This document shows, piece after piece, positions 1-64,000 of a DNA stretch of 64,000 bases. The translations under genes and the position numbers were made by a program. How positions within the stretch are numbered: the first letter of the stretch is position 1; each line of letters begins with the position of its first letter. The stretch spans positions 448,001 through 512,000 of the forward strand of contig OZ244197.1 of NCBI GenBank assembly GCA_965216785.1, in the 5' to 3' direction. Source of the DNA: Thermodesulfobacteriota bacterium (GTDB lineage Bacteria; Desulfobacterota_D; UBA1144; Nemesobacterales; UBA2774). The notes beneath the pieces are model-generated. The model saw only the letters and a program-made list of their open reading frames with translations, was not told where the DNA came from and did no database searches.

Positions 1-387
1 GACTTTGCTTTTTTTTCTTTTTGATTCAAGTCTCTTGGTTTTAGATGCAAGAGTGGGTTTGGTTTTTTTCCTTTGCCTGGGGACGAGAGAGGCTTCTCTT
101 ATTATATTAGACAGTCTGCGCAGGGCGTCCTCCCGGTTTTTTTCCTGACTCCTGAAGGTGTTAGCATGTATGATGAGAACTCCTTCCCTGGTCATTTTTC
201 GCCCGGCAAGCTTGATTATGCGCTCTCTTAAATCGTGCCTTAGATTTGGTGAGTTCTTCACATCGAATCTTAGCTGAGCTGCGGTCGAGACCTTGTTAAC
301 GTTTTGCCCGCCCGGCCCCGAAGAGCGCACAAATTCAAAATTGAGCTCATTTTCGTCAAGTGAAATCTCAGGGGTAATGCTTATCAT
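1..387 (-). CDS. arfB: Alternative ribosome-rescue peptidyl-tRNA hydrolase ArfB, 3' end runs off the window
   Basis: Not in the ORF track. Manual translation from ATG at 387 gives MISITPEISLDENELNFEFVRSSGPGGQNVNKV (GGQ motif) and a basic tail RKKTKPTLASKTKRLESKRKKSKV. Confidence 0.93.
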   Translation of the reverse strand, partial: MISITPEISLDENELNFEFVRSSGPGGQNVNKVSTAAQLRFDVKNSPNLRHDLRERIIKLAGRKMTREGVLIIHANTFRSQEKNREDALRRLSNIIREASLVPRQRKKTKPTLASKTKRLESKRKKSKV

Positions 388-431
388 AATAAAGAATCAT
401 AAGTCGGCATAAGTAATAATCAAGAAGCTTG

Positions 432-470
432 AAAAAATAAAGCCGGGCTGTGTGCGCAGCCCGGCTTTAT
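432..470 (-). terminator. Intrinsic terminator downstream of amtB
   Basis: Inverted repeat ATAAAGCCGGGCTG-N6-CAGCCCGGCTTTAT, followed by a T-run on the minus strand, about 30 bp after the amtB stop. Confidence 0.85.
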
Positions 471-498
471 ACATGATGCATTCAATTGCAGAAAGTAA

Positions 499-1824
499 TT
501 ACAGGTCGTATCCGACTTCTCCGTGCTCGGATATATCAATACCCTGCACTTCCTCTTCGGTGCTTACCCTGAGCCCGATTGTAACCTGTATGAATTTGAG
601 AATTACGAAAGAGAGAATCGCGCAGTAAATAATTACGAATACGGCCCCAAACACCTGAACCGCGAGCTGCTTAGATACTACGAGGTCCTCTACCGTACCC
701 CCTAATGCCGTTGACGCGAAGAAAGCTAAAAGAATTATTCCCACAAGCCCTCCAACACCGTGAACTCCTACAACATCGAGCGCATCGTCATAACCGGCCT
801 GATACTTGAGCCACGTAGCCGCCACATAAGCAAGAAGACTTGAGACAATACCTATAACGATCGCCCCGAGAGGCCCGACAGTGCCCGATGCCGGCGTAAT
901 CGCGGCAAGCCCCGCAATGGCGCCTGTAGCGAAACCAAGCGCGCTTGGCTTACCGACCTTGATCCATTCGATAGCTATCCACGTGAGCGCAGCCACGCAG
1001 GGGGATATCTGAGTTACGACCACGGCCATAGCAGCCTGCCCGTTCGCAGCAAGAGCGCTTCCGCCGTTAAAGCCGAACCATCCCACCCAGAGCATTGCGG
1101 TTCCGGTGAGAGTCATTGTCATATTGTGAGGGGGTGTAGGCATCGGATAGCCTCTCCTCTTTCCGATCAGAAAAGCTGCAACGAGAGCAGCGACACCGGC
1201 TGTGATATGAACCACTATACCGCCTGCAAAATCTATTACTCCCATGTCCGCGAGAAAAGCTCCCTCACCGCCCCATACCATGTGAGCGACAGGGAAGTAG
1301 ACTAGTAGGACCCAAATTGAGGAGAACAAGAGCATCGCGGAGAATTTCATTCTCTCTGCAAACGCTCCGACTATAAGGCCCGGTGTGATGATAGCAAACG
1401 TCAGCTGAAAAGCAAAGAACGATAGCTCGGGAATAGTCCCTGAAAGCGAATCAGTGCTGACCCCGTTCAGAAATACCTTTGATAACCCTCCCACGAAAGC
1501 GTGAAAGTTTCTCTCGCCGTATACCATTCCAGTGGTATCGAACGCTAGACTGTATCCGACCACCGTCCAGATAATTGTGACCACGGCCGTTATCGCAAAA
1601 CACTGCATATAGACCGAAAGCACATTTTTCCTGGAAACGAGACCGGCATAGAACATGGCAAGCCCCGGTATCATCATAAAGAGGACAAGACCTGTTGAGA
1701 TCAATATCCAGGTTGTATCACCCGTGTCTAAACCATCTTGAGCAAACGCTAATCGGGGGGAAAATATACAAAATACTAGAAAAGGTAGAGCGGCCCTTTT
1801 AAGGGCGGTATTAAAAAAACCCAT
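499..1824 (-). CDS. amtB: Ammonium transporter (Amt family)
   Basis: Amt motifs DFAGGIVVH, LWVGWFGFNGGS and DDALDVVGVHG. Start moved from 1914 to ATG 1824, which has a GGAGG RBS; the ORF-track extension overlaps the sigma54 promoter. Confidence 0.95.
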   Translation of the reverse strand: MGFFNTALKRAALPFLVFCIFSPRLAFAQDGLDTGDTTWILISTGLVLFMMIPGLAMFYAGLVSRKNVLSVYMQCFAITAVVTIIWTVVGYSLAFDTTGMVYGERNFHAFVGGLSKVFLNGVSTDSLSGTIPELSFFAFQLTFAIITPGLIVGAFAERMKFSAMLLFSSIWVLLVYFPVAHMVWGGEGAFLADMGVIDFAGGIVVHITAGVAALVAAFLIGKRRGYPMPTPPHNMTMTLTGTAMLWVGWFGFNGGSALAANGQAAMAVVVTQISPCVAALTWIAIEWIKVGKPSALGFATGAIAGLAAITPASGTVGPLGAIVIGIVSSLLAYVAATWLKYQAGYDDALDVVGVHGVGGLVGIILLAFFASTALGGTVEDLVVSKQLAVQVFGAVFVIIYCAILSFVILKFIQVTIGLRVSTEEEVQGIDISEHGEVGYDL

Positions 1825-1863
1825 ATCTCTGTACCTCCATACTCTTTGTGTTACGGGAATAGT

Positions 1864-1880
1864 TGCAAGAGTAGTACCAA
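1864..1880 (-). promoter_or_regulatory. Sigma54 (-24/-12) promoter of amtB
   Basis: Minus strand reads TTGGTACTACTCTTGCA, which is GG-N10-GC and close to TGGCAC-N5-TTGCW, about 40 bp upstream of the amtB start. Confidence 0.75.
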
Positions 1881-2034
1881 TAGGACAGGACATAGTGCAT
1901 CGAGCTTGGTACAAAGCTTAATGAATAGTCATAAATTCAATTACGACAACATATTAGAGTGGGACGGAAGGGCTAATACGAAGCCGTGTTCTACGATATA
2001 GATATATGTATTTATAAAGTGATCTAAGAGGCCA

Positions 2035-2073
2035 TGCCTAATATTTAGGCAAGCTGAGCTTAATTTTCAGGCA
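2035..2073. promoter_or_regulatory. Tandem NtrC-type enhancer sites upstream of the amtB sigma54 promoter
   Basis: TGCCTAATATTTAGGCA (2035-2051) and a degenerate copy AGCTTAATTTTCAGGCA (2057-2073). These are 17-bp GC-N11-GC sites, 22 bp apart, about 155-195 bp upstream of the -24 box. Confidence 0.6.
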
Positions 2074-2101
2074 CTGAGAATGTACAATCGTTTTATAATT
2101 A

Positions 2102-3103
2102 TTACTTTGTCAAATTAAGGAGAACTCTTCCTTTTTGTTTTCCCTGAAGTATGAGCTGAATGTTTTCTTCTAATCCATCAAGAGATATTTCATTCGCGAG
2201 ATCATCGAGGTTATCGAGCTTCCAGTCTCCCGCCATTTTTTCCCATACTTTTAGACGATCGTCCATCGGGCAGTTTTGAGAATCGATTCCTACGAGTATC
2301 ACGCCCCTAAGGATGAACGGGTAAACATTTAACGGGAGATCGGCTGAGGCAACGTTTCCGCAGCAGGTAACGACGCCCATAGGCTTTGCCGCTTTAATTG
2401 CGGTCACGAGTATTTCGCCCCCGACCGTATCGACCACGCCCGCCCACCTTCCTTTGAGCATCGGTCTCCCGGATTCGTCCCGGGATTCATCCCTGCTTAT
2501 AACCTCTTTCGCGCCAAGGTCTAAAAGAAACTTCTCCTGGTCCGTCTTTCCAGTCGAAGCCACGACGTCGTAACCAAGCTTTGCTAGGATAGAAACGGCA
2601 ACGCTGCCCACTCCGCCCGTGGCACCCGTTATAAGTATCTCTCCCTTATCAGGCGTGACTCCGTGTCTCTCAAGCTCTAGAACCGAATACGCCGCCGTAA
2701 AACCCGCAGTACCGTAAATCATGCTCTCTCTTAGAGAAAGGTTTGCGGGAAGCTTTATAACCCAGTCTGACGGGACTCTTATATATTCCCCGAACCCGCC
2801 TGAGGTATTACAGCCAAGATCATAGGCGTGGACAATTACCTCTTCCCCCGCGCTGAACTCAGGGGAATTACTCTCTGCCACAATTCCCGAGGCGTCTACC
2901 CCAGGAGTATGGGGGAAATTTCTCGTAACCCCTTTATTGCCGATAGCGGAAAGGGCGTCCTTGTAATTTAAAGAGGAATAACGAACATTTACCAATACGT
3001 CCCCTTCGGGAAGCTCGTCCGTTGATCTATCCTTTACAGACCTTACAAAATTCTTTTCTCCCTCTTCCTCAACAACCAAGGCTTTAAAAGTTTTTCCGCT
3101 CAT
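2102..3103 (-). CDS. YhdH/AcuI family (acryloyl-CoA reductase-like) quinone oxidoreductase
   Basis: Motifs YSSLNYKDAL, GTAGFTA, TGATGGVGS and PFILRGV typical of YhdH/YhfP. Confidence 0.88.
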   Translation of the reverse strand: MSGKTFKALVVEEEGEKNFVRSVKDRSTDELPEGDVLVNVRYSSLNYKDALSAIGNKGVTRNFPHTPGVDASGIVAESNSPEFSAGEEVIVHAYDLGCNTSGGFGEYIRVPSDWVIKLPANLSLRESMIYGTAGFTAAYSVLELERHGVTPDKGEILITGATGGVGSVAVSILAKLGYDVVASTGKTDQEKFLLDLGAKEVISRDESRDESGRPMLKGRWAGVVDTVGGEILVTAIKAAKPMGVVTCCGNVASADLPLNVYPFILRGVILVGIDSQNCPMDDRLKVWEKMAGDWKLDNLDDLANEISLDGLEENIQLILQGKQKGRVLLNLTK

Positions 3104-3293
3104 AGGAACTCTCCTCTACTAGAGTTTTCACATAATATATACTATGGTCAGCTAAAATCTATCCGGAATAAAATCATTACAATCCTCTTATATTATACGG
3201 TGAGTATTCTAAGTTAGAGGTGGGAAGTACTTCCCGGAAGAACTAATATCCTAAAATGGATTAACTGTCTTAAATTTACGTAACCCGTAATGG

Positions 3294-5225
<1,932 letters not shown>

Positions 5226-5326
5226 TTACAGTAAACCTAACCCTTTAATAGTATAAAAGTATTGGGGAAAAAGCGCAATCGGGCAGCGGATTTGTGAAGG
5301 CTCCGTACACCGGTAAAATATTCACT

Positions 5327-6364
5327 ATGTCACACATAACTCTCGGAATAGAGTCTTCATGCGATGAAACTGCCGCGGCACTAATTCTTGACGGAAAAAA
5401 GTGCCTCTCAAGCGTAGTTGCTTCCCAGATAGATATTCACAAAGAATATGGCGGTGTCGTACCCGAGATCGCTTCACGAATGCACGTGGAGCTTATACTG
5501 CCCGTAATAGATAAAGCCCTTAAAGAGGCTGGGATAGATGAGGAGGATATAGACGGAATCGCCGTAACTCACGGCCCCGGCCTGATAGGCTCACTTATGG
5601 TCGGGCTGTCAACCGCAAAAGCCCTGGCGTTCAGCCTTGGGGTTCCGATAATCGGAGTAAACCATCTTGAAGCGCACTTATCCGCTGTGCATTTAGAAAA
5701 TGAAGTAGAGTTCCCGTTCGTAGGACTAGTAGTATCGGGGGGACATACGAGCTTGTATCTCGTAAAAGACTACACAGAGTTTGAGCTTTTAGGGAAAACC
5801 AGGGACGACGCCGCAGGTGAGGCGTTTGATAAAGCGGCAAAGGTGCTCGGCCTAAGCTACCCGGGAGGAGTCCAGATCGACAGACTGGCCAAAGAAGGCA
5901 ACAAAGGCTTTTTCGACTTCCCCAGGCCCTTCAAGTCAAGTACGACACCTGATTTCAGCTTCAGCGGACTTAAAACGTCGCTTGTATATTATCTGAGGAA
6001 AGAGCCTTCACCACAAGGGCAAAAGTTAAATGATATTTGTGCCTCTTATCAGGAAGCCATCGTAGAGACTCTCATAGATAAAACGCTACTTTCAGCTAAA
6101 GAGTGTAATGTTTCGTCCGTAGTTTTAGCAGGGGGCGTCGCCTGTAACTCAAGGCTCAGGGAACTTGCAGGAGAAAAGTTTTCAGAAGAGGGGCTTTCCG
6201 TTTATATACCCTCACCCAAATACTGTACCGATAACGCCGCAATGATAGGCTCAATGGGCGCATTCAAGCTTATGAAGGGAGAGCGTTCGGGGCTTGATCT
6301 AAATACATTCTCCACGGCAAGGACCAAGTATAATAGGGGACGGGCCGAAGCTCAGGGCTCCTAA
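5327..6364 (+). CDS. tsaD: tRNA N6-adenosine threonylcarbamoyltransferase
   Basis: LGIESSCDETA, NHLEAH, VSGGHT, DDAAGEAFDK and CTDNAAMI. ATG 5327 preferred over GTG 5294. Confidence 0.96.
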   Translation: MSHITLGIESSCDETAAALILDGKKCLSSVVASQIDIHKEYGGVVPEIASRMHVELILPVIDKALKEAGIDEEDIDGIAVTHGPGLIGSLMVGLSTAKALAFSLGVPIIGVNHLEAHLSAVHLENEVEFPFVGLVVSGGHTSLYLVKDYTEFELLGKTRDDAAGEAFDKAAKVLGLSYPGGVQIDRLAKEGNKGFFDFPRPFKSSTTPDFSFSGLKTSLVYYLRKEPSPQGQKLNDICASYQEAIVETLIDKTLLSAKECNVSSVVLAGGVACNSRLRELAGEKFSEEGLSVYIPSPKYCTDNAAMIGSMGAFKLMKGERSGLDLNTFSTARTKYNRGRAEAQGS

Positions 6365-6376
6365 GCTAACAAGAGC

Positions 6377-6679
6377 TTAATCCTCATAATCGACAACCGC
6401 TCTGTCTGTACGTATCTCGCCCACAAACTCGACTATCTTTACGTGCTCCGGGTGTTTCTGGTAAGCCTCTAAACCTTCACGGTTATCAAACTCGGAATAC
6501 AGCACAACATCAAATGCGGCCTCGGACGGATTGAAATTAATGCCCACATCCACCGCTTTTAACTCGTCTATCACATCTTTAAGAGCTAGAAGGGTTTCTT
6601 TTAACTTAAACGCATTCTCTTCTTTAGTCGCTCCGAGTGCCTCGTCTTTGAGCCTCCACATCACAATATGCTTAATCAT
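6377..6679 (-). CDS. Dabb family stress-responsive A/B barrel protein
   Basis: MIKHIVMW...YQKHPEH...RAVVDY; AGGAGA RBS before ATG 6679. Confidence 0.88.
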   Translation of the reverse strand: MIKHIVMWRLKDEALGATKEENAFKLKETLLALKDVIDELKAVDVGINFNPSEAAFDVVLYSEFDNREGLEAYQKHPEHVKIVEFVGEIRTDRAVVDYED

Positions 6680-6844
6680 AAATATCTCCTGGTGTAATTT
6701 TTGATTTTTCCAAAGCTGCAAATAGACTTATATTACTGAAATTAGTATCCATATCAAAAAAGACTGAGCATACTGAAGGCTGCTCAATTAGAATTGTATA
6801 CGCCCGGCAATGTGCCCACGGCAGGAGATATTAGGTTGGCTTTG

Positions 6845-8908
6845 ATGCACGACGAGGAAAAGAAGAAAGGGAAGAAGACCTATGATTTAACAATCATTAA
6901 ATGGCTCTTCAGTCTCACGGGACCATACAGGAAGTTTATGGCCCTCGCGCTCGTGTTTATGCTGTGCACGGCACTGCTGGAGCTCGCGGTTCCCTTAATC
7001 GCTAAAACCGCAATAGATAAATACATATACCCCTCATGGAGAATAGCGACCTTTGCGGATAGTGAAAGAGATAAAGAGTTTCAGTCCTCGCTTGAGCACA
7101 AATACCCTAATCTCATAGTTGAGCTTAGCAGCCACACCTTTCTTGTCGATACTTCCGAGATTGGAAACGCGGACAGACATAACCTGGAAAAGTTTGGCAT
7201 AGTATCAGAGGAGCGATACCTGGCGATAACCCCGGCTGATACGGAGCCCGACAAAAAAAGCACTGTAAACGAGATAATAAGTAAGAACCCGGATGTATTT
7301 AATAAAGTAGGAGATGTGTATTACTCAAGCTACGAGTCGCTCCACGCACTCAGCCGGCAGGACTTACTGACTCTTAGAGGCGGGGAGATTGAGCGGGTCA
7401 TAAGACTGGCCGGCCTTCTGTTCTTATGCCTTCTGGGCGTCTTCGTTTTCAGCTCTTTATTTACATATATCTTAAATTACTCCGGCCATAAGATTATGCA
7501 CTCAATCAGAACAGACGTTTTCTCTCATATAATGACGCTCCCCCAGAGCTTCTTTGACAAAAACCCGGTAGGACGCCTCACGACCAGGGTAACAAGCGAC
7601 GTAAACGCGATTAACGAGATGTATACCTCTGTCATGGTCCAGTTCTTTAAGGACATACTGGTAGTGATCGGGATATTCATTGTCATGTTCTATATGAATA
7701 AAGAACTCACTTTTTACGTAATTATCCTTACGGTCTTGATGGGGTTCTTCGCGGGTCTTTTCCGGATGAAGCTCAAGACCGTTTACAGGGACATCAGAAT
7801 ATCCATAGCAAAGCTAAACGCGTTTGTTCAGGAGAGCGTAAGGGGCATCGTGCTTATAAAGCTCTATAACAGAGAGATGGAAAACTATGAGAAGTTCAGA
7901 GGGGTCAATAGAGAGAACTATAAAGCCAATATGGACCAGCTCTGGGTCTACGCGACGTTCAGGCCTTTTATTGAATTCACAAGCGTATTCACTGTGGCGT
8001 TTATCCTATGGTACGGAGGTATGGAGGTGCTGAGGCTAGATATTACTCTCGGCGCGCTGATAGCTTATCTTTACTACGTAAGGATGCTGTTCAGACCTAT
8101 AATGGAGCTTGCGGAGCGATACAATATTTTTCAATCCGCCGCGGCAGCCACAGAGAACCTTTACGACCTAGTTCAGGAAGAACCGGAAGAATCGGGCTAT
8201 ATAGGCGAGAAAGCACTTAAAGGCAAGCTCGAATTTAAAAACGTCTGGTTTTCCTATGACGGCAAAGAGTGGGTGCTTAAAGACGTGTCTTTCACCATAG
8301 AGCCCGGGGAGACAGTCGCTCTCGTCGGCCTTACAGGCTCTGGGAAAACGACCATAGTAAACTTGATCCTCAAATTCTACGATATCGAAAGAGGTCAGAT
8401 ACTATTTGACGGGATAGATATAAAGGAGCTAAGCTCAGAGTACCTGAGACGGAACATCGCAGCCGTATTCCAGGACCTGTTCCTGTTCGGTAAGAGCATA
8501 TCAGACAGTAACACAGCTAACGAATTCTCCAAAGTAGTTCACTTGGACGATATTTCCGATAATAACGGGCGCTCTATCTCATCGGGCGAGAAACAACTGG
8601 TCTCGTTAAGTCAGGCGTTCTCAAAAGAAGCGAATTTCATGATACTCGACGAAGCTACATCAAGCATAGACGCGAATATCGAGAGAAAAGTCCAGGAAGT
8701 AATCCATCATACCAATAAATCGCGCACAACTTTGATAATAGCGCACAGACTCTCAAACGTGAGAGATGCCGACAGGATAATGGTCATACACAAGGGCGAG
8801 ATTACAGAGATAGGTACTCACCAAACGCTACTTGCTAAAAAGGGTATATACTATAATCTCTATCAGCTTCAAAATGAAATTCAGCGATTCTCTTCGCTTA
8901 ACAATTAG
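6845..8908 (+). CDS. ABC exporter half-transporter (TMD+NBD), YheH/TM288-like subunit
   Basis: TM domain with a large loop after TM1; Walker A GLTGSGKT, Walker B ILDEATSS and H-switch IAHRLS. Signature is degenerate (ISSGEKQ). Start uncertain (6794/6836/6845). Confidence 0.88.
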   Translation: MHDEEKKKGKKTYDLTIIKWLFSLTGPYRKFMALALVFMLCTALLELAVPLIAKTAIDKYIYPSWRIATFADSERDKEFQSSLEHKYPNLIVELSSHTFLVDTSEIGNADRHNLEKFGIVSEERYLAITPADTEPDKKSTVNEIISKNPDVFNKVGDVYYSSYESLHALSRQDLLTLRGGEIERVIRLAGLLFLCLLGVFVFSSLFTYILNYSGHKIMHSIRTDVFSHIMTLPQSFFDKNPVGRLTTRVTSDVNAINEMYTSVMVQFFKDILVVIGIFIVMFYMNKELTFYVIILTVLMGFFAGLFRMKLKTVYRDIRISIAKLNAFVQESVRGIVLIKLYNREMENYEKFRGVNRENYKANMDQLWVYATFRPFIEFTSVFTVAFILWYGGMEVLRLDITLGALIAYLYYVRMLFRPIMELAERYNIFQSAAAATENLYDLVQEEPEESGYIGEKALKGKLEFKNVWFSYDGKEWVLKDVSFTIEPGETVALVGLTGSGKTTIVNLILKFYDIERGQILFDGIDIKELSSEYLRRNIAAVFQDLFLFGKSISDSNTANEFSKVVHLDDISDNNGRSISSGEKQLVSLSQAFSKEANFMILDEATSSIDANIERKVQEVIHHTNKSRTTLIIAHRLSNVRDADRIMVIHKGEITEIGTHQTLLAKKGIYYNLYQLQNEIQRFSSLNN

Positions 8909-8937
8909 CCTTATCTCAAACATCGCGGTCAAACTCC

Positions 8938-10143
8938 ATGAGCTCCCCAACTCTAAATAACGAAATAGAAACCCTTAAAGCCCATCTTGCAAAAAGAGAA
9001 AGTTTTACGGACGCCGAGTTATCGTTAATCTTGTCTCCGTACAGGATATCACCTCTCGGATCGGAGATAGACTACCAGGGAGGGCCGGCGCTCAGTATGA
9101 CGGTAAGCGCTTACACCTTACTTGCGTTTATACCCGTAAAAGAAAGAAAAATAAGGCTATATAGTGTGAACGACCCGGGTATAGCCGAATTTGACCTTGC
9201 GCAAGTAAAATCAGCCGAAAAGAACGACTGGGGCAGATATGCTATGGGAGCGGCAAAAGTTATAAATGAGCGTTACGGTGCAGCGTGTGGATTTACAGGC
9301 GCCGTTTATAGGACTCTCCCGGATACCGGACTCGGGACTTCATCTTCTGAATGCCTCGCTTACCTAAATGCGCTTACCCTATCTAATAATATAGAACCCC
9401 TGGGCTGGGAATACTCAGAGTTTGTAACCAGAATCAAAAACGATTACCTGAAGGAAAGCTCCGGCGCCCTGGATCAATTGTCCACACTAAACGGTAGAGA
9501 TGACAGCATACTTCTTGTAAACACGGGCTCTGGCGAAGTGTCAGCGCACCCCGGCCCGAAACACGGTAAAGATTTTAAGCTGCTCATAGCGTATTCGGGC
9601 CAGGCAGAGGAAAACGCTCCTCACGATGAGAAGAGGCGCCTGGATGAATGCAAGGAAGTCTCTGGGTTCCTCGGAATCATGGCGGGACTAACCTCAGGAG
9701 ATAAGCTCTCTGACATTCCGCCTGAGGTTTATTACTCAAACGCAAAGAGACTCCCGCCCAACCTGAAGTATAGAGCAGAGCATTATTTCAACGAGGCCGG
9801 GCGCGTTCAGGAGGGGCTCCTCGCCTGGAGAAAGGGAGATCTTGAGAGCTTTGGCAAACTAATGAACGAATCGTGCGCCCTCACAATCGATATCAAAAAG
9901 AGTTTGAGCATCGGGACTATAATGCTCCATAGAGTCATCAGCTCCACACTGGGAGTATACGGGAGTACGATAAACGGCCCTTATGTAATAGCGCTCACAG
10001 GAAGCGAATTTAGAGAAGACTCAGTGTCGGACATACTTTATAAGTACTTACGAGTTTGCCCCGAAGCACAAGGCAAGGCTCATGTGATCACCGCAGAACC
10101 TGATGGAGCGATTAGACTTCACAGTACAGACAAAACCTTTTAG
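8938..10143 (+). CDS. GHMP kinase, galacturonokinase/galactokinase-like, with degenerate motifs
   Basis: SPYRISPLGSEIDYQGG, GLGTSSS, GALDQ, RAEHYF and FGKLMNES. The glycine-rich motif 3 is absent. Confidence 0.75.
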   Translation: MSSPTLNNEIETLKAHLAKRESFTDAELSLILSPYRISPLGSEIDYQGGPALSMTVSAYTLLAFIPVKERKIRLYSVNDPGIAEFDLAQVKSAEKNDWGRYAMGAAKVINERYGAACGFTGAVYRTLPDTGLGTSSSECLAYLNALTLSNNIEPLGWEYSEFVTRIKNDYLKESSGALDQLSTLNGRDDSILLVNTGSGEVSAHPGPKHGKDFKLLIAYSGQAEENAPHDEKRRLDECKEVSGFLGIMAGLTSGDKLSDIPPEVYYSNAKRLPPNLKYRAEHYFNEAGRVQEGLLAWRKGDLESFGKLMNESCALTIDIKKSLSIGTIMLHRVISSTLGVYGSTINGPYVIALTGSEFREDSVSDILYKYLRVCPEAQGKAHVITAEPDGAIRLHSTDKTF

Positions 10144-10220
10144 TGGAGAGCGTCGATACACCTTATCTTAGATCGATATTCAAACCATATATATTCTAAT
10201 ATCTTTGGTAAAACCACTCT

Positions 10221-10250
10221 ATTTAGGTATCCTAACAATTAGGTGGATAT
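10221..10250. promoter_or_regulatory. Putative autoregulatory operator of the MarR gene
   Basis: TTAGG-TAT-CCTAA-CAA-TTAGG array directly before the ATG, nearly identical to the array at 10892-10923. Confidence 0.6.
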
Positions 10251-10862
10251 ATGTCTATCTTCGATCCTGTATACAGGCAAAAAAACCTGAGCGGTCAGAT
10301 AACGAGATCGTTCTTCTATATCGGACAGGCCGTAAAGAATATTCTGTGGGAAAAGAGTAAGCACGAGCACCTGACCCCCGCCCAGGTTAAAGTGCTGCTA
10401 TTTATCAACTATACGAGAAACGACGTTATCACAGTGGGCAACATAGCAAAGTACCTATCGTGCACGCCCGCGACAGTAAGCGGGGTCATAGACTCCCTCG
10501 AGAAGAAAGACTTGATCAGGAGAGTCAGGGATATGGACGACCGTAGGAAGGTGCATATAAAGCTAAACCCGGCGGGATCGAGAGTTGTCGGTGTTGTGGA
10601 AAGCATAGGGTTTGAAATAGAGGAGATCGTATCCGATTTCAGTCCACATGAGCAGGAAGTGCTTGAGAAGCTACTCGAAAGGGTATCAGAAAAACTAATG
10701 GATAAAGGTCTTATCTACACAGGGGATATTTGCACAGCTTGTTGCTATTTCAAAAAAGACCGGCACACTGGCGAGTCAAAACCCCATTACTGCGAAAACC
10801 TTCACATTATGCTGAGCGAAGACGACATTTGTAAGGAGTGTCCTCACTACAGTAAAAATTAA
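10251..10862 (+). CDS. MarR family regulator with Cys-rich C-terminal extension
   Basis: Winged HTH (TPATVSGVIDSLEKKDLIRR...DRRKV). C-terminus CTACCY...HYCENLH...CKECPHY. Confidence 0.85.
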   Translation: MSIFDPVYRQKNLSGQITRSFFYIGQAVKNILWEKSKHEHLTPAQVKVLLFINYTRNDVITVGNIAKYLSCTPATVSGVIDSLEKKDLIRRVRDMDDRRKVHIKLNPAGSRVVGVVESIGFEIEEIVSDFSPHEQEVLEKLLERVSEKLMDKGLIYTGDICTACCYFKKDRHTGESKPHYCENLHIMLSEDDICKECPHYSKN

Positions 10863-10863
10863 C

Positions 10864-10923
10864 TTGAAAACCTAAAAAAATTTATTATATTTATTTAGGC
10901 ATCCTAAATATTAGGATGGCTAA
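10864..10923 (+). promoter_or_regulatory. Sigma70-like promoter with overlapping operator array upstream of the sigma factor gene
   Basis: TTGAAA (10864)-16 bp-TATATT (10886), immediately followed by TATTTAGG-CAT-CCTAAATA (perfect 8-bp inverted repeat) and TTAGG-ATG-GCTAA. Confidence 0.6.
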
Positions 10924-10966
10924 GGATCGCATGAATTAGATAAAACTCGGTTCTGGATAAATAGAT

Positions 10967-12076
10967 ATGAAATTCAAACAACTAGAAGCCTACAGCCAGG
11001 AAGCAGAATTTATTAACCTCGATATAACCGATTCAGATGAGCTTGAGCACTCATTGGATTCTGAATTTGAGGATTCAGAGGATCAGTCGGAAAATAAGGG
11101 CAATCGGAATAGAAGAGAAGATAACAGCACTCCTGACCCAAATTACAGGCTGCTGTCCGCATATTTCAAAGACCTTAGCTCCGAGGGACTTCTTAATAGA
11201 AGGGACGAAGCCGTGCTCGCCTCTAAGATAAAGCTCTGCAATGAAAATAAGGATAGAATCGATAAAATTCTTGACTCGAAATCTTTTTCGAACAGACCTG
11301 AAAGCGATAAGAGGGCGCTGCGGACACTCAAAGAAATTTATGAAACAAAATCCCTTGAAGCTAGGGATAAATTTATCAAATCTAACCTAAGACTCGTAAT
11401 CGAGCTCTCTAACCGCTACCTGGGCAAGGGACTGCCGCTCGGAGACCTTATACAGGAAGGGAACATCGGTTTAATGAAAGCAGTGGGTAAGTTCGATCAC
11501 ACAAAGGGGTTTAAGTTTTCAACTTACGCCGCGTGGTGGATCCATCAGTCCCTGTCGAGAGCTACAATGGAGAAGACTCATGTGATAGCAATACCGGTCT
11601 ACCTTCAGGAAATGACTTCAAAAGTATATAAAGCAAAGAACAAGCTGGAGCATAACCAGAACATTACCGCAACTCACGAGCAAATTGCCGGGGAGGCTAA
11701 AGTTTCACTAGACTCCGTTAAGACAATCTTGCAGGGTAGAGACCTAGTTGTACCGATTGAGCTTAACTCAGAAGACGGCGATTCAAAGACATACCTGGAT
11801 ATTGCTCCCGACCCAAGGAGCAAACGGCCGGAATTTTATTTATCGATGAGATCGATAAAAAAGGAAATAAGAGGCTCCCTGAGCATATTAAACGAAAGGG
11901 AAAGGGACGTGCTCAAGATGAGGTTCGGTATTGACTACGAAGACGACCACAAGCTTGACCAAATCGCCACCAAATACGGCTTGAGCCGCGAGCGCATCAG
12001 ACAGATTGAAAGTGAGGCGCTCAACAAACTCGCTCACTCGGAACGCGGGCATGTGCTAAGGGGTTTACTAAATTAG
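10967..12076 (+). CDS. RpoD/RpoS-like (group 2-type) sigma70 factor lacking a recognisable region 1.1
   Basis: Region 2 NLRLVI...DLIQEGNIGLMKAVGKFDHTKGFKFSTYAAWWI and region 4 LSRERIRQIE. It is 369 aa and diverged from primary RpoD. Confidence 0.88.
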   Translation: MKFKQLEAYSQEAEFINLDITDSDELEHSLDSEFEDSEDQSENKGNRNRREDNSTPDPNYRLLSAYFKDLSSEGLLNRRDEAVLASKIKLCNENKDRIDKILDSKSFSNRPESDKRALRTLKEIYETKSLEARDKFIKSNLRLVIELSNRYLGKGLPLGDLIQEGNIGLMKAVGKFDHTKGFKFSTYAAWWIHQSLSRATMEKTHVIAIPVYLQEMTSKVYKAKNKLEHNQNITATHEQIAGEAKVSLDSVKTILQGRDLVVPIELNSEDGDSKTYLDIAPDPRSKRPEFYLSMRSIKKEIRGSLSILNERERDVLKMRFGIDYEDDHKLDQIATKYGLSRERIRQIESEALNKLAHSERGHVLRGLLN

Positions 12077-12144
12077 TTGGTATAAAGCTCTAGGGGATAG
12101 ATGGGGACTCTGGAGCCTGGGCCCGGACTGCAGATATATTTACA

Positions 12145-13092
12145 CTAAGTATTTGCTGCGCTTGTGAATTTGATTGAATCCGGAAACGGGAACCTAGTGT
12201 TCTCTTCTTTTCCGTCTAGCTCCTGGATGCTGTCCGCTCCAAATTCTTCAAGCTTCTGAATAACCTCTAAAACTACCGTCTCGGGCGTCGAAGCGCCGGA
12301 GCTTAGGCCTACTACCGTATCTTCACTAAACATTTCGGGCCTCAGGTCCTGAGCGCCCTCTATGAGACACGCCTTCTCCACACCGCTTGCTTTAGCGACT
12401 TCCACCAAGCGGTTAGAGTTGGAGCTCTCAGGGGAGCCCATAATAAATATCATGTCTGCCTGCTTGGAGAGAGCTTTCACAGCGTCCTGACGGTTTTGCG
12501 TAGCGTAGCATATGTCGAGCTTTGAAGGGCTTAGTACTTTAGGGAATCTCCGCTTAAGCGTCTCCACAATCTCGCGCGTATCGTCTACGCTAAGCGTGGT
12601 CTGTGTAACATAAGCGATTTTCTCTGGATCAGGCACTGAAAGACTTTCCGCTTCCTCTACGGATTCAACCACTATTACCTTGTCGGGGGCCTCTCCGCTT
12701 GTGCCGATAACTTCAACATGGTTTCTGTGGCCTATGAGTATTATTGTGTAGTCAAGCTCAGCGTAGTGCGTTACTTCCTGGTGCACCTTCGTAACCAGTG
12801 GGCAGACGGCGTCCACGACTTCAAGACCTCTTTCTCTGGCTTCCTTCCAAACCTGTGGGCTTATCCCATGGGCGCTGAATATCACTTTTGCGCCTTTTTC
12901 TTCTATTTCACCTAAAGATTCTACAAACCTCACGCCTTTATTTTTAAGAGACTCTACAACTCGCTTATTGTGTACGATTGCGTGCCGCACATAGATCGGC
13001 GGTCCGTACATTTCAAGCGCCCTTTCAACTATCTCGATCGCCCTGTCCACCCCGGCGCAAAAACCTCTGGGCTTGGCTACTATGACCCGCAT
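12145..13092 (-). CDS. ispH: 4-hydroxy-3-methylbut-2-enyl diphosphate reductase
   Basis: PRGFCAGVDRAI, CPLVTKVH, ICYATQNRQ and SSNSNRL; start at MRVIV (13092). Confidence 0.96.
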   Translation of the reverse strand: MRVIVAKPRGFCAGVDRAIEIVERALEMYGPPIYVRHAIVHNKRVVESLKNKGVRFVESLGEIEEKGAKVIFSAHGISPQVWKEARERGLEVVDAVCPLVTKVHQEVTHYAELDYTIILIGHRNHVEVIGTSGEAPDKVIVVESVEEAESLSVPDPEKIAYVTQTTLSVDDTREIVETLKRRFPKVLSPSKLDICYATQNRQDAVKALSKQADMIFIMGSPESSNSNRLVEVAKASGVEKACLIEGAQDLRPEMFSEDTVVGLSSGASTPETVVLEVIQKLEEFGADSIQELDGKEENTRFPFPDSIKFTSAANT

Positions 13093-13290
13093 TTGTTCTC
13101 CTCGAAAACTGTATAAGCTACCTATAACTATACTCAAAGATTATGTACATAAAAGGCTGAACCCAGTAGTTTTATACCAGATTTCTCTCTAATCCGTACA
13201 CATCCAAAGGAAGTAAGCCCCTTGTAAGTTCTGGGTAAATATATAAGAATGTTAGTACTAGAGAGAAATTCATAAGGGAGATCACGCAAA

Positions 13291-14079
13291 ATGAGACTAA
13301 AGGACAAAGTTGCGATTGTTACAGGAGGATCATCCGGGATCGGGAAAGCCATTGCGCTTGGTTATGTGAAGGAAGGGGCAAAGGTTATGATAGCGGCGCT
13401 TCACGAAGACAAGTGTGAGGAAACAGTTGAGGAAATAAAGAAAATGGACGGAGAAGCGATCTACTACACTCTTGATGTGGCGGACCTTGAAGCTCAGAAA
13501 AAAATGCTCGCGGCCACGTTAGAGGCATACGGTAAAGTGGATATACTGGTTAATAACGCCGGTTACTCGAGAAGAGAGAGTATATTCGAAGTGACTCCAG
13601 AGAATTGGGATAAAATCCTCGATATTAGCCTAAAGAGCGTATTCTTTTTATCTCAAGTTTTCGCGGATCAGGTTATAACACAGGGCAGTCCCGGAAGAAT
13701 AATCAACATCGGCTCTGTTGCCGGTATTATGGATTTTCACCCGCTATCTATCGCCTACCACGTTGCAAAAGCGGGAGTTATACATATGACCAGGGTGATG
13801 GGAGCCGATCTTGCGGAGCACAATATAACCGTTAACTGCATAAGCCCGGGCTCTACTAAAACTCCGCTCTCAAGCTCTGCTGACCCTGAGTACAGGGACT
13901 GGATGACTGAAGGGATTCCTGAAGGGCGTATGGCAAACCCGGAAGAAATGGCGCCCCCTGCTATTATGTTTGCAGGAGACGACACCGCTTATATAACGGG
14001 CCAAACTATATACGTTGAGGGAGGGGCGCTTGCGGTTTACCTCGGACGCGCTCACCGTCACGAAACAGAGCACAAATAA
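13291..14079 (+). CDS. Classical SDR family NAD(P)-dependent oxidoreductase
   Basis: TGGSSGIG, NNAG and YHVAK (YxxxK). Confidence 0.92.
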   Translation: MRLKDKVAIVTGGSSGIGKAIALGYVKEGAKVMIAALHEDKCEETVEEIKKMDGEAIYYTLDVADLEAQKKMLAATLEAYGKVDILVNNAGYSRRESIFEVTPENWDKILDISLKSVFFLSQVFADQVITQGSPGRIINIGSVAGIMDFHPLSIAYHVAKAGVIHMTRVMGADLAEHNITVNCISPGSTKTPLSSSADPEYRDWMTEGIPEGRMANPEEMAPPAIMFAGDDTAYITGQTIYVEGGALAVYLGRAHRHETEHK

Positions 14080-14088
14080 GAAATGGCG

Positions 14089-14688
14089 TTAATCGACTTC
14101 TAAAATTACATCCGCCCTATTCTTGTGCGCATACAGGTAAGGGAGATAATGATTGTAAAATATATCCTTTTTCTGAAGCCAACCGCTGTGATCGAGGTGC
14201 CTTACGCTCTCATCCCGCACGTGAGCCCTCTCTAGAGCTACTTCCTGCGGCACATCCAGAAAAACCCTAAGGTCAACAAATGCGTCCAAATCTTCGTGGC
14301 AGGAAAAAAGACCTTCTAAAATCAGGTAATCGCAATCCGTGGCATCAATTTGGAGCTCGTCGTCAAATTGCCCATTGGATAGATTGTAAAGCTCATTCAC
14401 ACTGAACCGCTCTTTTCTTTTGACTGACTCAAGAGCTTGTCTTATCTTCTGAAGATCATACCAAGTGTGCAGCTCTACATCATGTGCCTCTATTCTCTGT
14501 GGCCATTCCGACCTCGGCACACTGACGAAGAGGTCAGTAGATATTTGCTGGGCTTTCCCGCCTAACTTTTCTTTCAGTAAATTCGCTTCGTAGCTCTTCC
14601 CGCTGCCAATCATACCTTCAAAGGCAATGACATAGGGGTGCTTCTTTTCTTTACTGAGAATATACTCTACAATTTCAGGTAATTTCAT
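14089..14688 (-). CDS. Uridine kinase-like P-loop kinase
   Basis: Walker A GMIGSGKS and LILEGLF; size fits the Udk/PRK family. Confidence 0.7.
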   Translation of the reverse strand: MKLPEIVEYILSKEKKHPYVIAFEGMIGSGKSYEANLLKEKLGGKAQQISTDLFVSVPRSEWPQRIEAHDVELHTWYDLQKIRQALESVKRKERFSVNELYNLSNGQFDDELQIDATDCDYLILEGLFSCHEDLDAFVDLRVFLDVPQEVALERAHVRDESVRHLDHSGWLQKKDIFYNHYLPYLYAHKNRADVILEVD

Positions 14689-14752
14689 TCAGTGCTCTTT
14701 ACTACTTTACACTAATTTTGGCCAAACAGATAACCTACTCCTCACACGCGGC

Positions 14753-14782
14753 TTGACAAAAGCTGAGCAGTAATGATATACA
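14753..14782 (+). promoter_or_regulatory. Sigma70 promoter of the MFS gene
   Basis: TTGACA (14753), 18-bp spacer containing TG, then TATACA; AGGAG RBS downstream. Confidence 0.5.
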
Positions 14783-14810
14783 GATATTACCAATTCTTAA
14801 GGAGAGTAGG

Positions 14811-16097
14811 ATGGCTAGCGAATCTGCATCTGACTATCGGGTTAAAAATGTAGTCGCCGGATGTGTAGGGAATGTGCTCGAGTGGTATGATTTTGCTCTT
14901 TACGGATTTTTCGCACCCATTATTGCCAAACTTTTCTTCCCTTCGGACGACCAATTAACGGGACTTCTAGCCACCTTCGGCATATTTGCAGTAGGGTTTC
15001 TGATGCGCCCTATCGGCTCTGTCCTATTCGGCATTCTTGGAGATAGACTCGGACGCAAGAAAGCGCTTGAAATCTCTGTAGTTATGATGGCAATCCCGAC
15101 TACATTGATTGGAGTGTTGCCGACGTATGAGTCCGTGGGAGTATTGGCGCCTGTACTGCTCACTATAATAAGACTTATTCAGGGAATATCGGTTGGCGGC
15201 GAGTTCACAGGTTCTATCTCGTATGTGGTCGAGCACGCTCCTTACCCTCCGGGGAGAAGAGGTTTTTACAGCAGCTGGACCGTGTTCAGCCTGCTTGGCG
15301 GAATCCTTCTGGGATCGGCGATTGCCTCGATAGTTACGGACTTTTTTACGGATTCCCAAGTGCAAAGCTTCGGGTGGAGAATTCCGTTCTTACTCGGATT
15401 GGTTATAGGCATAATCGGACTATTTTTAAGATCGGGAATAGATGAATCGCCTGCGTTCAAGAAAATGAAAGAAGCGGGCACATTGTCAAAGAAACCGATA
15501 AAAGACGCGTTTAAGTACCATTGGAAAGAAATAATAACTGTAATCGGCGCTACATGCGTTGGCGCGGTGAACTTTTATATGATCTTCGTCTATCTCACGA
15601 CATTTCTGTCAACCGAAACTCACCTGGACCTGTCAACCGCGCTTGAAATAAACACTGTTAGCATGATCGTACTCATGATTATTACACCAATAATGGGTTA
15701 TTTATCCGATAAGATCGGCAGAAAACCCATATTAATCGGGGGCTGCTTAATAATAGCCATTTTCTCCTACCCGCTATTCGTGGAATTTGCTAAAGGCGAT
15801 GCGCTTCACGATCTATTATCTCAATTGGTTTTCGCCCTAGGGCTGTCTATGGTATTCGGCCCGTTCGGAGCTATGATGATAGAGCTGTTCCCTGCAAAGA
15901 TACGTATGAGCGCCGTCTCAATTGGCTATAACCTTGGCTTTGCCGTGTTCGGAGGAACAGCGCCTTTTATTGCAACATATCTGATCGACGTTACAGGAGA
16001 TAAGCTTTCTCCAAGCTATTATCTCATACTGTCGGCAATTATATCGCTAATTGTATTCGCAAGAATAAGGGAATCTTATCAGGACGACGTGGATTGA
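14811..16097 (+). CDS. MFS metabolite:H+ symporter (ProP/MHS family)
   Basis: GNVLEWYDF, MRPIG, DRLGRK, QGISVGGEF and WRIPFL. Confidence 0.92.
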   Translation: MASESASDYRVKNVVAGCVGNVLEWYDFALYGFFAPIIAKLFFPSDDQLTGLLATFGIFAVGFLMRPIGSVLFGILGDRLGRKKALEISVVMMAIPTTLIGVLPTYESVGVLAPVLLTIIRLIQGISVGGEFTGSISYVVEHAPYPPGRRGFYSSWTVFSLLGGILLGSAIASIVTDFFTDSQVQSFGWRIPFLLGLVIGIIGLFLRSGIDESPAFKKMKEAGTLSKKPIKDAFKYHWKEIITVIGATCVGAVNFYMIFVYLTTFLSTETHLDLSTALEINTVSMIVLMIITPIMGYLSDKIGRKPILIGGCLIIAIFSYPLFVEFAKGDALHDLLSQLVFALGLSMVFGPFGAMMIELFPAKIRMSAVSIGYNLGFAVFGGTAPFIATYLIDVTGDKLSPSYYLILSAIISLIVFARIRESYQDDVD

Positions 16098-16134
16098 TCT
16101 TAATCAGCAATAATTATTTCATAGGAGGGAAAAT

Positions 16135-16731
16135 ATGAGAGAAATAATTTTTAAAAGGTGGAGTTTGTTAAAGGTACTTACTCTTGTCCTTTGCTCATCC
16201 GCTGTTCTGGGTCTTGCCGCTTCTTGCGACAACGACAGTAACGCTCAGGACAATGAGATTGAGTTTACGGAAACTTACTCCGGAAGCTTTGAGACCGCTC
16301 CCGCGGCTACGGACTCAAACGACGATGGTAGGCCTGCAAACCTGGGGCAGTTCTTGGGCACAAGCACATTTGGAAACGTTTCCATCCAGAGTTTGAATGA
16401 GTTTGAGCCAGTTCTTGAAAACGCAAATTGCGACCCGGGAGAGGACGAGTTTACTTTGGTACAGGGACATTTCGTAAAGCGTTTCTCAAACAACGAGCTT
16501 ATATTCGGCACGTGGGAAAGCGGAGTTAGCTGCTTTGATCCCGTTACGAGTATTGCTACTACGACTCAAGTAGGCACCTTTACTGGCGGGACCGGTCAGT
16601 TCGAAAACGCAACGGGGCCGATACAAATAGATTTCACGTCCACTTTCCTGGCCTCACCAGCTGTGGACGGGTTTACATTTGGCGGGACAAGTGGCACCGG
16701 ATTCGGGACAATTATTTACAACGGTGAATAA
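16135..16731 (+). CDS. Hypothetical lipoprotein, acidic and beta-rich
   Basis: AGGAGG RBS, lipobox LAASC and GGTGQFENATG (motif of allene-oxide-cyclase/dirigent-like barrels). Confidence 0.65.
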   Translation: MREIIFKRWSLLKVLTLVLCSSAVLGLAASCDNDSNAQDNEIEFTETYSGSFETAPAATDSNDDGRPANLGQFLGTSTFGNVSIQSLNEFEPVLENANCDPGEDEFTLVQGHFVKRFSNNELIFGTWESGVSCFDPVTSIATTTQVGTFTGGTGQFENATGPIQIDFTSTFLASPAVDGFTFGGTSGTGFGTIIYNGE

Positions 16732-16766
16732 ATGAGAGGATGTTAAACGTACCGAGCGGCATTTAT

Positions 16767-17513
16767 TTAAAATAATCCGAAAAGCTTTAGCGCAACTACG
16801 AAAATTGCGGCTATCAAAACGTAGCGGATTATTTTCTCTCCGCCTCTGACAGAAATACGAGCGGACCACCAACCGCCGAGCGCGTTTCCGGCGGCCAGAA
16901 CGAGTCCCAGAAGCCAGTCTACATTATCTGTCCATATGAAAATAATGAGCGCGGGTATTGTAAAAATCATAGTAATAAAAACCTTATGCATATTTACAAA
17001 CACGAGGTTCATCTTTAAAAGGTGATAAAGAGCGGCCATAATCAAAAATCCAACTCCAACCTGAACAAAACCGCCGTAAAACCCTATCGCGAACATTATA
17101 GGGTATATAAACCAAGTCTTTTTCCCTTCCTCTGTTGTGATAGCGTTATTAGACTGAGGGACAAGCATCGAGACGATTATTCCTATCATTATCACGCCGA
17201 GAATCCTCTCAAACCACTCATCGCTTATTCTGATTGCAACTGCAGCCCCAAGGACAGCCCCGGGGATGGTGAAGGCCGCCAGTCTTAAGCTCAGATTCAA
17301 TCCCGATATTTTCTCTTTACGAAACGAAAGGGTCGCGAAAATGCTCTGTATCAATATCCCGACCCTGTTTGTGCCGTTCGCACTAGCGCTATCGAGCCCT
17401 AAGAAAATAAGCGCGGGCAGGGTCAAGCTCGAGCCGCCTCCGGCCATGACGTTAATTACTCCCGCCACCACACCTACGCCGAAGAGTATGAGTATTTCAA
17501 AGTATTCCGGCAT
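16767..17513 (-). CDS. TSUP/TauE-SafE family membrane transporter
   Basis: AGVINVMAGGGS, ANGTNR and GFYGGFVQVGVG. Confidence 0.9.
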   Translation of the reverse strand: MPEYFEILILFGVGVVAGVINVMAGGGSSLTLPALIFLGLDSASANGTNRVGILIQSIFATLSFRKEKISGLNLSLRLAAFTIPGAVLGAAVAIRISDEWFERILGVIMIGIIVSMLVPQSNNAITTEEGKKTWFIYPIMFAIGFYGGFVQVGVGFLIMAALYHLLKMNLVFVNMHKVFITMIFTIPALIIFIWTDNVDWLLGLVLAAGNALGGWWSARISVRGGEKIIRYVLIAAIFVVALKLFGLF

Positions 17514-17649
17514 ATATATCACGTTTTCCGCAGTTTAATAAAGTACATTATGGATGCGTAATTATACTTTTTTATCACAGTTGATAAAATACTCGTGATC
17601 AATCAGCTAAAAGTCCTTAAATGTTGCCACCGACAGGAGCAAATCAGTA

Positions 17650-18972
17650 ATGCTGGATAAGTTTTTTAATTTAAGCGCACAGGGAACCACTGCTAGAACA
17701 GAAGTAGTTGGCGGGATCACGACGTTTATGACCATGTCTTATATTATATTCGTACAGCCTGCCGTGCTGGGAGCAGCCGGCATGGACCCGGGGGCGGTGA
17801 TGACGGCAACATGCTTGTCTGCTGCGCTCGGGACGATCGTAATGGCGGTACTCACCAACTACCCCATAGCTCAGGCCCCCGCAATGGGTCATAACTTCTA
17901 TTTCTCATATATTGTCGTACTTACTCTCGGGTACACATGGCAGGAAGCGCTGGGGGCAGTATTTATTGCAGGCGCGCTGTTTATCCTGCTTTCTACAGTA
18001 GGACTCAGGGAAACGCTGATGAGCGCTCTGCCCGAGTGCTTAAAGAACGGTATACCTGTGGGAATTGGGCTTCTCATCGCGCTGGTAGGGCTCGAGTGGT
18101 CTGGAATAGTTACAAGTCATCCGGTGACTTATGTTACTCTTGGAGACCTAAAATCAATTCCTACTTTAGTATCAATATTCGGTCTTATCGTAATGGCTGT
18201 TCTATTCGCTCTGAGAGTAAAGGGGGCGATACTGCTGGGCATAGTGGCTTCGCTAATTGCGGGCTTTATAGCGGGGATTGTCGAGTTTGTAGGCGTAGTA
18301 TCGGCTCCGCCTTCGCTCGATCCCACGCTGTTTAAGCTTGAGATACCCAACATTTTTAAAGACCCTCACCTGATTACAGTGATCTTCGTATTCCTTTTCC
18401 TGGACCTCTTTGACACGATCGGCTCGTTGATCGGCGTAAGCCAGCAGGCTGGGCTTATGAAGAACGGGAAGCTGCCCAAAGCAAGGGGAGCGCTGCTTTC
18501 AGACGCGGTAGCGACAAGCGCGGGGGCGCTGCTCGGCACATCTACTGTGACGAGTTATATTGAAAGCGCCTCGGGCATATCCGCAGGCGCAAGGACAGGG
18601 CTTTCCAATATTGTAGTCGCATTCCTATTTATCCTGGCGATATTCATTAGTCCGCTTGTGCATATGATAGGCTCGGGTTATCACACAGGTGACATAACGT
18701 TATATCCCGTGATTGCTCCGGCGCTAATCATCGTCGGGAGCTTGATGTTCAAAAACATTGTTAATATCAAGTGGGATGATTACACGGAATCTATCCCGGC
18801 TTTTTTAACGCTCATCATAATGCCCCTAGCGTTCAGTATCACCGAAGGGATATCGTTCGGGGTGATTTCCTATGTACTGCTAAAGGTAGTAAGCCGTAGG
18901 GGTAAAGAGGTCCACTGGCTGATATACGTGTTCGCACTACTTTTCGTAGCAAGATATATTTGGCTCGATTAG
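17650..18972 (+). CDS. NCS2/AzgA-type purine (guanine/hypoxanthine) permease
   Basis: GITTFMTMSYI, APAMG, DLFDTIG and YIESASGISAGARTGL. Confidence 0.92.
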   Translation: MLDKFFNLSAQGTTARTEVVGGITTFMTMSYIIFVQPAVLGAAGMDPGAVMTATCLSAALGTIVMAVLTNYPIAQAPAMGHNFYFSYIVVLTLGYTWQEALGAVFIAGALFILLSTVGLRETLMSALPECLKNGIPVGIGLLIALVGLEWSGIVTSHPVTYVTLGDLKSIPTLVSIFGLIVMAVLFALRVKGAILLGIVASLIAGFIAGIVEFVGVVSAPPSLDPTLFKLEIPNIFKDPHLITVIFVFLFLDLFDTIGSLIGVSQQAGLMKNGKLPKARGALLSDAVATSAGALLGTSTVTSYIESASGISAGARTGLSNIVVAFLFILAIFISPLVHMIGSGYHTGDITLYPVIAPALIIVGSLMFKNIVNIKWDDYTESIPAFLTLIIMPLAFSITEGISFGVISYVLLKVVSRRGKEVHWLIYVFALLFVARYIWLD

Positions 18973-18988
18973 TGATGAGAAGCGCGCT

Positions 18989-19714
18989 CTAAAGCCAGGG
19001 TGCGGCGGCTTTATCGAGGTACCATTCAAGCACACCGTCAGAGGGGTTCACCATTGATGCGGGATAGGGAAGCGGTTTACCGCCGCTATCCATTATTTCC
19101 TTGAGTACAGGTGCTTTTGAGTCACCAGCCACGAGAAAAGAGACTCTCTTTGCGTTATTTAAGACCGGGAATGTAACGCTTATTCTCTTTTGCCCTGTTT
19201 CGGGACGCACTGCAACGACGCAGACCCTGTCCCTTTCCTCAAGTGTCGGGGCTCCGGGGAAAAGAGAAGCCGTATGACCGTCGGGCCCCATCCCGAGGAA
19301 TATCCAGTCAAAACGTGGAAAGCCATTAGCTGACAATGGAATAAACTCTTTAATTTCCTGCTCGTACCTGAGCGCCTCGTTATGGGGAGGATCTTCACCA
19401 AGTACTCTGTGTATATTGTCTGAGGGAATGACTATATTTGAGAGTAGCGCCCCGTTTGTCATTTTAAAATTGCTTTCGTCGTTATCAGGAGGAACGCAGC
19501 GCTCATCGCCCCAGAAAAAGACAACTTTATTCCAGGCTATGCTGTCACGGTACTGATCGGCAAGCACCTCGAAAAATGTCTTAGGAGTATGACCGCCGGA
19601 TAGAGCCACTGTGAGAGACCCGCCGGAAGCCGCCTTTTCGCTTACGGCCGCGCTAAAGTCTTTAGCCAGCTGCTCTGCCAGCTCTTTTGAATCATTGAAT
19701 AAATATTGTTTCAT
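18989..19714 (-). CDS. pgl: 6-phosphogluconolactonase
   Basis: ALSGGHTP, FWGDERCVP and LGMGPDGHTASLFP. Confidence 0.95.
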   Translation of the reverse strand: MKQYLFNDSKELAEQLAKDFSAAVSEKAASGGSLTVALSGGHTPKTFFEVLADQYRDSIAWNKVVFFWGDERCVPPDNDESNFKMTNGALLSNIVIPSDNIHRVLGEDPPHNEALRYEQEIKEFIPLSANGFPRFDWIFLGMGPDGHTASLFPGAPTLEERDRVCVVAVRPETGQKRISVTFPVLNNAKRVSFLVAGDSKAPVLKEIMDSGGKPLPYPASMVNPSDGVLEWYLDKAAAPWL

Positions 19715-19758
19715 TACGGCCTCCTAAAACATCTTGCGGCAGCAAAGCCTTTTAAACC

Positions 19759-21294
19759 CTATAACTCGCAGTACTCGCCGTCGTGAACCAGGTTCTTACA
19801 TGGGTAGCGCCAGTCGTCATCTGGGTGATAGAACAGTCTTCTTGCTTCCGGTGGTCCCCATGTGCCGGCAGGGTAACCGTACATCTTAATTTTGGAGTTC
19901 CTCTCCCAGGTCTTTAGAATCGGGTCTACGAACTTCCAGCATGCTTCCACGGCATCAGCTCTCGCGTAGTGGGTAGCGTCGCCGAGTATACAGTCCAGAA
20001 TGAGCCGCTCATAGGCCTCGGGAATGTAGGCGTCCGCAAGCTCTGAGTAAAGAAAGTCCATCCCGACCTCTTTTATGACAAATCCGGCGCCAGGCTTTTT
20101 CATACCTATTTTAAGCAGGATCCCCTCGTCGGGCTGAATCCTTATTATGAGCTGGTTGGGAGTAGCCTCACATAGCTCGGTCTTGGTAAACAGGTGATGC
20201 GGTGTTCTCTTAAAATGGACAACAACTTCCGTAACACGGGTCGGAAGATATTTCCCCGTGCGGATATAAAACGGTACATCGCCCCAGCGCCAATTGTCTA
20301 CATATAACTTGAGCGCAACATACGTTGCCGTACGGGAGTCGGGGGCAACGTCTTTTTCCTGCCGGTAGCCCAGCACCTTTTTCCCTTTTATTTTGGACTC
20401 AACATACTGTCCCTGTACCGCGTACTTATTTACCTCACTCGGTTTAATCGGGCGAAGGGAATCAAACACTTTTACAGCCTCGTTCCGGACATCAGTCGCG
20501 TTGAAAAACGAAGGGGGCTCAATCGCTATCGTGCCCAGCACCTGAAGCAAGTGGTTTTGAACCATGTCCCTCATAGCTCCGTAATGGTCATAGTACCCTC
20601 CCCTGTTTTCGACCCCTATCGACTCCGCGGCAGTGATCTCTATGTGATCTATGTAGTTACGGTTCCAAAGGGGCTCGAATATGCCGTTTGAGAAACGCAG
20701 CGCAAAGATATCCTGAACTGTTTCCTTGCCGAGATAATGATCGATCCTGTATATCTGATCCTCGTCAAAAATACTTTGAAGGTCTTTGTTTAAGGCCCTG
20801 GCAGACTTTAAATCTCTACCAAAAGGCTTCTCAACTACAATCCTTTTCCACGAAGAGCTCTTACCCTCTTTCTGAAGACCCTTTTTCCCAAGGTTCTTGG
20901 CAATCGATGTGTATAAGCTTGGGGAAGTGGAGAGGTAGTAGATATAGTTTCCGCCAATTTTTAATTTTGAATCAATCTCAGTGAGTCTTTTCTTCAAATC
21001 GTCGTAGTGCTGGACCTGAGTCGCGTCAAACGCCTGATAGTAGAGGTGTTTTGAAAAAGCTCCTAGCTGTTTTTGATCGGCTCTCTTGAGATTAGCGTAG
21101 GTTTTTATATCGCTTACGATTTTCTTTCGGAATGCCGCGTCTGTATAAGGCGAGCGGCTCGTACCCAGAATCGCAAATTTCTTAGGGAGCAGGTTCTGAC
21201 GATAAAGGGCATAGATAGCGGGCATTAACTTTCTTTTCGTTAAATCTCCCGAAGCTCCGAATATAACAATTACGCAATTGTTCTCTTGTGCCAT
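19759..21294 (-). CDS. zwf: Glucose-6-phosphate 1-dehydrogenase
   Basis: FGASGDL, EKPFG, RIDHYLGKETV and RDMVQNHLLQ. Confidence 0.98.
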   Translation of the reverse strand: MAQENNCVIVIFGASGDLTKRKLMPAIYALYRQNLLPKKFAILGTSRSPYTDAAFRKKIVSDIKTYANLKRADQKQLGAFSKHLYYQAFDATQVQHYDDLKKRLTEIDSKLKIGGNYIYYLSTSPSLYTSIAKNLGKKGLQKEGKSSSWKRIVVEKPFGRDLKSARALNKDLQSIFDEDQIYRIDHYLGKETVQDIFALRFSNGIFEPLWNRNYIDHIEITAAESIGVENRGGYYDHYGAMRDMVQNHLLQVLGTIAIEPPSFFNATDVRNEAVKVFDSLRPIKPSEVNKYAVQGQYVESKIKGKKVLGYRQEKDVAPDSRTATYVALKLYVDNWRWGDVPFYIRTGKYLPTRVTEVVVHFKRTPHHLFTKTELCEATPNQLIIRIQPDEGILLKIGMKKPGAGFVIKEVGMDFLYSELADAYIPEAYERLILDCILGDATHYARADAVEACWKFVDPILKTWERNSKIKMYGYPAGTWGPPEARRLFYHPDDDWRYPCKNLVHDGEYCEL

Positions 21295-21427
21295 TTTAAC
21301 ACCTCACTCTTTTTACGTTCTAATACACAAACGTCTGAGATTGTTTTCGGCTTTAAAAGCCGGCCTTTTACCAATATTTCAGGCCGAGAGTAAAATCTTA
21401 TCACTCCCGGCACATATAATTTAAATG

Positions 21428-22327
21428 TTAGTCTTTTTTCTTGACCGCATGTCCGCCGAACTGGTTCCTGAGCGCCGCAATCGTTTTCATAGAGAACGAA
21501 TCCGAATCACGGGATGCAATCCTGGCAATTAGCGATGCCGTAATGATAGGCGCGGGAACGTTCTGGTTTATAGCAGCTTCCACCGTCCAGCGTCCTTCAC
21601 CGCTGTCCCATACATATGGGTCCAGATCCTCAAGCGTCGGGTCTTCCTTAAATACGCGCTCTGCAAGCTCGAGCAGCCAGGAGCGAATAACGCTTCCATA
21701 CTGCCACACTTTGCTCACTGCCCTAAGATCGATGTCAAACTCAGAGCTCTCTAACACCGCGAACCCCTCCGCATAGGACTGCAGCATTCCGTACTCGATT
21801 CCGTTATGTACCATTTTCACGTAATGCCCGGAGCCCACAGGACCGCAGTAGAGGTATCCGTTTTTAGGAGCCAGGGTTTTGAATATCGGCTCAACATACT
21901 TACAGGTCTTTTCGTCACCGCCGTACATCAGGCAGTAACCTTCTTTGAGTCCCCATACGCCGCCGCTAACTCCGCAGTCAATAAACTCGATGCCTTTGGG
22001 CTTGAGACCCTTACCTCTTTTCTGAGAATCCTGCCACTCGGAGTTTCCACCGTCAATTATTACGTCACCTTTTTTGAGAAGCTTTTTAAGGTCTCTGATG
22101 TTCTGGTCCACGGGTTTGCCCGAGGGAACCATTATCCAAACGACCTTGGGCTTAGGCAGTTTTTTCACAAGATCGGCGAGCGATTTAGCAGGTATGGCCC
22201 CTTTCTTTGCGGCCTCGTCAATCGGTCCCTGAGTTAAGTTATAAACAACAACTTCATGACCGTCCCTCATAAGACGCTCTGTCATATTACCGCCCATCTT
22301 ACCAAGTCCTATCATTCCTATTTTCAT
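21428..22327 (-). CDS. gnd: 6-phosphogluconate dehydrogenase, decarboxylating (short YqeC type)
   Basis: GLGKMG, GVSGGVWG, VKMVHNGIEYG and LRNQFGGH. Confidence 0.95.
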   Translation of the reverse strand: MKIGMIGLGKMGGNMTERLMRDGHEVVVYNLTQGPIDEAAKKGAIPAKSLADLVKKLPKPKVVWIMVPSGKPVDQNIRDLKKLLKKGDVIIDGGNSEWQDSQKRGKGLKPKGIEFIDCGVSGGVWGLKEGYCLMYGGDEKTCKYVEPIFKTLAPKNGYLYCGPVGSGHYVKMVHNGIEYGMLQSYAEGFAVLESSEFDIDLRAVSKVWQYGSVIRSWLLELAERVFKEDPTLEDLDPYVWDSGEGRWTVEAAINQNVPAPIITASLIARIASRDSDSFSMKTIAALRNQFGGHAVKKKD

Positions 22328-22399
22328 AGTTGCCTCCTAAAAATTTTTTGTTTTTCAGTCTTTCAATGAAGCCTTTGTTAATCGTATCACCATTGTGCT

Positions 22400-23056
22400 C
22401 TACTGTATACTGTTAAGTATCGCCTTCATATTTTCAGACACGGTGCCCTTGGAATTGTAGACGCTGGAGCCTGCAATCAGGACAGTGGCTCCGGCCTCTA
22501 CTATAAGAGGAGCCGTATCGGTGCCTACTCCCCCGTCCACGCCTATCGGAACGTCAAGCCCTTTATTATCAAGCATAGTCTTGATCGCTCTTATTTTATC
22601 GAGTTGGCTTTCTATGAAACTCTGCCCTCCAAACCCCGGGTTCACGCCCATAACCTGTACAAAATCGGCCAGATCAAGTACGTATTCTATCGTGTTTTCA
22701 GACGTGGCAGGATTGAGCGTAACACCGGACTCAACACCAAGCTCTCTTATGGATTGGAGTACTCTGTGCAGATGAACGCATGCTTCCTGATGTACGATAA
22801 TTCTGTCAGCGCCCGCTTTAGCAAATGTTTCTATATACTTTTCTGGCTCCACTATCATCAGGTGCACATCGAGCTTCATTTTGGTAAGTGGTCTAAGAGC
22901 GGAAACCACCCCAGGGCCGAAATTAATATTTGGCACAAATCGTCCGTCCATAACGTCTATCTGTACTACACTCGCGCCCGCTTCCTCGGCATCCTTAACA
23001 CCCTGGCCGAGTCTTGCGAAATCCGCGGATAAAATTGAAGGCTCTACTATTACCAT
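22400..23056 (-). CDS. rpe: Ribulose-phosphate 3-epimerase
   Basis: PSILSADF, DVMDGRFVPN, DVHLM, VNPGFGGQ and VDGG. Confidence 0.96.
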   Translation of the reverse strand: MVIVEPSILSADFARLGQGVKDAEEAGASVVQIDVMDGRFVPNINFGPGVVSALRPLTKMKLDVHLMIVEPEKYIETFAKAGADRIIVHQEACVHLHRVLQSIRELGVESGVTLNPATSENTIEYVLDLADFVQVMGVNPGFGGQSFIESQLDKIRAIKTMLDNKGLDVPIGVDGGVGTDTAPLIVEAGATVLIAGSSVYNSKGTVSENMKAILNSIQ

Positions 23057-23092
23057 ATTGTCTTTAATCCCCTTCTATATGTCATTTGGTTT

Positions 23093-23812
23093 CTACGAAT
23101 CGTTTCTTTTCTGATACCTTATTCCGCTTTTAGCGGCTACAATTACCTCGCTTGCCGTACCTATGAATATTCCATACTCAACTATGCCCGCCTTCTGGCC
23201 GAGCTTTATTGTCAGTCCTTCCAGGTCGTCGATCGGACCGAAATTTGAGTCTAATATATAATTGTCTTGATCAGTTCTGTAGGGTTTACCGTCTTTTTCC
23301 CTCAGGACCGGTTTTGCCCCCAGGGACTCCAGGTATTTTGCAACCGGCATCCAAGCAAAAGGGATTACCTCAATCGGCACCGGCCAGTGAGTGCCTAGCT
23401 TTGGAGATATCTTGCTCTCGTCAACTATCATAATATTGCGCCTGCTTGACTGCGCGAGCACTTTTTCTCTTAGAAGCGCTCCGCCTCCGCCTTTAATAAG
23501 GTTTAGCTGAGGGTCCACTTCGTCCGCCCCGTCTATAGTTAGGTCAAGCTCCTGCTTCTCGTCAAACGTAATAATGGGTATGCCTAGCTCCTTAGCTCTT
23601 TTGTCCGTATCCATCGAGCTCGGTATGCCTACTATGTCTTTTAATCTCCCGTCTTTATATCGCTTCCCTATCTCTTCGAGCGCGAAGCGGACCGTAGTGC
23701 CCGTTCCGAGTCCGAGTACCATGCCAGATTCGATGAAATCCACAGCGCTTATACCGGCCTCTTTTTTTAGTCTATTCTGAAGACTTACTCCGTTACCCTC
23801 TGTTGCACTCAA
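23093..23812 (-). CDS. rpiA: Ribose-5-phosphate isomerase A
   Basis: GLGTGTT, DGADEVD and IKGGGGALLREK. Confidence 0.96.
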   Translation of the reverse strand: MSATEGNGVSLQNRLKKEAGISAVDFIESGMVLGLGTGTTVRFALEEIGKRYKDGRLKDIVGIPSSMDTDKRAKELGIPIITFDEKQELDLTIDGADEVDPQLNLIKGGGGALLREKVLAQSSRRNIMIVDESKISPKLGTHWPVPIEVIPFAWMPVAKYLESLGAKPVLREKDGKPYRTDQDNYILDSNFGPIDDLEGLTIKLGQKAGIVEYGIFIGTASEVIVAAKSGIRYQKRNDS

Positions 23813-24564
23813 TTTGCGGTCTCCTTTAGGTTGTCTAATGATTCTATATAATTCTTAGTAGTTTCCAGAAGATCGGGCGGGTTTTTCACAACGAGGAGCA
23901 AATCGTCTGGCGGAAGCTTGAGTACGGATTCGATGGTAAATTCTGAGGGCACCGCAACACAGTGAATATGAGCCGCGAGCGCTGCTTTAATCCCCGAAGC
24001 GGAATCCTCCACTGCTAGTGACTCTTCGTGAGGCACCTTAAGCTCATCTGAAATCAGATTATATATCTCGGGGTCTGGCTTTCCGCGCTCTACGTCTTGT
24101 ATTGTGGCGATAAAATCAAACTCCTCTCTTATTCCGAGAACCTCAAGCACCCTGAAAGCCTCTCTTCTATGAGACATCGTACCGAGACCAACAGTGTAGC
24201 CCTTACTTTTTGCCCATCTAAGAAGCGCCAAATTATAGGGACAGAGATGCTCTTTTAAAACTACCGGGTCTGAGATCATAGAGTAGTAGTTATCCATCCT
24301 AATATCTACAAACGCCTGCCAGGGCTGAGTGACTCCCAGCTCTTTCATTCTTTTCGAGGCGGCGTCTTTCAGATCAAACTTACCTAGAAGCCCCTCTGCG
24401 ACCTCCTTTCTTGATAGACCGACAAAGTCTTTAAACCCCTCTACCACCTGCGCTTCCGTCAGCTCCGGCTTCAACTCCACCGCGGCCTTAGCGTAAGACT
24501 TGGCTTTAAGCACCTCAGTCTGAACAAGCGTCCCGTCTAGATCGAATATGAATGCCTTTATCAA
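23809..24564 (-). CDS. HAD-superfamily phosphatase (beta-PGM/CbbY-like)
   Basis: FDLDGTL, GKPDPEIY and VEDSASG; overlaps the rpiA start by 4 bp. Confidence 0.88.
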   Translation of the reverse strand: MIKAFIFDLDGTLVQTEVLKAKSYAKAAVELKPELTEAQVVEGFKDFVGLSRKEVAEGLLGKFDLKDAASKRMKELGVTQPWQAFVDIRMDNYYSMISDPVVLKEHLCPYNLALLRWAKSKGYTVGLGTMSHRREAFRVLEVLGIREEFDFIATIQDVERGKPDPEIYNLISDELKVPHEESLAVEDSASGIKAALAAHIHCVAVPSEFTIESVLKLPPDDLLLVVKNPPDLLETTKNYIESLDNLKETAN

Positions 24565-24586
24565 TTTTCTCGTTTAAAGTTCTTCG

Positions 24587-27412
24587 TTACAAACTGTTTG
24601 TGAGTTTATCAATATCCGCTACGACATCTTCTCCAAGATGAAATGTTATTACATTTCGCTTATTATCGAGAAGCGCCTGCCGGTCACCTAACGCCTGGGC
24701 GTTTTTCAGCACGCCGAAGCTGATAGATGAAGCCTTCTTACCTGGCTCGTCAGGTATGGGCGCATCCTCGGGCATCTCGGAAGTAAACTGGATAAACAGC
24801 CCGTGTCCTGCGTCTCCCTTATGGAGCTGCCCTGTAGAGTGAAGGAATCTGGGACCGAAACCAGAAGTGGTCGCAAGCTTATATTTCATCTGCACTTTCT
24901 TACGGAAGCGCTGCATAGCTTCATAAGTTTCGTCCTCCGGTTTTACGTAGGCCTGAAGAGTGACATAGCTCCTTCCCTTTGACCCGTTCTTCCCTGGACT
25001 TGCAAGGGACATAAACTTCTTAAGCGCCCCCTTAAGGTTCTTCGCTTCAAAATCAGAATATACAGTTATGCCTTCGTCAGTCAGGGTGGGCTTAATCTCG
25101 GGGAGTTTGCCCTTTTTCTGGTACGCCGCGATCATATTGCGTGCCAGCACCTTTGCGGCTTCCACATTTGGCTGGTTAAACGGATGGATTCCAATGATCA
25201 TCCCAGCAATCGCGATTGCCATCTCCCAGCGGAAGAACTCACCGCCCAGATCGTATATGTCTTTTAGATTTATACGGACAACCGGGTGCCTAGCGGCCTC
25301 TAATTTTCTAACATGCTCGTCGTAAGTGTTGTCGTGAGCGAGCCGGAGGTATACAAAAAGTCTGTCTTTAGCATAGTATTTGGGCTCCGTTATAGGTTCT
25401 CTGTCTACCGGCAGTATGCCTTTACCGCTCTTACCCGTGCTCTCGGCTATAAGCTGCTCTGCCCATGCGCCGAAGCTCTCGATCGGAGGGGACGCGATCA
25501 GTGTCACTTTGTCGTGACCTGCTTTTGTAAGCTCGCCCATTATCGCTCCGAGCCACGCTCCCGAATGGTCGCCCTCGACCGGACAATTACAGCTCTCGTT
25601 GTTATGGAGCATAGTTATAGCCCGCGCAAGAAGGGTGTCCAAATCGACTCCCTGAAACGCCGCTGGCGGTATTCCCACCATAGATAGCGCCGAATAGCGG
25701 CCTCCAATGTTGGGATCGTTAAGGAACGTTTTTCTAAATTTCAGATCTTTGGCTATTTTCTCAAGTCCGCTTCCGGGGTCTGTGATGGCTACGAAATGTC
25801 GCCCAACCTCCCTTTTCCCGACTTTTTTAAGAGTCACGTTGTAGAAATATTTCATATAGGACAGAGTCTCCGCCGTGCCGCCTGATTTAGTGGACACCAT
25901 AAAGAGAGTCTTCTCCGGATCGAGACGCCTCTCAAAATCGAGTATTGTGCCAGGATCTGTGCTGTCCAGTACCGCTACGTCCAGATAACCGTCTCTCACG
26001 CCGTAGGTCTGCCGTATTACCGAAACCGCAAGGCTCGAGCCTCCCATCCCCATAAGGAGTGCGTTCGTATAGCCTTCAGCCCTTACCTCATCGACAACGG
26101 CGTTAATCCCGCTCAGCGCGTCAGCCATGACTTCTGGTATGTGAAGCCAACCCAAACGGTTACTGATTTCAGTCGAGTCTTTTTCCCAGACCAGATAATC
26201 AAAGTCCCAAATCTTCTCTATAATCTTTTTCTTGCGGATATTCTCAAGCGCTTTATCCACGGCCCCCTGAAACTTTCCGAGGCTCGCGGAATAGGGCTTT
26301 TTTTCCTGTAATATACTCTCCTTCTTCTCCTCGATACTGGCCATAAGCGTTTCAAAAGATTCCGCGAATTTTTTAACTCCGTCCTGGAGGAGATGATCTG
26401 TTACTGCCTTCAGGCTGATACCGGCTTTCTCTAGCGCGGCCAGGTCTTCGTGGGCTTTCTTTAACCCTTTTGTAAGAGTAATAGAGGGCTTGCCGTGGTC
26501 CTTAAAATTCTTGTAGGTGTTCGGAGGAACCGTATTTACAGTGTTCGGACCAATCAACTCATCGACATAAAGGGTGTCTGAGTATTCAGGGTTCTTGGTG
26601 CTGGTACTTGCCCAAAGCACTCTTTGTGGTTTTGCTCCCGCGTCTGCGAGTTTTTTCCACCGAGGGCCTTTAAAGGTCTTTTTGTACTCTTCATATGTAA
26701 TCTTTGAGTTAGCAATTGCGATCTTGCCCTGTAGCTTTTTGTTCCCTATCTTCTCAAGCTCGGTGTCCACTGCGGTGTCCACTCTGCTTACGAAGAACGA
26801 GGCTACCGAGGCTACTCTGTCGACCGTATGTCCTTTGAATACGGACGGGCCTTCTCTATGAAGCCTCTCTAGTCCCTTAATATAAGCTTCGGCCACCGCT
26901 TTGTACTGATCAAGGCTGAACATCAGAGTGACATTGATGTTGATACCGGAGCCGATAAGCTCTGTAATCGCGGGTATCCCGGCAGGGGTCGCCGGTACTT
27001 TGATCATAACGTTCGGACGCCCGAGCGCAACGAAATATCTCTTTGCTTCCCGTATGGTTTTTTTTGTATCATTCGCCAATGTCGGGCTTACCTCAAGACT
27101 TATAAATCCATCCGCCCCATCCGTCTTGTCGTAAAGCGGTCTGAACTCATCCGCGGCAAGCGCGATATCCTTTAACGCCAATGCCTCGTAGATATCGTCA
27201 ACAGATTTGTTCTGCTCAACCAGGGCTTTTAAGTCCTCATCATAGTCAGAGCTCCCAGCAATGGCTTTTTCCAAGATAGAAGGATTTGAGGTTTCGCCTC
27301 TGAGACCCTCTTTTATAAGCGCCCTTAACTCCCCTGAAGTAAGAAATGAACGCCTGATGTAGTCATACCAAATTGATTGTCCAAGCTTGGTTAGATCTTT
27401 TATCCGTGACAT
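24587..27412 (-). CDS. Bifunctional transaldolase / glucose-6-phosphate isomerase fusion
   Basis: N-half GQSIWYD, TSNPSI, MIKVPAT and WASTSTKNP; C-half GMGGSSL, STKSGGT, GGRYSAL, EQLIAESTGK and PFNQPNVE. Confidence 0.93.
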   Translation of the reverse strand: MSRIKDLTKLGQSIWYDYIRRSFLTSGELRALIKEGLRGETSNPSILEKAIAGSSDYDEDLKALVEQNKSVDDIYEALALKDIALAADEFRPLYDKTDGADGFISLEVSPTLANDTKKTIREAKRYFVALGRPNVMIKVPATPAGIPAITELIGSGININVTLMFSLDQYKAVAEAYIKGLERLHREGPSVFKGHTVDRVASVASFFVSRVDTAVDTELEKIGNKKLQGKIAIANSKITYEEYKKTFKGPRWKKLADAGAKPQRVLWASTSTKNPEYSDTLYVDELIGPNTVNTVPPNTYKNFKDHGKPSITLTKGLKKAHEDLAALEKAGISLKAVTDHLLQDGVKKFAESFETLMASIEEKKESILQEKKPYSASLGKFQGAVDKALENIRKKKIIEKIWDFDYLVWEKDSTEISNRLGWLHIPEVMADALSGINAVVDEVRAEGYTNALLMGMGGSSLAVSVIRQTYGVRDGYLDVAVLDSTDPGTILDFERRLDPEKTLFMVSTKSGGTAETLSYMKYFYNVTLKKVGKREVGRHFVAITDPGSGLEKIAKDLKFRKTFLNDPNIGGRYSALSMVGIPPAAFQGVDLDTLLARAITMLHNNESCNCPVEGDHSGAWLGAIMGELTKAGHDKVTLIASPPIESFGAWAEQLIAESTGKSGKGILPVDREPITEPKYYAKDRLFVYLRLAHDNTYDEHVRKLEAARHPVVRINLKDIYDLGGEFFRWEMAIAIAGMIIGIHPFNQPNVEAAKVLARNMIAAYQKKGKLPEIKPTLTDEGITVYSDFEAKNLKGALKKFMSLASPGKNGSKGRSYVTLQAYVKPEDETYEAMQRFRKKVQMKYKLATTSGFGPRFLHSTGQLHKGDAGHGLFIQFTSEMPEDAPIPDEPGKKASSISFGVLKNAQALGDRQALLDNKRNVITFHLGEDVVADIDKLTNSL

Positions 27413-27472
27413 TATTTTCTCCTTATTCTATCGATTTAGACTTATATACCCTTTACTCCTTCTCTAATATTG

Positions 27473-29530
27473 TTATTTCTTTTTGCTTGGTATTTTCTTG
27501 CCGTTACGTCTTAGCACTTCCTTAGCCTTGGCTGTAATATGCTCTACAGTAAATCCGAACTCGGGCCACAGATCCGCTACCGGCGCCGATTCTCCGAAAG
27601 TGCTCACACCTATTACTCCACCGTTATCATGTAGCCCCACATACCTTCGCCACCCGAACGTGGAGCCCGCTTCAACACTCACCCTGGCTTTTACTGAGGA
27701 AGGCAATACTTTTTCCCAGTACTCTTTGCCCTGAAGCTCGTATAACGACCAGCACGGCATGCTGACCACTCTTGCCTTAATCCCCTGTTTCTTTAATTTC
27801 TCATAAGCCCCAAGACAAAGATGTACTTCCGAGCCCGTACCGATGAGGATTACATCGGGCTTACCCTTGGAATCGGCCAATACGTACGCCCCCTTTAAAG
27901 CACCTTCGGCAGGAGCATACTTTTTCCTGTCGATTGTTGGGATGTTTTGTCTGGTCAAAATAAGGGATACGGGTCTGTCTTTTACTTCCATCACGTATTT
28001 CCAGAGGGCGCTCAGCTCATTTGCGTCAGCAGGCCTTATGACATCCATGTTGGGGATGGCTCTAAGCGCCGCTAGCTGCTCGATCGGCTGGTGCGTTGGT
28101 CCGTCTTCTCCAAGACCGATACTATCGTGAGTAAAGATGTATATAACGGGAATACGCATCAGGCATGATAGTCTGAGGGGCGGCTTCATGTAGTCTGAGA
28201 ATACAAAATAACACGAGGCATAAGCTCTTAGCTTACTAAGCACCATCCCGTTAGTTACAGCTGCCATGGCGTTTTCTCTTATGCCGAAATGAAAATTTCT
28301 ACCACTGTATACATTTTTCTCAAAGCTGCTCGCGTCATCCAAATACGTCTTTGTAGACGGGCCGACGTCGCCCGCTCCTCCGAGGAGCCATTGTATGTCT
28401 TTTCCTATAGCGTTTAATATCTTTCCGTTTGAGGTTCGGGAAGCAGGTCCGTTGGGGTCAGCAGGGAACTCCGGCAGGCAGCTCTCCCAGCCCTCCGGCA
28501 TCTCCCTGTTCTCGATCATTTCGAACTGCTTTGCCAAATCCGGGTACTCAAACGCGTACTTTTTAAATTTTTCGTTCCAATCCTGCTCTGCGTTCTTACC
28601 CCGTTTTAATATCTGTTTTCTATATTCCTTAACTTCGTCCGGCACGTAGAACTTTTTATTCGGGTCCCATCCGTAATTTATCTTGGTCTTCCTGATCTCT
28701 TCCTCTCCGAGCGGCTCACCGTGAGCGGCGGATGTATCCTGCTTGTTCGGGCTGCCGTATCCTATGTGGCTGTCAACAATAATGAGTGAAGGCTGCTCTT
28801 CCTCATGGTTTGCTCTAGTTAAAGCTTCTTCCAGCAGCTCAAGATCGTTTGCGTCCCCTACGCGCTGTACGTGCCAGTTGTATCCCATAAACCTTGCCGC
28901 GACGTCCTCGCTGAATGCAAGCGCTGTATGGCCCTCGATGGTTATATGGTTGTTATCATATATCCACACCAGATTGCTCAGCCCCAGGTGGCCTGCCAGA
29001 GAGGCAGCTTCGCTCGAGATTCCCTCCATCATACAGCCGTCACCGCCTATTGCGTAGACGTTGTAATTAATAATCTCGTGGCCGGGGCGGTTGAAATATG
29101 TGGCAAGCCACTTTTCGGCGATTGCCATACCTACAGAAGTGGCATAGCCCTGACCTAAAGGTCCGGTGGTGGTCTCGATTCCGGGCGCGATACCGTACTC
29201 CGGGTGCCCGGCGCATTTACTGTGTAGTTGTCTGAAAGTTTTAATATCCTTAAGCGACAAATCATATCCCGTAATATGCAGGAGACTGTATAGAAGCATC
29301 GAAGCATGACCCGCGGAAAGGACAAAACGGTCGCGGTTTGGCCAGTCGGGGTTTTTGGGATTAAACATCATAAATTTATCAAAAATTGTATAACCTACGG
29401 GAGCCATGGACATAGGGGTTCCGGGATGCCCGGAGTTAGCCTTTTGGACGGCGTCCATCGAGAGTGTCCTGACCGTATTGATTATGAGCTGCTCAAGCTT
29501 TGCGCTTTTAGTTTTCGGTTTTGCTTCCAT
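27473..29530 (-). CDS. tkt: Transketolase
   Basis: SGHPG, GPLGQG, GDGCMMEG and THDSIGLGEDGPTHQP. Confidence 0.97.
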   Translation of the reverse strand: MEAKPKTKSAKLEQLIINTVRTLSMDAVQKANSGHPGTPMSMAPVGYTIFDKFMMFNPKNPDWPNRDRFVLSAGHASMLLYSLLHITGYDLSLKDIKTFRQLHSKCAGHPEYGIAPGIETTTGPLGQGYATSVGMAIAEKWLATYFNRPGHEIINYNVYAIGGDGCMMEGISSEAASLAGHLGLSNLVWIYDNNHITIEGHTALAFSEDVAARFMGYNWHVQRVGDANDLELLEEALTRANHEEEQPSLIIVDSHIGYGSPNKQDTSAAHGEPLGEEEIRKTKINYGWDPNKKFYVPDEVKEYRKQILKRGKNAEQDWNEKFKKYAFEYPDLAKQFEMIENREMPEGWESCLPEFPADPNGPASRTSNGKILNAIGKDIQWLLGGAGDVGPSTKTYLDDASSFEKNVYSGRNFHFGIRENAMAAVTNGMVLSKLRAYASCYFVFSDYMKPPLRLSCLMRIPVIYIFTHDSIGLGEDGPTHQPIEQLAALRAIPNMDVIRPADANELSALWKYVMEVKDRPVSLILTRQNIPTIDRKKYAPAEGALKGAYVLADSKGKPDVILIGTGSEVHLCLGAYEKLKKQGIKARVVSMPCWSLYELQGKEYWEKVLPSSVKARVSVEAGSTFGWRRYVGLHDNGGVIGVSTFGESAPVADLWPEFGFTVEHITAKAKEVLRRNGKKIPSKKK

Positions 29531-29876
29531 TACCGTCCTCCTGACAATAGTTATGTGTTGTAACTCCCATTATAGTTTTGTTTTTTAATATTAATTTGGT
29601 ATTAAGAGCCCGAAAAATATTATTTTATCTTTCCCGCTTTACACCTCAACCATAGAAATCGATACGCTTTCAGAACAAGACTGGGATAATTATAGTATAT
29701 TCAATATGTCAATAAAATTTATAAAAATACGTCTCCGCTTCATACCCCTATTTCGCCTATGTACATGCACCTTAGGCCTATAAGAGATTAATCTTAAAAA
29801 GAGTTAAAATGTTCCCTCACAACCAATTAGTGCCATTATCACATACTGGCTATATTTTTTCAACAAAATACGCGAT

Positions 29877-30677
29877 TTAAAGCTCGACTGAAAGCGCGGC
29901 GCCTACAATCCCCGCATTGTTCTGCATTTGTGCCGGAACTACCGTTGCTTTAACGTCAATATAATCAAAGAATTTCTCAGATCTCTTACTCACTCCTCCC
30001 CCTATTATAAAGAGGTCGGGAGAAAGATATCTCTCAAGTGCATTCAGGTATTTATTCACCCTCTTGCCCCATTTCTTCCAGGATAGATCTTCTCTTTCCC
30101 TGCGGCTTGCGGCTGCTTTCTTCTCATAGTCGCCGCCGTTTAGTTCAATATGCCCGAGCTCAGTGTTGTGCACCAGGTGCCCGTCCACAAAGAGTGCTGT
30201 GCCAATGCCGGTGCCCAGAGTAACCATCATCACAACTCCGCCGTCGTGGTTATTATGCTCTTTGCCCGCACCGAACTTCATTTCGGCAAGCCCCGCGCTG
30301 TCAGCATCGTTAATGACCCTCACCTGGCAGGACGACATGGCCTCGAGCTCTTGTTGAATATTCACTCCGATCCACTTCTTTGAAAGATTTGCCGCTGTGT
30401 ACACCTCTCCCTTTTTCATAACGCCGGGGAACCCGCAGCCTACCTCTCCTTTCCACTGCCAGTGCTCGATCATGGACTGGATTGCCGCGAGCATCTTCTT
30501 GGGCGTGGCCGGCTGGGGCGTATCCACACGGAAGCGCTCCTCGGTAAGCTCACCCTTGTCTATATCGACGGGCGCTGATTTAATTCCCGTCCCGCCAATA
30601 TCGATACCAAGAACAATCCTCGGTTTTTTAGTCCGTCTCCTGGTAGTTGTACGTGCTCTGGTCATTTCGTGATCCAT
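29877..30677 (-). CDS. ppgK: Polyphosphate glucokinase (ROK family)
   Basis: GIDIGGTGIK, NDADSAG, TLGTGIG, NTELGH and NNAGIVGAA. Start is 30677 or 30665. Confidence 0.9.
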   Translation of the reverse strand: MDHEMTRARTTTRRRTKKPRIVLGIDIGGTGIKSAPVDIDKGELTEERFRVDTPQPATPKKMLAAIQSMIEHWQWKGEVGCGFPGVMKKGEVYTAANLSKKWIGVNIQQELEAMSSCQVRVINDADSAGLAEMKFGAGKEHNNHDGGVVMMVTLGTGIGTALFVDGHLVHNTELGHIELNGGDYEKKAAASRREREDLSWKKWGKRVNKYLNALERYLSPDLFIIGGGVSKRSEKFFDYIDVKATVVPAQMQNNAGIVGAALSVEL

Positions 30678-30916
30678 CCCTAATCTTTAGGATTAAAATC
30701 TATTTTTATAATAGTACACCAAGTAGTACGAATAATTCAAAGTCTTGGAGAAGATTACAGTTTTAGATAATTTATCTGTGAAAAAGTTACAGGAAACAAA
30801 TATACTGTGGATATTTCTACCCTTGAATATGTATCGTGTATAAAATTGATAGGCTTTGCCTGGTACAAGCCGAGAGGTTAATTAAACAATAGTATTGATA
30901 AGGAGGGATGATTTCA

Positions 30917-31244
30917 ATGGCATGGATATATCTCATCATTGCGGGGATCATGGAATGGGGATGGCCCATGGGGCTTAAGTTCGCGATTAATTAATGGTAA
31001 AGGGTTTCAGTACGGGCCAGCGGTTTTTGCCGTTATAAGCATACTGGCGAGCGGGTTCTTTCTTTTTCTGGCACAAAGAGAGATTCCCGTGGGCACCGCC
31101 TACGCTGTATGGACAGGGATAGGGGCTGTTGGCACATTTATCCTGGGTATACTGATCCTTGGGGAGCCCGCTTTTTTCCTAAGGTTTTTGTTCCTCGGGT
31201 TTATAATAACCGGGATTGTAGGCTTAAAACTCGTATCCCAATAA
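30917..31244 (+). pseudogene. SMR family (SugE/Gdx-like) exporter interrupted by a 4-bp duplication frameshift
   Basis: ATG 30917 after AGGAGG gives MAWIYLIIAGIMEWGWPMGLKFAIN then TAA at 30992. The remainder (GKGFQYG...IPVGTAYAVWTGIG...GIVGLKL) continues in another frame. Confidence 0.85.
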
Positions 31245-31256
31245 CTAGAAGATATG

Positions 31257-31284
31257 AAAAGGGGCCGGTATTTAGAGCCGGCCC
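31257..31284 (-). terminator. Terminator between the convergent SMR and cytochrome genes
   Basis: GGGCCGG-N9-CCGGCCC hairpin with a T-run on the minus strand. Confidence 0.65.
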
Positions 31285-31299
31285 TGCCAAATATTATTG

Positions 31300-31851
31300 C
31301 TACTTACTAATTAATACCGGATATCCGTACGTATACACCCAATCTGTCTGCTTTGCGGGAATGTGGCAGCCAAGACAGTCCTTTTTATAGCCGGTGGATA
31401 CGTCCTTTGAAGGGTTATCAGCTAAAAACTGTGCCCAGCCCCAGCCGTCCCCCCATTTAGGGTTGTCTTTAAACCTTCCCTTCCCGTCTTTAACCATCAC
31501 GAACCACAGCACAGGATCTTTGCCGTGCAGTACCCCTTTACCGGTTGTCATATCCTGAGAGCCTTCGGAAAGCACTTCCTTAATAAGCACGGCGCCGTCA
31601 GGGAATTTTCCTCCATTGGCTTTGTACTTTTCGGCTACTCCCGGTTCAACATATACATTGTGCATCCCGCTCTCACTGTCCTCAGGGTGTACCCACGAGC
31701 CTAAGTACGTCCATTTCTCTCTGAAATCCGTCGGACGGGTTATATTGCCCTCCGAGTCAACGTATGGAGAGAAAGAGTCCCCTTCCTCGGCATGTGAAGA
31801 AATCGCGAGACCTAATGCGGCGATTATCAGAAATAATATTGTACGTTTCAT
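31300..31851 (-). CDS. Cytochrome P460 / c'-beta family periplasmic cytochrome c
   Basis: Signal peptide, MHNVY, FPDGAVLIKE, MVKD, GWGWAQF and a C-terminal CLGCH followed by YPVL. Confidence 0.88.
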   Translation of the reverse strand: MKRTILFLIIAALGLAISSHAEEGDSFSPYVDSEGNITRPTDFREKWTYLGSWVHPEDSESGMHNVYVEPGVAEKYKANGGKFPDGAVLIKEVLSEGSQDMTTGKGVLHGKDPVLWFVMVKDGKGRFKDNPKWGDGWGWAQFLADNPSKDVSTGYKKDCLGCHIPAKQTDWVYTYGYPVLISK

Positions 31852-31974
31852 GTGAGGCCTCCTTATGTGTTCGGTTAAGCCTTAACAGGCTTTTTCCTTA
31901 TGTTTATTTTATAGCCGAAAAGGATTCAAGAACTGGAATAAAGTAGAGAAAACTGCTAACTTTAGTACTTAGTT

Positions 31975-32688
31975 ATGGGTAAAGCAGCGCTGGTTACTGG
32001 TGGCGGAAAGAGACTTGGGAGAGCTATTTGTCTGGCTTTAGCCGAGCGGGGCTATGATATTGGTGTGCATTATAATAGCTCTCAGACTGAAGCTGAAGAT
32101 ACTGCGGAGGCTGTAGAAGATCTTGGAGTAAACTCTGAGACATTTAAGCATGATCTCTCAAATTCGAGTAGTTCCGGAAAATTTATAAAAGGTGTGGCCA
32201 AGGTCTTTCCAAACCTGTGCCTTCTCGTCAACAGCGCTTCATTATTTGAGAACGTGAAATTTAAAGACGTAACGGAAGAGCAGTTCGATAGAGATTTTAA
32301 TATAAATTTTAAGTCGCCCTTTTTCCTGTCCCGCTATTTTAGTGAAGAGCCTTCGGCTGAGCACATAGTTAACCTGCTCGACATGAGAGTCTCTCAAATC
32401 GAAACCGAGCACTTTGTATATAATCTTTCGAAAAAAACTCTCCGCGATTTTACCCTTATGGCGGCCAAAGCGCTCGGTCCTAAGATACGGGTAAACGGAA
32501 TCTGCCCGGGCCCCATACTTCCGCCGCCCGGCATGGACGAAAGATACCTCGAGAAAGTATCGATGGATACGCCTCTTAAGGCTCCGGGGAAACCGGAATA
32601 TATAATCACGGCATTAAACTATCTTCTGGACAACCCATATGTTACGGGAGAGTGTCTTTTTGTTGACGGCGGACAGCATCTAACTTAA
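31975..32688 (+). CDS. Pteridine reductase-like SDR (FolM/PTR1 type)
   Basis: TGGGKRLG, HYN, NSAS and YNLSK; upstream of folB and folK. Confidence 0.85.
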   Translation: MGKAALVTGGGKRLGRAICLALAERGYDIGVHYNSSQTEAEDTAEAVEDLGVNSETFKHDLSNSSSSGKFIKGVAKVFPNLCLLVNSASLFENVKFKDVTEEQFDRDFNINFKSPFFLSRYFSEEPSAEHIVNLLDMRVSQIETEHFVYNLSKKTLRDFTLMAAKALGPKIRVNGICPGPILPPPGMDERYLEKVSMDTPLKAPGKPEYIITALNYLLDNPYVTGECLFVDGGQHLT

Positions 32689-32701
32689 GGAAGAGTGAGA
32701 T

Positions 32702-33049
32702 ATGATAATAAATATAGAGAACTTGAGGCTGAGGACTACGGTAGGCATCTATGAGTGGGAGCAAAAGGTCAAGCAGGACATAGTAATTAATATAGAAATA
32801 GAGTTTGACGGCACCCGGGCTATTGCAGAAGACGCCATCGAGCACACAGTAGATTATAAAACCGTAACCAAGAAAATTATCGCTATGGTCGAGGACACGA
32901 AGTACAATCTGATAGAAAGGATCTCGGGCGATGTGGTGAGGCTAATTATGGAGGACGAGAAAGTGCTGAGGGCAAGCGTAAAAGTAGATAAGCCCGGAGC
33001 GCTCCGTTTCACAGATTCCGTATCGGTAACAAGTACCGAGACAAGATAA
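32702..33049 (+). CDS. folB: Dihydroneopterin aldolase (FolB/FolX family)
   Basis: GIYEWE, VDYK, LIE and DKPGAL. Confidence 0.85.
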   Translation: MIINIENLRLRTTVGIYEWEQKVKQDIVINIEIEFDGTRAIAEDAIEHTVDYKTVTKKIIAMVEDTKYNLIERISGDVVRLIMEDEKVLRASVKVDKPGALRFTDSVSVTSTETR

Positions 33050-33067
33050 TTTAAGTCATCAAATATT

Positions 33068-33460
33068 ATGAAACACAATAGAGTTGTGATAGGTGTAGGT
33101 TCTAATATAAAACCTGAAAAAAATATAGCCCTTGCAAAGGCGGAGATTGAATCCGCGCACGAGCTTTTGAAAGCTTCTTCGTTTGTAAAGACCGAACCCC
33201 TGGGATTTAAGAACCAGGACAAATTCACAAACGGGGCGTTTCTAATTCGTACAGAAATGGATCTGGACGAGCTCAAGTCATGGTTAAATAATCTTGAGAG
33301 CAAACTGGGAAGGGTAAAGACCGAAAACAAAAACGGTCCCAGAACAATCGATCTCGACATTCTCGTATGGAACGGAGAAATAGTGGACGGAGATGTAGCT
33401 GAGCGTAAGTTTTTAAGAGAATCAATTGACGAGCTCATGCCTGACCTAGAGATCAAATAG
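33068..33460 (+). CDS. folK: 2-amino-4-hydroxy-6-hydroxymethyldihydropteridine diphosphokinase
   Basis: IGVGSNI, FTNGA, ESKLGR and GPRTIDLDIL. Confidence 0.93.
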   Translation: MKHNRVVIGVGSNIKPEKNIALAKAEIESAHELLKASSFVKTEPLGFKNQDKFTNGAFLIRTEMDLDELKSWLNNLESKLGRVKTENKNGPRTIDLDILVWNGEIVDGDVAERKFLRESIDELMPDLEIK

Positions 33461-33580
33461 GAATAAGGAAGAAACACAAACCCCTAAAATATAATACTCT
33501 GGCATAACCTTTATATATCTATTAATATCTAAATCAGGGGATAGTTTAAAATACTTTCTTACAAATGCGGGAGGTATTGC

Positions 33581-34213
33581 ATGAATACTAACTATCTGGC
33601 GGTTTTACTGGGCATTTTCTTTATATTTTCAGCGGCATACTCTGACGCCCAAGAAGAAAAAGAGCGTATCGTTAGGGGCAATATCGTTTGTGTTGAATTA
33701 GATGAAACCGGCGGGGCCAGCGTGTCAGAAGATTTCACACAGTGCGAGGGAGTGGTCTATATGCTGGGAGTTGACGGTAAGATATCCTCTATCCACGGCT
33801 CTGAGCAAGAGATGAAGAAATTGAGCGCCAGCTCAAAAACCAGAATGGGCTACCGTCTTCCGCTAAGGCTAAAGGGCACGGACGCCGGACACCAAAGGGC
33901 ATGGCGGCTCTACATGCAATCACTTGTGCCTCTGGACGAAGGAGACTCCGCGGAGGTAACAGTGACCGGCACCATTCACTGCCTGTTCCCAGATTACAAA
34001 GAAGGTAGTGTTACCCCTGAAATCGCTACAGCGCCATGTAATGAATATGAAAACCACGCGCATGTGATCTATACAGACGAGGGACAAACCTATGCATTAC
34101 ACGGTCCGCATGAGAAAATTACCGCTATTGAAATGACTTCTAACAGAGAAAACGTGACTCTCACAGGAAACCTACAGGGTAATAGCAGCGGCTGGATACT
34201 GTACATTAATTAG
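33581..34213 (+). CDS. Hypothetical secreted protein with an internal two-domain repeat
   Basis: GGAGG RBS, signal peptide and two similar halves of about 85 aa, each with two Cys. Confidence 0.7.
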   Translation: MNTNYLAVLLGIFFIFSAAYSDAQEEKERIVRGNIVCVELDETGGASVSEDFTQCEGVVYMLGVDGKISSIHGSEQEMKKLSASSKTRMGYRLPLRLKGTDAGHQRAWRLYMQSLVPLDEGDSAEVTVTGTIHCLFPDYKEGSVTPEIATAPCNEYENHAHVIYTDEGQTYALHGPHEKITAIEMTSNRENVTLTGNLQGNSSGWILYIN

Positions 34214-34234
34214 AGTCTAATCCTGACTTGATGA

Positions 34235-34837
34235 TTAAAAGTAAACACAGTAGTGAAGGAGCCGTCCTTCAAATATATTCTCCTGAACCTCATACTCTCT
34301 CCCTATTGTCTCAAGCTCATCGAAATCAAAATTCTTTGGCAGCCTCATAACTATAGAGCCCGAGACTTTAAATGCCAGATGTAGAAGCGTTGTTCCGTCG
34401 GGCTCAAAATCCGAGAGATTAAACTTACTCTTCTCATTGTAGTCTGTCCCTCCCCACGGGGGGTCAAGAAATACGGTATCGGGTTTAAGAGTAGGAAGTA
34501 TGTCGGTAGTATCGCCGAGCCGAAAATCAATAGCGCCGCCAACACCGAATAGAGAAGCGTTTCTTTCTGCCATACCCAGTCTCTTTATATCACTATCTAT
34601 GGCGATTACTTTCTTGCCCGCTCTGGCAAACCCTATTGCCATTCCTCCAACGCCGCAAAAAGCATCTACTACCAAATCGCCGGGCGTCTTCTCTGCTATA
34701 TCGAGAGCTATAGGCTCAAGCGCAAGCGAGAAAAGCCCCTCCTCGTCAAACTCCATTCTCTTTTCCACATCGCTCAACCGGTCCCAGTAGTGCTGGAAAT
34801 GAGAACCAAACGGGCAAATATCAATGCTCTTAGTCAT
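34235..34837 (-). CDS. SAM-dependent methyltransferase resembling trimethylguanosine synthase Tgs1 (RNA cap guanine-N2 MTase)
   Basis: DEEGLFS, VVDAFCGVGG, VIAID, VFLDPPWGGTDY and RLPKN. ATG 34837 overlaps the upstream TGA (ATGA). Confidence 0.78.
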   Translation of the reverse strand: MTKSIDICPFGSHFQHYWDRLSDVEKRMEFDEEGLFSLALEPIALDIAEKTPGDLVVDAFCGVGGMAIGFARAGKKVIAIDSDIKRLGMAERNASLFGVGGAIDFRLGDTTDILPTLKPDTVFLDPPWGGTDYNEKSKFNLSDFEPDGTTLLHLAFKVSGSIVMRLPKNFDFDELETIGREYEVQENIFEGRLLHYCVYF

Positions 34838-35916
34838 TGTTGAGACCCAAACCACCCGGATAAAACGCCTTCCGCTTTCTTACCGTAAGGTGTGAAACCC
34901 AGGGGGATATTTCCTCGCTCATAACTGTTCATATCCGTAAAATATTTCCAAACGAAAACGCCCGCAAGATATGGCTTATCCCTAAAGACGAGCGAGGTCG
35001 CCTCATAAGCTAGCGCCTGCTCTTCCTGGCTCGCCTTCCCGTCTTTACTCCACTCCCAGGGCTTAATCGTAGTACCCTCTACAGACTTATAGCCTATCTC
35101 AGTAAAAATCACTTTTTTATTGAATTTCTGTGATAACTCTCTGATTTCGGGCTCGTATTTATTCCAGCCCGACACGAGCTCTTTAAGCGTCGGGTTATTT
35201 TTATCTGATAGCGGGAAGTACGCGTCTATTCCGATATAGTCTAGCAAGCCCCAGAACTCGATCTTCTTTGCGTTCATACCCTCGGCTGCGTAAGCGAGCT
35301 TGCCTGAGTATATACCTCTTACATCACTGATGAGCGCATTCCATTCTTTCGTGTATTTGCTCATACCTACAAGCTCTGTTCCGACAACGAGAATCTCCAC
35401 GCCTGTTTGTTCCGCCAGCGCCGCCTCTGATAGAATAAACTTTCCATAACTCGAGAACCACTCTTTCCTCTCTATTGGGTCTTCGAAGTCAATCTTATTT
35501 CTCCAGTTATCTAAATCAAGGTTATGTCCCCCGATCCATATGTGCGGCTTCAGCATTACCCTAAACCCGGCTTCCCGTAAATTCTCTATTTCCGCCCTCA
35601 TAAACTTTTCGGCCATTGTCGGATCGTGACCCATAATAACCTCCGTATCTTTCCTGCTCCTCATGTACGCAAATGTATTGAGCTGGACTGTGTCGTACCC
35701 CACGCTGCTCAGATGGGAGTGCATAGCTTTTGACGGCATCGAGCCGTAACCGTTTCCTATCTTGTGTATATGGGCGAGCACAGCTCCTTTGTATTCGAGC
35801 GCTCCGCTTTGGGAAGGTTCGGGCTGCTTTTCTAGCTTATTTGTTAAAGCTGTTGCCGCCAAAATAAAAACAGAAGAGACCAGGATCAGGAGTGCAATCT
35901 TTAAATGACTTTTCAT
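34834..35916 (-). CDS. Glycoside hydrolase family 113-like secreted protein
   Basis: N-terminal signal/anchor, VMLKPHI, VGTEL (acid/base), IGIDAYFPL and FTEIGY (nucleophile). Confidence 0.82.
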   Translation of the reverse strand: MKSHLKIALLILVSSVFILAATALTNKLEKQPEPSQSGALEYKGAVLAHIHKIGNGYGSMPSKAMHSHLSSVGYDTVQLNTFAYMRSRKDTEVIMGHDPTMAEKFMRAEIENLREAGFRVMLKPHIWIGGHNLDLDNWRNKIDFEDPIERKEWFSSYGKFILSEAALAEQTGVEILVVGTELVGMSKYTKEWNALISDVRGIYSGKLAYAAEGMNAKKIEFWGLLDYIGIDAYFPLSDKNNPTLKELVSGWNKYEPEIRELSQKFNKKVIFTEIGYKSVEGTTIKPWEWSKDGKASQEEQALAYEATSLVFRDKPYLAGVFVWKYFTDMNSYERGNIPLGFTPYGKKAEGVLSGWFGSQQ

Positions 35917-35931
35917 TTGTGTTCCCTATAA

Positions 35932-36735
35932 TTAGCTGCGAGTCAGCGCCTTTTGACTCTTAAGGTTACCCAGGAATTTATTCATTTGATCGTAGTGTGA
36001 TCCTTTCCAATACACTTTGCCACAAACTAGGCACTGATAGAATTCATCAAAATATCTTTTTGTTTTTGGCTCCAAATAGCTCAAGATATCGTTTTTCTCT
36101 ACAGGCTTTATCGAACCGTTACACTCAAGGCATCTATTAAAAGGCTTTATGTCTGAGGATAGCTCAAACCTCCTGAGTACTTCTATAATCTGCTCATTAC
36201 GGCGTGTAGACCGCACCCAATATCCGTGGGTGATGATTCTCTGTCTTAGCAAACGGCGGTCGCGGGTGAGCACTATCCTGCTTTCACTGTTTGCTAACAG
36301 AGCTATGTCACGGTCTGTATACTGGTTACTGTAAACCGCATCAAAACCGCACATACGAAGAAGCTTTGCCAGCTTCCCCAGATTTACATCAACGATAAAT
36401 AAGGGCTCGGGTTTCTCCCTAAGATTCACTTTAGGTGAAAGAATTATGGTATTAAAGGCGGGATAAACCGAGGCTTGATCCCCATTCACTAAGTGATAAT
36501 TAAAACCGACTGAGCTCCCGTTTACGATAATTAAATCCACTTCCGTGTGGGGCACGCCAATGGCTTCTATGGAATCTTTAACGGAAGGTTTACCTTCAAA
36601 CTCGTACTGAATCGATTGGTTTTTGGATTGGACGGGCAGAAAATCGTTAAGGTCATCATGGAACTGAAAGAAAGCTTTATATTGAGACCCCTTATTTAGC
36701 TTTGGTGATTGCTGAGTACTCTCTGAAGACATCAC
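35932..36735 (-). CDS. Ubiquitin-like + Mut7-C RNase domain protein
   Basis: SVKDSIEAIGVPHTEVDLI (Ub-Mut7C), DVNLGKLAKLLRMCGFD, LTRDR and the Zn ribbon CLECN...CLVCGKVYWKGSH. Confidence 0.92.
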   Translation of the reverse strand: MMSSESTQQSPKLNKGSQYKAFFQFHDDLNDFLPVQSKNQSIQYEFEGKPSVKDSIEAIGVPHTEVDLIIVNGSSVGFNYHLVNGDQASVYPAFNTIILSPKVNLREKPEPLFIVDVNLGKLAKLLRMCGFDAVYSNQYTDRDIALLANSESRIVLTRDRRLLRQRIITHGYWVRSTRRNEQIIEVLRRFELSSDIKPFNRCLECNGSIKPVEKNDILSYLEPKTKRYFDEFYQCLVCGKVYWKGSHYDQMNKFLGNLKSQKALTRS

Positions 36736-36799
36736 ATATAAAATTACATGCTTGAGAATACGTTTTAAACAGATTTATATCTATAAGGGACTTGAGTAT

Positions 36800-38173
36800 C
36801 TAAGGTTCAGATCGGATTGAGGCGCCTCGTTTTCGGTCAAGATACAGCCACGCTACCAGAAGACTGAAGAAGGTAAAAACCCCGGTTGTTACGAATACAA
36901 CTCTGTAATCGTGAATCTCCTGAAGCAGGGCGCTCAATACGGCCAGTCCAATAGTTGCGCCGAAGATCTGGGCTGTAAGCACAATACCGCTTGCCTGACC
37001 CTGTTTTTCAGGCGAAACCGTATTCATCACGGCTACCAATGCGGGAGCGAACATCCAAGCGACAGAAAGCCCCCAGGCAATAAGTGTGGGAACGATGTAT
37101 AAATAACGGTCAGAATGCACTGTCAAACCCATCGAAACCATGGCTATTGCAGCCAGAAGCAGACCTGCGAGCACTGGATACCTGGGCCCGAACCTATCGG
37201 TTGCGCTACCGGCCAGCGCTGCCGTTAGCGGGATTGGCGCAATAGCGGGAAATAGAGCTAAACCCGCCTTGAGAGAGTCCATTTTCAGAATTTCCTGAAA
37301 ATATAGCGCGCCGAATACCATTACAGCTATTTTAGTAAACTGGCCGGTGAATATGACCAGGTTTGAGGAAGAAAAAGTTCCGTTTTTAAAGAGGTCGATC
37401 TCTATCAGGGGCTCACTTACTCTTAACTCGGCTGCGGTAAAAAACACAAGGAATACGGCTGAGGCAACAAATAACCCTATGATTACCGGGGAACTCCACC
37501 CCCAGTCAGGGCCCTGCATTATCGCCAGAACGAGTGAGCTTAAACCGATAATGAGCGATACGAGTCCGGGAAAATCAATGTGGGGTCTGGGAACTTCGAA
37601 TGTCGGCTCGCGCCACGCGGCTAAAAATCCACCCACGATTAAGATTATGACCGGAATGTTGATCCAGAATATCCACCGCCATGATATCTCATCGCTGAGA
37701 TACCCTCCTACGAGCGGCCCGAGCGCGCTGCAAGTAGATCCGATCGCACCGTATATACCCATAGCCATACCCCTTTGCTCCGCCGGAAAAGTTAGGGCTA
37801 AAAGCGCCATGGAGGCAGGGAATATCACAGCTGCTCCAAGACCCTGAAAAGCTCTCGCCACCAGTATCCATGTGGAGGTTTGGGCAAAACCGGTAAGTAG
37901 AGAGAATAGACCGAATACCAGGACTCCCGTTACAAATAGCCTCTTATAACCGACAATATCCCCGAGCTTGCCTCCTACAGCGATAAACCCGGCTATCACT
38001 AGGAGATAGGAGTTTATTACCCAGTGTGACAGCACAATCGTCATCGAGAGGTCACGCTGTATGGTAGGCAGGGCCACGGCCACAACGGTCTCGTCGAGCA
38101 TTATCAACCCGAAAGCCAAGCTTGCGGACACGAGTACAATCCATTTCCGGTTCTGATCGTTTATTAGTGCCAT
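36800..38173 (-). CDS. MFS efflux transporter, DHA2 (EmrB/QacA) type
   Basis: LDETVVAVALP, GKLGD, ARAFQGLG, GPLVGG and WRWIFWINIP. Confidence 0.9.
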   Translation of the reverse strand: MALINDQNRKWIVLVSASLAFGLIMLDETVVAVALPTIQRDLSMTIVLSHWVINSYLLVIAGFIAVGGKLGDIVGYKRLFVTGVLVFGLFSLLTGFAQTSTWILVARAFQGLGAAVIFPASMALLALTFPAEQRGMAMGIYGAIGSTCSALGPLVGGYLSDEISWRWIFWINIPVIILIVGGFLAAWREPTFEVPRPHIDFPGLVSLIIGLSSLVLAIMQGPDWGWSSPVIIGLFVASAVFLVFFTAAELRVSEPLIEIDLFKNGTFSSSNLVIFTGQFTKIAVMVFGALYFQEILKMDSLKAGLALFPAIAPIPLTAALAGSATDRFGPRYPVLAGLLLAAIAMVSMGLTVHSDRYLYIVPTLIAWGLSVAWMFAPALVAVMNTVSPEKQGQASGIVLTAQIFGATIGLAVLSALLQEIHDYRVVFVTTGVFTFFSLLVAWLYLDRKRGASIRSEP

Positions 38174-38195
38174 TACCGCCCGGCACTCAGTATAA

Positions 38196-39872
38196 CTATG
38201 ATGGCTGAAAATTAAAAATCGTAGATAGATATTCCTTAAGGTCAGATGCGCTTGCAGGCTGGTTACGGAACGCTATATAGCCGTCGGGGCGTATTAGATA
38301 CAAACTCGCCTTGGCCGCTCCGAAGTCCCTGTGCATTTCAAGGTCTCTATCCACCCAGGTAGAGGTAACTTCCGGCTGCCCAGAGGCAAGTTCATCTGAT
38401 GCTAGAATTAAATGCGGCTCTATCAGATTGCCATACTCCCCTGTAACATGGTCATAAATTGCGGTAATTTCCTTAATCTCCATATCCTCAGGCGCTTTTC
38501 CCGTAAAAATTAGAAGCTCATGCTCGGCTCCCTTAAAGAGCTTGTAGAGATCTATGATATCATGGCCGTCAGTGCTTAATAGCGTGTAATCCTTTACCCT
38601 CTCCCCAGCCTGTAAATCGTGCTCGTGAGGCATGTAACCGGGTGCATCTGTAGACTCAAACCACCTTTCCTCAACTATCGGGCTGTCTTTGTAATGATAA
38701 TCAATCTGTGTGAGTATATTAACAATTTTATGCTGAACCGGATCAATTTTAGATAAGACACCGATCATCTTGTTTCTTATCGCGCTCAGGACCGGGCTAT
38801 GAATTGTAGCCATCTTGGTGGTGGTGTCCGTGAGCTCCACTACTTCCTTTCCAATTTTATGTCTTTCAATGTTATAACTATCCAGAATTGTTTCGGGTGA
38901 TTTGCCTTGCAGCACGAGCGCAGTTTTCCAGGCCAGGTTATAGGCGTCCTGAATCCCGGTATTCATTCCCTGACCACCCATCGGGCTGTGTATGTGAGCT
39001 GCGTCACCCGCTAAAAACACTCGTCCCTCGCTGTAGCGGTCCACCATCCTGTGATGGAGCTTAAAGTAAGCAAGCCAATTTGGGTCCGTAACGCTGCTAA
39101 AATCAATCTCTCTTTCCTCTAGCAGCCTGTGTACGTCGTCAATAGTGGGAGGGGGCATATCTTCATCTATCGGAGCATTTTCAAGATCGAACATCAGCCT
39201 CCCTCTATCTGCTCTAAGCGGGAAGTAGGCCGAAACCCCCGTCGGGTGGATAAAAATCGAAAGGTGAAAAATCGGGTATTTCCAGTCAATATTGCAGTCG
39301 GCCAGGAGCCAGTAATTTGGGTACGGGGCTCCCTTGAAGTCAAAATTAAGTAAATGACGCGTAGTGCTGTGCGCGCCGTCACATCCGGCAAGATAGCGGC
39401 AGGTGAGGCTCTCTTCAATGCCGCCTTTTAACTTGATTGAGGCCGTTACGCTGTCCCCATGCTGCTGTAAACCCGAAAGCTCAATTTCCCGCTCGACCTC
39501 AACTCCGAGAGAATTCAGATGTTCGTTTAAAATCCTTTCAGTGTCACTCTGGGCCAACATTACTACGAACGGGTATTTACTTTCAAGACCCTCAAAGGAT
39601 ACGCTGGCTAGCGGCTCCCCACGGTTGTACATATCAAACGCGTTACAGGCGTTTCCTTGGGATAAAATCTCGTCCACAATACCCATATTATCAAATAGCT
39701 CGAGTGTGCGGGGGTGAATTCCAAACGCTCTTGATTTGTCTGCGGGCGCAGGTGCTTTATCTATAATCCTTGGAGTAACACCGCGGCGTAAAAGCTCACA
39801 TGCCAGAGTAAGTCCTGTGGGCCCTGCACCTACTATCAGTACATCCGTATCTATTCCGCTTGAATTGGCCAT
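38196..39872 (-). CDS. FAD-dependent aromatic monooxygenase (PheA/TfdB family)
   Basis: GAGPTGL, GCDGAHS, GDAAHIHSPMGGQGMNTGIQDAYNL and C-terminal LIRPDGY. Confidence 0.92.
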   Translation of the reverse strand: MANSSGIDTDVLIVGAGPTGLTLACELLRRGVTPRIIDKAPAPADKSRAFGIHPRTLELFDNMGIVDEILSQGNACNAFDMYNRGEPLASVSFEGLESKYPFVVMLAQSDTERILNEHLNSLGVEVEREIELSGLQQHGDSVTASIKLKGGIEESLTCRYLAGCDGAHSTTRHLLNFDFKGAPYPNYWLLADCNIDWKYPIFHLSIFIHPTGVSAYFPLRADRGRLMFDLENAPIDEDMPPPTIDDVHRLLEEREIDFSSVTDPNWLAYFKLHHRMVDRYSEGRVFLAGDAAHIHSPMGGQGMNTGIQDAYNLAWKTALVLQGKSPETILDSYNIERHKIGKEVVELTDTTTKMATIHSPVLSAIRNKMIGVLSKIDPVQHKIVNILTQIDYHYKDSPIVEERWFESTDAPGYMPHEHDLQAGERVKDYTLLSTDGHDIIDLYKLFKGAEHELLIFTGKAPEDMEIKEITAIYDHVTGEYGNLIEPHLILASDELASGQPEVTSTWVDRDLEMHRDFGAAKASLYLIRPDGYIAFRNQPASASDLKEYLSTIFNFQPS

Positions 39873-39965
39873 ATTATCCAGCTTCTCTTGTTAGTGTGGT
39901 GCCACTGCACACATAATCATAACCCCGAAGAGGGATTGCGATAGATAATTTTTTACAGATACACC

Positions 39966-41021
39966 CTAATTGGTATTGGAATCCATGAATTGACTCAGAG
40001 GGCCTTTAGGATCAATGATTCTTTTAATTTCTCTGAAAGGTACTACGACAAAGTAAGATCCTTCAGCGTATGAGCCAACAGCATACGGAGCAAAGGCAAA
40101 CTTTATTCCCTCAGGGGATATGGCAAATACTCCAAGGTCTTGTTCATTAAAAGATGTAATTTCTCCATTTACAATCCAGCCTGCTTTCTTCACAAGGAGA
40201 TCATTGATACAATAGGTGGAAAGCGCTTTTAGATAATTTGATCCGGGCTTAAATAAGTCTGATAGTTTGATGAGTGATGCTTTACCATCTTTGATCGAAT
40301 AGTTTGATGAAAGGTAGTAGGTATTCCCGTGCGCGCCTCCCGTATATGAATATACTTCACCAGTGAGGCTCACCAGGTGATCCGAGTAATAGGCAATGGA
40401 ATAACTCCTGTCCTCCTGCCAGCTTCCCGCGGAGTCATTGGTTGAAAAAAACTCCCTTGATTCCCGCAAGAATTTATCCTGCTCGGCTTTGAGATTTTTA
40501 CTAAGCTCGGTATTTATCATTGTGAGTCCCGAATCATCGTATAGAAATTTAGGATAAAGGAGCGAGGACTCTATTTTCGGGCCTCCAGACGCTGTAGTGT
40601 TCACAAAATCCGCGACTTTCGTTAATTTGAAGGGAAGCTTTTTATTACCTTTTGGGTTTGACCACTCCCCTTCGATAGTCCTTGCGTAATCTGAGCTTTC
40701 ATCATTAATTTTGCCTCTGAATGTCCCAGTTATAATGCCCTTTACACCTTTCTCGCTGAGCATAACGGTAGAGTCCTTCGGGTTAATTGTCCCTGACAGT
40801 GAGAGCGGGATCCCCTTTGTATCATAGTAATATGAGCCGTTTATATCACTTGAATCGAATATTAACTCCATCTGAACCTTATTTATCTCGCCTACAGTAC
40901 CGATATAGTAGTAGCGTTTCTGAGTGTTTTCACCGCCTTGCCGTGCTTGAGCGTGAGCATATGGAAATATTGCGAAAGTCAAAACTCCAATAAATACGCC
41001 AACATACATTATAAATCGCAT
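39966..41021 (-). CDS. Secreted DUF3298/RsiV-PdaC-like protein
   Basis: Signal peptide after an AGGAGA RBS (ATG 41021), YSYTGGAHG, LSDLF and FAPYAVGSYAEG. Confidence 0.8.
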   Translation of the reverse strand: MRFIMYVGVFIGVLTFAIFPYAHAQARQGGENTQKRYYYIGTVGEINKVQMELIFDSSDINGSYYYDTKGIPLSLSGTINPKDSTVMLSEKGVKGIITGTFRGKINDESSDYARTIEGEWSNPKGNKKLPFKLTKVADFVNTTASGGPKIESSLLYPKFLYDDSGLTMINTELSKNLKAEQDKFLRESREFFSTNDSAGSWQEDRSYSIAYYSDHLVSLTGEVYSYTGGAHGNTYYLSSNYSIKDGKASLIKLSDLFKPGSNYLKALSTYCINDLLVKKAGWIVNGEITSFNEQDLGVFAISPEGIKFAFAPYAVGSYAEGSYFVVVPFREIKRIIDPKGPLSQFMDSNTN

Positions 41022-41284
41022 CTTCTCTCCTTTTTTATAGAAAGTCACAAAGCGCGTTAAATTATATATTAGCACAAAACAGAATACTTAGGAGAAAAGT
41101 ACGAGAATATCACCATAGGAGAGTACAAATTGAGTATTTTCAGGTAAGAATATGACAATATTTGCAACTTTATGACAGAATACGTCTATGCGTTCAAAAT
41201 TTGCCATATTCTCGCAAATTGCATATATTGTATAATTACAGAGACTTACAAAACTTTCAAGTGAATTTGATATATTTTTAGCTC

Positions 41285-41301
41285 TTGGCACACAGTTTGC
41301 T
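41285..41301 (+). promoter_or_regulatory. Consensus sigma54 promoter with no downstream CDS
   Basis: TTGGCACACAGTTTGCT matches TGGCAC-N5-TTGCW exactly. Confidence 0.8.
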
Positions 41302-41311
41302 TTTATAATTA

Positions 41312-41409
41312 ACAATAGCAAACACAACATATCTGCTATGCCATAACATATTCCCCATCCTCTAAAGGGTGAGTCCGTGGATTAGTTCACGGACTCACCC
41401 TTATTTTTT
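41312..41409 (+). ncRNA. Candidate sigma54-dependent small RNA of about 95-100 nt
   Basis: Lies between a consensus sigma54 promoter and a strong plus-strand terminator. No ORF (only ATG-CCA-TAA); 5' hairpin ATAGCA/TGCTAT. Confidence 0.55.
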
Positions 41410-41410
41410 A
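41365..41410 (+). terminator. Strong intrinsic terminator, possibly bidirectional
   Basis: AAGGGTGAGTCCGTG...CACGGACTCACCCTT 15-bp stem followed by ATTTTTTA on the plus strand. Confidence 0.88.
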
Positions 41411-41440
41411 TCTTAAAAGTATTGAGATGAAAATGCCGGA

Positions 41441-42214
41441 CTATTTACCTTTAAAAAGTAAGTCCCTCATCTGATCCTGAATCTTATTATTCGTAGCCAG
41501 AATCTCCTTCACGTAAATGCTGTACTCCGCGCCGGAGAAAAGCGATACACTGCCTCCCGCTTCCTGAACAATTAACGCTCCGGCTGCCGTATCCCAGGGG
41601 TTAAGACCAAGCTCCCAGAACCCGTCGAACCTTCCGCACGCTACATAGCACAGGTCAAGCGCCGCCGAGCCGTCACGCCTTACGGCCTGCGCCGCCCGAA
41701 TAAAATTTGAGAAATGCCTCAGGTTTTCTTCGACCATCTTCTCGTTTTCATGCACAAAACCCGTGCACAGATGGCACTCGTCTATACATTCCGTATGCGA
41801 TACGCCAATCGGCGCGCCGTTCAAATAAGACCCGTTTCCTCTACGGGCTGTGAACATCTCGTCCTTTACCGGATCGTAGACAAGCCCCAGCTCTATAACA
41901 CCCTTAACCTCTAGTGCGATGGAAACAGAGAAAAAAGGGTATGCGTGAGCGTAGTTTGTAGTACCGTCCAGCGGGTCTATGAGCCAAAGGTAATCTGAGT
42001 CCGTTACGTGCTTGCCAGACTCTTCAGCAAATATATCGTGCGTTGGAAAATTATCTTTTAATATGCCAATAATAAGCTCTTCAGAGAGCGTATCTACCTC
42101 GGTAACCAGGCTGTTCTTGGCTTTAAATTCGATCTCTTTTACTTTGCCCAGGTTCTTTAAATGAATCTCGCCCGCTTCGCGCGCGGCTTTCTCTGCAATT
42201 TCTAAATACTCCAA
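41441..42214 (-). CDS. suhB: Inositol monophosphatase family protein
   Basis: AEES, WLIDPLDGTTNY, GSAALDLCYVA and PWDTAAG. Confidence 0.88.
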   Translation of the reverse strand: MEYLEIAEKAAREAGEIHLKNLGKVKEIEFKAKNSLVTEVDTLSEELIIGILKDNFPTHDIFAEESGKHVTDSDYLWLIDPLDGTTNYAHAYPFFSVSIALEVKGVIELGLVYDPVKDEMFTARRGNGSYLNGAPIGVSHTECIDECHLCTGFVHENEKMVEENLRHFSNFIRAAQAVRRDGSAALDLCYVACGRFDGFWELGLNPWDTAAGALIVQEAGGSVSLFSGAEYSIYVKEILATNNKIQDQMRDLLFKGK

Positions 42215-42305
42215 TAGTAGCTCCTTAGTCAGGTGTAGTGTTGAGGATTAGTAAAACAATCGCGAGAAGTATAGTACATCTCTTAAAAACTATTGAGACC
42301 TTAAG

Positions 42306-42509
42306 CTACTCCGGAGTCTCTTCAGGAATTATTATCCAGCCCAGTATATACACGAGAAGCGCCGTACCCGCGCTGAAAATCGTGATCAGAGCATAGACGA
42401 GTCTTATCATCGTTGGATCAAGAGAATAAATCTCCCCTATCCCGCCGCAAATCCCCGCCACCATCTTGTCTTTACGAGAACGGTATAGTTTTTTTACCTC
42501 TTTACTCAT
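42306..42509 (-). CDS. PspC domain protein
   Basis: KKLYRSRKDKMVAGICGGIG...YILGWIIIPE. Confidence 0.9.
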   Translation of the reverse strand: MSKEVKKLYRSRKDKMVAGICGGIGEIYSLDPTMIRLVYALITIFSAGTALLVYILGWIIIPEETPE

Positions 42510-42556
42510 ATGAGATCACCCCCATGGAATGAATAATGAGATTATACCCTAAAACA

Positions 42557-43027
42557 TCAGTCAAATGTCTTTATATTTAAGAGATAATTGTAATATTCAG
42601 GGGAAAGGTATTCCCGGGCTTTTAACAGATGCTCCAAATAGGCTTTAGTCGGATGAAGACCTTCTCCGATTTTATCCGGCATAGCCGTATAGGTCTTCAC
42701 TGTTTCTTGAGTACCACCGATATCCAGAACGAGCCTGATTCGAGCGTAATGTTCGGGATAGCCTTCGAATTTGTCCAGATTATATAAGCCCCCGACTGTA
42801 ATTCTATAAACGACCCCTTCTACATAGCTATTCTCTTCCGGAACTATATTCGCGCAACCCGTCCCGGGTGTTTGAGAAGAAATTTTATTGAATCTAAGGC
42901 TGTATCCCTCAAGTGAATGCTTGCGCCTGAGAGTAAAATCCGCCCCTCTCTCCGCCATTCTCTCAGGATTCATATTGGAGCCGTAGGCGAAATAATAAAG
43001 TTTTTCTTTTACGTCAGTCTGCGTCAT
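42557..43027 (-). CDS. Gamma-glutamylcyclotransferase family protein
   Basis: YFAYGSNM, VEGVVY and LDKFEGYP. Confidence 0.88.
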   Translation of the reverse strand: MTQTDVKEKLYYFAYGSNMNPERMAERGADFTLRRKHSLEGYSLRFNKISSQTPGTGCANIVPEENSYVEGVVYRITVGGLYNLDKFEGYPEHYARIRLVLDIGGTQETVKTYTAMPDKIGEGLHPTKAYLEHLLKAREYLSPEYYNYLLNIKTFD

Positions 43028-43054
43028 CGTCGTAATTCCGGGGTTAAGTTAACG

Positions 43055-44779
43055 TTATTCGTATGTCTGTATCTTGTATAGCCCTGAGTATATCCCGTCT
43101 CTTTTCATAAGCTCATCGTGGCTTCCTATCTCAACAAGGCTGCCTTTCTCAAACACTGCAATGCGGTCAAAACCGCTTATTGACGGCACTCTGCTGGATA
43201 TTGCCAGTAAGGTCCTGCCGTCCATCTCTTTTCTCAGGTTTTTAAGGACCAGGCTTTCAGTCCTAAGATCAAGGGAGGAAAATACGTCGTCCAGTACGAG
43301 CACTTTAGGACTTAGAAGCACAGCCCTCGCTATGGCGAGCCTTTGCCTCTGACCGCCCGAAAGACTAAGCCCCCTCTCCCCAACCCTTGCATCGAACCCG
43401 CCCGGGAAAGCCATAATCTCATCGTAAAGCTCGGCAACTCTTGCTGCTTCTACGACCTCTTCCTCGCTCACATCAGGATTCATAAAAGAAATATTATCCA
43501 TCACTGTCCCGCTGAACACAGTGGTCTCCTGAGGCACATAAATCACCCCGTCCCTAAGGCTGTCCCTGTTTATTTTCCTCACATCGACGTTGTCGATGAA
43601 CATTGTGTTCTCCGGAGGCTCAACTATTCTCGTAAGCAGCTGGAAGAGAGTTGACTTCCCGGAGCCCGTCGCCCCGGTCACCCCTAGAGCCTGTCCTACG
43701 GGGATACTCATAGAAACGTTATTCAAAGCCCTTACACCATTGTATGAATAGGAGAGATTCCTAAGCTCGATGTTTCCCTCAATATCCAGCTCCACTGAGC
43801 CCGGCTCATAGATAGATTTTGGCTCCTCCATGAGCACGTCGTTTATGCGGTTTAGCGATGCCGTGCCCCTCTTTATGATATCCACGGCCCACCCCATAGC
43901 CATCATTGGCCATGTGAGCATCGCCAGATACACTAAAGCGGCTGCGAACTGGCCGACATTTATATCAAGGCTGATTGTCTTAATACCCCCCATCCAGATG
44001 AATATCGCGGTAGCCGACCCTGCCATAAAGGTTATTATCGGCTGATAGACACCCCAAATTTTTATAAGGTTAAGGTTCTTATCCAAATAGTCAGAGCTCG
44101 AAGCTCTGAAATCTTTTACCTCGCTGTCCTCTCTTACGTAAGCCTTTACGACTTTAATACCTGAAATGGACTCCCTGGCGCTCTCCGTGAGAATTGAGAA
44201 CGAATCCTGCACCCTCTGGAACCTCTTCTCTATCATTCTCCCGAATTTATATACGATAACCGCAAGTATTGGGAAAGGTATAAACGCATAGAGCGCAAGC
44301 TCGGGAGAGATGTAGAGCATAGCAATGAATATAAATATCAGGAGAAATACGCCGTCATAGGCGATAAGCACACCAAGACCGCAGGCGAATTTGAGCGTCT
44401 CGATATCGTTTACAGTGTGGGCCATCAGGTCGCCAACTTTTCGCCTTGAAAAAAAATCGAAGTGAAGACTCTGAAGGTGCTCGAAAAACTCGTCCCTTAA
44501 AGACTGCTCGATCCTACGTGCGGCGCCCATAATGAAGAACCTCCAAAAGAACCTGAACACAGCCATAGCGATTGCTATGCCGACCATGTAGAGACCGAAG
44601 CGGGTTATATCGCTAACCTTAGCTTTCTCAAGCGTAAGAGTATTGACCACCCTCTCTATCACTAGGGGTATCGAGAGCTGGCATACATCAACAAGCGAGA
44701 GCGCAAAGAGTCCTGCAAGAAAAGAGTATTTATATTTCAGAAGCAGAGAGAATATTGTCTTTTTTTTTGTTTCAGGCAT
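43055..44779 (-). CDS. ABC exporter half-transporter (TMD+NBD), YheI/TM287-like subunit
   Basis: TMD with GDLMAHTVND, Walker A GATGSGKS and consensus LSGGQ. Walker B is LDD and the H-switch is replaced (ISSR). Start ATG 44779 preferred. Confidence 0.9.
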   Translation of the reverse strand: MPETKKKTIFSLLLKYKYSFLAGLFALSLVDVCQLSIPLVIERVVNTLTLEKAKVSDITRFGLYMVGIAIAMAVFRFFWRFFIMGAARRIEQSLRDEFFEHLQSLHFDFFSRRKVGDLMAHTVNDIETLKFACGLGVLIAYDGVFLLIFIFIAMLYISPELALYAFIPFPILAVIVYKFGRMIEKRFQRVQDSFSILTESARESISGIKVVKAYVREDSEVKDFRASSSDYLDKNLNLIKIWGVYQPIITFMAGSATAIFIWMGGIKTISLDINVGQFAAALVYLAMLTWPMMAMGWAVDIIKRGTASLNRINDVLMEEPKSIYEPGSVELDIEGNIELRNLSYSYNGVRALNNVSMSIPVGQALGVTGATGSGKSTLFQLLTRIVEPPENTMFIDNVDVRKINRDSLRDGVIYVPQETTVFSGTVMDNISFMNPDVSEEEVVEAARVAELYDEIMAFPGGFDARVGERGLSLSGGQRQRLAIARAVLLSPKVLVLDDVFSSLDLRTESLVLKNLRKEMDGRTLLAISSRVPSISGFDRIAVFEKGSLVEIGSHDELMKRDGIYSGLYKIQTYE

Positions 44780-44945
44780 CGTTCGTGCGGGCCTTGTATT
44801 ATTCAAAATGTCCTTAATACAAAGCCTTTTAGTATACCTGAACAGCTGCTGAAAAATGTTGCTATCTGACAAGCGTATTATTCAAATTAAACAGCGCTCA
44901 CAGAACAAAAGCGGCTGCTTGATTACTAGCCAAAAATTTAGATAC

Positions 44946-44970
44946 AAAAAAAGGGGCCAAGGCCCCTTTT
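44946..44970. terminator. Bidirectional intrinsic terminator
   Basis: AAAAAAAGGGGCC-AA-GGCCCCTTTT, just after the stop of the 44996-45484 gene. Confidence 0.75.
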
Positions 44971-44995
44971 CATGTAACCTTTATTTTAATTGAAC

Positions 44996-45484
44996 TTAGT
45001 CGTAACTTAGCGGTCTTCCGTCCGGGTTATACGTAACGCTGAACCAGTCGTCTTTTTCTTCATCAAATCCCGGAATTCTGGACTTTACATTTATAGTCTC
45101 AAGAGTCTTTTCCAAATTGTAGGTCTCTTTAACCACAATCGACCCCGGGGGCAGTACCTCTCCTTCCAAAACCGCTTTGTAGGCAGTACCGTTTATATAG
45201 GTGGTTACCAGCTTGTCGTCTCCCTCTTCGGTGAAGGCCTTTTGTCCCGGCATTATCTTCCAGTGCTCTTTATACTCCTCGGTATGAATCAACCCCCACA
45301 GCTCAGCGGCTAATTTCGGCGGGGCCTGTACTTGCATTTTCTCTTCCATCTGTTCATGCATTTCCTCGGTTTTCTCTACCGCCTCTTCAACTGGGTCGTC
45401 CGATTTCTGCTCTCCGCTCTTACATCCCGCGTAGACAAAACTTAATGACAATAAGAATATTAATAATAAGTTCGTGGCTTTCAT
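44996..45484 (-). CDS. Lipoprotein with a cytochrome P460-like domain but no CxxCH
   Basis: GGAGG RBS, lipobox YAGC, YIN, LPPGSIVVKE, PGFD and DWF...YNPDG. Confidence 0.6.
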   Translation of the reverse strand: MKATNLLLIFLLSLSFVYAGCKSGEQKSDDPVEEAVEKTEEMHEQMEEKMQVQAPPKLAAELWGLIHTEEYKEHWKIMPGQKAFTEEGDDKLVTTYINGTAYKAVLEGEVLPPGSIVVKETYNLEKTLETINVKSRIPGFDEEKDDWFSVTYNPDGRPLSYD

Positions 45485-45630
45485 TTCTTCCTCCGGTGTT
45501 TATTTTGGAAGTGTATTCTATCATCAGAATTTGGGTCTATGCAAATCCTCGTTCGATAATATTGTTATACCCGAACCAAATCAAGGTGGAATCACTTGAA
45601 CGAAAATTTTTAATATTGGGAAAAAAACCC

Positions 45631-45681
45631 TTGACAAAGATTTTAGGATATACTAATATCTCTCCTGACTGACTAGTCAGT
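45631..45681 (+). promoter_or_regulatory. Sigma70 promoter and TetR operator
   Basis: TTGACA-17 bp-TAATAT (45631-45659), then the perfect 14-bp palindrome ACTGACTAGTCAGT (45668-45681) just downstream of the predicted start site. Confidence 0.78.
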
Positions 45682-45706
45682 TCAATTTGACCGTGATGGG
45701 TTAAAA

Positions 45707-46360
45707 ATGGCTAAAGCAAAGAAATTAATGGATAAACGGGTCGTGAAAGGTACTAAACCACGCAGGAAAAAAGGGCGCAAAGAAGAAATTCTGGATGCGG
45801 CTGCCAACCTTTTTTCCCAAAAAAGCTACCACGACGTAACAATGGACCAGATAGCCGCTCATGTAGGCGTTGCTAAGGGAACATTATATCTGTACTTCAA
45901 CTCCAAAGAGAAACTCTATCTCGAGATTCTCGAAGATACCTTCGAGGAGATAGAGTCGATTCTGGAAAAAGAGATAGCGAAAAATGACCCGGCTCCCGAA
46001 AAGCTGAAGAAAGTTCTGAGGCTTATATTCCAGTTTTATCTTCAGCATTTGGATGTGCTTCGTATTCTAAGCAGAGACGAGACGCATCTTATCCGTGAGC
46101 ATTATGAATTTACCGAGCACTGGCGTCACAGAAGAATAAAGCTTTACGAAAAAATTTTGGAGAAAGGCATTAAAGAAGGATCATTCCGCCCGTCCAATAC
46201 CAAGCTTACCGCGCATATTATTTTCGGGCTCGTAGGCTCGGTGACGTTTTTTTATCAGTCGGATAAAAACGCGGGCGATATAGCTGAAGAGGTATACGCG
46301 ATGATTTCAGAGGGGATAACAGCCCACTCTGCCGCGAATACCGAGCCAGCAAGGGTTTAG
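45707..46360 (+). CDS. TetR/AcrR family regulator
   Basis: ILDAAANLF...IAAHVGVAKGTLYLYFNSKE. Confidence 0.95.
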   Translation: MAKAKKLMDKRVVKGTKPRRKKGRKEEILDAAANLFSQKSYHDVTMDQIAAHVGVAKGTLYLYFNSKEKLYLEILEDTFEEIESILEKEIAKNDPAPEKLKKVLRLIFQFYLQHLDVLRILSRDETHLIREHYEFTEHWRHRRIKLYEKILEKGIKEGSFRPSNTKLTAHIIFGLVGSVTFFYQSDKNAGDIAEEVYAMISEGITAHSAANTEPARV

Positions 46361-46402
46361 AAGTAGAAATAAAGAAACATTTATTCCAAGGAGGTATATC
46401 AA

Positions 46403-47587
46403 ATGGCACTTTCTTATCCTTTTAGCTCAAAGATCAGCCATTTCGTTCCCCCGAAGCAGTGGGCAAGCATGCGGGTAGCCCGGGACTTAGAGAAGAAGAC
46501 CGGGAAGAAGATAATTCATTTTGAAAAGGGAGACTACCAGGGTCCTGATTTCGACACTCCTGAACACGTGCTAGCGGCTACGGAGCAAGCGCTCAGAGAC
46601 GGTTACGTCAGATACGACCCGGGTCCGGGTCTGCCTGAGCTCAGAGAAGCTCTCGCTCAGGAAATGACAGGACGAGGGAGGCCGACAGTTCCCGAGGAAA
46701 TCATAGTTACAGCGGGAGCAAAACACGCTTTAACTATGACGCTCCTGACTTTCCTTGAGCAGGGGGATGAAGTTATATTCCCGAACCCCGGTTATCCGCC
46801 GGACGAGGTGTGGGCCAAATACGTAGGAGCTACAATAAAGCACACGCCTCTTACAAAACCTGATTGGCAGTTCGATATTGAGAAGCTCGAAAGCCTAATC
46901 ACGGATAAGACAAAGCTCCTCATCATTAATACTCCTCAGAGGCCGAACGGCCACTTGGTCGAGAACCCCGAGGAGATAGCCGAGCTTTGCTATAAGCACC
47001 CTAACCTCATGGTTATTTCGGACGAGATATTCTCTCACGTTACGTTCGATAAGCCTCACAAATCCATCTGTCAGATTCCGGACATGGTCGAAAGGACTAT
47101 AATCATTGATACGTTCTCTAAGACCTACGCTATGACTGGGTGGAGAATAGGCTTTGCTGTTGCGCCTGTACCTGTGATAGATAAGCTGTCCATATTCCTT
47201 CAGGACTCGATCACAAACGTTGCGGCATTTATTCAAAAAGCTGCGTACGCTGCGATCTCGGGGCCTCAGGACTGGACTGTTGAAAAAACAGCGCTCTTAA
47301 AACAAAAAAGAGACAGGATGGTTGCCGGGCTTAACACAGTACCGGGTATTACCTGCGACAGTCCGGACGGAGCGTTCTACGCTTTCGCCGACATTACGGG
47401 CACCGGTATGACGTCACAGGAATACACTGACCAGCTCGTTGAAAACGCGGGCGTTGCCGTAGTGGCCGGAACCGCTTTCGGCAGTCAGGGCGAAGGCTAC
47501 ATCAGGGTCACCTACGCATGTTCAGACGAGGACATTGACGAAGGTATCAGAAGAATGAGAGAAGCCGCGCTTCAAAAGTCGGCTTAA
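46403..47587 (+). CDS. PLP-dependent aminotransferase class I/II (AspC-like)
   Basis: GLPELREA, ISDEIF, FSKTYAMTGWRIG and GAFY. Confidence 0.92.
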   Translation: MALSYPFSSKISHFVPPKQWASMRVARDLEKKTGKKIIHFEKGDYQGPDFDTPEHVLAATEQALRDGYVRYDPGPGLPELREALAQEMTGRGRPTVPEEIIVTAGAKHALTMTLLTFLEQGDEVIFPNPGYPPDEVWAKYVGATIKHTPLTKPDWQFDIEKLESLITDKTKLLIINTPQRPNGHLVENPEEIAELCYKHPNLMVISDEIFSHVTFDKPHKSICQIPDMVERTIIIDTFSKTYAMTGWRIGFAVAPVPVIDKLSIFLQDSITNVAAFIQKAAYAAISGPQDWTVEKTALLKQKRDRMVAGLNTVPGITCDSPDGAFYAFADITGTGMTSQEYTDQLVENAGVAVVAGTAFGSQGEGYIRVTYACSDEDIDEGIRRMREAALQKSA

Positions 47588-47603
47588 TAACGAATCTTCA
47601 ACT

Positions 47604-47665
47604 AACGGGCTTTTATCTCCCGAAGTGCATTTGAGCATACGGGGGATAAAGGCTCGTTTTTATTT
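47604..47665 (+). terminator. Long-stem terminator of the tetR-aminotransferase operon
   Basis: AACGGGCTTTTATCTCCCG...CGGGGGATAAAGGCTCGTT, a stem of about 19 bp with G-U pairs, followed by TTTATTT. Confidence 0.75.
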
Positions 47666-47735
47666 AAATTTCGCTTTTAGAATCCCTGTTTATACATTAT
47701 ATTATTTCATATAGGTAGCTAACAACGGGTGATTC

Positions 47736-48584
47736 ATGATTAGAAGAGCAGCCAAAAAATTAAAACATCTGGGCCTGCAGCCCCTGCTTCTGCTGATTCT
47801 TTTAGCGGTAACCAGCCCTCTTGCTGTATCATGCTATACAGCGCCTGTAACAGGCAGATCACAGCTTATATTACTTACGCCGTCTCAGGAAAACGAAATG
47901 GGCATCACCGCGTTTAATGAGGTGCTTAAGACCTCAACTATATCAAATAACCAGAGCTACAATGAGACAGTGAGCAGGGTTGGAAACAGAATTGCCCGGG
48001 TTGCGGATACACCCGACTATGAATGGGATTTTAAAGTAATCGAAGACGATGAGCAGATAAACGCGTTCGCGTTACCTGGTGGTAAGGTAGGTGTATATAC
48101 CGGGATATTACCGGTAGCTGAAACCGAAGCCGGTCTCGCGACGGTTATGGCTCATGAAGTCGGGCATGTGGCGGCGCGCCACGGAGGAGAGAGGGTATCT
48201 TCAAGTATGCTGGCCCAGCTAGGCGCAATAGGATTAAGCGCCGCGCTTGGCGGGGGCGACCCGTATGTTACGGAAGCAGTAATGCAGGCATATGGTCTAG
48301 GCGCAAACGTAGGCGTACTGCTGCCGTTCAGCAGGGGTCAGGAATCCGAAGCCGACCGTATCGGGCTCGTATACATGGCCCGCGCGGGTTACGACCCCAG
48401 AGAGGCCATAGCTTTCTGGGAAAGAATGGACGAAGCCGTCAGGGGAAAACCTCAGCCTCCGGAATTCCTGTCGACTCACCCGGGTTACGGAACTAGGATA
48501 AGTAACCTCAAGATGTGGCTTCCCGAAGCTATACCGTATTACGAGAATTCACAAAAAGCCCCTAACAATCCTATAACCAAATAA
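47736..48584 (+). CDS. M48 family metallopeptidase lipoprotein
   Basis: Lipobox AVSC, NAFALPGG, HEVGH, ESEAD and FLSTHP. Confidence 0.93.
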   Translation: MIRRAAKKLKHLGLQPLLLLILLAVTSPLAVSCYTAPVTGRSQLILLTPSQENEMGITAFNEVLKTSTISNNQSYNETVSRVGNRIARVADTPDYEWDFKVIEDDEQINAFALPGGKVGVYTGILPVAETEAGLATVMAHEVGHVAARHGGERVSSSMLAQLGAIGLSAALGGGDPYVTEAVMQAYGLGANVGVLLPFSRGQESEADRIGLVYMARAGYDPREAIAFWERMDEAVRGKPQPPEFLSTHPGYGTRISNLKMWLPEAIPYYENSQKAPNNPITK

Positions 48585-48621
48585 TATTCGATCATCGGTT
48601 TTATAGTATTTCTGACCCAAC

Positions 48622-49281
48622 GTGAGTAAATCAAAGAGAATTAATACTTTTTACAAAGAGCTCTACAAGCGCTACGGACCACAGAGCTGGTGGCCCGGAG
48701 ACTCTGCGCTCGAGTGCATTCTAGGCGCTGTGCTTACTCAGAATACCTCCTGGACCAATGCCGAAAAAGCAATTTCTAACCTTAAAAAAGGGAACATTAT
48801 CAATATTGATAAATTGGCCTCTGTACGCACAGAGGAACTCGCCTCCCTCATCCGCCCCTCTGGGTACTACAACCAGAAGGCGCTGAAGATAAAGCACTTT
48901 ATTTCCTTCGTAGTTGAAAATTATGATGGGGACCTGGAGAGAATGTTCGAGGAACAAACCAATAAGCTGAGAAATATGCTCCTGACTATAAAAGGGATAG
49001 GCCCTGAGACTGCGGATACTATTTTGCTTTACGCGGCTCAAAAGCCCGTCTTTGTCATAGACGCATATACATACCGCGTGCTTTCAAGACACGGCCTGGT
49101 TCCGGAGCAAACCTCATACGATGAAATGCAGGAATTGTTTATGGATACGCTTTCAGAAGATACAAAAGTATTTAACGAATACCATGCTCTTCTCGTAAGG
49201 GTCGGGAAAGAGCATTGCAGTAAACGCTCGCCCAAATGTGAGGGCTGTCCACTTCAATACGACCCCCACACTATCTTGTAA
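48622..49281 (+). CDS. HhH-GPD endonuclease III-related DNA glycosylase
   Basis: LTQNTSW, IRPSGYY, KGIGPETAD and C-terminal HC...PKCEGCPL. Confidence 0.9.
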   Translation: MSKSKRINTFYKELYKRYGPQSWWPGDSALECILGAVLTQNTSWTNAEKAISNLKKGNIINIDKLASVRTEELASLIRPSGYYNQKALKIKHFISFVVENYDGDLERMFEEQTNKLRNMLLTIKGIGPETADTILLYAAQKPVFVIDAYTYRVLSRHGLVPEQTSYDEMQELFMDTLSEDTKVFNEYHALLVRVGKEHCSKRSPKCEGCPLQYDPHTIL

Positions 49282-49342
49282 TAAGGTGTTATAACATTCA
49301 GCTATTATAAGGATTATTTGTGGAAAATATTGAGACTGCGCT

Positions 49343-49696
49343 TTAGTTAAGCCCGTTTTTCGCTACATCTACTACTGCCTTAAAGCTTTCGGGCTCTCTT
49401 ATGGCCATCTCGGACAGGCTCTTTCTGTCAAGCTCGACACCGGCCTTGATCAACGATCCCATGAACTTGCTGTAGGAAAGACCGTGCGGTCTCACAGCGG
49501 CATTAATCCTTGCAATCCAGAGCTTCCTGAAGTCTCTTTTTCTCTGCCTTCTGTCCCTGTACGCAAAGGCAAGCGCCCTGATTACGGTTTCATTGGCTCT
49601 TCTTATATTGTTCTTTCTTCTGCCCCAGTAGCCCTTAGCCTGTTTTAGCAGCCTCTTTCTTCTCTTCCTGGAAGCAACTCCTCTTTTTATTCTCAT
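49343..49696 (-). CDS. rplT: 50S ribosomal protein L20
   Basis: MRIKRGV...AKGYWG...RDFRKLWIARINAA. Confidence 0.98.
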   Translation of the reverse strand: MRIKRGVASRKRRKRLLKQAKGYWGRRKNNIRRANETVIRALAFAYRDRRQRKRDFRKLWIARINAAVRPHGLSYSKFMGSLIKAGVELDRKSLSEMAIREPESFKAVVDVAKNGLN

Positions 49697-49769
49697 TTCA
49701 TTCTCCCGCTAATATTAAACACAATAAGTGCGTTATTTCTATTAAATTATACCGCTTAAATAACTGGCC

Positions 49770-49973
49770 CTACTTATAAGGCACATAAGTCTTTATTCTT
49801 TTAGCCTCGCTGCCTGTTAAGAATTCAGGCTCGTTCAGCCTTCTTTTACGTTTTCTGTTTTTCTTCACGTTTAAGTGGCTGCCACCGCCCTTTGCTCTTT
49901 TAACTTTACCGGTCCCTGTTAGCTTGAACCTTTTAGCAGCGCTTCTATTCGACTTTACTTTCACTTTTGGCAT
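49770..49973 (-). CDS. rpmI: 50S ribosomal protein L35
   Basis: MPKVKVKSNRSAAKRFKLTGTGK, located between infC and rplT. Alternative start at 49979. Confidence 0.96.
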   Translation of the reverse strand: MPKVKVKSNRSAAKRFKLTGTGKVKRAKGGGSHLNVKKNRKRKRRLNEPEFLTGSEAKRIKTYVPYK

Positions 49974-50529
49974 TTTCATTCCCGCCTTTGAGATTTTTCT
50001 TTGGTGTTATCACCATCGTTAAGTTTTTACCCTCGAGCTTTGGTGGTATGTCCACACCACCCAAGTCAGAAACACGCTCGAGTATTTTATTTGCTAGCAT
50101 TCTTCCGAGGTCAGAATGTACAATTTCCCTTCCCCTGAAGAATATCCGTATCTTAGTTTTATTATCGTCTTCTAAAAACTCCCTTATCCTGTTGATCTTA
50201 ACATCCAGATCGTGATCCCCGATGTTTGGTCTGAACTTAACCTCTTTAAGACCCTGTACTTTTTGTTTTTTGGCCGCCGCCTGCTTTTTCAGTTCATATT
50301 TATACTTACCATAATCCATCATTCTGCAAACCGGCGGGTTTGCGTTGGGAGCGACCTCTACTAGATCAACGCCCCTTTCTTCCGACATGTTAAGAGCTTC
50401 GCGGGTCTGAACCACGCCTAATTGCCCTCCGTCTTCGTCTACGAGTCTAACTTCCCGCGCCCTGATTCTGTTATTAATCCTTACTTCAGGCTCTCTTTGT
50501 CGGGAGCCCCTTCCTTTCATTCTAGCTAT
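49945..50529 (-). CDS. infC: Translation initiation factor IF-3, probable non-canonical AUA start
   Basis: INNRIRAREVRL, DLVEVAPNANPPVC and KEVKFRP. In-frame ATA at 50529 lies about 10 nt after GGAGG and overlaps the thrS TAG. Confidence 0.95.
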   Translation of the reverse strand: MARMKGRGSRQREPEVRINNRIRAREVRLVDEDGGQLGVVQTREALNMSEERGVDLVEVAPNANPPVCRMMDYGKYKYELKKQAAAKKQKVQGLKEVKFRPNIGDHDLDVKINRIREFLEDDNKTKIRIFFRGREIVHSDLGRMLANKILERVSDLGGVDIPPKLEGKNLTMVITPKKNLKGGNENAKSESKVE

Positions 50530-52460
50530 TGCGTTTCTACCTCCCTCCATTTTTCAGGATCAAGCTCATCCTGTATGTGCTTCAAAAACTTATCAACTTT
50601 CATTGAATCCATATTTTTACCGCCGAGCCTTCTGGGTGAAACCGTCTGCTCGGCAACTTCGTTATTTCCGATAACAAGCAGGTAAGGAACTTTCTCTACC
50701 TGCGCTTCCCTTACTTTAAAACCGAGCTTTTCGTTTCTAAAATCTTTTTCGACCCTTATCTTAGCTTCCTTTAATCTCCTGTAAACCTCTTCCCCGTACT
50801 CCACCTGCTCATCCCCTATCGTGGCAATTCTCACCTGCACAGGACTCAGCCATAGTGGAAACGCGCCGCCGTAATGCTCGACCAGCACGCCGAAGAACCT
50901 TTCCATAGATCCAAATATAGCTCTATGGATCATTATAGGCCTGTGGCGGCTGTTGTCATCCCCAACATAGCTCATATCGAAGCGTTCGGGAAGGTTAAAA
51001 TCTACCTGAACTGTAGAGCACTGCCAAGCTCTGCCCAATACGTCCTTAATTTTAAGGTCTATCTTTGGTCCGTAAAAAGCCCCTCCGCCCTCGTCCATAT
51101 CGTACTTTAACCCCTTTGAGTCAAGCGCGTCTTTTAGAGCGTGCGTGGCTTTATCCCAGACTTCCACATCACCGACAAATTTCTCGGGCCGCGTCGAGAG
51201 GTATATCTCAAAATCGTCAAACCCAAAAGTTTTAAGGAATAGGATTGTTAAATCGAGAACGCCGAGAACTTCTTCCGTAATCTGGTCGGGCCTGCAGAAT
51301 ATATGCGCATCGTCCTGTGAAAATCCCCTCACACGAAGCAGCCCGTGAAGCACTCCGGAGCGCTCATAGCGGTATACGGTGCCTATCTCAGCCCAGCGGA
51401 GTGGAAGGTCCCTGTAGCTCCTGATCCGGGTCTGGTAAATCTTTATATGAAACGGGCAGTTCATGGGCTTAATCTGATACTCACTATTCTCAAGCTCCAT
51501 CGAGGGGTACATGTTCTCTCTGTAAAAATCCACGTGCCCGCTTGTTTTCCATAAATCTAAATTTGCGATATGTGGTGTATACAAGAGCTCATAACCGGCC
51601 CGATCATGCTGCTCGCGCCAGAAATCCTCAATTACCCGCCTTACGCGTGAGCCCTTCGGGTGCCAGAGTACAAGCCCAGCCCCCACTTCATCCTGTATAG
51701 AGAACAGGTCAAGCTCTTTACCCACTTTTCTGTGATCTCTTTTTTTCGCTTCCTCTAATTTCTCAAGATACTTTTTTAAATCTTTATTATTCCAAAACGC
51801 CGTGCCGTATATCCTCTGGAGCATCGGCTTTTTCTCGTCCCCTCTCCAGTACGCCCCCGCAATGCTAAGTAGCTTAAAGGATTTTACATCCCCCGTGGAA
51901 GGCGCGTGAGGACCGCGGCAAAGGTCGTGCCACTCTCCCTGCTCGTAAATGGTAATCTGCTCATCAGGCGGGAGGTCATTTACAATCTCGACCTTATAAT
52001 CCTCACCCTCATCGGAAAAAGTGGAAATGGCCTCGTCCCTGGACACTTTTTTCCTGGTAAGAGGCTTTTTTTGCGAGACAATCTCTTTCATCTTAGCTTC
52101 GATTTGCTCCAGGTCCTCCGGAGTGAATCCGCGCGAGTAATCAAAGTCGTAATAAAACCCATTCTCAATTACTGGGCCTATGGTAACTTTGGCATCGGGG
52201 AATATTTCCTGCACCGCTTCTGCCATCACGTGGGCAGCAGTGTGCCTGATGAGCCCCAGCCCTTCTTCCGAGCCTGCTTTTACAGGCTCTACGGTCGAGT
52301 TCTCATTTACCTCAAACCAAAAATCCACAAGCTCGCCGTTCACCTTTGCGCCTACGGTTCCGCCTGTCTTGCCGAGTGATTCTATTATTTCCCCGACGGC
52401 TGTGCCCTTAGGAAAGGTAGTCTCTTCCCCGCCAGGGAGATTTATCTGGATTTCTTCCAT
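50526..52460 (-). CDS. thrS: Threonine--tRNA ligase
   Basis: TGS domain, RHTAAH, DLCRGPH, KPMNCP, YRYERSG and MIHRAIFGSMERF. Confidence 0.98.
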   Translation of the reverse strand: MEEIQINLPGGEETTFPKGTAVGEIIESLGKTGGTVGAKVNGELVDFWFEVNENSTVEPVKAGSEEGLGLIRHTAAHVMAEAVQEIFPDAKVTIGPVIENGFYYDFDYSRGFTPEDLEQIEAKMKEIVSQKKPLTRKKVSRDEAISTFSDEGEDYKVEIVNDLPPDEQITIYEQGEWHDLCRGPHAPSTGDVKSFKLLSIAGAYWRGDEKKPMLQRIYGTAFWNNKDLKKYLEKLEEAKKRDHRKVGKELDLFSIQDEVGAGLVLWHPKGSRVRRVIEDFWREQHDRAGYELLYTPHIANLDLWKTSGHVDFYRENMYPSMELENSEYQIKPMNCPFHIKIYQTRIRSYRDLPLRWAEIGTVYRYERSGVLHGLLRVRGFSQDDAHIFCRPDQITEEVLGVLDLTILFLKTFGFDDFEIYLSTRPEKFVGDVEVWDKATHALKDALDSKGLKYDMDEGGGAFYGPKIDLKIKDVLGRAWQCSTVQVDFNLPERFDMSYVGDDNSRHRPIMIHRAIFGSMERFFGVLVEHYGGAFPLWLSPVQVRIATIGDEQVEYGEEVYRRLKEAKIRVEKDFRNEKLGFKVREAQVEKVPYLLVIGNNEVAEQTVSPRRLGGKNMDSMKVDKFLKHIQDELDPEKWREVETQ

Positions 52461-52476
52461 GTTAGTATTTTGTAAG

Positions 52477-52551
52477 TGGTGAGCACGACTGGATTTGAAC
52501 CAGCGACCTCTTGCGTGTCAAGCAAGCGCTCTCCCCCTGAGCTACGCGCTC
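52477..52551 (-). tRNA. tRNA-Val(GAC)
   Basis: Reverse complement folds as a cloverleaf with anticodon arm CTTGC-TT-GAC-AC-GCAAG, T-loop GTTCAAATC and encoded CCA. Confidence 0.95.
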
Positions 52552-52687
52552 TTATTTATTAAAACGTTTAAGTTTCTTATATAAATTGTACCCTGTCAAG
52601 ATAATAATTCTATGGGTCTAAATGCGGTTTTATTGCTATGGATATAAAACCTTGGTAACCTAAAGCTATCTTAGCTTAAAAACAGAT

Positions 52688-52761
52688 TGGGCCGTCGTCT
52701 AATGGTAGGACCCTGGCCTTTGACGCCAGTTGTAGAGGTTCGAATCCTCTCGGCCCAGCCA
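52688..52761 (+). tRNA. tRNA-Gln(TTG)
   Basis: Acceptor TGGGCCG/CGGCCCA, anticodon arm CTGGC-CT-TTG-AC-GCCAG, GTTCGAATC and encoded CCA. Confidence 0.95.
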
Positions 52762-52825
52762 ATTTTTCTGCTATAAAACTCCTCATCCATCCTTATATCA
52801 GTAACATAATGATCATTGCGCCAAC

Positions 52826-53713
52826 TCATATCATTTCATCAATTTTCTTACATAACCTTACAAACTCATGCTCCTTTTTCAGATCCAGCAAATCAGTAAA
52901 CTTCTTTTTCAGTGGTTTTCCTCTCCACTCAAAGTACCCGTTGTACATATCGTCATTATCCGAAAGTTCGAGCAGATAATCAGCCAGATCCTGAGGATTG
53001 TCCCACTTTGACGCATCGATAAAGCACTTTTCCCCGGGAGAGTAATCATCTATATTGGGAGCGCCCAGATAGACCGGAACTGAGCCGGCGATTAAAGGCT
53101 CATAGAATTTTTCAGTGACATAGTCCCGCGCTACGGCATTTTCAAAAGCCAGAGTGAACTTATAAGTAGACATAGCGTCTAATTTGCTATGCAACCCCTC
53201 ATCGCTCTGAAGAGATTTGGTATTGAGCACTTGGCCGTATGAGTGAACTTTAAGTCGTCCCATCAATTGCATTAGCAACTGGACTCTCCCGCTTTTATTT
53301 TTATTGCTCGATATAAAAGCGTCAACCGTGTTTCCGGGGGGTTTTTCAGATACCGGGCGCTTAATTAATTCAATGAAGTTTTGGAGTGCGTACGGAGTAA
53401 AAACATCCGATTCGGGATTATATGTCATAGTAAGATCAAAATGATCCATAAACACGGGATCGGCCATTTGAGGATAATGCGCTTCACATTCCATAGACCA
53501 CGCAACCCATAATTGCCCTTTGTTTTTAAGTAGTTTTCTATGTGTAATAAAATCGGAAGGAAGAGAGGGTATATGAAAAACTACTGCTACCGCTTGCTCC
53601 ATCATGCTCCGGTCAGTTGTTATAACGTACCCTTGTGGTAAATCCTCCTCAGGGTAGTTTAGCGGTTCGTTCCACATTTTGTTGTAAAAAAGTATTACTT
53701 TACGATTATCCAT
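52826..53713 (-). CDS. Glycosyltransferase family 10 (alpha-1,3/4-fucosyltransferase-like)
   Basis: GT10 signature YKFTLAFEN...DYVTEKF...GSVPVYLG; N-domain AVVFH, WSME and FDLTMTY. Confidence 0.9.
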   Translation of the reverse strand: MDNRKVILFYNKMWNEPLNYPEEDLPQGYVITTDRSMMEQAVAVVFHIPSLPSDFITHRKLLKNKGQLWVAWSMECEAHYPQMADPVFMDHFDLTMTYNPESDVFTPYALQNFIELIKRPVSEKPPGNTVDAFISSNKNKSGRVQLLMQLMGRLKVHSYGQVLNTKSLQSDEGLHSKLDAMSTYKFTLAFENAVARDYVTEKFYEPLIAGSVPVYLGAPNIDDYSPGEKCFIDASKWDNPQDLADYLLELSDNDDMYNGYFEWRGKPLKKKFTDLLDLKKEHEFVRLCKKIDEMI

Positions 53714-53888
53714 AACAATTCTTCAGAATCATATCCTAATTTTTATACATATCAGGTTTCTATTCTAAATTAGCCGGGTACTTTTTAGGGTATCTTGTCA
53801 AAACTGATTAATCCATGTCTAAACTGAGGTGAACATTAAGGCTGCTCACTACTAAATATCACATATCACAAAGGTAAAAGATAAAAGA

Positions 53889-56063
53889 ATGAACACTACA
53901 GACAATCTAAATCCGGCGCAAAAAGAGGCCGTAACGCACGGCAAAGGACCTCTGCTTGTCCTTGCCGGCGCGGGCTCGGGTAAAACTAAAATAATCACCG
54001 AGCGAATAGCTCACCTGGTAGGAGCAAAAAATATTGCGCCGAGAAACATCCTGGCCGTAACCTTTACAAACAAAGCGGCAAACGAAATGAAAGGGCGCAT
54101 TAACGGGCTTATAGGTGAGGACGCGCGTAGCCTATGGATCGGCACTTTTCACTCTGTTTGTCTAAGGGTTCTTAAGAGAGAGATAACAAACTTAGAAGGC
54201 TTTGGAAGAGATTTCACCATATACGACGATGCAGACCAAATAAAGCTCATTAAGCAATGTATGGCAGAGCTCGATATAAGCGACCGAACTTATACTCCTA
54301 GGTCAATACGCTCCAAGATAGACGGAGCAAAAAATAAAGGGCTCGGTCCGGAGGAGCTTAAGGCGGACGTATACGAGGAGACTGTATCAAAAGTTTACGA
54401 TCTTTATGAACAAGAGCTTCGGAAAGCAAACGCACTTGATTTCAGTGACCTGCTTCATGTGACAGTAAGGCTATTCACAGAGAAAGCGGATGTGCTTAAG
54501 AGATACCAGACGCTTTTTCAGTACATACTCGTGGACGAGTACCAGGACACAAACCCCGTTCAGTATAAAATCGTAGAGCTTCTATCAAAGAAACACAAAA
54601 ATCTATTCGTCGTAGGCGACGACAACCAATCGATTTACGGCTGGAGAGGGGCCGATATTACAAACATACTCGACTTCGAGAAGGACTTTCCCGATACAAA
54701 GATCATAAAGCTCGAGAGAAATTACCGCTCGACAAAAACTATACTTGAGGCTTCAAATAAGCTTATCTCCTATAACAAACACCGGCACGAAAAAGAGCTT
54801 TGGTCCGAAAACGGCCTAGGTGAGCCGATTTCTTATTACCTTGCCCGAAACGAAAAAGACGAAGCAAAGTACGTGGGCACACAGATACAGCTCGAGGCCG
54901 CGAAAAAAGAATACGCGCATAAAGATATAGCTATATTTTACAGGACCAATACTCAATCGCGTCAAATTGAGGAGGAGCTACTATACCGCTCTATACCTTA
55001 CAGAATCGTGGGCGGAATCGGCTTCTATCAGAGAGCCGAGGTAAAGGATGTATTGGCATATTTGAGAGTAATTGCAAACCCTCAAGACGAAATGAGCCTT
55101 AGGCGAATTATAAACGTGCCGGCAAGGGGAATAGGCAAAGGAACAATTGAGAAGCTTGAAGAAATAGCAGCTAAAAACAGCGTTTCGCTGTTTGACGCTT
55201 TGGGATTGGCGGCAGGGGATAGTACTATCCCTAAAGGCACTTCCGCAAAGTTAGATAAATTTCATAAATTGACAACAGGGCTCATTTCTTTCTCAGAGTG
55301 TAACGGCATAGGCGAGCTCATCGACCATGTACTTCAAAAGACTGGGTACCTCGACATACTCGAGCGTGAGCCCGAAAGGCGCGAAAACGTAGGTGAGCTT
55401 TTTAATATTGCGGCTGAATTTGAAAAAGAAGGAGATAAACAAGATATTCCGGAGCGTGAAGAAGGGAATACTGAGCTGAACGAATTCCTAGACCGGGTTT
55501 CGCTCGCGAGCGATCTCGATACTTATAACGAGAATACCGATCAAGTAGCGCTCATGACACTCCATTCTGCAAAGGGTCTCGAGTTCCCGGTGACATTTAT
55601 TATCGGTTTAGAGGAAAACCTGCTTCCTCATTTTAACTCTATAAGAGAAGGAGAAATAGAGGAGGAACGCAGACTCCTCTACGTGGGACTCACGAGAGCA
55701 AAGGAAAAGATATATCTCACGAGCTCCTCCAGAAGGCTCGTATTCGGCAAGGAAGAAACCCCTTCACCTTCGAGATTCCTATCTGAAATTCCGGAAGAAT
55801 TTATTAACGCTCATGTACATCAGGGCGGTCTCAACAGGACCGTTACGGAGAGAGCTAAAAGATCCACTCTACCGCGCAAGGCGTCCGTGAAAAAGAGCGG
55901 CAACGGTAAGAGTTATAAAGCGGGACAGCAGATAGAGCACAGCAAATTCGGCCTCGGCACGATCAGAAAAGTAGACGGCAGCGGGAACGACGCCAAGGTT
56001 ACAGTGCACTTCGCCCGCTACGGGACTAAAAAAATCATTGCGAGCTACCTGGAGAAAAAATAG
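53889..56063 (+). CDS. pcrA: UvrD/PcrA ATP-dependent DNA helicase
   Basis: LAGAGSGKT, TFTNKAA, VDEYQDTN, VGDDNQSIYGWRGA, TLHSAKGLEF and a C-terminal Tudor-like HSKFG. Confidence 0.93.
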   Translation: MNTTDNLNPAQKEAVTHGKGPLLVLAGAGSGKTKIITERIAHLVGAKNIAPRNILAVTFTNKAANEMKGRINGLIGEDARSLWIGTFHSVCLRVLKREITNLEGFGRDFTIYDDADQIKLIKQCMAELDISDRTYTPRSIRSKIDGAKNKGLGPEELKADVYEETVSKVYDLYEQELRKANALDFSDLLHVTVRLFTEKADVLKRYQTLFQYILVDEYQDTNPVQYKIVELLSKKHKNLFVVGDDNQSIYGWRGADITNILDFEKDFPDTKIIKLERNYRSTKTILEASNKLISYNKHRHEKELWSENGLGEPISYYLARNEKDEAKYVGTQIQLEAAKKEYAHKDIAIFYRTNTQSRQIEEELLYRSIPYRIVGGIGFYQRAEVKDVLAYLRVIANPQDEMSLRRIINVPARGIGKGTIEKLEEIAAKNSVSLFDALGLAAGDSTIPKGTSAKLDKFHKLTTGLISFSECNGIGELIDHVLQKTGYLDILEREPERRENVGELFNIAAEFEKEGDKQDIPEREEGNTELNEFLDRVSLASDLDTYNENTDQVALMTLHSAKGLEFPVTFIIGLEENLLPHFNSIREGEIEEERRLLYVGLTRAKEKIYLTSSSRRLVFGKEETPSPSRFLSEIPEEFINAHVHQGGLNRTVTERAKRSTLPRKASVKKSGNGKSYKAGQQIEHSKFGLGTIRKVDGSGNDAKVTVHFARYGTKKIIASYLEKK

Positions 56064-56099
56064 CTAGTTGAGACATGAAGAAACCGCCCCGGTCAATCC

Positions 56100-57548
56100 C
56101 TAAGATGAACAGCTAATCACAAGGTTCGCGCCTTCGGGTGAAGGCTCTGCATATTCTTCATACTGCAGCTGTTCGGAATACGGTTTCCTGAGGATATTAT
56201 GTAGACGCTCTATTTCCGAGTAATCATGCTCGTCCACGGCTTTTCTAATGGCTTTCTCCGCAAGGGAGTTTCTGAGTACAAATTTCGGGTTGAGCATGTC
56301 CATTAGTTTCTTGCGCTCAATATCATTACTGTTTTCATCTTTCAAACGCGCCTTGTATATCTGTACCCAATCGCGGAATGCACCCGAGTCAAACGTGCTA
56401 CCGGCCCCATCTTCCGTTGAGAAATCGCTGAGCACTCTGAAAGTATTCGTATAGTCAGCTTTTTCGTCCCGCATAATTTGGAGAAGATTCTTAATCAGTT
56501 CCCCGTCATTTTTTTGTGATGTATTGAGCCCGAGCTTTTCACTCATCATTTTAAGATAGTTCAGGGAATAGCCGTTTTTGAAAGCGCTGAGCGCTTCCTG
56601 CGCTTCTTCCCTCGGCACAAGAGATTCGAGAGAGCTTGCGAATTTACTCAAATTCCAAAACGCTATACCCGGTTGGTTCTCAAATGAGTATCTACTGAAA
56701 TGGTCCGAGTGATTGGGCGTATATTCTGGGTCGTACTCCTCCATAAACCCGAACGGGCCGTAATCGATCGTAAGCCCCAGCACGGACATATTGTCCGTAT
56801 TCATCACGCCGTGGGTAAAACCCGCGGCCTGCCACTGCGCGATAAGCCTCGCTGTCCTTTCCACAACTTCAATCAGGAACTTACGATATTTATCGGTCTC
56901 TTCATTAACCTCGGGGAAATGCTGAGAGATTGTATAATCTGCCAGTATTTTGAGCAAATCTTCACGGCCGGTGTAGTGAAACGCTTCAAACGAGCCAAAG
57001 CGCACGTGTGAGGGCGACATCCTGAGCATCATAGCTCCCCTCTCGGTTGTCTCGCGCTCCACCTTTTCATCGCTCCCGATTATACACAGCGCTCTAGTTG
57101 TAGGGATCCCCAGCGCGTGCATAGCCTCTGAGCACAAGTACTCCCTGATCGTAGAGCGGAGCACCGCCCTTCCGTCAAATACGCGTGAATATCGGGTACG
57201 CCCCGAGCCCTTCAGATGAAGGTCCCATTTCTTTCCCTTTTTATTCCTTACCTCCCCCAGCAGGATTGCTCTACCGTCCCCTATGTCCGGGTTGTAGACG
57301 CCGAACTGATGCCCCGTGTAATACATCGCAAGAGGCTCTGAGCCAGGCAATGTCTTTTTACCCGAGAAGTACTCTACAAACTCCGGTGTAAGCGCTTCCT
57401 TGGGATCAAGATCCAAGAGCTCTGCCGCGTCAGTGTTAAAAGCTACCAAATGGGGGTTAAGAAAACCTTTGGGACTTACCAAGTCATAAAAATCTTCAGG
57501 AAGCTTTTTGTAAGTGTTGTCAAAGCTGAGCTCGTGTAATTTTAGCAA
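56100..57548 (-). CDS. selO: Protein adenylyltransferase SelO/YdiU
   Basis: GHQFG, GDGRA, LKGSG, DGRAVLRS, GFTHGVMNTDN, IDYGPFGF and C-terminal CSS. Confidence 0.95.
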   Translation of the reverse strand: MLKLHELSFDNTYKKLPEDFYDLVSPKGFLNPHLVAFNTDAAELLDLDPKEALTPEFVEYFSGKKTLPGSEPLAMYYTGHQFGVYNPDIGDGRAILLGEVRNKKGKKWDLHLKGSGRTRYSRVFDGRAVLRSTIREYLCSEAMHALGIPTTRALCIIGSDEKVERETTERGAMMLRMSPSHVRFGSFEAFHYTGREDLLKILADYTISQHFPEVNEETDKYRKFLIEVVERTARLIAQWQAAGFTHGVMNTDNMSVLGLTIDYGPFGFMEEYDPEYTPNHSDHFSRYSFENQPGIAFWNLSKFASSLESLVPREEAQEALSAFKNGYSLNYLKMMSEKLGLNTSQKNDGELIKNLLQIMRDEKADYTNTFRVLSDFSTEDGAGSTFDSGAFRDWVQIYKARLKDENSNDIERKKLMDMLNPKFVLRNSLAEKAIRKAVDEHDYSEIERLHNILRKPYSEQLQYEEYAEPSPEGANLVISCSS

Positions 57549-57675
57549 TGTCTTCCAAACTCCGGCGCGTTATAGTAATATCCGTATAGTTTACAGCTTA
57601 GAAGCCGGAGCTAAAAACTATATAGGTATGAAAACCGCTTTCAGGAGCTAAAGGGCTTGGTAATATTGCCTCACC

Positions 57676-57966
57676 ATGAAACACAGAAAAAATAAGATAA
57701 AACGCGAGCACGGTATCATTAAGGGTTTAAAAAGGTTTCTTGAGGACAACGTATCCTCGCTCGATTCCGTAGAGGGAATAATACCGGGAGAGATAAAAGT
57801 CGGGAAAACCAAAGGTGAAAATCTGGTTGTGCGCTACAAATATTCGACCATCAGCGGCGCAAAGCTGATGGCACGCAGCGGCAATTCCGTTCAGGAAGTC
57901 TTTGTAATTACAAGTGATGCGGATGAGTTAAAAGAAGCGATTGAGAATTCTCAGCAAGCTAGTTGA
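57676..57966 (+). CDS. Small conserved protein, DUF2103-like
   Basis: KIKREH, IIPGEI and GAKLMARSGNSVQEVF. Confidence 0.75.
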   Translation: MKHRKNKIKREHGIIKGLKRFLEDNVSSLDSVEGIIPGEIKVGKTKGENLVVRYKYSTISGAKLMARSGNSVQEVFVITSDADELKEAIENSQQAS

Positions 57967-60900
57967 ACCTTAAGGCGTTTTTCCCTAGCAGCTCTTCAAC
58001 GTCAGAAATGAACGCATCGTCGATGCATACCCTAAAGTCCTCCACCTCAACTACGGCTACACCGCCCTCGGTACTCAGGTGAATGTGGATTTGAGATTCA
58101 CCCGGATAGCTGCTTATAATTTCCCTTGCTTTTAGCATGGTTTCTTTCGTTGTGCCTTCCTTTGGGAAATTTATATGCACTGTGGTGCCGTTCCTCAAAT
58201 CGCTTAGAGACTTTATATCCGTTGCTCTTAATTTAACCCTGTCCTCCCCGGGCTCGGTCATTCCCTTGATGATTACGGGGTCCACCTTCTCTTCAAGTAT
58301 AGGCAGCGTCTTTCTCAAAAGATCATTGAAAATAACCACCTCAACGGAGCCTTTAAGGTCCTCGAGAACAAGGTTTCCGAATATGCCGGAGCCGCTCTTT
58401 GTGTGCCGTACGTTCAGCGAGCGTACAACTCCGGCGACAGACACTTCCCGCTTTGTTTTTATGTCGGCAAGCGCTTCCGTATCGGTATTCTTTACGCTCT
58501 TACTGAGCTCATGCTCGTATTTAGCCATCGGGTGGCTGGTAACGTAAAACCCCAGCACATCCATCTCGTTTGAGAGAAGTTCCTTCTCTTCCCATGCAGA
58601 AATATCGGATAGGGTTGGCAGTGAAACCGAATCGTTCATTGAAAATAAAGAGTGCTGTCCTTCTACAGAGCTCTTTTGCTTTAGAGAAGTGTAGCTAAGA
58701 AGCGTCTCGACAGACTCCATCAAGCACGCACGGTGTGCGCCCAGGGAGTCAAAAGCTCCGCTTTTCACCAAGCTCTCGAATGTTCTCCTGTTTAATTTTC
58801 TCGCTTCGACTAAATCACAAAAACTGAAGATCGTCTCAAACTTCCCGCATTCTTCCCTGGCCTTTATAATGGCCTCCACTGTACCCTCACCCACGTTTTT
58901 AATAGCAGCCAGACCGAAGCGGATATTCCCGTCTGCTGCCGTAAACTCATCCATGCTCTCGTTAACATCTGGCGCTAGGACCTGAATATTCATATCTTTA
59001 CATTCTGAAATGCTTGATATGACTTTGTCAGTGTTGCTAGAATCAACCGACATGAGGGCTGCCATAAACTCCGCCGGGTAATGGGTCTTGAGATAGGCGG
59101 TTTGGTATGTGATTAGAGCGTAGGCCGTGCTGTGGCTCTTGTTAAATGAGTACTCAGCAAACTTCTCCATGGCATCGAATATTTCTTTTGCCTTCTTATC
59201 TTTAATACCCTTTTTCTTGGCGCCGTCGAGAAACCTTTTTCTCTGGGCTTTCATCTCAGCAGGTTTCTTTTTACCCATAGCGCGCCGCAGTAGATCGGCC
59301 TCACCCAGGCTGTAATCTGCAACCGCGCTCGCGGTCTGCATTATCTGCTCTTGGTATACGAATAGTCCGTATGTGTCTTTTAGTATCTCCTGAAGCTCGG
59401 GGAGGGGGTACTCCACCTCCGCGTTCCCGTGCTTACGCTTTATAAAATCATCTACCATTCCGCTATCCAGCGGGCCCGGACGGTATAGAGCTAACAGGGC
59501 AATAATATCCTCAAAAGCCGTTGGGTTGAGCCCCTGGAGGACTTCCTTCATTCCCGTAGACTCAATCTGGAATATACCCCTCGTAAGTCCGCTTGAAAGG
59601 AGCTTATAAACCTCGGGATCATCGAGTGGAATTTTACGGATATCAAAACCTGCGCCTCCGTTCTCCGCGTGATTCTCCTTTATCTGCTTAATCGCTTTAT
59701 CTATTAGAGTGAGAGTTTTTAGGCCCAGGAAATCGAACTTTACGAACCCGAGCTCCTCGATCGAGTTCATGTCGTACTGGGTTACGATCTCATCTTTTGA
59801 GCCCCGGTAAAGCGGAATATGATCGGCAAGCGGCTCGTTCGCGATTACTATCCCCGCTGCATGGGTCGAGGAATGACGGACCATGTTCTCAAGCCTCTTC
59901 GCAAGCTCGATCATCTCTGACAGCGCTTCTGATTCGTCAACCAGCTTCTTAAGCTCTTTTACGCTGTCTATCGCCTTTTCTATGCTGAACACCTTGCCCC
60001 TGAACGAGGGGATAAGCTTTGAAACCCTGTCAACGTCCGCGTATGGGATACCAAGCACCCTGCCCACGTCTTTAACAACTGCCTTTGCGGACATTGTCCC
60101 GAACGTGCCTATCTGCGCCACTTTGTCCGCACCGTATTTCTCTGTTACGTAGCGTATGACCTCGTCCCGGCCCTCGCCACAAAAGTCTATATCTATGTCA
60201 GGCATGCTGACTCGCTCGGGGTTTAGAAAACGCTCGAATATAAGATCATAGGGGATCGGGTCAACGTCTGTTATACCGAGAACATACGCTACAAGACTCC
60301 CCGCCGCGCTCCCCCTGCCGGGGCCTACCGGTATGCCTTTTGATTTTGCGTAGTTAATAAAATCCGCAACAACAAGGAAGTATCCCGAAAAACCCATCTT
60401 CTGAATTATTTCAATCTCGGTGTCGAGCCTTTCTTTATATTCCCCGTGTTTTTCTTCGGGGATATTATCTTCCACGAGCTTCTCGCCTAGCTTTTCCGCA
60501 GCGAGCTTCGCCATATGCTCATCGAGTGATATGCCTTCCTCGACTTTATACTCGGGGAACTTGTAACCGTCCACTTCAAAATCAAAGTTACACCTCTTTG
60601 CCACTTCTCCGGTTCTATGTATCGCGTCTTCGAAACCCTCCAGGTCCCCAAGCATCTCGCCCTCTGATTTCAGGTAGTACTGATCGCCCTGAAACTTAAA
60701 GCGGTTCTCGTCCTGAAGCGATGAGCCTGTCTGTATGCATAGCAGCGCGTCGTGGGGTCTCGTGTCTTCGCGTTTTAAGAAATGGCAGTCGTTCGTGGCC
60801 ACAATAGGAATGCCGAGTTTATCACTCACCTCTTTTACCTTCTTATTCACCCTCTTCTGCTCGGGAAGACCCGTGGCTTGTACTTCAAGGTAGTAACGGT

Positions 60901-61399
60901 CGCCGAAAATCTCCCTGTACCTTGCGGCTACTCCCAAGGCGGCCTTCATGTCCTTATCGAATATCGCCTTAGAGAGCTCACTGTTAAGACATCCGCTAAG
61001 CACGATAAGGCCTTCGTTATGTTTATCAAGTAGCTCGTGATCCACCCGGGGCCTTCGGTAAAATCCGTCAAAATACGCCTTGGTCACAAGCCTGGAGAGG
61101 TTTTGATAACCCGTCTTATCCATGGACAGGACTGTTAAATGGTGGGTTTTGCCTTCAGCCGGGTTATCTGGGTTTATCTTGGGCGTAATATACATCTCGC
61201 AGCCGATAATAGGCTTCACTCCCGACTCTTTGGCTTTCTTATAAAAATCGTAAGCACCGAAAAGATTCCCGTGGTCTGTAAGCGCGACGGCCTGCATCCC
61301 GAACTCCTTGGCCTGCGGGAAAAGCTCCTCGAACTTAATCGCGCCGTCTAAGAGCGAGTACTGCGAATGTAGATGTAGGTGGACAAAACCGTTGGACAT
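57959..61399 (-). CDS. dnaE: DNA polymerase III alpha subunit
   Basis: HLHLHSQYSLLDG, GPGRGSAAGS, PDIDIDF, KFDFLGL, FNKSHS and a C-terminal OB fold. No intein-sized insertion. Confidence 0.98.
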   Translation of the reverse strand: MSNGFVHLHLHSQYSLLDGAIKFEELFPQAKEFGMQAVALTDHGNLFGAYDFYKKAKESGVKPIIGCEMYITPKINPDNPAEGKTHHLTVLSMDKTGYQNLSRLVTKAYFDGFYRRPRVDHELLDKHNEGLIVLSGCLNSELSKAIFDKDMKAALGVAARYREIFGDRYYLEVQATGLPEQKRVNKKVKEVSDKLGIPIVATNDCHFLKREDTRPHDALLCIQTGSSLQDENRFKFQGDQYYLKSEGEMLGDLEGFEDAIHRTGEVAKRCNFDFEVDGYKFPEYKVEEGISLDEHMAKLAAEKLGEKLVEDNIPEEKHGEYKERLDTEIEIIQKMGFSGYFLVVADFINYAKSKGIPVGPGRGSAAGSLVAYVLGITDVDPIPYDLIFERFLNPERVSMPDIDIDFCGEGRDEVIRYVTEKYGADKVAQIGTFGTMSAKAVVKDVGRVLGIPYADVDRVSKLIPSFRGKVFSIEKAIDSVKELKKLVDESEALSEMIELAKRLENMVRHSSTHAAGIVIANEPLADHIPLYRGSKDEIVTQYDMNSIEELGFVKFDFLGLKTLTLIDKAIKQIKENHAENGGAGFDIRKIPLDDPEVYKLLSSGLTRGIFQIESTGMKEVLQGLNPTAFEDIIALLALYRPGPLDSGMVDDFIKRKHGNAEVEYPLPELQEILKDTYGLFVYQEQIMQTASAVADYSLGEADLLRRAMGKKKPAEMKAQRKRFLDGAKKKGIKDKKAKEIFDAMEKFAEYSFNKSHSTAYALITYQTAYLKTHYPAEFMAALMSVDSSNTDKVISSISECKDMNIQVLAPDVNESMDEFTAADGNIRFGLAAIKNVGEGTVEAIIKAREECGKFETIFSFCDLVEARKLNRRTFESLVKSGAFDSLGAHRACLMESVETLLSYTSLKQKSSVEGQHSLFSMNDSVSLPTLSDISAWEEKELLSNEMDVLGFYVTSHPMAKYEHELSKSVKNTDTEALADIKTKREVSVAGVVRSLNVRHTKSGSGIFGNLVLEDLKGSVEVVIFNDLLRKTLPILEEKVDPVIIKGMTEPGEDRVKLRATDIKSLSDLRNGTTVHINFPKEGTTKETMLKAREIISSYPGESQIHIHLSTEGGVAVVEVEDFRVCIDDAFISDVEELLGKNALRFN

Positions 61400-61635
61400 T
61401 AAGACTAGTATATCCAAGAAGATTCGGAGAGTTCAAGGGTAGAAAAAACATAATATGTTTCCCGTAACTTAGAGCTGCTAATATTGGCTTATTAATTCTC
61501 CTGGTTGAAAACACCCCGCCAAAAAGTATATTAACTTTCTTAACAAAGTTTTCGTTTGCACTGAGAGCAACAAAGTATTAGACGTATTTAGTATTCAATA
61601 AATCTGAAACAGAATGCGATTTAAATAAAATAGAC

Positions 61636-61644
61636 TGTTATAAT
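61636..61644 (+). promoter_or_regulatory. Extended -10 promoter of ftsY
   Basis: TG-T-TATAAT about 33 bp upstream of the ATG, followed by an AGGAGG RBS. Confidence 0.6.
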
Positions 61645-61676
61645 CTCTCTCACATAGAGAGGAGGACCGTATAATC

Positions 61677-63029
61677 ATGGATTCAATATTTTCACTGCTT
61701 AATACTATCCCGAGCCCGTTCTCGGATTTCGTAGCCGTAATAGCGATTTTCATCGTAATCGCCGTAATTTCATTTGTAATATCCTTCTTTTTTGAGCAAA
61801 AGCCCGTAGAAGAGCCGGAGGAGGCTGAAATAGCCGAGCTGCCTGAAGAAGCTGCCGAAGCGGCACCGGCTGAGCCCGCCCCAGAGACCGGGGAAGGTCT
61901 TGAAGAAAAGGTTTTAGAGACAATTGAGGAAGCTCTGCCCTCTGAACCCGGGCCGGAAGCGGCTATTCCCCCCGAGCCTGTGTCAGCACAGGAGATAATA
62001 GATGAAGTACCGCACGCGCCTGAAGCGGAGATTGTCGAAGCGCCGCCGGAAGAAATAGAAGAAGAGATAGAGGAATTTGAAGAAGAGGACGTGAGCCCGG
62101 AGGGGCTGTTCGCGAGACTCCGCTCGGGTCTATCTAAAACTCACACAGGCATCTTCGGAAGACTCGGCGGGATGTTATCAAAAAAAGAGATTGATACGGA
62201 TACCTGGGACGACTTTGAAGAAACTCTCATCATGTCAGACCTCGGTGTCCCAACCACTATGAAGCTTCGTGAGAGACTGGAGTCAAAACTCGCGAAGAAG
62301 TCCCTTGAAGACGAGGAAACAATAGAGCAGGCTCTTAAAGAGGAAATACTGGAAATACTAAAAGGCGCTCAGGGGGCGCCTATAAAAGCAGACCGCGAGC
62401 CGTTCGTTATTATGGTCGCGGGAGTAAACGGCGTCGGAAAGACTACTACAATTGGTAAATTGGCTCACAAGCTTAAGCAGGAGAGCAATAACGTCATGGT
62501 AGCCGCGGGCGACACATTCAGAGCAGCCGCCATGGAACAGCTGGAAGTCTGGTCAAAGAGAGTGGGCACCGAGTTTCTTGGGGGCGAGAGCGGCAGAGAC
62601 CCGTCTTCTGTAGCATTTGACGCCGTAAAAGCGGCCATTTCAAAAAAAATAGGCATACTAATCATAGACACAGCAGGAAGACTGCATACGAAAGAAAACT
62701 TGATGGAAGAGCTTAAGAAAATGAAAAGAGTGGTAGGACGTGAGCTCGAAGGAGCCCCGCACGAGACTCTTTTAGTGCTGGACGCGACTACGGGCCAGAA
62801 CGCTATTCAGCAAGCTAAGTTGTTTAACGAGGCGCTCGATATCACGGGTATTGTCCTTACTAAGCTCGACGGCACGGCCAAAGGCGGAGTGATAATCGCG
62901 ATCGCAGACGAGCTGAATATTCCCGTTAAGTATATCGGCATAGGCGAGAGTCTTAGCGATCTAAGAGAATTTAATGCCGAGGAATTTGTAGAGGCGCTCT
63001 TTTACTCGGGAAACGAAGCTGTGCATTAA
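61677..63029 (+). CDS. ftsY: SRP receptor FtsY with N-terminal TM helix and acidic linker
   Basis: GVNGVGKTTT, DTFRAAA, DTAGR, DATTGQN and TKLDGTAKGG. Confidence 0.96.
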   Translation: MDSIFSLLNTIPSPFSDFVAVIAIFIVIAVISFVISFFFEQKPVEEPEEAEIAELPEEAAEAAPAEPAPETGEGLEEKVLETIEEALPSEPGPEAAIPPEPVSAQEIIDEVPHAPEAEIVEAPPEEIEEEIEEFEEEDVSPEGLFARLRSGLSKTHTGIFGRLGGMLSKKEIDTDTWDDFEETLIMSDLGVPTTMKLRERLESKLAKKSLEDEETIEQALKEEILEILKGAQGAPIKADREPFVIMVAGVNGVGKTTTIGKLAHKLKQESNNVMVAAGDTFRAAAMEQLEVWSKRVGTEFLGGESGRDPSSVAFDAVKAAISKKIGILIIDTAGRLHTKENLMEELKKMKRVVGRELEGAPHETLLVLDATTGQNAIQQAKLFNEALDITGIVLTKLDGTAKGGVIIAIADELNIPVKYIGIGESLSDLREFNAEEFVEALFYSGNEAVH

Positions 63030-63077
63030 CGCCATTATATCGCTCACATACTCTTTGAATTGAAGTTATACAGTTGA

Positions 63078-64000
63078 ATGCCTATAGATAAAGATAAAAA
63101 ATATATGTCAGCTGCCCTTAAGCTTGCTCTTAAAGCACAAGGGATGACTAGTCCAAATCCACTTGTAGGGGCCGTACTCGTAAAAAACGGTAAGGTCATC
63201 GGTAAGGGGTATCACAAAAGAGCCGGGCTCCCGCACGCTGAGATAGAAGCATTTGAAGACGCTAGAAAAAAGAGAAACAAGATAGCCGGCTCCACTCTGT
63301 ATGTTACTCTCGAGCCCTGCTGCCACACCGGAAAAAGAACTCCCCCCTGCGTAGGCTCCATCATACAGGAGAAGGTATCAAAAGTAGTAGTCTCATCCCT
63401 TGATCCGAACCCCAAAGTGAGCGGTAAGGGCGTATCAAAACTCAGGAAAAACGGTATCGAGGTTCTAACGGGTGTACTCGACGAAAAATCCCGGGAGATG
63501 AACGAAGCATATATAAAGTACATTACAACCGGGCTGCCGTTTGTTGTACTTAAGCTTGCGGCTACGCTCGACGGGAAGATCGCCGCGGTCTCGGGAGATT
63601 CCAAGTGGATAGGGAGCGAGACACAGAGGAAGTACGCTCATATCCTCAGGAGCCGGGCAGACGCCGTAATGGCTGGTATAGAAACCGTGCTGACAGATAA
63701 CCCAAGCCTGAACGTGAGGCTCACAGGCACTCACAAAGACCCTGTGCCTGTCATTCTCGACACAAAGCTCAGGACGCCTCTGTCCTCAAACCTGCTGCGC
63801 CTTCACGATGAGCCCGTTATCGTTACAACGCGCCCCGTGGATAAGGCTAAGCGTGAGAAGCTCAAGAGTCTGGGCGCAAACGTAATCACTGTGAAAAAGG
63901 ACAAAAACGGCCGGATTGATATGAGGGAGCTGCTGCGCTGCCTGGGAGAGCTTCAGTTTACAAGCCTTTTAATCGAGGGAGGAAGCTCGGTCGCGGGACA
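63078..64000 (+). CDS. ribD: Riboflavin biosynthesis deaminase/reductase RibD, runs off the window
   Basis: Not in the ORF track. Manual translation gives MPIDKDKKYM...TSPNPLVGAV...PHAE...VTLEPCCH...TPPC...ATLDGKIA...IEGG. Confidence 0.95.
   Translation, partial: MPIDKDKKYMSAALKLALKAQGMTSPNPLVGAVLVKNGKVIGKGYHKRAGLPHAEIEAFEDARKKRNKIAGSTLYVTLEPCCHTGKRTPPCVGSIIQEKVSKVVVSSLDPNPKVSGKGVSKLRKNGIEVLTGVLDEKSREMNEAYIKYITTGLPFVVLKLAATLDGKIAAVSGDSKWIGSETQRKYAHILRSRADAVMAGIETVLTDNPSLNVRLTGTHKDPVPVILDTKLRTPLSSNLLRLHDEPVIVTTRPVDKAKREKLKSLGANVITVKKDKNGRIDMRELLRCLGELQFTSLLIEGGSSVAG

What the first reader, a model, noticed from the sequence alone, without database searches (positions are those of the whole stretch)
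34235..34837. Standalone bacterial protein resembling the eukaryotic RNA cap hypermethylase Tgs1
Seen: YW...FDEEGLFSL..E.IA..IA...VVDAFCGVGG...F...VIAID...N A..FGV...IDF..GD...VFLDPPWGG.DY...F....PDG...IV..LPKN...E..EN...YF. Known, from recall of human TGS1: D.EGWFS..PE.IA..IA, VVDAFCGVGG, VIAID, VFLSPPWGGPDY, SPDG, LPRN, EQN and terminal YF occur in the same order over the whole catalytic domain. Bacteria have no m7G caps, and the cap-stacking Trp appears replaced by Leu. Inference: an unknown guanine-N2 methylation substrate (non-canonical cap, free nucleotide, tRNA/rRNA, or host/viral RNA) and possibly inter-domain gene transfer.
Basis: partly seen in the sequence, partly recalled or inferred. 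Interest (0 to 1): 0.72.

Follow-up and report, generated by a model that had tools for sequence, protein, structure and literature searches.

The report
Standalone bacterial cap-type guanine methyltransferase
This bacterium carries an intact relative of TGS1, the eukaryotic enzyme that adds extra methyl groups to RNA caps, and it likely methylates a 7-methylguanine nucleotide or RNA end, although its real target in bacteria is untested.

Summary
Confirmed. Window 34235-34837 (-) encodes a 200-aa Tgs1-family protein: human TGS1 E 1e-34; model TM 0.91 and Z 29.7 to the active form, next fold Z 17.3. It is not RsmD or a THUMP enzyme. It belongs to a rare family across many bacterial phyla: 6 of 120 class genomes, under purifying selection but repeatedly lost. 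The family is not nested among the sampled eukaryotic Tgs1, so recent eukaryote-to-bacterium transfer is unsupported; the root is unresolved. Local gene order gives no clue. Relatives are fused or adjacent to nucleoside-deoxyribosyltransferase-like, deaminase, Fic and histamine-N-methyltransferase-like domains, pointing to small-nucleotide chemistry; no Fic or close methyltransferase partner was found in this genome. Best reading (0.45): SAM-dependent N2 methylation of an exposed 7-methylguanine, either free m7G nucleotides or m7Gp4G-type RNA ends. Several residues important in the human enzyme differ, so specificity is untested. This scan earlier noted a separate, longer myxobacterial Tgs-like family on other DNA.

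The parts
34235..34837 (-). Gene for a 200-aa standalone Tgs1-family (PF09445) SAM-dependent guanine-N2 methyltransferase homologue
34718..34837 (-). Residues 1-40: helical N-terminal extension that completes the cap pocket in TGS1. It carries the family C-P-x-G motif, YW, a 4-residue deletion relative to TGS1, E33, L35 (= Trp669) and S37 (= Ser671)
   Evidence: PMC2709555
34643..34672 (-). SAM-binding motif I, residues 56-65 (VVDAFCGVGG; D58 = human Asp696)
34439..34465 (-). Catalytic and base-stacking motif, residues 125-133 (DPPWGGxxY; D125 = Ser763, W128 = Trp766, Y133 = Tyr771)
34331..34345 (-). Residues 165-169 (RLPKN): R165 = Phe804, P167 = Pro806, K168 = phosphate-binding Arg807, N169 = Asn808
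34834..35916 (-). Upstream GH113 glycoside hydrolase gene whose stop overlaps the ATG. Probable co-transcription, but the link is not conserved as a functional pair

Best explanation
The gene encodes an accessory Tgs1-family enzyme that likely uses SAM to methylate the exocyclic N2 of an exposed 7-methylguanine, most likely on a free m7G nucleotide or an m7G-bearing 5' RNA end rather than on an internal tRNA or rRNA base. Shown: family membership, a conserved SAM site and guanine pocket in sequence and model, purifying selection, and patchy retention. Inferred from characterised Tgs enzymes: the base stacks on W128 against S37, the D125/P126 carbonyls activate N2, and Y133/K168 hold the phosphates; N7 methylation is needed first. 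Inferred source of substrate: turnover of TrmB- and RsmG-modified RNA (both genes are present) or m7Gp4G-type caps. The likely product is m2,7G; whether a second methyl is added cannot be told from sequence. The role would be marking or disposing of such nucleotides, and it is dispensable.
For: The model (pLDDT 95) matches active TGS1 3GDH at TM 0.91, inactive 3EGI at 0.73 and other folds at 0.68 or less; Z 29.7, rmsd 1.6 A over 195 residues from residue 6, next Z 17.3. Among 83 family representatives: Trp766 81, Asn731 83, Asp696 82, Pro806 83, Tyr771 71, Ser671 67, Asp at Ser763 79. Human S763D keeps 97% activity (PMC2709555). S. pombe, Giardia and Trichomonas Tgs methylate free m7GDP/m7GTP/m7GpppN without protein or RNA partners and ignore GTP/GDP (PMC1865056 and PMC2588526, passages and one section read). 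There is no THUMP or other RNA-binding domain, and net charge is -14. Relatives fuse to small-nucleotide enzymes: a nucleoside 2-deoxyribosyltransferase-like domain in 4 proteins plus L121, and a deaminase, Fic and a methyltransferase whose best full-length PDB match is histamine N-methyltransferase, an imidazole-N methylase (E 1.7e-9). The genome has TrmB and RsmG; its only Maf has the YhdE signature, not the m7GTP-cleaving YceF signature. m7Gp4Gm caps were reported in E. coli. dN/dS is about 0.24 within the genus.
Against: There are no activity data. Residues important in human TGS1 differ here: Thr673 is A39 (T673A leaves 13%; Giardia T40A under 1%), Asn704 is M66 (5%), Phe655 is L21 beside a 4-residue deletion (F655A under 1%), Arg807 is K168, Lys646 is H16, and Phe804 is R165. 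The pocket may therefore have shifted. m7G nucleotides were below LC-MS detection in E. coli (PMC3899018). TrmB, RsmG and a YhdE-type Maf are widespread (the Maf, TrmB and RsmG profiles ring over cut-off in 10, 12 and 12 of 14 control genomes), so they do not explain the rarity. The fusion partners belong to other branches of the family; no Fic and no close homologue of the partner methyltransferase was found in this 92%-complete genome. The E. coli caps come from an organism not shown to carry this family.
Confidence: 0.45

Rival explanations
1. It N2-methylates a guanine-type small molecule that is not N7-methylated, such as GTP/GDP/GMP, Gp4G, (p)ppGpp, cyclic di-GMP, a 7-deazaguanine or a pterin.
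For: The substitutions at the 646, 655, 673, 704, 804 and 807 positions are family-wide rather than random. Small-molecule partner domains occur in relatives. Pterin genes (short-chain reductase, folB, folK) converge on the gene in the Dadabacteria locus.
Against: The Tgs enzymes described in the papers read require m7G. The Trp/Ser pocket linked to m7G stacking is conserved. The fol genes are on the other strand and stay when the gene is lost.
Confidence: 0.2
2. It is an orphan tRNA or rRNA m2G methyltransferase acting on an internal or terminal guanosine, like Trm11, Trm14 or RsmD.
For: It uses the same (D/N/S)PP(W/F/Y) chemistry. Weak hits to UPF0020, Trm14 and RsmD profiles. NCBI labels some members 'RsmD family'.
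Against: All those hits are far below the curated NCBIfam cut-offs. The genome has its own RsmD, at 141 bits versus 20 for this gene. No THUMP domain; acidic protein. Z 14.5-16.8 to RsmD-like, Trm14 and Trm11 versus 29.7 to TGS1. RsmD, RlmD and PrmC fall on a separate side of the tree. The distribution is sporadic, with repeated loss.
Confidence: 0.12
3. It is a leftover or standalone part of a mobile conflict module, for example self-protection or product tailoring for a Fic-made GMP adduct.
For: Fic is fused in P0266/P0179 (Gracilibacteria-type) and in P0148/P0176/L049, and adjacent in L041 and L048. PIN, IS200, AAA_14-DUF4143, Sacsin/NOV or provirus neighbours occur in 7 of 19 family loci outside the Dadabacteria synteny block; no background control was run.
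Against: In this lineage the gene sits in an old, stable chromosomal block with saturated dS. No Fic was found in the genome. There were no plasmid hits and only generic phage hits. The PADLOC mad2 hit is generic.
Confidence: 0.12
4. It is catalytically weak or dead and only binds guanine nucleotides, or is on its way to loss.
For: Changes at residues essential in human and Giardia enzymes. Two of nine syntenic loci hold internally deleted copies and four are empty.
Against: SAM and catalytic motifs are near-invariant over 120 homologues, and dN/dS is 0.21-0.24.
Confidence: 0.06
5. It acts on capped RNA of a eukaryotic host or virus after transfer from a eukaryote.
For: The closest solved structure is human TGS1, and giant viruses carry Tgs enzymes.
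Against: No hydrophobic N-terminal signal. Placement with animal Tgs1 is rejected (p 3e-9). Not found in class families f6, f8 and f9 (0 of 6, 0 of 37, 0 of 19).
Confidence: 0.05

Closest known systems
Human TGS1 / eukaryotic trimethylguanosine synthase (PF09445; PDB 3GDH, 3EGI)
   Same: Whole domain including the helical N-terminal extension (TM 0.91, 37% structural identity). SAM motif, PPW stacking Trp, Ser671, Tyr771, Pro806, Asn731 and Asn808 equivalents are all present.
   Different: Bacterial, standalone, 200 aa, no long N-terminal region. D for Ser763, L for Trp669, A for Thr673, M for Asn704, R for Phe804, K for Arg807, and a 4-residue deletion in the extension. Substrate unknown.
Giardia Tgs2, Trichomonas Tgs and giant-virus Tgs (Giardia and Trichomonas enzymes are N2 monomethylases)
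   Same: Small standalone enzymes. DPPW as in Giardia Tgs2 and mimivirus Tgs, and a non-Trp residue at the Trp669 site. A basic residue at the Phe804 site, as in 41 of 42 virus-type rows.
   Different: Virus-type sequences form their own branch (99-100 support). D versus S does not predict mono- versus dimethylation, as Trichomonas has SPPW and is a monomethylase.
Myxococcota long Tgs-like family
   Same: Bacterial PF09445 domain with DPPW.
   Different: Longer proteins with an N-terminal region, more basic, common in the phylum (50 of 301 genomes) and a separate branch (97 support).
RsmD, Trm11/Trm14 (THUMP) guanine-N2 RNA methyltransferases
   Same: Class I fold and (D/N/S)PP(W/F/Y) chemistry.
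   Different: Much lower sequence and structure scores. No THUMP domain here, and the genome has a separate true RsmD.

Membership tests
Tgs1 (cap guanine-N2 methyltransferase) family | Full-domain homology to TGS1 well above other methyltransferases | tested here: met
   E 1e-34 versus 2e-6; Z 29.7 versus 17.3
Tgs1 family | Helical N-terminal extension completing the cap pocket | tested here: met
   Model aligns from residue 6 to the 3GDH extension; TM 0.91 to the active form versus 0.73 to the inactive form. It has a 4-residue deletion.
Tgs1 family | (S/D)PPW motif with cap-stacking Trp766 and opposing Ser671 | tested here: met
   D125-P-P-W128 and S37; W in 81 of 83 and S in 67 of 83 representatives
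Tgs1 family | Phosphate contacts Lys646, Tyr771, Arg807, and further important residues Thr673, Asn704, Phe655 | tested here: inconclusive
   Y133 kept and K168 conservative; H16, A39, M66 and L21 differ
Tgs1 family | SAM-dependent N2 methylation that requires prior N7 methylation | not testable with these tools
   Needs an enzyme assay
Eukaryotic Tgs1 orthologue group | Branches inside eukaryotic Tgs1 | tested here: not met
   Eukaryote rows are one side of a branch at 91-97 support. Nesting with animals is rejected (p 3e-9) and with fungi-like rows marginally (p 0.033); with two deep rows it is not rejected (p 0.052). Divergent protists were not sampled.
RsmD (TIGR00095) | Score above the curated cut-off of 117.5 bits | tested here: not met
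   21 bits; the true RsmD elsewhere in the genome scores 141 bits
THUMP-type Trm11/Trm14/RlmKL | THUMP RNA-binding domain joined to the methyltransferase | tested here: not met
   The 200-aa protein is covered end to end by the Tgs1 domain; Trm14 model 21 bits versus cut-off 480
MADS anti-phage Mad2 | Specific match to mad2 over the profile | tested here: not met
   Match covers only the SAM-binding part; the profile hits 44 places in this genome and this gene ranks 17th

The most novel reading that the evidence does not exclude
Bacteria run their own cap-like guanine tailoring pathway: a Fic domain transfers GMP, a histamine-N-methyltransferase-like enzyme methylates N7, and this Tgs family methylates N2, giving m2,7G or m2,2,7G on RNA ends, proteins or small nucleotides. 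The trio recurs in two different gene orders in distant bacteria. Standalone members like this one act on m7G made by other routes, and eukaryotic and giant-virus Tgs1 were recruited from this bacterial pool.
Probability: 0.2. Interest if true: 0.85.

Novelty: new variant of a known kind. Interest (0 to 1): 0.56.

Why it matters
A 2008 paper states that the Tgs family appears exclusively eukaryotic, while noting an uncharacterised archaeal and Gram-positive family with similarity (PMC2588526). Here a bacterial family keeps the complete cap pocket, spans many phyla and is about as diverse as eukaryotic Tgs1. If active as predicted, it means an N2,7-methylated guanine product in bacteria, a candidate enzyme for tailoring methylated non-canonical caps, and a possible origin of the TMG-capping enzyme. 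It is cheap to test: a 200-aa protein, a standard m7GDP assay, and a relative annotated in the named species Methylomagnum ishizawai. Interest is tempered because databases already auto-label members 'trimethylguanosine synthase', the gene is dispensable, and this genome gives no contextual clue to the substrate.

Tried and rejected
Local operon as a clue: GH113, Mut7-C, MFS and FAD monooxygenase are each missing next to the gene in some orthologous loci, and the block persists without the gene; rejected. Rfam scan of 24000-46000 found 0 hits. Promoter and terminator counts were at shuffle level, 19 versus 16.1 and 10 versus 9.1. PADLOC mad2 hit was generic. PHROGs gave only generic DNA-methyltransferase hits. 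Plasmids: no match. Phage records: 8 weak partial matches. Viral contigs: 7 loci with the single query and 77 with the profile, all distant except L121. Expression: no RNA holder listed, so nothing can be said about expression. The single-sequence fold of the partner methyltransferase failed (pLDDT 35) and was not used. The AU test on 62 rows did not finish and was redone on 35 rows with LG+G4. Rooting on RlmD/PrmC-like outgroups is unresolved (support 47). D versus S in the PPW motif was rejected as a predictor of mono- or dimethylation. Literature: ten searches listed no paper characterising a bacterial Tgs1-family protein. The library lacks most subscription papers, and Mouaikel 2003 and the mimivirus Tgs paper could not be opened, so prior bioinformatic mention is not excluded. 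No supplements were read. No complex prediction was run.

Full report
Observation. Window 34235-34837 on the minus strand is an intact 200-codon ORF, the last of a run of co-oriented genes (FAD monooxygenase, MFS, Mut7-C, GH113). Its ATG overlaps the GH113 stop. It faces a convergent run of a short-chain reductase, folB, folK and a hypothetical gene. The protein matches Pfam PF09445 at 102 bits and human TGS1 at E 1.2e-34, with the next PDB hit at 2e-6; 200 shuffles reach at most 23.5 bits against 132 for the real sequence. The host genome is a single 3.12-Mb contig, 92% complete. A 77%-identical orthologue lies in a record titled Candidatus Dadabacteria, so I take the host to be a relative of that group (inference). 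Gene GC equals genome GC, and an assembly from another study spans the region in one piece.

Structure and active site. An AlphaFold2 model from 98 homologues has pLDDT 95. Foldseek gives TM 0.91 to active TGS1 (3GDH), 0.73 to the inactive form with a misfolded N-terminal extension, and 0.68 or less to anything else. A Foldseek-independent search gives Z 29.7 (rmsd 1.6 A, 195 residues) against 17.3 for the next chain, 16.8 for Trm14 and 14.5 for an RsmD-like protein. I read the Results and Discussion of the 3GDH paper (PMC2709555). Only Trp766 stacks the cap and Ser671 closes the other side; Trp669 is structural. Mapping through a mammalian TGS1 with matching numbering gives W128 = Trp766, S37 = Ser671, D125 = Ser763 (S763D keeps 97% activity), Y133 = Tyr771, and D58, D81, N93, D109, P167, N169 conserved. 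L35 replaces Trp669, a site also non-Trp in active Trichomonas and Giardia enzymes (PMC2588526 section 12). Against a simple copy of TGS1: A39, M66, L21 (with a 4-residue deletion), K168, H16 and R165 replace Thr673, Asn704, Phe655, Arg807, Lys646 and Phe804, several of which are important in human or Giardia mutants (PMC1865056, passages read). Similar changes are shared across the bacterial branch, which suggests compensation or a shifted pocket rather than decay (inference).

Not RsmD or THUMP. All NCBIfam hits are far below cut-off. The genome has a separate RsmD. There is no extra RNA-binding domain, and the protein is acidic, with net charge -14. RsmD, RlmD and PrmC-like rows fall on their own side of the tree.

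Family and distribution. The first search gave 260 proteins at E <= 1e-10; the best 120 were listed, 110-350 aa by design. Of 72 full-length representatives, 63 are 265 aa or shorter. Source names include Thermodesulfobacteriota, Deltaproteobacteria, Bacteroidota, Planctomycetota, Verrucomicrobiota, Methylomagnum ishizawai, Limnocylindrales, Patescibacteria, Gracilibacteria and Bdellovibrionales. The family is rare: 6 of 120 genomes of the host's class, own genome included and one copy broken. In samples of 301 genomes that include the seed genome, it occurs in 2 (Planctomycetota), 1 (Verrucomicrobiota) and 1 (Bacteroidota). In the host family the gene is old and being lost. Of 9 loci with the same flanking genes, 3 are intact, 2 carry internal deletions and 4 are empty. 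dN/dS is 0.24 and 0.21 in the two unsaturated pairs, and dS is near or at saturation in the other 34. A separate, longer Tgs-like family occurs in 50 of 301 Myxococcota genomes, matching earlier scan notes.

Phylogeny. Trees of 35-90 rows place eukaryote-type rows on one side of a branch (91-97), virus-type rows on another (99-100) and, once well sampled, myxobacterial rows on a third (97-98). The query's short-extension branch has 97-99 support in the smaller trees and 84 in the 62-row tree. The standalone bacterial family forms a clade or grade outside these groups. AU tests reject nesting with animals (p 3e-9), reject nesting with fungi-like rows only marginally (p 0.033), and do not reject joining two deep eukaryote-type rows (p 0.052). 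The root is unresolved (47). Caveats: most rows have no taxon name and were labelled by me from motifs, length, score and source; long or redundant rows were dropped between trees; Giardia, Trichomonas, kinetoplastid and archaeal sequences were not sampled. So a recent transfer from eukaryotes is unsupported, and the direction of any ancient transfer is open.

Functional clues. The local gene order is uninformative, and neighbours outside Dadabacteria show no shared family beyond Fic. Fusions are more telling. Four proteins, one named as Planctomycetaceae, plus a proviral locus join Tgs to a nucleoside 2-deoxyribosyltransferase-like domain (Pfam E 3e-4 in one; Atlas score 0.92). Two join it to Fic alone, and three to deaminase, Fic and a second methyltransferase. 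In a code-25 contig a standalone Tgs is followed by a methyltransferase-Fic gene whose methyltransferase matches that of the fusions (E 3e-27), so the trio recurs in a different order. A profile of that methyltransferase finds histamine N-methyltransferase as its best full-length PDB match (E 1.7e-9). That enzyme methylates an imidazole nitrogen, the ring that carries guanine N7 (general chemistry), so it is a lead for an m7G-making partner, not proof. Neither Fic nor that methyltransferase was found in the window's genome.

Mechanism. Tgs enzymes in the papers read act alone on free m7GDP, m7GTP or m7GpppN and not on GTP or GDP. Bacteria do hold m7G: TrmB and RsmG genes are present here, YceF-type Maf proteins hydrolyse m7GTP (PMC3899018, passages), and m7Gp4Gm caps were reported in E. 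coli (PMC7044304, passages). This genome's single Maf is YhdE-type. I therefore favour N2 methylation of an exposed m7G on a free nucleotide or 5' end (0.45). The rivals are an unmethylated guanine-type small molecule (0.2), an internal RNA guanosine (0.12), a conflict-module role (0.12), a dead or binding-only protein (0.06) and foreign capped RNA (0.05). Family membership and pocket conservation are shown; activity, substrate, product and role are inferred.

Novelty. This is a new variant of a known kind. A 2008 paper calls the family apparently eukaryote-only while noting a similar uncharacterised archaeal and Gram-positive family; I could not open the 2003 source, so I cannot say whether that is this family. 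Ten literature searches listed no characterisation of a bacterial member, but automatic annotation already names some members trimethylguanosine synthase. Interest 0.56.

Noticed in passing
L041:881-3014; L049:2486-7254; P0148, P0176, P0266, P0179; L048:5950-8390: A Tgs + Fic (+ histamine-N-methyltransferase-like methyltransferase, + deaminase) module recurs as fusions or neighbours in different orders. It may be an undescribed nucleotide-modifying pathway. The Fic motifs seen lack the last Arg of the canonical motif (canonical motif recalled).
   Followed up: partly
P0153, P0183, P0187, P0191; L121:3461-4660: Nucleoside 2-deoxyribosyltransferase-like domain fused to Tgs. In L121 it follows a 2-hydroxyacid dehydrogenase gene and an unknown gene on a contig filed as viral.
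   Followed up: partly
L229-L258 (phylum of the Myxococcota record L027): A separate, longer, more basic Tgs-like family in 50 of 301 genomes; three starred subgroups plus one long row in the tree.
   Followed up: partly
L119 (G001) and L120 (G031): Two differently deleted remnants of the gene at the orthologous locus, plus four empty sites in relatives: ongoing loss.
   Followed up: yes
window 33581-34213 (+): A 210-aa protein with no Pfam family, an N-terminal hydrophobic stretch and Cys motifs. Four matches in this genome and matches in 35 of 61 genomes searched, own included: an unannotated lineage family.
   Followed up: partly
window 31975-33460 (+): Short-chain (pteridine-reductase-like) reductase, folB and folK in a row, converging on the Tgs gene; conserved in relatives with or without it.
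   Followed up: partly
window 24587-27412 (-): A 941-aa ORF that looks by its motifs like a transaldolase fused to glucose-6-phosphate isomerase, next to transketolase; not scanned.
   Followed up: no
window 31300-31851 (-): Cytochrome P460 family protein, present at this locus in only some relatives.
   Followed up: no
P0133: Tgs domain of the query's own branch behind an unannotated 190-aa N-terminal domain.
   Followed up: no
L126, L135, L157, L168: Giant-virus-type contigs with two tandem Tgs-like genes.
   Followed up: no
P0141: Protist Tgs1 fused to a PHAX RNA-binding domain and an SDE2 C-terminal domain.
   Followed up: no

Follow-up and report, generated by a model that had tools for sequence, protein, structure and literature searches.

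Within the 64,000-nucleotide stretch of DNA analysed here (the window), a gene for a DUF3298/PdaC-domain protein (39966-41021) and a gene for a suhB-like inositol monophosphatase (41441-42214) both lie on the minus strand, as the preliminary description of the locus had stated, and the spacer between the two, for which they serve as divergent and convergent neighbour respectively, contains a series of features on the plus strand. A sigma-54 -24/-12 box, TTGGCAC-ACAGT-TTGCT (41285-41301, plus strand), can be read directly from the sequence with its GG at 41287-41288 and its GC at 41299-41300, and from this box the predicted transcription start is placed at about 41312, just as had been claimed. 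The window contains two instances of the pattern TGGCAC-N5-TTGC, where 0.07 would be expected, and the whole genome contains 18; the other occurrence in the window (51918-51932, minus strand) lies within a coding region and probably arose by chance. Upstream of the box is an enhancer-like palindrome, TGACA-N5-TG(T/C)CA (41153-41167, plus strand), which its conservation and its sharing with other promoters mark as a predicted sigma-54 activator site, likely for PilR, and a second, weaker copy is found 20 bases 3' of the first (41173-41187, plus strand; its matrix score is 7.9, the 99th percentile of the background being 7.6).

The predicted small RNA has a length of about 98 nt (41312-41409, plus strand) and is delineated by its fold and by BLAST and covariance-model homologues; we refer to it as copy A of a family with a common CAUCCUC core. 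Taken as a 99-nt RNA it folds with a z-score of -8.2. It begins with a weak hairpin (41315-41339, plus strand) formed by ATAGCA (41315-41320) and TGCTAT (41334-41339), which is present in the predicted fold at -4.3 kcal/mol with a z-score of -2.7, and continues with an unpaired extension, GCCAUAACAUA (41340-41350, plus strand), that is conserved in four genera of the family. There follows the near-invariant core UUCCCCAUCCUC (41351-41362, plus strand), the complement of GAGGAUGGGGAA and the predicted pairing seed, whose mean predicted probability of being unpaired is 0.998. The single-stranded, anti-Shine-Dalgarno-like tract of the preliminary description, ending in UUCCCCAUCCUCU (41351-41363), is thus borne out. 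The RNA is closed by an intrinsic terminator (41365-41409, plus strand), found by terminator prediction and by covariation, the stem of which (41365-41402) has the 15 Watson-Crick pairs originally described, or 17 when extensions are included, and is followed by six U. Terminator prediction gives a call for the plus strand alone, and the U-run is confined to that strand, as is evident from comparing the plus tail ATTTTTTATC with the minus tail TAGAGGATGG. In agreement with the initial impression that no recognised small RNA is matched, no family of Rfam 15 reaches its gathering threshold, the best scores being 18.8 and 18.5 bits (E 5.9 and 9.8), and a weak match to CrcZ in the Rfam searches was set aside. 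The siblings of copy A described below are likewise under the gathering threshold, and a match of NsiR1 to one 3'-end copy was set aside at 29 bits against a gathering threshold of 39.

The records bearing the element are those of Candidatus Dadabacteria. By BLAST against 61 genomes the 3' 70 bases are found in 13 other genomes at E <= 1e-11, and a covariance model run on 120 genomes of the class gives 59 matches of at least 37 bits in 38 genomes, with a gap below, of which 27 are of the type of the window (type A) and 32 of a paralogous type. In 20 of the 33 genomes of the family, type A is flanked by the same pair of genes. Counting loci with upstream DNA, a sigma-54 box is found within 200 nt of the core in all 20 homologues of the family and in 22 of 26 over all families, the remaining four being homologues outside the family without a nearby box, and upstream of the box the 22 sigma-54-type homologues have the full TGACA-N5-TGTCA palindrome in 15 cases, its right half-site in 6 and neither in 1. 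Each of the 12 core positions is identical in 25-27 of 27 homologues, while the positions 15-30 bases upstream of the core are identical in just 9-20 of 27. The predicted distance from start to core ranges from 14 to 117 nt, and since this stretch is variable and not alignable, the 5' hairpin, though real in the sequence and the predicted fold as first described, is not a feature of the family, being restricted to the two element-bearing genomes of the genus. Two-sided changes are seen at 9 of the 14 pairs modelled in the terminator stem, counts that are inflated by the relatedness of the genomes, and 96% of the cells are paired, slid controls being far lower. Furthermore, among 53 exact core matches in metagenome contigs, a sigma-54 box accompanies 22 of the 32 that have the hairpin and none of the 21 that do not. 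A scan of species genomes with an exact 21-letter pattern, which diverged members would escape, gave 42 matches, and as those outside Dadabacteria-like records have no terminator, there is no sign of the RNA family outside the class. Promoter, enhancer-like site, core and terminator have been retained as a set, the stem covaries, and the spacer is not kept, so that the conservation of promoter, seed and terminator which the preliminary description had proposed looking for in related genomes is indeed found. The element is very probably a genuine small-RNA gene, and we infer from its sequence features that an RNA is transcribed from it. Among sequencing runs no RNA run was listed with the sequence, and five runs yielded contigs that extend across the promoter and are thus DNA-like, which speaks neither for nor against transcription.

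Turning to the control of this gene, the genome encodes 15 full sigma-54 activators and a protein with an RpoN box, which we take to be RpoN. The palindrome and the sigma-54 box also precede a gene of the group-2 sigma-70 family at C1:331802, where the site is retained in full or in half at 28 of 29 orthologue loci with upstream DNA, across families. A matrix trained only on the sites of the RNA (copy A) and of this sigma factor scores above 12 at 10 of the 52 sigma-54-type promoters of the genome, which is to be compared with the background 99th percentile of 7.6, and these promoters include the two training sites, pilA, the pilB-T-C-S-R operon, a second pilB-like gene and two hybrid sensor kinases (pilA and pilB being named by sequence and gene order, and pilT, pilC and pilQ by a separate analysis). 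The promoter of the minor-pilin operon has no such site (score -0.9). Upstream of pilB a site scoring above 7.6 is found in 10 of 11 genomes of the family, and outside it a strong one in 1 of 7. The features of a PilR regulon, namely a motif common to pilA and the pilus operons and co-occurrence with PilR, accordingly hold within the family and are weaker outside it. Two further observations concern sigma factors and sigma-54 boxes in this genome. It has eleven RpoD-like sigma-70 genes, where relatives have up to 12 and most small-genome families 2 (101 genomes of the order), and two of these, at C1:331802 and C1:73507, have sigma-54 boxes upstream. A sigma-54 box with two strong enhancer-like sites is also found at C1:2027760-2027960 (plus strand), right after a tRNA/integrase region and followed only by a 60-codon frame, and may represent another non-coding or remnant gene.

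Reciprocal orthologues of the 15 activators were compared across five genomes, three with the motif and two without. Only two of the activators are represented in all of the former and in neither of the latter; one (C1:247350-248762) is encoded within the pilB-T-C-S-R operon and the other (C1:2666630-2667991) after a prepilin peptidase gene, an arrangement mirroring the two pilRS pairs of Myxococcus (PMC6060248). In Geobacter the sigma-54 promoter of pilA is activated by PilR (PMC2725144). The presence of the RNA agrees with that of the PilR orthologue in 29 of the 33 genomes of the family, the 4 mismatches being genomes of 59-86% completeness, and with that of the co-regulated sigma factor in 31 of the 33. 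In one genus of the family (g2), PilR orthologue, co-regulated sigma factor and copy A are found in none of 10 genomes and the sibling copies B and C are kept, which looks like loss of the pilus regulon. The two genera without the RNA gene are also those without the PilR orthologue, which makes PilR the likely activator, and since this joint absence rests on two genera it reflects one or two loss events only. We consider it probable that the activator of the RNA is pilus-linked, the putative candidates being the PilR orthologue of the pilB-T-C-S-R operon and its pilD-linked twin. The proposal that the RNA is the output of an undescribed enhancer-binding-protein circuit therefore survives as regards the type of control, and fails in that the activator is probably the PilS/PilR system of type IV pili and not an unknown one. 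In the openly accessible literature covered we found neither a PilR-controlled small RNA nor a published PilR site for comparison, and such a site may exist elsewhere.

It could be argued that the palindrome serves a non-pilus enhancer-binding protein with a wider regulon in stress or surface sensing, the pairing of the RNA being as proposed below. The best palindromes indeed precede the group-2 sigma factor and the two hybrid sensor kinases whereas the sites of pilA and pilB are degenerate, and the sigma-factor site is kept across families and thus more widely than the pilB site. This reading is nonetheless unlikely, in that the sole two activators that fit the presence pattern in the five genomes are both located in pilus gene clusters.

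A search for paralogous copies, also suggested at the outset, revealed that copy A belongs to a multi-member family having the CAUCCUC core in common. In the genome CAUCCUC is found just upstream of 10 of 747 predicted terminators against 1.15 expected, and of these ten elements five follow protein genes. The flanks of the CAUCCUC unit differ among copies, and the siblings stand under different promoters. Copy B (C1:631298-631374, minus strand) is the paralogue found at 32 loci by the same covariance model; it has a BtrH-N gene on one side and a secreted-protein or hsp20 gene on the other (region C1:631298-631420, minus strand) and no sigma-54 box. Half of its core, GCCAUCAUCCUCC, is predicted to be paired with the 5' end of the RNA, a structure that hints at processing or a switch. 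A box resembling an FNR site upstream of copy B was rejected, being an internal hairpin found in one genus only. Type C, found with a second model, has a sigma-70-like promoter of the TTGACA type overlapped by two palindromic operator-like sites, TTAAGT-N5-ACTT(A/T)A, and a core, UCAUCCUCCAUCCUCCUU, in which CAUCCUC is doubled in tandem. Allowing up to one mismatch, this core is present in 89 of 120 genomes of the class and absent from reversed-pattern controls, and the genome has three stand-alone copies (C1:954560-954650 and C1:1076780-1076870, plus strand; C1:1733970-1734060, minus strand). A perfect copy of the type C palindrome also occurs at C1:842979. CAUCCUC is furthermore found before terminators in 3' untranslated regions at C1:2139813 and C1:2329955 on the plus strand and at C1:2127719, C1:2120773 and C1:2115881 on the minus strand, three of these sites following paralogous 91-residue proteins with a hydrophobic N-terminus, and these elements are candidate 3'-derived small RNAs.

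The core of copy A is complementary to GGAGGAUG(G), and the corresponding GAGGAUG is found near the start of 27 of the 2936 called genes, pilQ, whose start is preceded by GGAGGAUGG, becoming the 28th after correction of its start. Of 14 family orthologues of a sigma factor encoded between proA and recN, 13 keep GAGGAUG, with its AUG in no fixed frame; the motif is likewise kept at nrdJ in 11 of 14 and at the lipoprotein gene after pilQ in 5 of 5. In control non-coding spacers the commonest three letters after GAGG make up 8/23, 8/28, 8/21, 6/16, 5/13 and 3/12, and two controls are equally fixed at this position, 29/29 inside an upstream coding region and 12/14. It should also be mentioned that in the sigma-factor leader (C1:2322785-2322817) a conserved CCAUCU can pair with the leader's own ribosome-binding site, the start codon that follows often being TTG or GTG, so that a hairpin internal to the leader can explain its conserved AUGG. 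GAGGAU is present in 4 of the 12 genes of two pilus operons against 3.7% of all genes (p 0.0007, post hoc), and a hydrophobic start is commoner in genes with GAGGAU, 63/103, than in other GAGG genes, 317/798, by a crude test. When all 2936 genes are ranked by uninterrupted helix with copy A, the conserved candidates take ranks 14, 62 and 64, whereas for copy C ranks 2 and 3 go to the two sigma factors, and for copy B rank 2 goes to the lipoprotein. The family thus has plausible common targets, with none specific to copy A. The seed is short and near to a generic anti-Shine-Dalgarno sequence, and many mRNAs therefore fit it.

Among the matches listed in a search of 33 genomes for perfect complements, 55 loci included no conserved start-codon site, and the top unconstrained duplex match is a 127-residue gene without a Pfam family. 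Several individual candidates were rejected: ftsZ, third by duplex, keeps GGAGGAGGG or variants of it in 4 of 5 orthologues and not the seed complement; an IHF/HU-like gene has a perfect site in a genus without copy A and a mismatched one in genera with it; rraA has the site in 0 of 4 orthologues and a 72-residue gene in 0 of 2. For an anti-anti-sigma gene, another candidate, no orthologue was found in 5 genomes. Any one named target is a tentative assignment that may well turn out to be wrong.

The suggestion that the RNA binds Hfq is not supported, since Hfq (PF17209) is found in 0 of 61 genomes, where control genomes were positive in 5 of 14. CsrA and ProQ were likewise not found in this genome, which is 92% complete, and it does encode a Jag/KhpB protein. 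The mechanism we propose is that PilS/PilR, or the twin, would activate sigma-54 polymerase at pilA, pilB, a group-2 sigma factor and the small RNA, the unpaired C-rich core of which would pair with GGAGGAUG ribosome-binding sites without Hfq and so lower translation by base-pairing repression. The candidate targets would be pilQ, the lipoprotein gene after it, other envelope genes, a second group-2 sigma factor and nrdJ, and they would overlap with those of the siblings, which present the same core from other promoters in response to other signals. Base pairing at ribosome-binding sites is probable judging from the complementarity, whereas the complete reading, of a sigma-54/PilR-driven RNA that pairs with GGAGGAUG(G) sites without Hfq and dampens translation, is one that we favour by a narrower measure.

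The RNA might also be real and yet bind protein, with CAUCCUC as a recognition motif that titrates an RNA-binding regulator in the manner of CsrB/RsmZ or CrcZ. Such a function would be in keeping with the unpaired 7-mer recurring before some ten terminators, far above expectation, with its tandem arrangement in the C-type copies, its occurrence in 3' untranslated regions and its variable flanks, and with the Jag/KhpB protein. Sponge RNAs however usually hold many copies of their motif and copy A has one only, CsrA is among the proteins not found, and the repeated GGA loops of CsrB/RsmZ-type RNAs are absent, the single GGA lying in the terminator stem region. Furthermore, the exact complement of the core is conserved at the ribosome-binding sites of several genes, which pairing explains directly, and titration of a protein is thus improbable, at a level slightly below that of the non-pilus activator.

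Far less can be said for an action in cis on the convergent suhB transcript, or for a plain two-way terminator with incidental flanks. Although the stem is situated 39 bases beyond the suhB stop and suhB is convergent in 20 of 20 loci of the family, the U-run faces the plus strand only, which also speaks against the idea, raised in the preliminary description, that the hairpin acts merely as the suhB terminator. In other families a gene other than suhB lies opposite this core and stem, and termination alone would call for neither an invariant unpaired core nor a sigma-54 box or enhancer, making this explanation very improbable. A minus-strand gene for a small protein, with GAGG and then AUG in the conserved letters as its beginning, is largely refuted and can practically be dismissed, since despite an AUG within the core complement in 26 of 26 homologues the ensuing frame is 3-57 codons long and unrelated past six codons, in line with the lack of coding capacity noted from the start, and promoter and U-run are oriented the opposite way.

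Returning to the base-pairing RNA driven by sigma-54, copy A resembles several known systems and belongs to none of them. Its mode of action is most like that of the alpha-r8 siblings SisA-D, and its wiring is like that of Pxr. SisA-D of Caulobacter crescentus and the related MmgR are alphaproteobacterial and Hfq-associated, have the core UUUCCUCCCU and repress by pairing upstream of start codons (PMC12559287). Like copy A and its relatives they are dispersed siblings under unrelated promoters, with a weak hairpin, a short unpaired anti-Shine-Dalgarno core and a terminator; copy A differs from them in its CAUCCUC core, its sigma-54 promoter and its occurrence in genomes where Hfq was not found. 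Pxr of Myxococcus xanthus (RF01812) is likewise about 100 nt long, with a predicted sigma-54 promoter and paralogues in a lineage without Hfq (PMC5568312, PMC11928866, PMC5684412), and it has a C-rich tract, deduced in its case from a probe sequence (PMC5568312). The RF01812 model nevertheless has no match in the genome at E up to 10. Pxr furthermore has three conserved stem-loops where copy A has one terminal stem, and follows an nla19-type activator gene, whereas copy A is flanked by the DUF3298 and suhB genes with no adjoining activator gene.

An anti-Shine-Dalgarno-like motif is also present in the Cuckoo RNAs, where it forms CCUCCUCCC loops in 2-4 hairpins (PMC4615179), as opposed to the single motif in the linker before the terminator of copy A. 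NfeR1 likewise combines such a motif with a link to a regulator of the NtrC family, and its pairing partner is a translation initiation region, but it is repressed by NtrC and not activated, unlike what we propose for copy A (PMC10746234). The Qrr siblings are co-regulated and Hfq-dependent (PMC12559287), in contrast to the CAUCCUC siblings with their different promoters. Qrr, GlmY and CrcZ are small RNAs that form the output of response regulators, as proposed for copy A, and so is Dv_sRNA2 of Desulfovibrio (PMC3333781); none of the four gives an Rfam match to the element. The sequence features of sigma-54 small-RNA genes are represented here, in the form of a conserved -24/-12 box at correct spacing, an RpoN-box protein and encoded activators, and Qrr1-5 of Vibrio, GlmY and CrcZ are indeed driven by sigma-54. 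The layout of anti-Shine-Dalgarno sibling RNAs is represented as well, several copies having a short, invariant and unpaired seed ahead of an intrinsic terminator.

Taken together, the element likely represents an uncatalogued small-RNA family of a well-known mechanism class, that of sigma-54-driven, anti-Shine-Dalgarno sibling RNAs, and since the class is well known and the organism uncultured the surprise is limited. For Dadabacteria we found no RNA regulator in print in a search of the openly accessible literature, and a catalogue entry may exist elsewhere. The link to the regulon appears unusually clear, and the targets listed are candidates only. The finding contributes a small-RNA family from a lineage where no Hfq was found, offers a predicted binding motif for PilR of the deltaproteobacterial type, and places a small RNA together with an alternative sigma factor in its putative regulon. 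If the pairing is true, the family would be a clean case of seed-sharing RNAs that act without Hfq, ProQ and CsrA. A yet broader notion, which we regard as rather doubtful, is that of a phylum-wide, Hfq-free network built on the CAUCCUC seed, with the pilus two-component system, a repressor acting on the C copies and the 3' ends of secreted-protein mRNAs as inputs, and with pilus secretin genes and members of the roughly ten group-2 sigma factors as outputs; if this were true, copy A would be the first small RNA in a PilR regulon and would form a feedback loop on pilus assembly.
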